NCBI GenBank assembly: GCA_028534125.1
Contig: CM052842.1
Coordinates: 310,001-374,000, forward strand
Length of the DNA stretch: 64,000 bases
From: Lama glama
Taxonomy: Eukaryota
Direction of reading: 5' to 3'
Position numbers and translations under genes: made by a program. This document shows, one piece after another, positions 1-64,000 of the stretch; the stretch's first letter is position 1, and the number at the start of each line of letters is the position of its first letter. A model generated the notes under the pieces. The model had not been told where the DNA came from and ran no database searches. It worked only from the letters and a program-made list of their open reading frames with translations.

Positions 1-23
1 AATTCAAATTTCTGGGTCTATCC

Positions 24-140
24 ATAGTTTTGTTGAAACAGCACATTCACTGACGCCCTGTCTGCAGCTGCTTTTCCACAAGTTGGCAGAACAGAGACTG
101 TGTGGCCACAAAGCCCAAAATACTTTACTCCCAGCCCATC
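24..140. mobile_element. MER58-like (hAT-Charlie) DNA transposon fragment
   Basis: AGTTTTGTTGAAACAGCAC...ACAGAGACTGTGTGGCCACAAAGCCCAAAATACTTTACT resembles the MER58A internal sequence as I recall it; boundaries approximate. Confidence 0.6.
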
Positions 141-189
141 CCAGACACACTCCGTCATCCTGATCTGCCACCTTCATCATCACTCCCAC

Positions 190-400
190 TGTGCATGAGC
201 TGCTCCTTTGGTCTGGAAAGTTCTTCCACCAGATCTCAGGCTAGCTCTTCCCTTCTTGTCACTGAGATCTTAACTTAAACGTTACCTCCTGAGAAGTATT
301 CTGCGGCTACCTTGTCACTCTCCTGTCTTTTCACCCTACTTTCATTTTTGACCCTATTGACTGTTTTCTTCCCTGAACCAGGTGCCTGACTTGCGGAGGC
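190..400. mobile_element. Degenerate L2 LINE fragment
   Basis: CTGGAAAGTTCTTCCACCAGATCTC...AAACGTTACCTCCTGAGAAG resembles the L2 3' region; boundaries approximate. Confidence 0.45.
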
Positions 401-2669
401 ACCAGGGGAGCAGCACAGACTGAAACACAGGAGACTGTGAGCTTATGACTGAGTGGGCAGGACAGAAAAGGATATCCCTCTGTGGCGTGTGCGGCTGTGA
501 CACGTCTACTGCCCAGCCACCCTGAGCTCAGCCCAGAGGAAACACTGGTGGTCTGCCAGCCACGGCAACGCTCTGCCCCAAGCCTTGCCCACACAGGGAG
601 GGACATTCAAACCTGCCCAGACAGTGCGCAAGGCTCTGCAGGAGCCCCACCCTTCATTTGAGTCCTGGAGTCCTGGAGGCTCCCAAGGGCCACCCACATC
701 CACACCCTGCTCCTCCTTCCAAAATGGAAGGAGGTTCTAGCAGGTGGGTGGGGTTGAAACCTATAAAGCTTGCCACACAAAATCAACAATAGCCAAGGTC
801 AAGGATTGCTCAAGGTCTCAGGGAGCCCCTGGCATGGGAACACAGGGCTGAGATTCCGTCCCAGCCACACAGTGGTGCCGCCACCTGATCTCCACCTCCA
901 CCCTGCAGCCCCGTCCCTTTCCACTTTCCTGGACCTCCCCTGCCCCATCCACAACCTCCTGACTCTCTGCTGACCCTGCCACTTAAGCCAACTCCAATCC
1001 CCCCATCTCCCACACACACCCTCTCCTCCTTATTGGAAGCTCTTTGAAGACCCGTCTGCAGGCCCTGTCTCTGCAGCCCCACCTCCCATGCACTCCTCTG
1101 TAGCACCAGTCTGCCTGATCTCTGTCACCACCAAGGAAGGATGCAGCCCAGAATCCGCCAGGGACCATCAGGCCTCGCAGTGTTCCTGGCAAAGGAGCCC
1201 ACGCCCCTCTCCATGGGGCCCTCTCCCCAGGGAATCTGTGGAACTAGACTTTCCTGTACCTCTATGTCCTTTTTCCTCAATGTGCTGTGCTGGCAAGGAT
1301 TTGCCCGAGGCCGCACAGCTTGGAAATGGTGGGGGGAGGTTCCCACCCTTCCTTCCACCACCACAAAGGGATTCAGTATGGTGGTGGCATGACACACATG
1401 TGGAAAGGTGATCAGGGCTGGGGTCAGGGGGCAGAGGTTGGGGGCTAGTCTGCAAAGACAGGAGTGTTATCCTGAAGTCTGTGAGGAAGATTTCAAGGAG
1501 ACTTCAAGAATCAAATCTGCATTTCAGACCCATCAACCCTGGCAGGTGAGAAGGATAAAGTCAAGGGGCTGAGACAGAGCCAAGAAGATCAGTAGGAGCA
1601 AATGCTCTGAACTCAGAAGGAAATAAGGAGCCCCAGCAGCAGGCTACTGGGCAGGGGGATGGAAAGCAAGGGCCGGGATCAGGGGTATTTAGGCGGAAGT
1701 TTGGAAGGAGCCTGAAGGTGGGAAGACACTGCCAGCTAGATGTCTGGCTTTGGCCAACAGGTAGACTGTGGTAGAGGCTTTGGGCTGGGTCACCAGAGCC
1801 TCACCTGAGACTGAGTTTCCAAAACTGCATGCAGTGGAGACAAGACCCCAGCGTTGAGCCCACAGATACAAGGGCCTCCTTCCTAGCAGCCTGCCAGCTC
1901 AGGCAACCTTCTGAGGAGAGCAGAGTCTAGGATGAACCAGTGGAGAGCCTACAAGGAGGTGAGGACAGTCCTGCTAAAGCTTCCTCATCCCATTCTGAGC
2001 AAGAGCTCGGGTGGAGGGTGGGGTCAGGTAGCTGGCTCAGAGCACCACACATCCCCCAACCAGGGACTCCCAGAGCCAGCCACCAGCCCCTTAGGCAATT
2101 CAGCTCCAGGGTAGGACTACCCTCGGTACCTCTGAAGAGAAGTAGGGGGCCCAGCCAGGAGCACAGAGGCCCCTTTACACCCCTTCCAGGGAAACCCAGT
2201 CCTGCCAGGGGAGCACCTGAGGGAGCAAGGACAAGGACTGAGAGGAGCAGTGTTGTGCTCCCCTCCACCTCCACCCCCGAGGTAAGGATCCAGGAAGAAA
2301 AGGAAAGCCCAGCGCTTTGGGGAGGGCTAACTTTTCTTCAGCTTCCCTAAACCTGGAATGATTCCACACACATGTCCCCTCTCTGCACCCATGGAGATTA
2401 ACCCCATAGTGGTCTCAGACTCTGCTCCAGGACAGGGAGGGGCCCCCACCAGGCATGGATACCCCCTCCCAGGCCTGGAGCACCTCGATACCAGCACAGG
2501 GCCAGGCACTTTCAACACATCAGTCACTTTTCTTGCCCTGAGATCAGTCTGTGAGCTGGAGCCCAGAATCCCCATCACAAGTGAGGTGACTTGAACCCTT
2601 GGAAGTTTCAGGAACTTGCCCCAGAAAGGCTCTAATTTCTCCTCTGGCCTAACTCCAAAGTCCACACAA

Positions 2670-2790
2670 AGCCTGAGCGAGTCACTTCTCTGCAGGCCTC
2701 CATTTCCTCAGCTGAAAATGGAGATAATTTTATGCTGCCTACCTGACCAACAGGTTGCAAGAATGAAAACAACTCCAGTTATAGCTAGAA
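2670..2790. mobile_element. MIR SINE fragment
   Basis: AGTCACTT...GGCCTCCATTTCCTCAGCTGAAAATGGAGATAAT matches the MIR core pattern. Confidence 0.6.
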
Positions 2791-2879
2791 CGCGGAAAGC
2801 CCTGCTGGTGGCCTTCACAGCCTACCACTTCAGAAGCCTTCCTGACCCTGACATGGGCTATCCTGGGCCTCAACCACCT

Positions 2880-3480
2880 GAGCCCTAGTCGGGCCTGGAG
2901 ACCTGTGCCCTGACTCTGGCCCCTCCCTGTCTCCCCTCTCCCCTGGAGCCCCGGCTTCCCCTCTCTCCCCAAGGCCGGCCTCCTCTCTCCGGCCCCCCTC
3001 CCCCGACCCGCGTCCGGTCCTCCGGCCCGCCGCGCCCCCACGCCCAGGGCCCGGCCTCCTCTCCCCACACCCAGCCCGGTTCTCCCCGCACCAGGGCTCG
3101 GCCTCAACTCTCCGCACCCCACCGCCACTGGCGCCCGGCCTCCTCTCCCGCCTGCAGGGCCCGGAAGTCCGCGCCTCACCTTCCGCCTCGCGCACGCAGC
3201 CACCACCCAGTCGATCGGATCCGGTCGGCGAGTCAATCGGCGCAGCTAGCCTCCCGGCGCCGCGGGGGCGGGCCCCGCGCCCGGCCCTCGCCATGGCAAC
3301 GAGACACTTCCGGCCTGCAGGCCCCGAGCCGGAAGCCGCGGCGCCCGGCGGGAGCCGGGGGCGGGGCCAAGCCGCCAGGGGGCGGGGCCTGCCCGGAGCG
3401 ACGGGGAGCGGCCGCAGATGGTGCGGTGTGAACGTCCGCGGCGTGGGCATCCTCGGTGCGGATGAGACCCGGCTGAGGCC
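2880..3480. promoter_or_regulatory. CpG island promoter with RFX X-box, ETS sites and GC boxes (probable PPP1R16A promoter)
   Basis: CpG-dense; CTCGCCATGGCAAC 3287-3300; ACTTCCGG 3306-3313; CCGGAAG 3329-3335; GGGGCGGGG boxes at about 3357-3388. Confidence 0.85.
3180..3290 (-). other. PPP1R16A: Probable first non-coding exon of PPP1R16A; the gene continues off the left edge
   Basis: Minus-strand donor GGAAG|GTGAG at 3180/3179 inside the CpG island. Identity is inferred only from the conserved head-to-head position about 2 kb upstream of FOXH1; 5' end approximate. Confidence 0.6.
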
Positions 3481-3589
3481 GGGAGGGCAAGTAGTCAAAA
3501 GGTTCTTAGAAAGGTGGTCATCTATTTATGCTGATTTTAAGGAAAGGTCACACACAGTTCACTCGACCCTCGACTGACCCCAAAGCAGG

Positions 3590-3950
3590 GGCATCACGAG
3601 TGGAAAGAACAGCCTGCGTCAAAGTGGAAGGACCCAGTGCACTGCAGATATGGGAAGAGCCGAGGTGGGAGTTTAGGAGGGTGGGGGCTGGCAGCGGGGG
3701 TAAGTGCGGGCGGTGATGAGTAGTCAGGACATGAGGAGCCTTGAACGCCAAACCAAGAGCGGGCTTTATCCTGGAAGCGAGGGAGCACCAGTGGAGGAAA
3801 GGGTGTGACTTAAGACTTGGTGAGAAAGACGTCTTTGCTGACCGCGTGGGGCTAGGAAGCTATATGTAGCCTGGTAAGACACCAGGATCCCTCAGCTAGA
3901 GCCCTGGAAACAGACAGGAGTTGGCGGGGTGTTGTAGGAGTCCAGAGGAG
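3590..3950. mobile_element. Degenerate L2 LINE fragment
   Basis: GGAGCCTTGAACGCCAAACCAAGAGCGGGCTTTATCCTGGAAG...GAAAGACGTCTTTGCTG follows the typical L2 pattern; boundaries approximate. Confidence 0.45.
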
Positions 3951-5477
3951 GCCCGGTGCCGTCTGAAGGGAGGGCTTGAGATAGTGGAGGGGACAGTGTG
4001 GTGCCCCCATGCATCATCCATCCCAGCCTCAGGCTTCCTCCAGGGCTCCCATCCCTCATTCCTTCCCTCAGTACCTCAGTGAGAGCTGGGCACCCTCTGC
4101 ATGCTGCAGATTTTCAATACTTCAAGGGTATAATGGGGGGGTGCTGCTGCATATGAAAAGCTGAATTCTTGGAGTAAAGTGATATAAAGCGTGTCCCTGT
4201 GCTCCCGTGACCTCCCTCAGGTCCTGGGGTCCTAACACCAACACCACCACCACTGCTGGTGCCCAGTCCTCACCAGCAGGGAATCTGGGTTTTGAGGCAG
4301 GGTACAGAGCACAGGCCCTGACTGACTTGAGGAACAGAGCCACAGACCAGATGTCCAGGGAGGAGGTGAGGGGACAGAAGGGTCTGAGACACAGGAGGAC
4401 CATGTCTCAGGGCAGCAGCCAGATGCATTTTTCCAGGACCACACCTTGGGGCCAGGCCTGAGAAGGGGGTGCTGGCCCTGCAGGCCTCCCCAGTCTCCAC
4501 TCCCTCTCCTGGAGTGCCCCTCCTCTGCTCAGGGCAGCTCCCCACCAGCCTGGGGAGCATTTCCCTCCTAACCTAACCTGCAGGGCCCTGAGGCTGCCTG
4601 GAAAGCTTTTTCTGTGAACCCATATGTAACACACCTGCACACACTCTTGCCTAGTGTGAAGCCAGGTGGTCCTCCCGGGCACCTCTGGGAAGAAACCATA
4701 ACCCATGGGGCTGTATTCCCAAGGCCTGGCCCCCAGTGAACCCTTACAGCTAGAAGGCCTCTCCCTCCATGCACACCCTCCCAAGGGCACACTGCCTGAG
4801 TGCCCAAGAGAACCAAGTGGCATTCTCCCAGGGGGCCCAGAAGAGGAAGAGGGAGACAAACATGCTTCCAGGATGTCATTTGGGGCCAGGCAGATCCAGG
4901 TTCCCAGGGTCGTGAGGTACACAGTGAATAAGGAGGGCTGGTCAGCTCCCAGGACCCACTGTGGACCCGCACCAAGGTGGGAAGGAAAGTGGCCTCAAGG
5001 GCCAGGGGAAGCCTGCTGGGGCCCTGCAGCAACCTGTGGGGAAAATCCCTTGAGTCAACCATGTCCCTCTTTTGTTTCTGAACTTTCTTCTAGGAAGTCC
5101 TCCTAGACTACCACCGAAGTCGGGCTAGGGCTAGCTGCTCGGCCTTGAACTCTGGGCAGGGCCCACCCCTTCTTGGGCAAATCACTCCATTTGTTAAATG
5201 CGAGCCTGAGATCCAGCTGGGATAAAGGAACTGTGGGTCATAAACCCCTTGGAAGGGCTTTTCCTTCCACCTCTTGGGGGGTGCCAAAGGCAGCCCAGGA
5301 GTGAGGAATGAGGCCTGGGTGGCCGCCTGCAGCCCCCACTGGAATCTCCCCTGCTCCTCCCTTCCAGATTAACCGAAACCTGCTAATTGTGGCTGCTCTC
5401 TGCATGCTCCCCTCCCCCACCACCTATTTCTACCTCCCTTTGCCTCCCCTCCCCTCCCCCTTCCATCCGAATGATAA

Positions 5478-7112
<1,635 letters not shown>

Positions 7113-7625
7113 GCCTCCCAGGGCAGGGGCAGCTTTCCTCTCCCACCCTCTCCCGCCACCATCTGGCTTGTTGAGGGGAAACCAAGGACAAGAGGACCAA
7201 GAGGTGTGCGTAGCTACAGCAGCATTGAGACACGAGGCATCACTTGAGCTGAGAGTCCACATGTTTACTGGACTGCCCCAGAAGAGCTGTGGCCCAGCTG
7301 GGTGTCACCCTGGCCCTGGTAGTCAGCCATGCCTCACCTACCCCAAGGCAAGGCTGGGACCAGGGCTCTGTTTGGAGTAGCCCTTCCTGGTCCCACCATC
7401 TCTGGCCCTCTGCCCATCTATCCAACCATCCATCACCATCAGTCACCTCCCCTCCCTGGCTCCGGGCTGGGGGAGGGAAAGCCTAATGGCAGCTCTGGCC
7501 TGAAATCCTGTCCTCCCTCAAATGCCTGGGAAGGAGGTAGCACCTTCTGGGGGAAAGGGAACAGAGGCCCTACCTGGTTTTGATGGTGGTAGTGGGGAAG
7601 ATAACAGTAAAGGAACAGACAACAT

Positions 7626-7631
7626 TTTAAT
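7626..7631 (-). terminator. Probable KIFC2 poly(A) signal ATTAAA
   Basis: TTTAAT on the plus strand, about 310 nt past the KIFC2 stop, followed on the minus strand by a U-rich stretch. Confidence 0.65.
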
Positions 7632-7937
7632 GCAAGTCTGATATTTGGTGGCTGGGTAGTGACTCTGGTGACCACTTGGCCAGGGTCTGCCTCCCAGCTC
7701 TGAGACCCCCTGCGGCGCACCGCGATAACATCAGATGGTGATAAGGAAGGGGCTGAGAGCCTGGGCCAAGGGGAGGCAATCCTTACTCCAGGCCAAACAT
7801 GGGGTTGGAGGAGAGGTGGGTTAGACTCTGGGAGTTTCGGGGGCACTGGGTCCCTAGAGGTCGAGGAGGTCATGAGGAGAGTGGGGTCTTTGCTGCCTCT
7901 GCCGGCAGAGACGCGACTCCAGACTCCTAGGGTGGGA

Positions 7938-10900
7938 CTACGAAGGCAGCTCCTCTGGTGGTGAGAGGGCTGAGCTGGAGCCGCTGTCCAGGCCAGGGCT
8001 TGGCGGGCTGCCGGGGGATGGTGTCGGTGTGCAGGGCGTCCCGGTGAGCGGTGTTTCGGTGCTCAGGGAGGAGGGCGTCCCCGAGCGCGGGGCCCTGCGG
8101 GGTCTAGCCGGCCCCAGCTCCACTTGGCCCACTCGCTCGGCGAACTTGAGCGAGCACACGGTCTCGCCGAGATCCTCGGGCCGCGTGGAGATCTGCGAGG
8201 GAGCGGGCTGGTGGGCGGGCCCGAGTGGGCGGCGCCTGGCATGCAAACCACCCTCCCGCGGGCCTGCGGGGCGGGCCCCACCTGCAGCAACAGCACCGCG
8301 GTGGCGCCGGGGCCGAGCGCGGGCTGCAGCAAGCGTGTGAGCTGCGAATCGCGGAAGGGCACGTGTGGCCGGCGGGCCCGCAGCGCGGTCATCACGCCTC
8401 CCAGCGCCAGCAGCGAGCGATTGATGGTCCGAGCTTCCCGCAGACGTTGGGCGCCGTCCCGGTCTTCCCACGAGGTGCTGGCTGCCCCCGCCTTCCAGGC
8501 ACGCTCGGATCCGGCCAGGTCCACCAGGTGCAGCGTGCCTGTGGGGACACGCGAGCCCGACATCAAGGGGGGCCCGGTGTCGGTTCGGCGACGCCCCCCC
8601 GCAGGGCTCAGGCGCGGGCCGTGGTACCTGAGGTGGCAGGACCGCGCAGTGGGGACGCCGTGCGCAGAGTCAGCGTGACCAGGGCATGCGAACGAGAGCT
8701 GTGCTGGTTCATGACGGTGGCGGCGGTGGCCCGGTTGCCCCTTCCCAGGCTCAGCATCTGGAGGCCGGAGCAACAGGGCTGGCCTACCGCAGGATCTGGG
8801 CCCCAGGTGGGAGTACCGCGCGGGGCCTTGGAGGACTCTGCAGCCTTACCTGATGCAACGACTCCAGGTTGGGCACTTCCCAGTGGGTGAGGCCAGCCAC
8901 CTGGATTCCCCCCTGGCCTGCTGGGCCTTGCCTCACGGCCAGGCGCTGGGGAGGCCCTGGGGCTAGGAGGTCCCTGGGAGTGAAAAGGGGGGGCTTTGTT
9001 GGGAGTTCCAGGAGGGTGGAACCAAAAGAAGGCGGGGCAGAGGCAGCCAGGGACAACCCTGACCTGACAGCTTCGTTGTAGATCTCCACCATGCTGAGTG
9101 TCACGCGGTGCTGTCCGCCTGTCCCCATCTCCCGGAACAGTGACTGCAGTGCCCTAGGAGCTATGCCAGGGTCCTCAGGTGGGCCCTGGGGACAGGGCAG
9201 GGGGCCACATTAGGCTCATTTTCCAGCCCCTGGCCTCAGGAGCCACCCAGACTCCCCACTTTCCCACCTCCATGCTGTAGGTCTTCCCTGTCCCCGTTTG
9301 ACCATAGGTGAAAATGCAGACACTGTAGCCTCCAAGGCAGGACAGCACAGCTGACTCCAGTTCTCTGAAGACCTATAGGGGTAGGAGGGGTGGGAGGGGC
9401 CCTAAGCCCCAGGATATGAACAAATCAATTTCTCTGGGAGGAGGATGGGTCTAGCTAGGGGAGCACAATGCGAGGGTGGATCTTCCAACAGACAGAGTAG
9501 GCTCCCTGGAGAACATGGCATTTGCAAGAATTTGCCAAGCGAAGACAGGAAGGGACATGACAGGAAAAGAGAACAGGTGATACAGAGTACTGGAGTCCTG
9601 ACAACAACCGCTTGGGAGGCCGGGGGAGTACCCCGGGCTTGACTGCCAGGTTCAAATCCTGCGTCTGGTTGGAGGCAAGTCACTCAGCCTTCCCCTATGA
9701 GAGATAAGGACTACAGTGGCACCTGTTATGAGGGTTAAGTGGCAACATCTACCAGGAGGGCTAGTGCAGCACCCAGCACACGACAGATGAACCCTGAGGG
9801 CCCCATGGGTGTGGGGCACAGTGGCCAGCTGAAGCCTCAGAGGGTGCAGAAAGGCAGGTGAAGGGAAGATGGAGATGGGACGTGTGTCCTGTGGCAACTG
9901 GACACCAGCAGCAGCCTTCTGAGCAATGAATTCGCCAGATTTCATGCCCAGAAGGTGGCTGATAACTGAGCGGGCTGTCAGTTCTGCGTGAAGTGGTGGC
10001 TGCCAGTCAAGAGGACAGAATCAGAACTGCCAGTGGGGTCACTCAGATTCCACGACCAGAAAGAAGCACTGGGGGTGGCTATGGTGGGGGCACTGTGGCA
10101 CTGTTGCAGAGGTGGGAACATAGGTGAGGGGACTTCTAACAGATAACTTTAGCTCTTTCATCCAGATGTGTTGAATTGGAGGGCCCTGTCCAGAAAGGCT
10201 ATCCAGAAGACAGTGGACAAGGAGGGCCCCGTTCAGGGCTACAGTTTGGGACGGAGGCTGAAGACGGGGTTGGGGGTAGTGTGGAGGATACCCAGAGAGA
10301 AAGGTAGGTGGAAAACAGCTGTGGGACCCCAGGAAGTAGGGGAGAGAGCCCCAGCCGCCTGCCAGGCACTCTCATCACACTCTGTCCCTGTGAGGCCAGC
10401 ACAGGTCTGAGTCTGACAGCTCTGTCCCTTGACTCACCCCCTTCCGACTCTCAGCCTCCATTTTCTGAGCTATGGAAGGTCTAGTTGCAAAGTCTGTGTG
10501 CGATGGAGATGGCGTATGTGAGGCAAGGTGGTGGTGGGGCTGTGACTTAAGCCTCTGTTTTCAGCTCACTGGGTCTAGCAGGAAAGGGGAGGGAAGGGGG
10601 GAGGATCCGTGTGGAGCAATGGGAAAGCCTTGAGGCTGGAAGATCACCTGTGCCCCACCATTCCCCTGGCCACAAAGTAAGGAGGGGTGCCCGCTGTCAG
10701 GGCTGGGCCGGGGAGTGGGCAGCTGAAGAAGCCTGGGGGGAGGAGGTCACAGCACTGTCCCCACCACAACAGCACCCCAGCCACGCTCCACAGCCAGCCT
10801 TGCGTGAACAGTGACTGTCACTTCAGACACGTTCATTATCATTAGTTTCCTGGTAAAAAAAAAGTATTTTTGAAAATGGTAATCTTCCTGTCTAAACCGG

Positions 10901-13900
10901 GAAGTCTTTCTCTCCTGCTTGCAGGGCTCGGTGGGGGAATACAAAGGGAAAACCCTGGAAGGAAAGGAGGTGCCCAGCTAGGATGCCAGTCTGCCTCCCA
11001 GATTCTTTCCCTTCCCTGCTAGAGTCCAGCCACTCTCCCTCTGAGGAGGGCAGGCCAACAGGGAAGGGGAACTCAGAACTTCTTCTGGACTCCAGGGGAC
11101 TCTGAGGGATGGTCAGCACAGGTGCAAGGGTGGGGCATCACCTCCTCCTGGCTGGCATGTGGAGGGAAGACCCAGTCTAGGCGGAAGCGACGCTGGTGCC
11201 CTCGATAGCAAGTGGTGACAGTGCCACCCGGGCCAGGCTCCAAGCTCACCAGGCTGGAGGGTGTCCCTGGCCTCAGCCGACACAGCACACGGATGTTTCC
11301 TGGGGTGGAGAGCAGGTCAGCAGGGCTGCCTCCCAGGTCCTAAAGCACCGAGAAGCTCCAGTTCCTCCACCTCTCCCTGCCCCATCCCTGTGCTCCCCAA
11401 GAATGCCATACCTTTGAGCTCCAACAGCCGCCCTGGGCATCTGGCTAGGGGCCCCTGCTTTGCCTCCTGGAACTTAGTCCCAGCCCCTCCAGCTGACAGT
11501 GCCCCCAGGGCCCAGGATACCTGGGGGAATAAAGATGTGAGGAAGGGAAACAGTCCAAGGAGAGCAAGGGGTTGGGGATGCGGTGCTGAGAGCAATGTCT
11601 ACCACGGGGCCCCCCAGATGTGGTGATCTACAACTTCCAATGGCTTCAGGCCCCTGGGGGCATCATTCAGGGGGCCTGGGATGGAGCTGAGGAACCAGAG
11701 GAGAACCATAGGCAAGGACATCATCGGTCTCTCCAGGGCTTCCTGGCCACCCTGTGAGGGATTCAGTCACCCCAATTTGCACAGAACAAAAATGACACCC
11801 AGAAGTGAGATCACACCCAGGATCACACAAGTTGTTCTGGTTCCTGAGCCCACAACTCCCTGGGGCTGGAAAGAGGATAAACAGAGGTTCCCAGAGTAGA
11901 TCAGTGACAACGCTGCCCAGAGAGTAAGTGCAAGGGGGGGAGCCAGTGGTCCTGACCTGACCCCGGGCTTCACTCAGTGAACCCTGACAGCTCTGGGTAA
12001 AGGTGCTGACCAGGCCTCGGAGGTCCCCACAGCCCTGACGCAAGCTGGCCATACGTGCACGAAGTCCTGGTGGGCAAAGGTGGTTGTGAGGGAAAGCCCA
12101 GACCCAAGAGCTCTCCCGTGGGCTCCCTAGCCCCAGCCCTTACCTGCTAGCTGCCCATGCATCTGCTGCAGCTCCCTTCTGCAGTTCTGCTCAGTCTCCT
12201 GCTGGAGCTGCTGGAGGGCCCCCCGAAGGCCCTGCAGCTGCATCTCCTGTGCCCCCAGCTGCCCCGCCCAACCCAACCCCTGTCACTGAGGAAACAGGCA
12301 CTTACCAGGCTTTGCCTCAGACACTCCCTTCCCAGTGCCCCAAGACTCCCCGGCCCTTGGGCCCAGCACCCACCTGGACTCGGAGCGCTTCGGTGGTGTC
12401 CTGGGCCTCCTGCAGTCGGCCCTGGAGCTCCGCCAGTGCTTCTGCCTCCTCCTGTAGGAGGGGTGGGAACCAGGTGAGCTACGGAGCCAGGAGGAAACTC
12501 AGGGAGAGGCACTCCAGCTGCCCCACAGAAAGTCAAGTTGAGACGAGCACACACAGCCAGTCAGGAATCCAAGCCTCCCAGTTCCATGCAGGGCTCGTTT
12601 CCCCAAGTCCCTCTGCTCTCCTGGGGTCAGTCACAGAGGGGAGCCATAGGGTGGAGGGGAGGGGTTCTCCTGTGGGCATCAGTCTTTTTGATGGGGACTG
12701 TCCCTGATCCTGGCTGCTGCCTCTGCTCCAGCAAGCAGGAGGTCCTGCAGGAGCCTGGGAAGTGATGCTAGAGACCAGGTGTGCGGGAGGCCCAGACTGC
12801 AGGGACGGTGGAGACTAAGAGCAGGATACCTGTGGGGCCCTGCTGAGGGGGCCAGGGCCCCAGTGCAGCAGGAGGTCCCGAGTAAGGCTCAGGCTCTGTT
12901 TCAGGGCCTTGTTCTCCAGAGTTAGATACTGAACCCTTTTCTCCGAGTCTGTCGCCCCCTGCCAGAGAAGGAAGCCCTCAAGACTCACAGTGAAAATCTC
13001 TCACATCCCCACCCCCAACCCCGCAGCCTCACCACTCCCAGGCGCAGATGGCCCAGCTCCTTCTCCTGCAGTTCCAGCTGCTGCTTCAGTTCTTCCAGCT
13101 GGAAAGGAGAGAGAGGCACCAGGTAGACCACCTCCTTCTAGTCCTCTCCCAGTTCCCCGCTGCCTCCTGAGCCCCTCACCTGTCCAAGGATGAACTGTTC
13201 CAGCCGCTGCCAAGCCCTCTGGTCCACCTCCAGCTGGGGAGGCTGCTGCCCCTGGGCCTCACCCCTTGGTGAAAAGGAAGGGCTTTCATCTTGGGATGGG
13301 GTTCCTGGGGTGAGATGAACCCAGTTAGGACTGAAGAGCTCTCTGGCCTGAAGAAGGGGGCACCTCAGGAGCAAGGCAGGGCTTAGGACCCTGCACTCCA
13401 GGCTGCTCAAGTTCTGGTGGGTGTCACTCCCTTGACAAACTCCCTCTTGAACTCACTACGCCTGACGCACCAGCAGGAATGGGGGACTGCACCCCTGAGG
13501 CTGCCTGAGTCCCCTGGAGCACGGCCTGCCTCCCCCTGGGGCTCCGAATCCATGCCAGGAGGGCCAAGAGCTGACCAGTCACCGTCAACAATGGGGGGAC
13601 ATCACCAGGCTATGAAAGAAATAGGAATCAAAGTGGAGAAGGAAGAAGGTTGGGGTGGGGGAAACAGGGATGTGGAGATCAGAAGGACTGGTGAGACAAA
13701 ACAGGTCGCTGGGAGAGTCTCAACTCCGCTTACCTTGCTCAGGTCGGGAGGATTCCCAAAGCTCTCCTCTGCCCCCAGCTGGACTGAGAGGAACTCAGCA
13801 ACACGCACCAGAGCCTCTTCCAGGGAGACCTCGGCTGGACCGCCCTCAGCTCCCCCTCCGGGCCCATCCTCAGACTCCGGGCAGCCTGTGAGGCCAGGTG

Positions 13901-14481
13901 GTAGGAGGAATAGGCGTTCTGGATCATGTGTCAGAGGCTCGGCCACCAGCTGGCACCTGCCAGGTCCCTCCCTTCCAATGAGGTCAGGGGCACCCCAGCA
14001 TCTCTCGGACGGCAGCGATCCCTCTTGGCCCCAGGGACGCAGCGTTCCCGACGCACGAACAGCACCTACCGACCAGGCCGGTCAGCTCGGTCCACAGTTC
14101 TCCTGTGGTCTGGTCAGAACGGCGGCGGCCAGGCTTGCAGCGGGTACTCTAGGGAGGGAGCAGAGAGAGCCCCTGAATAGAGGCCAAGTAGCCTGTGGGG
14201 CTCCCTGTCCCCAGGGACTGAACCGAGGGGTTGGAGCTGGGGTCTGAGCTTCCAACACCAGAGACGAGGTCCTCCGCACGGCCCCTCCCCCGCGTCAGTG
14301 CCCTGGGACCTACGCTTTGCGGGCCTGCAGAACGGTTCTCAGGAAGGGGGTCGCCTGCCGAGCTGCGCCCGCCCCCGCTCACCTGGGAGGGGTTCCCAGG
14401 GACCTTGGCCGCCGCGGCCCCGCCATCCCTGCGAAAGAGGCTGTAGAAAATGTAGATCAGCAGCGAGTAGAAGGCGTACAT
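7938..14481 (-). CDS. KIFC2: Kinesin-14 family C-terminal motor KIFC2, 783 aa
   Basis: 18 coding exons: 14481-14383, 14148-14070, 13885-13734, 13609-13471, 13304-13180, 13098-13033, 12958-12830, 12451-12374, 12258-12144, 12066-11957, 11520-11412, 11299-11142, 9372-9268, 9185-9064, 8973-8850, 8757-8628, 8538-8282, 8192-7938. N-terminus [16 protein letters not shown], coiled coil, neck [16 protein letters not shown]-loop GQTGTGKT, switch I SSRSH, switch II DLAGSE. Confidence 0.97.
9640..9785. mobile_element. MIR SINE fragment in KIFC2 intron 12
   Basis: GGTTCAAATCCTG...GGCAAGTCACTCAGCCT...TGTTATGAGGGTTAAGTG...GCACCCAGCACA. Confidence 0.6.
10140..10330. mobile_element. Degenerate L2 fragment in KIFC2 intron 12
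   Basis: GATGTGTTGAATTGGAGGGCC...ATCCAGAAGACAGTGGA resembles L2; boundaries approximate. Confidence 0.4.
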
Positions 14482-15350
14482 GGGAGTGCGGGGCGGCAGA
14501 GGGCCCCGCTTCGCGCCGCCCCGCGTCCCCGCGCCCCAACTCCGCACCCGCCCTCCGCAAAGCCGGTGCGCATGCTCCGGCGGCCGCCCCCTCGGCCCGG
14601 TTCCCGCGGGCGGAGGACGCGCGCCCGAAGAAAGGCGGCAAGAGACAGTCGTCCCCGGGGCCGCCACCCTAATAAGCGGAGACCTCGAGCTGAGAACGCT
14701 ACGGCCTCGCACCCGCTCTTCTAGAATCCCTACCAATCCTCTGCGAGGAACCCCCACGCGGCGGTACCGGCTTCGAGTTTTCCGCTCGCGGGTGTCCAAC
14801 TCCAGCTCCCGCAGGCTCCTTCCTCGGCCCCTCCCCTCAGGCCCCGCCCCTCCCCTCACAGCCCCGCCCCTTACTGCCCCTCCCCTTACCGTCGCGCCCC
14901 CGCCCGTCACCGCCCCTTTCTCGGCTCCTCCCCTCACTGCAGACCACCGGGCTAACGTGCCGTCCAGGGTGCAGAGACCCCTCCTCCTAGCCCCGCCCAC
15001 ATCCTACTACCGGGTCTCTCGATCGTCCACGCCCGCGGCTCCCCGGCCCCGCCCCCGGCCACTCTAGCCTCCGCTCCTCTCGTTGGTTGGCGCGGGGTCG
15101 CCGCAGGCCGGACGCGGGAGGCGGGGCGACAGCGGGAGGGCGGCGTGGTGGGTTGGTTTCGGCCTCCGCATCGCCGCTGCTTTCGGGCCGCGCATCTCAG
15201 GGTTCTCTGAGTTCCTGCGCGGTCGCCCCTTCTGGACTGGTTCCGAGGACGGCGTCTCCCAGAGCGCAGAGACTAGGCCAAGTCGGCCTCCGCGCCCCTC
15301 TCCTCAAGGCCCTGCGCCCCCACTTGGGTTCCAGGACGCCAGAGCTCACA
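14200..15350. promoter_or_regulatory. Bidirectional CpG island promoter shared by KIFC2 (-) and TMEM276 (+)
   Basis: CpG-dense region between divergent starts (KIFC2 ATG 14481, TMEM276 ATG 15609); NRF1-like TGCGCATGCT 14567-14576; many GC boxes; probable TMEM276 5'UTR intron 15148-15603. Confidence 0.85.
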
Positions 15351-15608
15351 CCCACCCAGCCTAGGCCCCGAGCCGCATTTTCCCTTCTTTTCCTGGCCGA
15401 TTTACGTTTTTCCCCACGGTTGTGTCCAGTGGCCTCAGGGCTCCGAAGAGTTTTGGTTGAGCCTTTTCCAATACTTAGAAACGGGGCTCTGGAACCTGGG
15501 AGTCCTGGAGAGCCGCCCTTAGGTCTCCCAGTCGCGGCCTCTACGCTCTTTTTCTCCAAAGTTGAGGGTCCCTTTCCTGTCCCTCAAATCACTACCGCCC
15601 CAGGTACC

Positions 15609-16387
15609 ATGGCCCCCAGGCCATGGGGCGAGTGGAGCACCGCCCTGTCCCACCTGGCGCTGGGAGCGGTGTCTCTGCATGCTGCCGTGAGCACTGCCCA
15701 GGTGAGTACACTGGGGCTAGGCAGGAGTGTAGCCCACTCCCAAACCCCAAGAACCTAGACTGTCCCCTGGTTCAGGGAGAGGGTGGTGGGAGGTAAGTAT
15801 GGGGGCCAGGCTTCTGTGAGACCCCACCCCCCACCCCTCCCTGCTTAAAGGAACGCCCTGGCCTCTTTTTCCCACATTTCCTCCCTTCCCTGTGTTGACA
15901 GGCAAGTCGAGGGGCCGCTGCTGGCTTCCTGCTCCAAGCGTTGGCCGCGGCCACCATGCTGGTTCCAGGGCTGGGCACAAATGAAGACCATCCTGCTGGA
16001 GCCTGGGTGGCTACTGTCATCGGCCTGCCCCTTCTGGCCTTCGATTTCCACTGGGTGAATGGGGACCGCTCCTCTGCCAACCTGCTCCTGGGAGGAGGCA
16101 TGGTGCTGGCAGTGGCTGGTGACCACCTTGGTGCCGAGGGCCGCTCTGTGGCTGGTCAGGCAGTGGTGCTGGTGGTCGCAGTGACCATCCTCATTGTGGC
16201 TGTTTTCACGACCAACACTTACGGAATGTGGGGGGGTGTGATGCTGGGTGTTGCAGGCCTCCTGAGCCGGCTGGAGGAAGACAGACTGCTGCTGCTGCCG
16301 AAGGAGGACATCTGCTGCTGGGCCCTGGCCGCAGGCAGCTGGGCCTACCACCGGGCTCTACACAGACAACGCCTGCAGTGGGAGTGA
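15609..16387 (+). CDS. TMEM276: Transmembrane protein 276 (formerly the short CYHR1 isoform), 192 aa
   Basis: Exons 15609-15701 and 15902-16387; Kozak ACCATGG; MAPRPWGEWSTALSHLALGAVSLHAAVSTAQ ASRGAAAGFLLQ...; several hydrophobic segments; ends LQWE. Confidence 0.92.
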
Positions 16388-16667
16388 CATTGGAGATAGC
16401 AAGGCAGGGTTTCTGCTCTGGCTACCACGTTCGCCTCTAACGGGCCTGCTCCTGGGGCCTTCTTCCCTAGGGATGGACTCTCCTTCTTTCTGAAGCCGGC
16501 TTGCTGCAGTGACTGGTCAGGGTGGCAAAGGCTGGGCACTGTCTCCTTCTCTGGCTGAGTGTGAGGACTTGCTTAGACCAGAATGAGGGGAACAACATCC
16601 CAGGCACGTTTGGGGGCCTGATTCTGGGCAGGCCATGGTTGTGGGTCTAGAGAGATGCTCGGTCTCC

Positions 16668-16673
16668 AATAAA
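16668..16673 (+). terminator. TMEM276 poly(A) signal AATAAA
   Basis: Canonical hexamer about 280 nt after the stop. Confidence 0.8.
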
Positions 16674-17870
16674 CCTTAGGGACTTAGTAGGAATATGGAA
16701 TATGCCCATTCTTGAGAGGGAGTGAGGGGTCCTCCAGTAAGCTTCCTAAGGCTCCCAGGGCAGCAACTGGTTTTCCTGAGCAAAGGAAGGCATGCGCAGT
16801 GCACTACAACCAGCCCTGGGGCCTCACCCAGCTTGGCCTGCCAGCACCTTTGTCAGGAAGGCCGCTGGACTGAGAAGACATAGGAGACCTTGCTCTCCTG
16901 GGATGTGGTGGAGCCTCGTTCTGAATATCCTTGCACAGTCTGGCAGGTGGCCCTCTGAGGCAGTGACCTTCATGGGCCAAAGGCCTGGTGAGGGAGGGAG
17001 GGCCGTACCACATCTGTTCCCAGAAATGCACTTTCCCTCCCAGGGCTGACTCTACCTCCACCCGTTTGCCCTCTGACCCATGCAAAGCAAGTCCTGATTT
17101 CCTAAGACCTCACTTTTCTCAGTGAACCCCTACTCAGGTCCCAACCACAAGGTTAGGCAACGGGATTGGGCCAAGCAGGGGGTTAGATTCCGGGTCCAGA
17201 GCTCTCCCTTGGGGAATCCCTGCGCTTGCGTCCTGTGGAAACACATCTCATCCCGCATAGGAGGGAGAGGGTGGCCCGCGGGGTTTCTCGCACCTACGAG
17301 CCAGGTCGGAATTCCGCGCGCGCAAGCCTGCATGTCGGAGGACAAAGGCGCAGACACACCCGGACGCGGGGGTCTGAGGCTGCCTTCCGTTCCTGGGGTC
17401 CCAAGGCGTGTGATCGTTGTCCGGGACTGGTGGGAAGCGCAGCGCTCACCCGAGACCCCAGAACTTCCCCGCCGGGGCGAGTGCCCCTCCACCGGTCGCC
17501 TGGGGCCCCGCCCACTTTCTGCAGGGGTGGGCCTCCGCGCGCCCATTGGTTCTGGCCGCCGCGCCGTCTTGCCCGCTCGGTACTCCAATTGGCCTTGCGC
17601 AGCTCACGTGACTGGGAGAACGAGGGGGCGGTGGCGGCGGCGGCGCCGGAGCTGGGGAGCGCGCAGCGAAAACAAAGATGGCGGCTGCGCCGGGGTCGGT
17701 GGCCTCGGCGGCTGCGGGGCGACGCGCGGGCCGGACCCACTGAGGCGGCGGAGCAGGGAGCAGGGCTGCGGGGTCGCGGCGGCGGCGAGAGGGCGGCGGG
17801 AGCGCGCGGCGCCCCTAACCTCCAGCCGCGGGAGCGCGCCGGCACCCGCCCGCCGGGCCGGCCGGCCGCG

Positions 17871-20800
17871 ATGTCCGGCGCGGAGGAGGCCGGCGGGGGC
17901 GGCCCGGCCGCGGGGCCTGCCGGCGTCGTGCCGGCCGGGGCCGGGGTCGGGGCCGGGGCCGGGGTCGGGGCCGGGGCCGGGGCGGCCGCAGGGCCGGCGG
18001 CGGCGCTGGGCGAGGCGGCGGGGCCCGGGCTCCCAGACGAGGCGGGCCTGGCCGGAGCCCGGCAGCTGCAAGAAGCGGCCGGCGACCCCGACGCGCCGCC
18101 CAAGAAGCGGCTACGGGCGGCCGAGGCGGCCGAGGCGGCGGCGGCGGCGGCGGCGGCGGGCAGCGGGAAGCTGGAGGAGCGGCTCTACTCGGTTCTGTGC
18201 TGCACGGTCTGCCTGGACCTTCCCAAGGCCTCCGTGTACCAGGTAGGGCCGCCGGCCCGACCCCGACCCGGCCCGGCTCCAGCCCCGCCGCGGCCGGCCC
18301 CCAGGCACCGCGTCTCCTCGGAGGCCAGGCCCGAGCCCTGGGGCCCAGCGGTGCGACTCTGGTGCTTATTCGGAAGCTCCTCATTCTCTTCCTCTCAGGA
18401 CTTTCTTGTTTCTTGTTCGGAACCCTATTTTTTTCTTGTTTGACTCCCATTATTTCCTGAGATGCCTCTTCTCTTTTCAGGTCCCCTGCTGGCCCCTCCT
18501 CAGCACTCTCCAGTCCTCACGCTGACCCCAGGGAAAGCTGGTGACACATCCCCACGCTCCTCCCCACCCTCCCCACCTCCGGGCGTGACCCCCTCATTCC
18601 TGAGCTCCTGGGCTCTAGGAGCCCTGGTCTTCCCTCTTCATCAAGAGCTGCTTTTCTCTTCCTTGGCATACACACCTCCCAAACGTGTCCTCGTGCGCAT
18701 TCTGTACCCTTTTATTCTCGGGGGCAGAAGGACCTGCTTCACCTTGCCATTTCTTTCCAGAAGAACGTTGAAAATGTAGGGAAATACCTCTTTTCCTGCC
18801 CTTTCCCTTCATTCCTGGTCTGGATGAACCATTTGCATCAAGCCCCCCAGCTTGGGTCCCTTCTCCAGCCCCAGCACAGTCCAGCTCCTTCTGGGCATGC
18901 TGGGCCTCGGGCTAGGCTCCTGTCACATCCCACCTCACCCTGGCCAGACCTGTCTTCCCGGGCTACCAGTGCTTCAGGAGGTCTGTCCACTTTCCTTCTA
19001 TATGAAGGTCCAGCATGGTGGCTGGACTCAGAGTCCTTAACCCACTCGGGGCCGTCGAAGGGGGTGTTTGGTCCAGGTTGCTCTTCCGTGTGCACCATAT
19101 AGCCACAGGGGCCACACTCTGGTCCCAGGGCCAGTGTGCAGTGTCCTGCCTTCTCTGTTGTCTGTCTCCAGCTCAGTCTCTCCATCTCTGATAACCCTTC
19201 CCTCCAGAGCCCCTTAGAAGAATGAAACAATACCCTATCACCTTTCTTTGCATTTATAGAAGTTGGGCACGGCTGTTGAAGCCTTGTCCCTCTCTTATAC
19301 TCACATTGGGGGCTGTGAGTGAGAGAGACCTGTTGTAAACAGCGCAGAGTTAGTCTGGATTGCCCTTTCCCCAGCCTCTGGATCTCCAGACCCGTCCCAC
19401 TCTGGTATAAGGTGGCTTGCTCAGGAGGCTTCCAGTGCACCTGGGTGATGGAGAGAGGAAGGAAGGGGCATGGGCGGGGAAGTGGGTTGAGTTCCTTGGA
19501 GAGAAGACACAGGCTCTCAACCTGCCCCCCTGTGCTTTGGGACGCTCCTGGCCAGAGGCCTCCTGGCCCAGCATGATGGGGTAGGGCTTCTCATAATGCC
19601 TTATGGGTGCCCCTCAGAACTTGTCCTTTCTCTGGCTTCTTTTTTCCTTGCCCATGATCCTGCCAGGTGGAAGAAATCTTTCTTGGGCCTTGGATGAGAA
19701 TCTAGGAAGCCAAGCTAGTGGTTGCAGGGTGGGTGGCATAGGGGAATTGGGGTTCTCCTCATCTCCCCTCCTGTGAGTGGATTGGAGCTGGACCTGACAT
19801 GATAACAGGCCATGTGGTGCCGGCTCTTGGGCCGCTCAGCACAGAGAGCTGCAGCTTTGCCTCTGGAGCTGTGGTGGCTGGGCCTCTGAGCCTGGCTGGT
19901 TTAAACCGGCCCGCACTGAGCTGGGAGCTGAGCTCAGACTGGAGGCAGGCGGCTGAGCAGCTGTGATGGAGAGTGAAGGCGCTGGGGCCACCTGACCCAT
20001 GGCCTCTCTCATGGCCTCGTGGGCTCTGCATAGTGGCTTCCCTGGGAATAGGCCTGCTGAGTGAAGAGAGCCCACTGGTGCTGAGCTGTGGGTTCTGGCA
20101 CCGGCCTCTGCCCCACTCGGGGCCTTGGCAAGGGGTTGCTCCCCTCTCGTTTCCAGAGGCTTGGAAAAAGCTTTAGAACGTTTGACCAGCAGGAGAGCCC
20201 TCAGTTCTGGAAGGGTTGGCTGGAGCCCTGCTATGAGGCAGAACTCACTTGGGCTGCTGGAAGACCTGCCACGGGTCAGGGCCACGTAGGTTGTGGATGC
20301 TCTGCCGTGCCTGTGCTGGAGCCTGGGTGTGAGGGGCCTGAGGGAGGGCTGGGGGAACAAGGGAAGGCCTCTCAGTGGCTCCCTGCTGCATGCAGTGTTC
20401 TGTTTCACCATCCCTGCCAACCTGGTTGGGGACGTGAGGGCGGGGGTCGGGATGGACCTGGAGGCCCGCACCACTGCCTGGTTGCCATCAAAGCTAGGTT
20501 TGCTCCCGGGAGGATCAGGTCAAGGATGGCATGGGCTCCACTGCCGGCCATCACTCCTTGGCCTGGGCTCAGCCCCTCCACTTCTGCTGGCGTCCTCTGG
20601 TGAGTCATGTGAACTGGTTGTCTGTGGTGGGCTGGCCTCAGGATGTGGTGTGTTTTGCTCTCTGTTCCTACTGGCAACGGTTTGCCTGACCCCACCAGGA
20701 CATGCGGCTCAGGGCGGGCAGCAGCCATGCGGTGCATCTGAGGGCAGTTTCAGATGGTGCTCAGTTATAGGGTGAGGGGAAGAGCCAGTGGCCATGCTGA

Positions 20801-23800
20801 GCCCTGTGTACTGTGCCTGGCACTGGGGCCGAGGGAGACAACTCTCTGGGCCTCTGGGGGTGGCTGGGTGCATAGTTAGCTTGAGAGCTTGCTGTCTGGC
20901 CCCCAGACACCACCCTGTGCCTCCAGAGCAGCCTTCGCGAGGTGAAGCAGACATGGCTGCACGGTTGGGCTTGTTCCCCTACGCCCTAATCCGAGCCCCT
21001 GGCCCCACGGTGTCGGCTCCCCACATGCCGTGCACATCACACCACCTGGGTTGGGAAACTGTCTCTGGGGTCAGACCAGGGCACTCATGCAAATGGTTCT
21101 TCCAGTGGCCTGTGTTAGGTCAGGCTTGGTCAGGACTACAGCAGGCACAGCAGGTGTTGGCTTTGATGTTCTCCGTGTGGGTGTTAGGTATGTCCTTGAT
21201 GACTGGCCTGACAAGGTCTGCAGCCACCTTCCAGAGTCTTGGGTGGGCATGCAGCAGGCTACCAGGCAGCGGTAGGAAGGCTGGAGTTGTGGCAGGGACA
21301 CTCAGACAGGAGTTCAGTGCTGGAGCAGTTGGTGGGCAGCTTGTACTGGCCCCTGTTCTGAATGCAGGCAGTGTGATCTGGTTCCTCTGCCTTCTTTAGG
21401 GGAGGCCCAGCCTCAGTTGATGGTGCCTGAAGTGTTGCAGCCACAGCCTGATCCCTGACACTGACACCCCTCCCAAGCTCTCTCCCAGCCCTTCACACAA
21501 GGCCCAATGTGTCTTCCATGAGACAAACCTGGCCTTGACCCTACTGGTGTCAGCCGAGGCTCTGAGCTGTGGTCCAGACTCTCCCACCCCGACCTAGTTC
21601 TCAGCCAGGAAAGCTCCTTGTGACACCCATCAGTGGAGGAGTAGTCAGGGTTTCTCTGTCATAGAATGTGGCACCAACTGGCCTTCCGGCCCCTCTGCCC
21701 ACCGCTCCTGGGCTCAGTCCTGGGCCCTGCCCCTCCAGCCCATTGATCCTGTGCCTTTTCTGCCCAGTGCCCTCTCCCTTTCCCTGCCCACTCTGTCCTC
21801 TTCCTTGTGGCCCCAGTGAGGTGCTGTGGTGGTCTTTTCTCCTGGCTGCAGGATACCTGTCCCATCCTACCAGCCTGGGGCACTTGCCACTGTGCCCAGT
21901 GGGAGGATTGGGGATGACCTACTGTACCTCCCACCCCTAAGGTCCCTTCCCCCCCAGGACTCGGCTCAGCCCGTTGGGCTGGTTACCTGATCGGCAGTCA
22001 CATTGGTAAAAGGCCCAGAAAGCAGAGGAGGCCCTGGCCAATGTGGGCACATGCCTTGGGGAGCCTCCAAGCACACTTTCTTGGCGTCTGTCAGCCTGCC
22101 TGGTACTGCGGGCTCCGGTCAAAGTGATGTTTAAGAAATCTCTGATGGGGCTGCCCACCCACAGGACCTGGAATCCTCTTCCCCAGCTCCGAGACTATGG
22201 CTGGCTCATGCTTTGAGATGAAAAAGGTAGCAGAAAAGAGCTTTGAAAATGTATTTGCTTAGCTATCCAAAACAAGGACAGAGAGGAGAAATTTTCTGGA
22301 CTCTGGCTAGAGGAGAAGTGTCTTTGTGGTGGATGTTTGTCATTTGAGTTACCTTTCAATCTGGGCAGCACTTAGGTCCTGAGCAAGAACCTGACTCTGC
22401 GGGTTTGACTGGTCCCCACCCAAGTCCTGGCCCTCCGGGTGGCGTGACATGAGAACCACTGGCCCAGGACTTCACACTCAAAACCTGTGCAGGGTTGGAG
22501 TCCTGGCTTCACCTGAGATAGCCGTGCATCTTGGACACTGCATGGTCCCTTCTTGGTTCCTTAATGAAAGAAGGAGGTTGAGGAAACCTCGGGCTGAGCA
22601 TGCAGAGTGTGGGGTGCCATGCGGCCCTCTTGGGCACGGAGCCTGCCTTTAGTGATAAAGAGTAGAGTATGGGGGGGAGCAGGGTCTGAGGCATTCCAAG
22701 CCTGAAAGGCCTACTGATTGAGGACCTGGCCCCCAGAAGCTGGGGACATTTTCTAAGAACTGCTTTTGTCCCAAGACCTGATGGCTAGGGCTCCTCCTCA
22801 GGAGTCCAGATGATTCAGCTCCCGCAGGGGAGAAGCTGGTTCAGATGGAGACTCCGGGCACGCACAGCCTGGGTGTCCATTAGCTGCCTGTGGCCAGGCA
22901 GACAGAGGGACTGCTGGGTGATGTCCTATGCGGGCAGGTACAGATGCCCACTTCTGGGCCATTTGCAGAGGGGCTTGGCTGGGGCTGGAGAACCCAAGGG
23001 TAGGGGGGTGTTGTTGAAATCATAGACTTGTGCCTGGAGTTCTTTCTGAGGCTCTGCAAGCGGGGGGGATCTGCTGGGTGATTACCAGGGAGGACAGTAG
23101 CCCTGTGCCCTCTGTGTGCTAGGGGCCAAGCTGCAGTGCTGCTTACATTGTCCCATCCCACCTCTTCAGCACGTAATAAGACTGGTCCTGTCCTCGCTGC
23201 TGTTTGTGCGTGAGGAAGTTGAAGGTCTGTTAGGAAGGTGACCAGCCTGAAGTCATGCTGCTGGAGACCTGTGGGTCTAGCCATCATCTGTGCTTGGAGG
23301 GCCTGGAAGGCCCTGCAATGTTGTCCTGGGTTGTGGAGCCCCTCTCCCTACTCCTCCCTGTCACAGGGGTCTTCCCGCAAGGCGGTGGGAAGATAGCCTG
23401 GCCTGCACGGCAGGACCTGCTCTCAGGGGCCCAGGCTCTTGGGGGCTTGGCCCTAGCGTCTAGTAGGGCACTCGGGCCTGCCCTGGCTGGTGCTGTCCAT
23501 CAGAGGCTTGGTGTGCGACTGGTGCCAGGCAGAGTTTTCTAGGGCCCAGCTTCTGGCTGGGCAAATCGGGGCAGGTACTAGGGCAGGACTGTACCGTCCA
23601 GCCCAACCTCTTCAGGGATGGCTCTGTGCTGCCCTGGGCTAGGTCTGCATTGCAGAGTTGGGTCTTGCTTGGGAGGCCAGGGGGCCTGGCTGGTGGGGAA
23701 GGCTACTGAGTATGGTGACTATCTACTATGGACAGATCACCTGGGCTGGGTGTCTGCTGGGGCCATGGCAGCCACCTGGTGACCACCCAGAGAGCGTCCC

Positions 23801-26800
23801 TTGCAGGGCTGGTAAGGGTGAGCTGCACGTGGACGTTAGCTGGTCCCTCCCGCCAGACTGGCAGCACTCGGGGCATCTTGCTTGTTCACCACGTTCCGAC
23901 GCAGAGCTGAGCTGCTGGGGCTGAAGGCGCAGTGACCCTGCCTCTCCCTGGAGTCCAGGGGAGGGCAGGTGCCATATTACCTGAGCCTTTGTTGGGTCTG
24001 GAGGCTCCTAGAGGCTCGGTGGGGCCTGGCCCAGGAGCTTGGGTGTCCCTGCAGCCCCCAGGCTCTAAGGAGAGGCCTGGCAGGTGGGGTACCCAGTCCA
24101 CTCCAGAGCAGTGGGCTTTCAGGGCAGTGCTGGGAGGTCAGCAGTCACACATTCGGCTGCCTCTGGGTCCCCTCAGGAGGTCCCTGGACTCCATCCCAAG
24201 TCTCCCTCCCTCAGGCCCAGGGCCTGGCTGGGCCACCTGGAGACAGGAGAGACCCCGTGGGTCAGGCCCTGCCTGGGCAGTATCTCATCAAGAGGCATGT
24301 AGAACTGGAGCTGGCCACGCGAAACAGTGGGGGGTCCCCAGGCCCTGGTGGGGGTGTCTGAGTGTCCGTGTCCTGCGGGCCCTGGCACGGTTCTTGGTGT
24401 CCTGCCTGGCTTCCTCACTGGGACTTCACCAGGCAGCAGGTACCACTTCCTTCCCTGCCTTATAGAAGCTGTAGTTGTAGCCCTTGCTTTGCCTCTGTCC
24501 CTTGGCCAGGGCTCTGAGAGGAGGTATGACCGGGGCTCTTGTTCTGTACCTCCCACGGGGCGGCAACAGGCTCTGGTGTCCATGTCCCTTCCCCTCCGAG
24601 TCTCTGGCTTCTCCACTGACCTTCAGGGTGGGACGGGATAGGCTGCTTTCCTCCCTGACCGCTCTCAGAACCAGCCTCACTCCCCCACCTTAGCCAGCCT
24701 GTGTGTCCAGACCTGGCGCTGGTTGGCCCCTCCTCTATGCTCTTCCTCCAAGCCTGAGCCAGCCAGCTCACCTTCCTCCTCTTGTACGTTTTCAGTTTTG
24801 AACTGACTTAGAAATTGAGATTTGAGTGCAGCTAGACTGTGGCATTTGTGCAGATGTGGCTTCTGTGAATGAAGCCTTTGTCCCCAGCCCCGAATTCCCA
24901 CTATCGGTCTTCAGCACACAGGTCACATCCCTCACTAGACCCCAGGCACAGCCCATGGGTGCTGAGAGCTCACTCAGCCTCCTCCAGCCCTCAGCTCAGG
25001 GTGCGCGGACCCCTGAGGCAATGGGATGGAAGCTGGTGTATTCAAGGCCCCCATCATGTACGGGCTTGGCCAGGCAGTGGCCCGGTGAGTCTCTCTGCCA
25101 CCCTGTATCCCACTCAGAAGGGTCCTGGGCCCCGAGGAAGTCTGTAGCCCAGTGGCTTTCTGGAGGTTTGCATGGCCGGTGGGGCCTGTGGAAGCATGGC
25201 CTGCCTGCTCACCAGTCTCCCAGTGGAGATCCAGTGCCCTCAGTGGGTTCCTGCACATCCCTCCCAGGACTCCCTGGGCTCTGTGAGACCCCTGTGCCTG
25301 CCCCTCTTCACCAGCCCCTGGGGTGGACCTGGGGGAACTGTCTACCCCAGAGGACACTTGGCTCAAGCCTTTGCTCTTGCACCTCTTGTTCCCATGGGGG
25401 GCTCTCCTCCCCCAACCCTGTCAGCCCCTGCGGGGCCAGGCCCACTGCCCCTGGATGTCTCCCAACAGCACCAGGTAGGTGCTCAGGGGGTGTGTGTGGA
25501 CAGTGAGACACCCTGGGTAGCTAAGCTGGCAGCCTGTTATCCCCACGGGCCAGGACCCCCAGCCAGAGTGTACGGGCAGCAACACCCCCTGCCTGCAGCC
25601 CCCATCCCCACCTCCCACAGGCAGGCCCTGCCCACGTGCCCTCGTCCTGGGTTTCCCCACCTGCCACAACAGGGAACCAGCCTCACTGGGTAGGTGCAGC
25701 TGGCTTCTCACCTGTGCTGGCCGGGGAGGCCGATATGGAGGGGTCAGGCTGGGGGTTGACCTGAGCCAGGGAGGGGGTGTAGGAAGAGTCTGCTGCCCAC
25801 TCAGCTGTGTGCTGAGGGCCACTGCCATGCCTGGCTGAGTGCCCCCATTCCTGTAGATGTCTCCGTCAGGCTCTGTGGGGGACTCCTGGCCCCAGGATGG
25901 GAAAAGGCCAGGCCCCCAGCCCCAGTGTGCTTAAAGCAGTCTCCGCCAGTGGGCCTGCCTTTATGAAGGGCTGTAACCTCTGCAAGCCGACAAGGGCCAC
26001 CCTCAAGACACCCCTTCCACCGGGGCCCCACTGGCTGAGCCTGCAGCACTCCAGGAGAGAGGCCTGGCTCTCCTGTCAAACACCTGCGCACCTGGGGCCC
26101 TTCATGCAGTTGGAGCCCTGGGCCGGCCAGCGGAGGGTGGGGAGGAGGGGGCGCGTGCGGCTGTGCAAGTCCCGCAGGTCTGTGAGCTTCATCTCCCTTT
26201 CCTTCTTCGCAGTGTACTAACGGTCACTTGATGTGCGCTGGCTGTTTTATCCACCTACTAGCAGATGCCCGGCTGAAGGAGGAGCAGGCCACGTGCCCCA
26301 ACTGTCGTTGCGAGATCAGCAAGAGCCTCTGCTGCCGCAACCTGGCCGTGGAGAAGGCTGTGAGTGAGCTGCCCTCCGAGTGTGGCTTCTGCCTGTGCCA
26401 GTTCCCCCGCTCCCTCCTGGAGAGGCACCAGAAAGAGGAGTGCCAGGACAGGTAACTGGCAGGTCCTTCCATGCCCGCAGCCTGGCGACAACCTTGCAGG
26501 ACTGGCCACGTGAAGCTGCTCAGAGCCTGGGCCGATGGGGGTGGTGGGCACAAGGCCCCCCAGAACAGCACTGGGATCTGTAGCTAGTGTGTGTCTGGAC
26601 ATTACCCTGGCCCTCCAGGGTTCTTCCTGGCAGTGTGGTGGCCTCTTAGACACTGTCCTTGCATTCTTGGGCCAGGAGAGCATGGGTGGCACAGGCGCTC
26701 TGGGAGCGAGTTGTGAGGCCGCACTGGCACCCCTGCCTGGCTGGTGGACACTGCTGCCTGCCGGCAGGGCCCAGCTGCCAAGCCACACGTGGACCAGAGC

Positions 26801-29230
26801 AGTGTGGGCCCCACCATGGTCAGTGGCAGCTGTCGCCAAGCAGGAGAGAGACTTCACGATGCAGCTCCCACACGCTCCTTCTCAGTCTCTGCCCCACGTG
26901 CTCTGAGCCCTTCCCGGGGTGGCACACAGGGACTGTGCCCTTCAGGGGAGGTTTGTGAGAGCAGGGCTGGGTGGAGGCCCCCCCTTTGGAGGACCCCTGG
27001 GCGCAGCCACCTACCATGGGGCGCAGGCGTGACCACCGTGCTTGCCTCCTCCCCAGGGTCACCCAGTGCAAGTACAAGCGCATCGGCTGCCCATGGCATG
27101 GCCCTTTCCACGAGCTGACGGTGCATGAGGCCGCGTGCGCCCACCCAACCAAGACGGGCAACGAGCTGATGGAGATCCTGGACGAGATGGACCAGAGCCA
27201 CCGCAGGGAGATGCAGCTGTACAACAGCATCTTCAGCCTGCTCAGCTTTGAGAAGATCGGCTACACAGGTGAGGGCCGCCGCCCACTGCAAACCACACAG
27301 GTCGGGGTGGGGCCCGGCCGCCAGGGGCATGGGGGAGAGCAGGCTCCGGGCAGTGGGCACAGTTGTACCAGGTGGACAGGCTCCGCTGCAGGGGAGAAGG
27401 TGGGCTGGAGGCTGGGCAGGGAAGGGGCCACCAGGACCCTTGGGGGCAGCTGCATGGCTCTCACAGAGGCCCCTCCCCCTGTCCTCCCAACCCCAGCCCT
27501 GCCACCCCAGCAAGGCGGTGTCCTTATTGCGTGGGGCAGCACAGCCTTGGGACGGTCAGGGTCTGACCAGGAAGTGAGTGTGTCTTGTGGGGTCTGGGAG
27601 CTGGGGGCCCGCCCCTTGGAGCCAGGGGCAAGAAGAGTACTTGACGTCGCGTCCTGCCTACAGGCGGTTACTGCAGTGGCCGTGGGCCTCCTGAGGCCAG
27701 CGAGAAGACAGTCAGGGCCAGGGCTCCAGAACGAGCCGAGGGTCCCCAAGTCGAGCTGCAGAGCTGGGCGTGGACGCCCTGGGATGGGCAGGCTGGACTG
27801 CACCCAGGCCCACTGGATCTCTTGGGCTCTCCTGGCCACCACCACTGCCTTTGGACACGCTGGGGAGCAGGAGTCAGGCCAGAAGCTGGTCTAGACACAG
27901 AGAACAGCAAGAAGCACCTGCTGTCGCTGGAGCTGCTGGGGGTATTCTGGTCCTCTCCTGCCCAGCCCACGCCAGGCGGCCGGCTCAGAGCATCAAGGGC
28001 AGCCACAGGCAGCAGTCACACCATGCTGCCTGGACTGGGCCTGGCGAGGTGTAGGCCTGTGTAGGCCCCACAGGCTGAGGGCCTGGGGCCTCAGCAGCAA
28101 AAGGCCACGGCCCCTGATTAGTCGTAGCCTCAGCCATCCTGGTGGGCAGCGTATCACAGACAGTCCAGGCCAGGCCTCGAGGGTCCGGGCAGGCCGAGGC
28201 ATCGTGACTGCAATGGCAGCCGGGCAGAAACAACTGGCCATCTCCGTGGAGTGACTCGCAGGCCATGGGCCGTGCTGAGAGGACAGTGTGACAGCAGTCG
28301 CCCACTGACGGGCGGGCCTGCGGCCGGCTGGCAGAGCCCAGCATTGGGCCAGACACTGGCACTCCGCCTCACAGCCCAGCGCAGGCTTGGGTGCCACACG
28401 CCAGCCCTCCTGCCGGCTTTTCTGGCAGCTCTGTATCAGAACCAATAAAGTGCACTTGTTCTCAGAACTGCATCCTGTCTGTGTGTCTGCTTACCCACGC
28501 CCCTGGGGCGGGGCCTCTCCCTCTGCTGGGCCTTGAGGGGTGGCAAGGAGGGACGCCAGTAGGGGCCCGGCAGGGCCAGCCGCTCACCTCTTGCAGCCTC
28601 TGGACTCCATGCAGCTAATGCGTGTCACTTCTGTTTATAGTCGTTTCCCCCAAGCTTGTGTGCGCCTCCGTTTGCCATAATCGCGTTTGACTTGCCTTGT
28701 GCCAAGTAGAGCGCATGGTGTCCTGGTAAGTTGCCTTCCTCCCTGGCTGAGCCTGTGTTCTCAGCCGGTCGGGAAGGCGCCACCACCCGGCCCTGCCCGC
28801 TCTGACTGCCGGCCCTCCCGGCCTGTCTGTCTCCACAGAGGTCCAGTTCCGGCCCTACCGCACGGATGACTTCATCACGCGCCTGTACTACGAGACGCCG
28901 CGGTTCACGGTGCTGAACCAGACGTGGGTCCTGAAGGCACGTGTGAACGACTCGGAGCGCAACCCCAACCTGTCCTGCAAGCGCACGCTCTCCTTCCAGC
29001 TGCTCCTCAAGAGCAAGGCCACGGCGCCGCTGGAGTGCTCCTTCCTGCTGCTCAAGGGCCCATATGACGATGTGAAGATCAGCCCCGTCATCTACCACTT
29101 CGTCTTCACCAACGAGAGCAACGAGACGGACTACGTGCCGCTGCCCATCGTCGACTCCGTGGAGTGCAACAAGCTGCTGGCCGCCAAGAACATCAACCTG
29201 CGGCTCTTCCTGTTCCAGATACAGAAGTAG
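17871..29230 (+). CDS. ZFTRAF1: Zinc finger TRAF-type and RING finger containing 1 (CYHR1), 404 aa
   Basis: Exons 17871-18242, 26213-26451, 27057-27268, 28839-29230, in frame. RING-like CTVC...[11 protein letters not shown]...CPNC, TRAF-type zinc fingers (CGFC...HQKEEC; CKYKRIGC...HEAAC), ends LFLFQIQK. Confidence 0.95.
17937..17984 (+). repeat. Coding hexanucleotide repeat (GGGGCC/GGGGTC) x8
   Basis: GGGGCC GGGGTC GGGGCC GGGGCC GGGGTC GGGGCC GGGGCC GGGGCG, encoding [16 protein letters not shown]. Confidence 0.95.
18135..18158 (+). repeat. Pure (GCG)8 polyalanine repeat in ZFTRAF1 exon 1
   Basis: Read directly from the sequence. Confidence 0.95.
28641..28725 (+). other. Candidate 85-nt stop-containing cassette exon in ZFTRAF1 intron 3
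   Basis: Branch-like GCTAAT, then TCACTTCTGTTTATAG acceptor and CTG|GTAAGT donor; in-frame TGA at 28688-28690. Confidence 0.6.
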
Positions 29231-31620
29231 GCAGCCCGCGGTGCTGCCCACACCGCCGGTGGCAGCTTCGCAGTGCAGGCGACCACTGCAGCGACGAGTG
29301 AGAAGGAATAGAAGGGAACCTTGGGACGTCTGCATGCGTGTGTGAAGGTGTGAGCGCTCATGCCTCGCCCTCCGCCCCACCTCCCCTGTCCCGGGCACTG
29401 GAGGCTGGGCCACCGCAGAGGAGACACTGCTGGGGACCCGAGAGGCCCAGTGCGGCACAGCGGCCCTGCCTCAGACCCCATGTGCAGTGCAGTGGGCCAC
29501 ACACCTGCTCTGGGCCACACACGGCTCCTGGGCCGGGCTCGGGGGCACTGACCTCAGACGGCATATTTGATTGCAATTAAAAAGGCACCCTTGTTTCCTA
29601 CTTTCTGTTTTGTTCGAGGGAAAGGCGTGGCTGTAATCAGACAGCATGGGGGCTTTGGTTTGGCTGGGAGTCAGAGCCTATCCATCCCTGTTACTGCACC
29701 TTCCTGTCCCGCACCCTCAGGAGAGACTTGGAGACCCTGCCCCCTCTGATGGGCCTGGGCAGGGGAGCAGGCGGGGTCAGGGGTCTCAGCAACGCCAGCA
29801 TACCGCCAGGGAGGCAGGGCTCGGCCACCAGGGCTCAGCAGACTTTTCGGAATGCAGGGTGATTTTTCTGTCTCTTCCCAGGAAAAAAATTAAACTCTTT
29901 ACAGGCTCTTATAAGTTATGCACATTTAGCAAGAGAGAATCTATCTTCTGTAGTCTCATGGGTGCAGTGTCCATAGGATGTGAGGCAAGTTCTGGGGTCT
30001 GCTGGCAGTGAGCAAGGCCTGGCTGAGCCAGGGTCTGAGTGGTCCAGCTGCCCCCGGGCTGCTCTCGGCAACCAGCTGCTGGTCCTGCGTCCAGGGCTCT
30101 GTGTGGAGGACAGCGCTCATCAGTAGTTTCTCACCTGAGGGAGGTGGGCTCCTAGGGCAGTCATGAGCAGGCCCAGTGGGGTCCTCACACAGGGAAGGAG
30201 CCCGGCCCTGGGAGCTACTAGGGAAGGGAGAGCTTGGGCCCTTGCTTAGGAGACCAGGCTCTCCTGTGAGAGCTTTTTGTACTGTGAGAGCAGTACCAAA
30301 GAACTGCTTCCTTCACTCCTGGCCAGGCCACCCCATGTTCAGAGCAGCCACCCCACCCCCATCACCTGGGGCCTGCAGACTCAATGGGCAGGGTGGCCCT
30401 GGCCTGTCTCATGGCTCCTCCCTCTCCAGGCCCTGGAGGTGGGAGCTTCAAAGTTGTGTGAGGGAGCTGTGGGGAGTGGGAGCCTCACCTTGGTTACTCG
30501 GAGAAGCCTGTATGGCTTCCTGTTCCCCACCCAGGGCATAGGACTCGGGGGCTCCCCTCCCGCAAGGCCGACTCAGCCCAGCCACTGTGGGGACCAGGAA
30601 GTGCAGCGCTTGATTCCCTGCCCCTACGAAGAAAGAGCCCAGCCTTGGGGCGAAGCGCTCTGACTTGGGCACACCCTGGTCTTGTTCCCCTGCCCTCAGG
30701 CGGCCTGCCATCTGCAGGCACAGAGGATGACGTTCAGGTGAACACTGGCTGGGTCTCCTGTGGGGGCTGGCGCCCTGTCACACATCTCCATGTCTGTTGG
30801 GGATGGATGCCCTCTCTGTGGAGTTCCTGGATTCCAGAGCGACTGTATTCTGAGGGAAGCCGGGGCAGAGGTAGGCTTGCTAGTCTGTGCGCGTTTGAGC
30901 AAGCCTGAAAGAGATGGAGTCAGCAGAGGGGCTCCCAGCAGTGCTGGTGGGCTGGGCAGGTTAAGGTATGTGGCTGCAGAGAGGGCCAGGCAGGGGTAGG
31001 GAGGAACCTGGTCTGCAGGCCTCCTTGGCCCTGCCTCAGTCCTGGGCCAGCAGCCCTGAGTGCGGGGCGGGGGGGGCCTGGGGCTTGGTGCTGCAGCACC
31101 AGGGTCAGCCACAGGCTGGGGCCCCGCAGTCCAGTGCCTCCAGCTGCCCAAGAGCCTGTGTGAGAGGGGGCTGGTGCCCAGTTGAGGCCCTACCCGTAGG
31201 GGTGTAGGTGTGGGTCACGGGGCAGAGGGCGCCTGAGAAGACCGCTGATAAGCCTGGCAGAGCCCCCACCTGTGACAGCGACCTCAGCTGCTGAGCCTTG
31301 TGACCTGGTGGAACCAGGCGCCCTGGGCGCTGTAATATACCTTGGCCACTGCTGGGGGCTGGTGCCATAAACCTCCCTGTGGCATCTCACTGGGAGTCAC
31401 TAGCTTACTGGGGAATGTCCCAATAAGGAGACACCAGTGGTCTGTCTCCAGGGCCCCATGCCATCTGGGCAGCCTGACCGAGGGGTTGGGGAGCAAGCAT
31501 GGCAGATGTGAGGGAGGCCTGGGGGCACAGGTCAAGCCAGCCCCTTCCCCCTCTCCCCCTCACTTCCAGGTAAGCACTACATCTCTCTCAGTTCACCCAA
31601 AGTGAGACATTTACAAAAAT

Positions 31621-31626
31621 AATAAA
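31621..31626 (+). terminator. Distal ZFTRAF1 poly(A) signal AATAAA
   Basis: Lies in an AT-rich patch followed by U/GU-rich sequence; proximal ATTAAA at 29576 and 29889. Confidence 0.6.
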
Positions 31627-32948
31627 AATAACTTTTTAAAGAGTGGAGTGAAGAGGTGTTTTTACTGCTGTCATAACTGACTTAACACGTTGCTTTTGTG
31701 GTCTGTATTCTCTTTGGATATTTTCTTTTTGTTTGTAACTACAGTTTTAAGAAAGTTCCAAACCACTTCTTGTTTGTGTTTCCTTACAAGAAGACAGCCT
31801 CCCTTTGGATGGCTTCCCTGGGCTCTGACAGCCTCCCTACTCGGGGTCAGCTGCTGCCCCTGCGAGGCCCCACTCTGTGGCCTCCCTACCTGGGCTTCCA
31901 AATCTCGCTCCCTGTCTGACCAGAGAGGAAACTGAGGCATGGAGAAGTTGGGTCCTCTCCGAAGGAGAATCAGGCCCCAGGACCTGGGCTGTCCTGTGAG
32001 TGCTGGTGCTGAAGGGGTGCCTGCTCAGTCCCCAGGAGCCCTGGTGGGGGGGGTGCCTCCACCTGCAGCCCATTCAGCTGAGACAGTCTCTGCTCCCCCA
32101 TCCCCACCCACCTCCACCCTCAGCCTCATTATGCCCCTCGCACCTCATCAGCCTGCCCACCAGGCCTTGGTTTCAGGGCCTCCCTGTCCTGCCCCTGGGT
32201 CCCCGGGACAGAAGAGCACCACACCCTTCAAGAGGCAAAGAGGAGCACCAGACACCTGCAGTCATCTTCGCACCTCCTGCAGCTCCTCAAGCTTGGCCTT
32301 CCTCCCCCACCCCCAACCCTTTCGGCCATACACTGGCCCTGGGCAGCCTTCCCCAGACCTGGGGATCACTGGCCCTCCCCGTTACTCCCTCCAGAACAGG
32401 CCTTGCTACACATCCACTGGATGAGAGTTTTACCCCATTGGGTCTGTTTCCATTTCCACAGAGAATAAAACTGCCCATCTCCCACTCCTTTTGAACCTCC
32501 TCTGGGGCCTCTGGGGCGTCGGCACTGACACCTGGGGCCCAGGGCCTGGCAACAGGGCAGGGGCAGGGCCCCAAAGCCCCGCAGGTGCTTGATTCTCTAG
32601 GTGCAGGGGCAGGACAGGCATTTAGAGGTCAGGGGCCTGGTGCACCACCTCCCCAGGGCTCTACACCTCTCCGAGCTCCTGGACTGAGAAGTCCGGGTCA
32701 CATCGCTGGGGGCCCAGAGCCCACTGTCTTCAAGCTCTCAGCACAAAGCAGTTCTGCAGTTCTAACGCGCGGACGCCGACTTTTCCAAGAACACAACAGC
32801 ACTTGCTATGGTCATTTTGGAAGACGCAGCCCTTTTTCTCCTGACAGCCCTGGGGGCTGGAGTCCCCACGTGTGACGACCGTGGCCCGCTCCCTGCTGTT
32901 CCGCAGGTTCTGGGATGGAGGCGCCTGTGACTATGCCCACTAATCCAA

Positions 32949-32984
32949 ATGCGTGTGTGTGTGCGCGCGCGCGCGCGCGTGTGT
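32949..32984. repeat. Alternating purine-pyrimidine tract (TG)n(CG)8(TG)n
   Basis: ATGCGTGTGTGTGTGCGCGCGCGCGCGCGCGTGTGT, 36 bp of perfect alternation. Confidence 0.95.
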
Positions 32985-33305
32985 CTGTGTGTGGCGGCGG
33001 CAGCTGCGGGGCCGCCCACGCGGGCTTGCATGGTTGAGGAGGGGTGCTGGGACCCCTAGGCCGCCCCCGGACCCCGGGAGTCGCCCGCCCTCTCGAAGCC
33101 GTTTCCCGCCCCGGCATCAGCCCTACTACAACTCCCGGGATGCTTCGAGCGTCAGGACTACACTTCCCGGGATGCTCCGCGGCGCGCGGGCAGGACTGGG
33201 CCTGCGCTCGGGTCCTAGGGGCGGGGCCGCGGCGGCGGAGCGAAGGCGCGGGAAGTCCGGAATCCTGCGCGGGAAGTCCGGAATCCTGCGCGCGGCAGCC
33301 AGAAT

Positions 33306-45115
<11,810 letters not shown>

Positions 45116-45159
45116 CAGGCCAGCACCATGCCCGCCCTCCCTTGCCCACCCAAGCCCCT

Positions 45160-45165
45160 AATAAA
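45160..45165 (+). terminator. TONSL poly(A) signal AATAAA
   Basis: 45 nt after the stop. Confidence 0.8.
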
Positions 45166-45269
45166 GCAACTCTGCTGCTGCCTCCACCTCCCTCTGCAGC
45201 TGCTTGAAAGGCTGGTGGGAGGTGGAAGGCGGGGTTTGCTTTGCTGTTGGGAAGCTCAGAGCCCTCTGG

Positions 45270-45790
45270 GATTGAGGGTATCACTGCATATATACAGCAA
45301 GCCAAAATTCTGAGACGCCAGGTTTGAAGCAGAGAAAGGATTTGTTCACACAGCCACCAAGTAAGGAGGTGGGAGGATAGTTCTCAGTCCACTTCCCAGA
45401 AGAGTAAGGGCTTGGGATATTTGTGGGATAAACAAGCAAGGTGGTCTTAGGCAGGGGGAAAGGAGACTGGGAGGTAGGGGAGATGAGCATCAGTGTGCCT
45501 CACAGGTGTACCTGAGTTACTTGCTTCTTCCTGGGACCCATGTTCAAAAGTGGCGGCGCTTGGCATGATCTGAGGGGGCAGTTCTGGGCCTTCTGATATC
45601 AAAAGGGTATCAGACACGTGCAGGCCCAGGGGGCGGTGGTCCCAGCCAGTCTTAACTGGCTTGTTCAAACTGGACACAGCCCACTCCAACTAACTGAAAA
45701 ACAACAGAGAGGAAATACCTTTATTAGGACACGCAAACACTAGTAACAAAGCGAGCGTGGTCAGTGAAGCAAGTTAAAGAAGAGCGAATT
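45270..45790 (-). mobile_element. ERV1-class (MER41-like) solo LTR between TONSL and VPS28
   Basis: CTGAGACGCCAGGTTTGAAGCAGAGAAAGG...GGCTTGGGATATTTGTGGGATAA...GCATGATCTGAGGG...ATCAAAAGG resembles laurasiatherian ERV1 LTRs as I recall them; boundaries approximate. Confidence 0.55.
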
Positions 45791-45949
45791 TTAACGACAA
45801 AGGCAAGCTTAGGAATTTCTGCTAGTCCCAGCTTCCGTTAACCCTATGGGGCCCAGGGTCAAGGGCAGATCTGGCCACACAGAGGCCCGACAGGTGAAGG
45901 CAAAGCCTTTCACTACCGCAGCCTCCAGTCCCTGTCAGGCGGGACTCGG

Positions 45950-46600
45950 GTTCCATCACCAGCGGGGCGGGGAACCAGCCCCGCGCGCAGGCGCAGGCGC
46001 CGACGCCAGGGCCCAGCGCCGAGGCGGGGCGCGCGCAGGCGCAGACACTAGGGCCCAGCGCCGAGGCGGGGCGCGCGCAGGCGCAGGGCCCCCGCGCCAT
46101 CTCCAGCACCTGCGAGGCGGTCCAGGTACTGCGGGCCCGGGGGCGGGAGAGGGCGGCTTGCCGGATGGGCGAGGGCTACGGGCCCAGGCCCGAGAGCATC
46201 GCCATGCCGCGGAGGGCAGTACTCGCGCCCGCGCTCCTCTTCTCTCCCCATCTTGGGGTCCCCTCTCCGGGCGCCCCCGGTCTCCTGGCTCTGGCTCTGC
46301 CCCGGTCCCGAAGCTGTCAGCCGTTTCACCGGGACCGGCGTCTCAGAGCGTGGCGCTCGTGGCGGCCGGGCCGCCGGTCGTCCAGCGGCTCCCGCGGCCC
46401 GCCTGCGCGCCCGCGCCCGGTCAGCCCGATCCCAGGGCGTCCCGCTCGCCTGGACGCGGTAGCCGTCCGAGTGGGAGGCCCCCACGCACTCGCTGTGGCC
46501 TTTCTCTGCAAGCTGGCTACTCCGGCTAAGGGGCCGGTTTGTGAGATTTAGACGAGGATTCGCTTGTAGCCGGGGACGGTCGTTTTCGTGGCTAAGTGGA
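45950..46600. promoter_or_regulatory. VPS28 CpG island promoter with duplicated Sp1+NRF1 module; non-coding exon 1 ends at about 46125
   Basis: GCGCAGGCGCA motifs within 45983-45996, 46031-46044 and 46073-46086; donor CCAG|GTACTG at 46125/46126. Confidence 0.85.
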
Positions 46601-46899
46601 ATCCCGCTGTAGGCCTACAGACGGTTCTTTTATTCCTCTTCCTTCAGTCCGCCCTGTTCAACCTCCTCCTCTCTGATTTCCAGGAGGGTACCTGAATGGT
46701 CTCCGTGTCCCCACCCCCGTGGACTCTTGTAATTGCACCCACCTTCTCAACCTCGCCACACACACCCGCTGCTTGCCTTGCTGCTTAACTTGAACAACGT
46801 TGCCCTTTCCCAGCCTTTATCTCGCCTCCCTGCTGCCCAGCCTCCACACGCTGGGGTGCCCAGGGCCCAGCCAGCGCTGCTCTCTCTCCTGCCTTCGTT

Positions 46900-47800
46900 C
46901 ACCGTTAGCCAGCCATCCCTACAGTGTTACTGGCTCAGCTCTGCCCGCCCAGGCCTCTCCCCTGACCTCCAGCTGCCTCCGCAGCCTTTTTGGATGTCTA
47001 TGGAGTCTCTCAGACCCAACATATCCTAACCATGGTGCTTTCCTGCACACCGCCTGCCCTGGAAACCCTGTTTTGTCCACCTTCACCATCTCAATTCACT
47101 TTACTGCCATGGTGCCACTGGTCCAAAAATAAGGGTGTCATTCTTGAGTCTTTTAAGTTTTATCCCATTTCACATCTTTCATTGGGTCTGGTGGTTCCAC
47201 TTCCAAAGCATGGCTGGAACTGGCCCCAGCCACCACATCAATTTCCTGCCTGGGCACGGGCCTCCTGCGTCCACTCTGGTCAGCCCACCGCCCAACCAGA
47301 GCCCCCAAAACTTGTCTTCAGCCCTCTAGCAGTTCCTACTGGCTGCTCTAGGGTGAACCCAGACTCTTCGTCCTGGTCTGTGAGAGCTGTGCTCTTTGAT
47401 CCCCTGCCTGTCTGTCCCATCTCCTGGGACGCCTCTCACTCAGGAAGCCCCCTACCCCACCCTGCTTCTGTGTCTCTAAGTGCATTCCTCTTGTTCTGTG
47501 TCCTTTTCCTCTGCCCAAATGCTCTTCCCCTAGTCATCTCTCTGATGGCTGCAGCCTCTTCCTCTTCCTCCTGGTCACCTGCTCTAGGGCAGCCCCCACC
47601 CTACACCAGTACCCCCCCCCCACGCCCCACCAATGTGCTACTCTCCTGAGGTGCTCACCTGCACCTGCTTCCTTCTGGCAGCCTTCAGGGCGGGGCTAGT
47701 GTTCCCACCACAGTGCACAGCACCTTGTGTGTTCATTGCTGTTTTTCATCTTGTTTCTGCCGAGGGTGCGAAGGCTCTTCATGAGGCCCAGTGCTCAGGG
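46900..47800. mobile_element. Degenerate L2 fragment(s) in VPS28 intron 1
   Basis: GGGTGTCATTCTTGAGTC...TTCCACTTCCAAAGCAT...CCCAAATGCTCTTCCCC fits the L2 pattern; boundaries approximate. Confidence 0.45.
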
Positions 47801-47874
47801 ATGTTAGGGGTCACCTTTGAGTCAGCACTTGCTCTGCTCCCCAGGTCTCTGCTGTGGCCACCTGAGCCTGCAGG

Positions 47875-50729
47875 ATGTTTCACGGGATCCCAGCCACTCC
47901 TGGCATGGGAGGTGAGTGTGGCCCAAGCTGGGCCCAGGGACCCAAAGGGCCCAGGCTTTCAGCCTTTGCTGCAGAAGCTGAGGGGAGCAGCGGCAGGGGG
48001 AATGTGGGCGGTCTGTTTAAGTGTCCGCCCCCATAAGGCCTCAGAGTGGCCAGGGGCCCAGAGACCTCCTCCAGGTGGGACCAGCTGGGCACAGAGATGA
48101 CAGCTTTAGTGTGGCTGGAACTTCAGGGGGTCTTGGGTATCCTGGAGTCACCAAACCAGGGGAAAGATTATGAAGCATGTGACAAACATTTCTGGTCCGT
48201 CACTGCATCATAAGCGAGGTATGTGTGGTCACTCAGCTGTAAAGTGGGGTAGCCAAGAAGCAGAGGTATAATGGAGGGCCAGGCCTGGCATGTGGCACAC
48301 TGGACCCAGAGGCATTTCCTCTGCTTAGGTACCCCCACAAACTGATGGGGGCACTGAGACTGAAATTCCTCTGGCTCCCCCTGAGCCCTTTGGGACATAG
48401 CACTGGGGAAGCCTTGAGAGTGTTGCTGAAATGGGGCTGAGGCCAGGGGTCACCATCATGAGCAGACTGCCAGCTGTCTGCCTGTTCTATTGCAGCCCCT
48501 GGAAACAAGCCGGAGCTATATGAGGTCAGTGGTGGACACCTGCCTGGCACCATTGGTCCCTTTGAGCCTCACCAGGTACTGTAGGCACCCTAGTGCTGCC
48601 GGTTGACCCTCTGCTCCATCTCCCCTATAGGAAGTGAAGCTGTACAAGAATGCCCGTGAGCGAGAGAAGTGAGTCCGGCACCCAGGCTGCCTCCTTCCCC
48701 CCACAGCACCCTCCTCCCACTGAGGGTTAGGAGGACATAGGGTCAGCCTGGGCAAACAAACAGTTTTCAAGTAGCCTTTGCCAGGGGCGGGGTGAGAGGT
48801 GACCAAACACCAAGCTCTGCTTCCATTTCTCCCACCCTGGGTGGGGCCAGTGCCCTGGATGGGGCCCTGGGCTTGGGACCCCGGCTTCCCTGCTTTGGCA
48901 GCCACACCTAAAGGATGCACCCTCAGGTATGACAACATGGCCGAGCTGTTTGCCGTTGTGAAGACGATGCAGGCCCTGGAGAAAGCGTACATCAAGGACT
49001 GCGTCACCCCCAACGAGTGAGAGCCCGCCTTCCCTGCACCACCAGTGGGCACCTGTCCTTGAAAGCTTGTGTTTGTCCTCCAGGGGCTGGGTGCTCAATG
49101 CGGAGGAAGAGCAGGGGCCCAGCCTGAGGCCTGGGTCTGAGGCCCAGCCAGCACAAGGAGGGTCCCCCGGGTGCTAGGGCCTTGGCGCCATCTCAGCCAG
49201 AGAAGTCCTGGCAGCAGTACTAAAGTGTTCTAGGGGAGAGGTGAGCCCACCACCCTGGTCCTGGGGTTCCGTCCCACCCCTCCTCCCCCAGGCCTCATCA
49301 GTGCACAGGCTTAGAAGGCAAGCAGGAGGGCTCAGAGGTCAGTCTGTGAGGTGCTGCTGGCCAGGCCTGGCCGCCAGGAGATCCCCGGGGCCTTGGTTCA
49401 GTGCAGCAGGCCCAGCCCAGAGGACCCCGAGCTGCTGATGTGGGGGTGTGGCCAGCACGGTCCAGGAGAGCAGGCTTGAGGGGGCAGGCTGAGCCTCTGC
49501 CGAGCGCGGGCTTGGGGCCAGTCTGCACAGGGCTGGTCCTGCGTGGCAGCCGTATTTTGGCCACTGTCTCCCTCCCCTCCCAGAGTTCTTTTCTTGTATA
49601 AACCAGTGGGAAGGCTCAACTGTCAATGGCACACCTCTGGGCCTCCACCAGCCCTCCCTGGAAGAGCCAAGGGTAAGCAGGACGTGCCGGGTATAGCTGG
49701 CCCGGTGCTGAGGGCCGGAGTGTAACCCTCTCCCTAGGTACACGGCGGCCTGCTCCCGGCTCCTGGTCCAGTACAAAGCTGCCTTCCGGCAGGTTCAGGG
49801 CTCAGAGATCAGTTCCATTGATGAGTTCTGTCGCAAGTTCCGCGTGAGTTAGTGGCCCCTCCGCCCTGAGGGGCGGTGGGAGGTGTGGGCGCTGGGTGGC
49901 TGGGCCTGGCTGCCCTGCAGGGCCCAGCACCGGGTGCTCCCCCTCAGCTGGACTGCCCGCTTGCCATGGAGAGGATCAGGGAGGACCGGCCCATCACCAT
50001 CAAGGACGACAAGGGCAACCTCAACCGCTGCATCGCCGACGTCGTCTCGGTGGGCCTCGCCAGGGCTGTGGCTCCCTGGGGCCCCTCCCTATACTGAACC
50101 ACAGGGGGCGGGCCCAAGCTCCCACGCCCCAGCAGGGCTGCGTGGCCTTGAGGCCTGGGGCCAAGTGGTGCAGGAGGAGGCCCGAGGCTGAGGAGGGCCA
50201 GGGGCTGGGTGGGGCTGACCCTGGTGGCCCTGCAGAGGAACCAGGCTTGTGGCTGCAAGAGGTCTCCCTCTCTTGGCCCCTGGTGGGGCCTGTGTCACCT
50301 CACACACGCTTGTCCCCAGCTCTTCATCACGGTGATGGACAAGCTGCGCCTGGAGATCCGCGCCATGGACGAGGTGCGGCTTCTGGGGGGTGAGGGGGGC
50401 CGGAGGAGGGAGAGGGGGTCCCAGCGGCACTGTCCCCACAGATCCAGCCTGACCTGCGGGAGCTGATGGAGACCATGCATCGCATGAGCCACCTGCCCCC
50501 TGACTTTGAGGGCCGCCAGACGGTCAACCAGTGGTGAGTGTGTGTCTCCCGCCCAGCTGCCCTGCCCCAACCCGTGCGCCCCCTGCGTCCCCCAGCGCTG
50601 TGCTCCCGCAGGCTGCAGACCCTGAGCGGCATGTCCGCGTCCGACGAGCTGGACGACTCCCAGGTGCGCCAGATGCTCTTTGACCTGGAGTCAGCCTACA
50701 ACGCTTTCAACCGCTTCCTGCACGCCTGA
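47875..50729 (+). CDS. VPS28: ESCRT-I subunit VPS28, 221 aa
   Basis: Coding exons 47875-47911, 48496-48524, 48631-48668, 48927-49016, 49738-49843, 49948-50049, 50320-50373, 50442-50533, 50612-50729 (666 nt); [43 protein letters not shown]...[13 protein letters not shown]. Confidence 0.98.
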
Positions 50730-50852
50730 GCCTGCGCCTCCCTGCGCCGAGAAGGTTCCGGCATCCCCCGGACGTCTGCAATGTCTCTCTGTCCACAGCA
50801 GCCCCGTCAAGTGTGTCTGTCCGTGGTCTCTAACCTGGAGCCCCGTCCCCAC

Positions 50853-50858
50853 AATAAA
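50853..50858 (+). terminator. VPS28 poly(A) signal AATAAA
   Basis: Canonical hexamer about 125 nt after the stop. Confidence 0.8.
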
Positions 50859-52394
50859 GATGCTTTCTGACTTCCCTGCGGGTGTGGGCGGCTCTCCCCC
50901 AAGGTCCGCCTTGCGTGGCTGTCTGCCCTGGGGGCCCCGGGACCCTGCCGGCCTGGAGTGCGTAGGTTCTGCGCAGTAGTTTAGGGGCAGCAGCCTCCCT
51001 GGTGCGTGAGCCTCCCCCAGGCCAGGATGGCTTGAGTCTGTTGGCCACTCCTGCCTCCCCACACCCCACCTGAGAGCTTTGGCAGCTTATTGGAGGCCCG
51101 GCCAGCTGGGTGCAGAGGCTGCTGCACTGCCCAGGCTGGAAGGTATGGCCATAGCCCCACCTGCATCTCTGTGCCCTGGAGGACACGTAGGTCAGCTCAC
51201 CTCACACCTTTTGCTGCGGGGCCCATCCTTGTTCGGTGGCTTACAGGAGCCCCAGCTGATAACTCGTGGTGGGGTGTTCTCCTGCCCTCCGCTGAGTGTG
51301 TCCCTCAGGCCCAGCTGGTAGACACCATGGGAGCCCCTGGGCTGGCCTTGCCCGAAGCCTGGTGGGGAAACAAACACCAGTTCCCAGGCACCTGCTACGA
51401 AGGCTGCTGCCGTCAGTGCTGAAAGCGGCCCTGCCCTGTGGTGTTCATGTTCTCGTCCTCGTTCTCATTCTCTGGGCGGACAGCAGCCAACCGTGAGACC
51501 AAGGCTCTGGGTTCCAAGATGGGTTGGTTCATGTTTTAGCAACCATGGTGTTGGGATAAGGCACATCCCAGAGTTTCATTGTAGCATTTTCGTTTTCTTA
51601 GTGGTGCGTCATGATGTCTGTGGCTTCTAGAGGCAGTGAAATAAAGCATATTATTTCAGATGGTGATAGAAGAGGTTGGAGGCTATCAGTGGGGTGGTCA
51701 CGGACAGCCTCTCAACATTGAGTAGAAGGATGAGGAGTGAGCCTGGTTCCCCAGGGAGGGTACCTGAGAGCCCTGGGTGCCAGCAAGGTACTCAGCAAAG
51801 GCCCCCATCTCACTTGTGTTTTACTAGGGAAAGATGGTACCCAGGCTGCAGGGAGAGGGCCCATCAGATTCCGGGCATGGACTGTGCTGGGCTGGATGCA
51901 GCGATAGTGAGCCTGGGCCTGAGCACCTGGGGGTCGGAAGAACTCACGTTGCAACATGGACCCCTGGGGAGCCAGAGCTCTGAGGTGATCACGGGGGCCT
52001 GTTGTGCACATAGCTGGACGTCAAAAGCTGGAGTTCCAGAGAGAAGGGTGAAGGCCGGGGTCTCCTATCCTGGGTGCCAGGAATTCTGCCCGAGGTACAG
52101 GACTGGCACTTCTGTGTTTGGAGGCTGTGGAAAGAAACATGAACACAGGAGCTAAAGAGCCGGCGACCAGAGCCTGTGGAGCAGACTGGGGCCCCAGGCT
52201 TGGAGGGCAGGGGTCCAGGTGGACTGAGACTGCAGAAGCACTGCTAAGTCTGACCCATGAGGCTCTTGGTGACCTTCAGGAGGGCATGGGTGGACGAGTG
52301 AGGCTGCAGGGGAGGCCACCCGACGAGTGCCAGAGTGCCCCAATCTGCTGGCAGGGAGCTGAGGGGGCAGAGGGCCAGGGAGGGCTGTTTGGGT

Positions 52395-52830
52395 CTATTT
52401 TAATTTTTTTATTGCAATGAAATATACAAAACATAAAATTTGCACGATAAACACATCTCAGCTCGGTGGCATTAAGTGCATTAAGCGCTCTGTGCACCTG
52501 TTGTCCCATCCACCTCCAGAGCCTTTTCATCCTTCCAAACCAAAATTGTCCCCACCGAACAACTCCTGCCCACCCCTCAGCCCCTGGTGCCCACCATCCT
52601 TTCCACCCTGGCTTTACAGAACCATACAGCTTGTGCTTCTGTGACTGCTCTTTTCACTCGGCATCTTGCCCTCAAGGTTCATCTGTGTGACAGAATTTCC
52701 TTTTTTTTTTTGAGAGTATTCCATCATATGTGTGGGCTCTATTTTGTTTACCCACTGGTGGCACCTGGCTGCTTGCATCCTCTGGCTCTCGTGAACACGC
52801 GACTGTGAGCAGGGGTGTGTGTTTTAGAAC
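52395..52830 (-). mobile_element. Ancient L1 (L1MB-like) 3' end fragment
   Basis: TTTTTTTATTG...ACATAAAATTT...GGTGGCATTAAGT...CCCCTCAGCCCCTGG...CAAGGTTCATC...CAGAATTTCCTT is the reverse-complement L1M 3' UTR pattern. Confidence 0.75.
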
Positions 52831-54276
52831 GGGAGCAATTGCAGTGCTCTTGCTGGATGCCGGAGGGGCCTGGGGACAACCCCAGCACCAGGCGGGGACA
52901 GGCAGACATGCCGGGGAGCCTGTGCCACTCTCGATGGCTGCTCTGGGCTAGGAAGGAGGGCACAGGATGGGAGATGTGGGGGACACGGAGCGGAGAACTG
53001 CAGGCCAGCAAAGAGGTGCCCCAAAGCCCAAGGGCACGTGGCCGCCTGCCAGGCCTCCACCTGGCGACCTGGGAAGACTGCTGAATGGCTGGGCTGAGGC
53101 CTTTTCCCCCGACGCTAAGCCAGCCTTGAGTAATGGAGCGGAGGCTCCAGCTCCAGCCAGTCTGGGCCCATGGTCTTCAGATCTGTGTGAAGGGTGCCTG
53201 AATCATCTCTCCAGCTTCCCTCCTCACTGACCCAGGGGCCAGGTATCATCTGTACCTCCTCATCTGAACCCCTGGCGGGCTTGTACCTTCCCCTCCCCTA
53301 ATTTCCCTTTAGAACCCACGGATATCATACTGCAGTGCCTTCCGGCATGTGGGGGGCGGGCCGGAGCTCCACCTGAACCCAGGCCCGGGACACTGTCCTC
53401 GGCCTGATGCCCTGCCCTGGATGCCACCGGACGACAGGGACAGAGTCCTCGGAGCCCAGGCTCCCCACGTCCCTGGAGCTTCTCCCCTGTCCCAACCACG
53501 CCCCACAGGCTCAGGGTCCGGGGTCCACTGAACCAGGCGCAGAAGGGGCCGCCCACACACTCCCTCTAGAAGACGAGGCTTCGCAGAGACCTGCGTTGGG
53601 ATGTCAGCCGTCTCCCTGGGGTCTGCCCCTTTCCCTAGACTGCCAGCTGGGCAGAGATAAGGCCTGGGAGTTCAAAGGCCAGAGCGGGAGGCAGCAGGGA
53701 GGGGCAGGGCCCAGCCCTAGAGCTCAGAGCCTGGCTGGCCCCACTCCTGTCCTTGGAGCCCAGGGGCCACTCACCTGGCACCAGCTGGTGGGCCGGGAGG
53801 TGCACGCAGACAGCCCAGGCTCCAGGTGGAGGGCTTTGGCCATTTCCCAGGGAATCTCCCCTGGAGGGTTTGCAGGGGGAGCCTGGCCAGCACCTAACCG
53901 AGATTGCCTCGGATTCCAGTGCATTCCAACATGGACCACAGCCCAGGAGGGGAGGGCCCCACCCCCAAGGAGGGCCTTGAGGCTCTGGGAGTGTTTAAGC
54001 TGCTGGAGCCAGGAGGCCCTGCAGGGAAGGCTGCTGGCGGGAGTGGAGTTGGGGCCTTGTGGTGGTTTCCACAAATCTCCACCCCAGGCCCCCCTGGCTT
54101 GGGGGCAGCCCCTGGAGAGAGGGCCATGGGGAGCAGCACCCAGATGAACTGAGTCTCCCTCAAATCGAGTTCCTCTGCCAAGTTTATGCTGAGCCTCTCC
54201 ATCCTCAACATTATTCCTTGTCTTGTCCCATACCTGTGCTCCTCAAGACAGAGGAGTGTCAGAGAAAGGAGGGGAC

Positions 54277-54753
54277 TGAAACTGAGCAGGACCCCCTGGG
54301 GCCCTCCTGAGTACAAATCCTTTCCAGTCCCTGCATTTGTTTGTAGTAAATAGGCTTTATTCAGCCTCTTAAGAACTTCTGCGACTTCTAAGGGCAGATT
54401 CAAACAGTTGCTAATCAGGGAAGTAAGGAATGCAGAAACCAAAGGAGGAGCGTTCAAGAAGCGCAGCCTTAGGGCAGGGTCCCCCGTTCCAGGAACTGAG
54501 GCCCCCATCCAGGTGGAGGATGGTACCTTTAGGCTGAGCACAAAGTCCTCGAGCCCTGCCCTGTTGACTCCCATTTACCCACCCTGCAGCCCTCACCCAA
54601 ATTCTGCCTATTAAAAACTCCCCCAAAACCGCCGGGGAGGGGACTTCAGCGTTTTTGAGCACTAGCCGCCTGTTCTCCTTTGCTCGGCCCTGCAATGTTT
54701 CGGTCTCTTTGGCCTCATGGTGCATCAGACACACAAACTCCTGTCCAGTAACA
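54277..54753 (+). mobile_element. ERV1-class solo LTR (477 bp) upstream of SLC39A4
   Basis: Begins TGAAACTGAGCAGGACC and ends CCAGTAACA; flanks GGAC/AGAC look like a 4-bp target-site duplication with one mismatch; TATA-like TATTAAAA 54609-54616. Confidence 0.7.
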
Positions 54754-55051
54754 AGACCCTTGGGGGAGCAGAGGGGCGGCCCTGTCCCACAGTCCTGGAG
54801 GGCCGCCCCATCCAGAAGGGGCCCAGCTATCGCCCCCCAGGACAGCAGCTCCACACTCTAGGGAGGACCTGCCGCTGGAATGGTTAACCCACAACGACTC
54901 TGGCAGCCAATCACAGAGCCCTGCGGGAAATGCCTGCGGAGATCCTCGTGCCGGGGCCGGGCGGGTCCCAGCCCAGCCCAGCCCCAGTCCGGCACCAGGC
55001 AGCCCTGGTGCACACAGCCACCCCAAAGCAGGAGGACTCAGGGGCTGCAGC

Positions 55052-59407
<4,356 letters not shown>

Positions 59408-59578
59408 CACCTCTGCCCCGCTTTTGGCCCTTGACTCTGGCCCCTGGCCCTGGATTATCTCAGACTCTTAGAAGTGGCAGCCACACCCAACGTGTAGCCA
59501 CGCCTGTGGCCAGCCAGGTACCCCGATAACCCCAAGCCTTTGAGAGTCTCCCTCCCCCAGGCCACAGTGCCCAGCTTC

Positions 59579-59584
59579 AATAAA
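59579..59584 (+). terminator. SLC39A4 poly(A) signal AATAAA
   Basis: Followed by TTCTTGTTCTTGG. Confidence 0.8.
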
Positions 59585-60039
59585 GACATTCTTGTTCTTG
59601 GAGTGTAGCCTGCTCTCCTTGCTCAGAGGGAAAGGTCTCCCACCTTTCTTGGCTCCCTCTCTCCCCAGAGCGGTGCCTGTTGCCTGAAGAAGAGCCAGGA
59701 TAACTGCTCAGGGACCTCCAGGCAGCCAGCCCTAGTGCCCCTAGTCTGTAATGTGGAGACCCTGCCTGGGGAGCAAAGTTAGAGAAATTGGCCGGCTTCT
59801 GTGGGCAGCAGGTAGTACCTGGTGTCCAGTCAGGAATCAAACTTGTTTACGTATAGCAGGAAAAACCACAAAACAACCAGCCATCCTTACGCTGATGAGG
59901 GCTTTTTTCTCTCTCATGAAAAACGGGCCTGGAGATAATCAGACCGGAGTGTGTGGCAGCCCATGGTCAGTAGGGCCCAGGCCTCTACTGGCTCTGCTCC
60001 ACTGTCCTCAGTGGAAGTGTCCATTTCAGAGTTCCCTTG

Positions 60040-60501
60040 GGATAGTTTCCTAGGGAACTCTTCCTCTAGGAGAGGACTCGCACAGCCCACCACAAACTGG
60101 GTGCCTTAAGACAATAGAAGTTAATTCTCTCCCAGTCTGGAGGCAGAAGCCTGAAATCAATGTGTCAGCAGGCTATGCTCACTCTGAAGCCTCCAGGGGA
60201 GAATCTGTTACATGATCTTTTCCTGGCTTCTGGTGGCCTCGGGTGTCCTCGGCTTGTTGTGGCAACATAACCCCATTCTCTGCCTCGGTCTTCACATGAC
60301 CCTCTTGTGTCTGTCTCTTCTCTTCTCAAAAGAACACCAGGACATCATGTTAGATTCCTGGCTCACCTTACTCCAGCGTGACTTCATCTTAACTAATTCC
60401 ATCTGTAATGATCCTATTTTTTCAGTTACAGTTACATTTTGAGGTACTGTGGGTTAGGTTTTCAATATATCTTTTTGAAGGATACAGTTCAATCCATAAC
60501 A
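60040..60501 (-). mobile_element. MaLR LTR (MLT1 family)
   Basis: TAGTTTCCTAGGG...CCACAAACTGGGTG..TTAA...CTGGAGGC.AGAAG.CTGAAATCAA.GTGTCAGCAGG...GATACAGTTCAATCCATAACA. Confidence 0.85.
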
Positions 60502-61999
60502 GCTCTCATGGGCATTAGCTATCACAGGCGCCCTCCAGGTAGCAGAAAGGAGCTAAGAGGAAAGAGCAAAAGCAGTAAGGGCCCAGGGGATGTGAGATTC
60601 AGCCTTTTGTTCACCCAATAGCACTGGCACAAGAGCAGGAGAGTGGCAGGCAGACTTACACTCCATTAGGTCCACTTGGGCTGAAAGCAGGTAGCTGCCA
60701 CCTGCCAGGAATCTGAGGCAAATGGGCAGGAAGGACCATGTCTGAGAGCTCCCTGGCCTGACACAGGTGGCCAGCTGCCCTAGCCTCTCCACGAGATGCT
60801 GATTCTTCTAGAATCTTCACCAACCCTGTAAGAAGAGTCTGGGAATTACCACCTCCCTTGTAAAACCAGCCCACAACACTGGACACGCAGAGATGGCCTG
60901 GCGTGAAGGAAGATGCAGAAAACCACCAGCTCCCAGTACAGTGCTGCCCCAGGGACATATTGGGGGTGTAGCCTGGACTGTAGTGGGGACCCAAGCTGCA
61001 GGGGCCGAGGGAGAACTCCACTGTCTTTTGGAGGACAAGGCCCTCTGAATGGTGGAGCTAAGTACCTGAAGCTGCCAGGGCTTGGACTGGCAGCCTCATC
61101 ACACCCTCCCCAGCCATAGATCACCTTCCAGCCCATCACGGTCTCCTTCCAGCAACTTCAAGCCACCACTTCTGCTGACGGCCTCCTCTAGTTTCCCACT
61201 GAAGAAGCAGACCCGCCAGACAGGCCCACATCTGCCTTCCCACTGCCAGCCCTACGACCTCCCAGCCCCTCTGCCCACCTTCCCCTCTGCTCTGACTGGG
61301 ACAGAGCTATATCCTGCTCGTTGTTGCTCCTCCCAGGACTGTGCTCCTTCAGCATCTCTGGCTGTCTGCACTGACCCCCTCTCTCCCACAGACAAACTCT
61401 CATCCGTTTGTTAGGGCATTTGCCGTGTGCCAGGCTCGAGGCTGGGGGTCCTGTGGTGACTGACTTTTTCATCACAGGTGCCTGTGATGTGGGAGCCATG
61501 ACTGTCTGTGTGTCTTGGATGTGGAAAGTCAGTGTCCAGGCCACGGCCCAGCTCTGCCCTGCTGCCTCCTCCAGCAGGTCCTCACGGTGGTTCTGACTAC
61601 AGTTAGTTTTTGTTTTGATTTTTAAAGGGGCTTCATGTAGTTCACGGGTCACACACCTGTCTGGGCATCCAAGTGACCCTTGGCCTGCCCATCAAGTGTC
61701 CAGACTGGAGGTCTTGTTGCTGACATGAGCAAGTGGGCAGAATTAGGATGTGACATAAACACATATTTCTATGCCATTTTCTTGGGTGTGACTATACCTT
61801 TTTATTTGTTTTATTTCTTAAGATTCTGTTTCTAAATCCCAGACCTGTCTGAGGGTATTTAGGGTGAATCCCTGCCAAGTGAGGAGAGGTCTGCTGAGCT
61901 GGGCGTGGTCCTGGCTCCAGGGTCCTCTAAGTGGGCAGCTGTGCCAGGTCTGGAGAGGGATCAGTGGGGAAGACGCGAAAAGCGCTGGGAGAGGGGCCA

Positions 62000-63100
62000 G
62001 CCGCACCACCGGCAAATACGTGGCGGCCAGTGCCAGGCAGGGCCGCGGGTAGTCAACGCGTGTTTTGGTGGTGGTAGGGGAACCGTTTTGTGGAGGGAAC
62101 ACAGCGGAGACGGGACGTGGCACCTCTCCAGGAAGCTCTCCCCAGCTCTGGATTAGTCGGGCCTCCGGCACTTGCTGGAGCATAATTTGTCGCGTGTTTG
62201 TGTCCGGGGGTCTCCTCGCTCCCGGCTCCGTACTGCGTGGCTCTCCTGGCTGAGCCGGGCGCCGGCACCTGGCGGGACGCCTCGCACACGTGAACGTGGT
62301 GCGGGAAAGACCTCGCCTCTTCCTGCGGGCGAGACCCTCCACGGGGAATCCATCGTGGGGTCCCGGGGTGGGAAGGACCCCGGCCCGCCGGCCCTGAGCC
62401 GCCTCACTCCGTCCGGCTCCCAGCTCGCTTCGGCGTTCCCCCGCGGTGGGGCCCTGGATTTCTAGCGAGCTCGGGATCGCGGGGCTCTGGGAGCGGAGCC
62501 GCGAGGCCGCCCCCGGCCACCAGGGGCCGCTGTCGCTCCCACGGCCGGGGCGCCGTGGCGGCGCTGCGCAGGCGCAGGAGCCCGGAACCTTGGCGCGCGG
62601 CTTCCGGGCTGGCCGGGCAGTGTTCGCCGCCGTGCCGGTCCCCCGCGAGCCCGCTCCAACAGCCAGGTGGGCGGCGCGCGCGCGCGGGCGGGAGGCGGGG
62701 AACGCCGGGCCGGCCCGGGGTGGTGCGCGGGCGGCTCCGCTCATCCGGTCGCCTGCGACCCCGTGCAGCCCCGGTTCGGCGCCATGTACGCCGTGTACAA
62801 ACAGGCGCACCCGCCCACCGGCCTGGAGTTCTCGATGTACTGCAACTTCTTCAACAACAGCGAGCGCAACCTCGTGGTGGCCGGGACCTCGCAGCTCTAC
62901 GTGTACCGCCTCAACCGCGACGCCGAGGTAGGCCCGCTCCCGCCTCGCAGCCGCGAAGGACGCGGGTGCCCGCCACAGGCAGGCCCCGCGGTTGGCTGGT
63001 TGTCTCCAGAGCCCGTTCTCTCCGCTGCTCCGTCACCCGGCCTCTTCCTCCTCCTGCTGGGCTTGGAGGCCTGCCCTAGCGCGTCTTCTTTGCTCTCGTG
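62000..63100. promoter_or_regulatory. CPSF1 CpG island promoter; non-coding exon 1 at about 62601-62666
   Basis: NRF1 TGCGCAGGCGCA 62565-62576, ETS CCGGAA 62582-62587 and CTTCCGG 62601-62607, donor CCAG|GTGGGC at 62666/62667. Confidence 0.85.
62784..62927 (+). CDS. CPSF1: CPSF1 (CPSF160) first coding exon; the gene continues beyond the window
   Basis: GCCATGT start; [48 protein letters not shown] followed by donor GAG|GTAGGC. Confidence 0.97.
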
Positions 63101-64000
63101 TTTTTCCCGCAAATTATGTGAACCCCTGCTGTGTGCTGGGTAGTAGCCATACCATGGTGAACAAAAGCTGCAAAAATTTGGGGCAGGAGGACAGCCTACA
63201 CGTGTAAACACACCTGGAGACATACTGCAGACTCAGCGAGTGCAGCTGAGGAAATAGAAGAGAGAATGAATGTTTTCCAGTATGTTTCCAGTTGACTGAT
63301 CAGAGGAACCTCCTTCAGGCAGGATAGGAGTTTGTCAGAAGTAAAAGGAACAAGGCTAGGCCCTACGGTGGGGTCAGACTGTTGGTAGGAGTTTAGGAGT
63401 GTGATGAACCCGCCTGTAGAGGACATATAGGGGTGCTTGGGTTGCTGGAGGTGTGAGGTTTGGTCCAGGGGGGCTTCTTGCAAGAAGCAGCTTCTCATCT
63501 GTTCTTGAATGGCTGGTTCTTGAATGAGAGCCAGACATGAGAAATGGGGAGGGGAGGATGTTCAGGCCAGAAGAGTTGAGAGTGGGGAGGGCATGTGAAA
63601 TTGGACCTGGGTGCAGAGTGGAAGTGGGGTGGGAGGAAGAAAGACCATGGTCGGGATTGTTGTCCGCAGGGTCCCCACCCTGAAGGATTTGAGTAGGGGC
63701 TGATGCCGCAGGCAGGCAGTCAGAGGGCAGCCAGGAGGAGGCCGGCCTTCCTGGCACCGACCTTAGGACACGTGTTTTTGGGCCAGATGCGAGTACGACC
63801 GTACCAGCACACGTGGTAGAGCAAGCAGAGTACAAAGGATGTGAACCCTGGTGAGAGCTTTGTGACTGAATACGTGCCATTAAAAGTCTGTTCAAGCTTT
63901 TGTGATGCAGCAGTTTTGAGATCAGCTTTTGTAAAATTTTCAGTCAAAACTGAAAAAGAAACTTTGCAAATAAATACATATAGTTGCACATTGAATGAGA

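Follow-up and report, generated by a model that had tools for sequence, protein, structure and literature searches.

The closest described system to the locus analysed here is the annotated TMEM276-ZFTRAF1 readthrough (formerly CYHR1), recorded in cow (NP_001309751.1) and in human (NP_001394950-57). It is the orthologous locus, with the same genes, the same junction and a 362-aa product. The fusion is thus an entity already known, as an earlier sequence-only reading of the llama DNA had held, and both cow and human have curated RefSeq records; the cow protein is curated as 'TMEM276-ZFTRAF1 readthrough precursor'. The llama structure, as read from the DNA, is no different.

Two further systems resemble the fusion in design. 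In Kua-UEV1 (TMEM189/PEDS1-UBE2V1), an upstream gene for a membrane protein is spliced to exon 2 of a downstream gene of the ubiquitin system, and relocation is the effect proposed in the accessible part of PMC6862657. Kua-UEV1, however, is spliced from an ordinary exon donor with the final Kua exon left out, whereas the 362-aa form of TMEM276-ZFTRAF1 has its donor inside the final coding exon and truncates the membrane bundle as well as the RING. SIAH3 and the RING-deleted forms of SIAH1/2, as described in the accessible part of PMC5547486, combine SIAH-like zinc fingers and likely substrate-binding parts with the lack of a working RING. Unlike the fusion, SIAH3 is a separate gene. SIAH proteins are known to form dimers. 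The TMEM276 portion resembles the GPCR-like/CREST seven-helix fold (myomaker, ACER3, AdipoR2), to which its model aligns over the full length (Z 12.8-13.2); equally good matches are a class C GPCR, a chain of rhodopsin type and designed folds, and mammalian TMEM276 has no conserved H3-S-D set.

The literature searched, which lies largely outside the subscription journals, yielded no paper on what the fusion or TMEM276 does. The read-through literature searched does not mention CYHR1, and the fusion is not discussed in the accessible parts of PMC12997640, PMC11540382, PMC5855601 and PMC10041065. The llama fusion corresponds to the annotated mammalian read-through, and its product is probably a tolerated and dispensable minor isoform, predicted to lack ligase activity.

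The llama locus and the recorded fusions

The window, a stretch of 64,000 nucleotides of Lama glama DNA, contains TMEM276 and ZFTRAF1 as tandem genes on the same strand, with TMEM276 directly upstream. The features, in window coordinates, are the following.

15609-15701, + strand: TMEM276 coding exon 1, 31 aa, phase 0, predicted helix 1
15902-16388, + strand: TMEM276 coding exon 2, completing 192 aa in total
15902-16054, + strand: internal exon when the exonic donor is used, 153 nt, predicted helices 2-3
16052-16060, + strand: exonic phase-0 donor TGG/GTGAAT, codons W82-V83-N84, cut at 16054/16055
16055-16388, + strand: remainder of TMEM276 exon 2, predicted helices 4-7 and stop, spliced out in the fusion
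16668-16673, + strand: sole TMEM276 AATAAA, without a U/GU-rich downstream element, likely weak
17000-18499, strand not applicable: CpG island, ZFTRAF1's own promoter, CpG observed/expected 0.68-1.03
17871-18242, + strand: ZFTRAF1 coding exon 1, 124 aa, skipped in the fusion
18201-18212, + strand: CTVC of ZFTRAF1 exon 1, aa 111-114, RING ligands 1-2
26213-26451, + strand: ZFTRAF1 exon 2, phase-0 acceptor, RING ligands 3-8 and start of the zinc fingers
27057-27268, + strand: ZFTRAF1 exon 3
28839-29230, + strand: coding part of ZFTRAF1 exon 4, C-terminal domain, likely Sina/TRAF-like, and stop

Translated from its own exon 1, ZFTRAF1 has 404 aa in four coding exons. The donor at 16054/16055 and the acceptor at 26213 are both phase 0, and splicing out the 10,158-nt intron between them gives an in-frame join. 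The result is a TMEM276-ZFTRAF1 chimera of 82+280 = 362 aa with the junction FHW-CTNGH. This splice arithmetic, proposed in the sequence-only reading, was reproduced and is correct. Assembled in silico, the chimera is identical to the camel RefSeq model (P0001) at 360/362 positions and to the cow record NP_001309751.1 at 348/362.

The exonic donor agrees with 6/9 consensus positions, as do three further GTs of TMEM276 exon 2 in other phases, so by itself it is unremarkable; by a crude score of U1 pairing, 16055 could not be told apart from a phase-0 GT at 16007. It rises above chance because 40/198 of the proteins read use exactly the FHW-CTN junction. There are at least 40 carriers, the clusters having contributed the members listed for them: camel, cow, sheep, whales, bats, carnivores, rodents, primates, two marsupials, platypus and echidna. 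The junction is annotated from monotremes to primates, including most placental orders.

The recorded forms vary. The human CYHR1 protein of 362 aa named in the earlier reading has its counterpart in the curated records NP_001394950-53 as far as the FHW-CTN junction is concerned, but these have a different 3' end and 291 aa (P0136). In the human records NP_001394954-57, TMEM276 exon 1 is joined straight to ZFTRAF1 exon 2. The earlier reading did not include this second fusion form, which uses the TMEM276 exon-1 donor (CAG/GTGAGT, 9/9 consensus positions). TMEM276 exon 1 is common to the 192-aa, the 362-aa and the exon-1-only fusion forms. With the usual 3' end the exon-1 form would by arithmetic have 31+280 = 311 aa, the length of mouse Chrp. 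A hamster model (P0032) has a third join, further along TMEM276 exon 2, and human (P0135) and mole (P0196) records begin at an internal Met of exon 2 (MCAGC...).

Most of the 40 junction records are computed models and are not independent, and the llama fusion might never be spliced and be merely a projection of the human or cow protein in the annotation. A tortoise model (P0128) fuses the two genes elsewhere (LPLL-CTNGH), in the Leu group that has no GT, which shows that projection can create fusion records. On the other hand, the llama donor is intact, curated records exist in the cow, a fellow artiodactyl, and in human, and the models of platypus and echidna have precisely this junction. 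Projection is a very improbable account of the llama fusion.

The tortoise model would also imply that the genes were adjacent before the donor arose. It was the only non-mammalian fusion found; none appeared among proteins of 469-2000 aa, which is weak evidence, and ZFTRAF1 sequence was present in 0/76 further proteins. The llama genome itself contains a fragment of about 198 bp of a spliced ZFTRAF1 exon 2/3 retro-copy (contig C26). The fragment begins 61 bases into ZFTRAF1 exon 2, so that the junction and the 5' partner are not covered, and no more pieces of the retro-copy were found within about 10 kb on either side.

Proposed formation of the read-through RNA

When 12 poly(A) hexamer variants were sought between the TMEM276 stop and the ZFTRAF1 ATG, the AATAAA at 16668 was the only match. 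The 50 nt downstream of it contain 0 TGT/GTT/TTT triplets, versus 11, 4 and 3 at the three ZFTRAF1 signals. From the AATAAA there are about 1.2 kb to the ZFTRAF1 ATG and about 400 bases to the ZFTRAF1 CpG island, which a read-through transcript must cross; the CpG observed/expected ratio is 0.13 at 16500-16999 versus 0.68-1.03 in the island. At the other end, intron 3 has an AATAAA at 28444 with a GU-rich downstream stretch, and in the human and bat records the 3' ends vary after exon 3. These records also combine 5' and 3' ends in several further ways, as leaky processing would, and the locus looks leaky at both ends. The proposal that the fusion level depends on competition between the exonic donor and the AATAAA at 16668 fits the weak-looking poly(A) site.

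The fusion RNA would then plausibly form as follows. Transcription would run past the presumably leaky, weak-looking poly(A) site of TMEM276. The ZFTRAF1 exon-2 acceptor would be spliced to one of two donors, the internal one for the 362-aa form or that of exon 1 for the 311-aa form; both joins to ZFTRAF1 exon 2 are shown by curated cow and human records, and in the llama they are presumed. Since the stop remains in the last exon, the fusion RNAs would escape NMD.

The transcription itself might be what matters. Read-through from the TMEM276 promoter could cross the CpG island and tune the ZFTRAF1 promoter, or could supply ZFTRAF1 exons 2-4 from a second promoter, and the short intergenic gap, the weak-looking poly(A) site and the human P0135 and mole P0196 records that begin at the internal exon-2 Met are in line with such a role. 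Sequence alone, however, does not separate a role from harmless leakage, and we regard this explanation as improbable.

Probable birth and loss of the exonic donor

The donor GT lies inside the Val codon 83, directly after the FHW motif of TMEM276. At residue 83, Val is the commonest amino acid (100 records), followed by Leu (39) and Met (5), and 14 records have no match to the motif. All the named Leu-83 records are non-mammalian (turtles, crocodilian, tuatara, squamates, birds and amphibians), five of the 39 being unnamed. The Met-83 records are those of pig, warthog, both elephants and one further member of the pig cluster. In beaver, the residue after V83 is changed to His. No Leu codon starts with GT, so the donor likely arrived with the Leu-to-Val change. 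These records suggest that it was born in stem mammals, before the monotremes split.

A metagenome scan for the synonymous comparison gave 3 matches, one mammalian and two chance bacterial. The mammalian contig (L002) is of pig type, is 161/161 identical to the pig exon-2 protein and reads TGG/ATGAAT at the donor site. Judged from the sequences, the donor is lost twice, in suids (pig and warthog) and in elephants, which are independent lineages. The loss would have occurred without rescue, although the fusion through the exon-1 donor may be kept in pigs and elephants. Because pigs and elephants lost the signal, the fusion is likely a dispensable by-product and not an essential regulator.

The conservation of the codon was followed by parsimony over 81 mammalian TMEM276 sequences, with 11 broken or fused models excluded. 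V83 changes twice, which is the median of the 192 columns. Within positions 74-86, ten never change and two change once, which leaves V83 as the most variable of the 13; reversion to the ancestral Leu-83 occurs in 0/81 mammals. The donor codon thus appears to be under no extra constraint at the protein level. The earlier reading had named a donor conserved no better than its codons require as a result that would refute its proposal, and at the protein level this is what was found, with Met in two lineages. For synonymous change the comparison covers two DNA sequences, and the pig-type copy, which lacks the GT, still has AAT; with two species compared, the donor may be under weak selection. The GT would have come with the Leu-to-Val change and would persist mostly through the constraint on FHW-x-NGD for the sake of TMEM276 itself.

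The predicted protein and its significance

The 404-aa ZFTRAF1 has a complete set of RING ligands: CTVC at 111, CTNGH at 125 (C-x3-H), CAGC at 132 and CPNC-R at 152. The eight ligands are in cross-brace order, a hydrophobic residue precedes C2 and a linchpin Arg follows C8. The RING aligns to SIAH1, RING2 and BRCA1 with E 0.008-0.03, and Sina_RING is above the cut-off in the mole ZFTRAF1 record; the chimera, on the other hand, has no match in the PDB at E<=0.05. In a cross-brace, ligands 1-2 make half of zinc site 1. The accessible part of PMC13061254 lists ZFTRAF1 as a category 1 RING in the E3-ome, a category that denotes curator inclusion and not demonstrated activity, and states that the E2-binding hydrophobic residue precedes the second RING cysteine. 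No in vitro ubiquitin-transfer assay of either form appears in the accessible parts of PMC13061254 and PMC12997640.

The earlier reading placed the CTVC pair in the skipped exon, and aa 111-114 of ZFTRAF1 exon 1 indeed bear it. Ligands 1-2, loop 1 and the E2-binding hydrophobic residue, all encoded by this exon, are missing from the fusion, and the TMEM276 part of the fusion offers no replacement CxxC. Ligase activity is likely lost in the 362-aa form because ligands 1-2 and the E2-binding residue are dropped, so that the ligase-dead product predicted earlier is in agreement with the RING anatomy. A degenerate yet working RING (SP-RING, hemiRING) was considered and set aside, as the loop-1 chain itself is gone and not merely its ligands. 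For the C-terminal domain, Atlas leads point to Sina_TRAF/MATH clusters (0.76-0.79), at lead level only.

The TMEM276 part was modelled with AlphaFold on the camel protein, which is 187/192 identical to that of llama. With 72 sequences the model has pLDDT 94, pTM 0.88 and seven predicted helices (5-29, 34-51, 58-83, 87-106, 109-133, 137-152 and 165-191), in agreement with seven peaks of averaged hydropathy. A first run with 28 sequences gave pLDDT 66, and its fold matches are meaningless. The cut at W82 falls at the end of predicted helix 3 (58-83); the roughly three hydrophobic segments that the earlier reading assigned to the chimera are helices 1-3 by both hydropathy and model. In the prediction they are the front of a seven-helix bundle and not a stand-alone anchor.

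The fold search gave tied matches to myomaker (Z 13.2), ACER3 (13.0), AdipoR2 (12.8), a GABA-B receptor (13.2) and designed folds (13.4-13.5). The alignments to myomaker, ACER3 and AdipoR2 are full-length (rmsd 3.6-3.9 over 179-191 residues), and the TM-score to ACER3 is 0.71. Foldseek with the TMEM276 model returned no match at E<=0.001, and no Pfam family was above the cut-off for TMEM276; DUF6962 appeared below the cut-off in 2/28 distant relatives. Atlas clusters auto-named TMEM147, DUF4791 and DUF6962 (0.90-0.94) were not confirmed by the fold search. The CREST superfamily has an H3-S-D metal site, according to the accessible part of PMC13562381. The predicted model has the seven-helix, GPCR-like bundle of this superfamily, and the 28 tetrapod TMEM276 rows have no conserved H3-S-D set; 44 more distant rows keep a partial one, namely S14 (34), D15 (30), H61 (31), D167 (30) and H170 (30).

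The same part of PMC13562381 reports the fold neighbours in both membrane orientations, so the fold leaves the topology unfixed. Charges (K+R / D+E) are 0.64 / 1.54 at the N-terminus, 1.5 / 0.14 in loop 1 and 0.39 / 1.82 in loop 2, a pattern with which loops 3 and 6 disagree. An N-out protein would have the zinc fingers of the fusion on the cytosolic side, and on these charges a cytosolic location is quite likely.

Several observations sit uneasily with dispensability. From monotremes to most placental orders, the fusion has persisted very long for noise. Moreover, none of the 81 mammals went back to Leu, and the in-frame cut falls exactly at a helix end, on the predicted cytosolic side.

A selected, mammal-specific regulator is the second reading of the protein. 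Helices 1-3 would hold a ZFTRAF1 with a dead RING at the membrane of the ER or the nuclear envelope. There it would capture substrates, or it would bind the 404-aa ligase and damp or relocate that form. The identical junction from monotremes to primates, the charge bias around helix 1, which favours N-out and cytosolic zinc fingers, and two precedents agree with it: RING-deleted SIAH1/2 act as dominant negatives and SIAH3 has no functional RING (accessible part of PMC5547486), and the Kua-UEV1 read-through shifts a nuclear ubiquitin factor to the cytoplasm (accessible part of PMC6862657). However, the donor was lost twice and is conserved no better than its neighbours. An in-frame join has a prior of one in three, and it is the in-frame forms that escape NMD and enter the annotation. 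Reduced to three helices, the compact seven-helix bundle would expose surfaces that are normally buried, loops 3 and 6 are off the charge pattern, and the RefSeq 'precursor' label could point to signal-peptide cleavage and a reversed topology. Such a regulator is rather unlikely, and the membrane-tethered adaptor of the sequence-only reading, taken as a selected one, is not favoured, given the two losses, the lack of extra codon conservation and helices that are a fragment of a bundle. A more specific version, in which the Leu-to-Val change made a donor that turned helices 1-3 into an anchor for RING-dead ZFTRAF1, a mammal-specific inhibitor set by competition between poly(A) site and splicing, is unlikely to a slightly greater degree; if it were true, pigs and elephants would be natural knock-outs.

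The dispensable isoform with a broken RING is therefore favoured over the adaptor, the role of transcription and the projection. Its protein is predicted to contain three of the seven bundle helices, zinc fingers that are probably cytosolic and a half-RING unable to hold zinc site 1 or an E2. Such a half-bundle, an orphan, would probably lack stability, and whatever effect it had would be weakly dominant-negative.

To the catalogued fusion the present analysis adds the probable birth of the donor, its two losses, the conservation of its codon, the predicted cut at the end of helix 3, the exon-1 join and the weak-looking poly(A) signal. A report cited in the accessible part of PMC12997640 links loss of both ZFTRAF1 alleles to a neurodevelopmental disorder as its cause, and studies of 'CYHR1' may have used the RING-broken fusion instead of the 404-aa ligase. 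With its datable birth and repeated loss, the donor allows selection for a long-lived read-through to be cleanly distinguished from mere carriage by protein constraint.

Exon joins between TMEM276 and ZFTRAF1

The donor of TMEM276 exon 1 and ZFTRAF1 exon 2 are both in phase 0, and their join would lead to a fusion of 311 aa with one helix, a connection that is also contained in human RefSeq records.

15702 to 26212: join of the TMEM276 exon-1 donor (consensus match of the donor 9/9) to ZFTRAF1 exon 2
17871-18170: extended Gly/Ala-rich region, coded by ZFTRAF1 exon 1, that contains the motif PPKKRLR

The PPKKRLR motif resembles a nuclear localisation signal and would also be missing from the TMEM276-ZFTRAF1 fusion. 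In hamster, the protein record P0032 is a model of 447 aa in which TMEM276 runs as far as LPKED and then continues into ZFTRAF1 exon 2; at the corresponding codon of the window there is no GT. RefSeq also lists a TMEM276 isoform 2 of 143 aa for mouse and rat (P0157 and P0160), the length of which would be matched by a start at the Met of the helix 2-3 region.

Early end and retro-copy of ZFTRAF1

28444-28449: AATAAA in ZFTRAF1 intron 3, with a GU-rich stretch downstream
L006 (G000:C26, same genome), about 1455-1652, minus strand: retro-copy fragment of ZFTRAF1 exons 2/3

The intronic AATAAA agrees with human and bat records that stop after ZFTRAF1 exon 3, without the C-terminal domain. The retro-copy fragment (about 198 bp, 91% identity) is spliced and frameshifted, is preceded by a T run and has similar TACAGTAT words on both flanks.

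TMEM276 fold and relatives

TMEM276 (15609-16388) is predicted, in the AlphaFold model of the camel protein, to form a seven-helix, GPCR/CREST-like bundle. Relatives were found in limpets, ray-finned fish and shark. A Ser/Asp/His/Asp/His set at positions 14, 15, 61, 167 and 170 is kept by the distant relatives and mostly gone in tetrapods; the tetrapod TMEM276 looks as if it were a degenerate enzyme.
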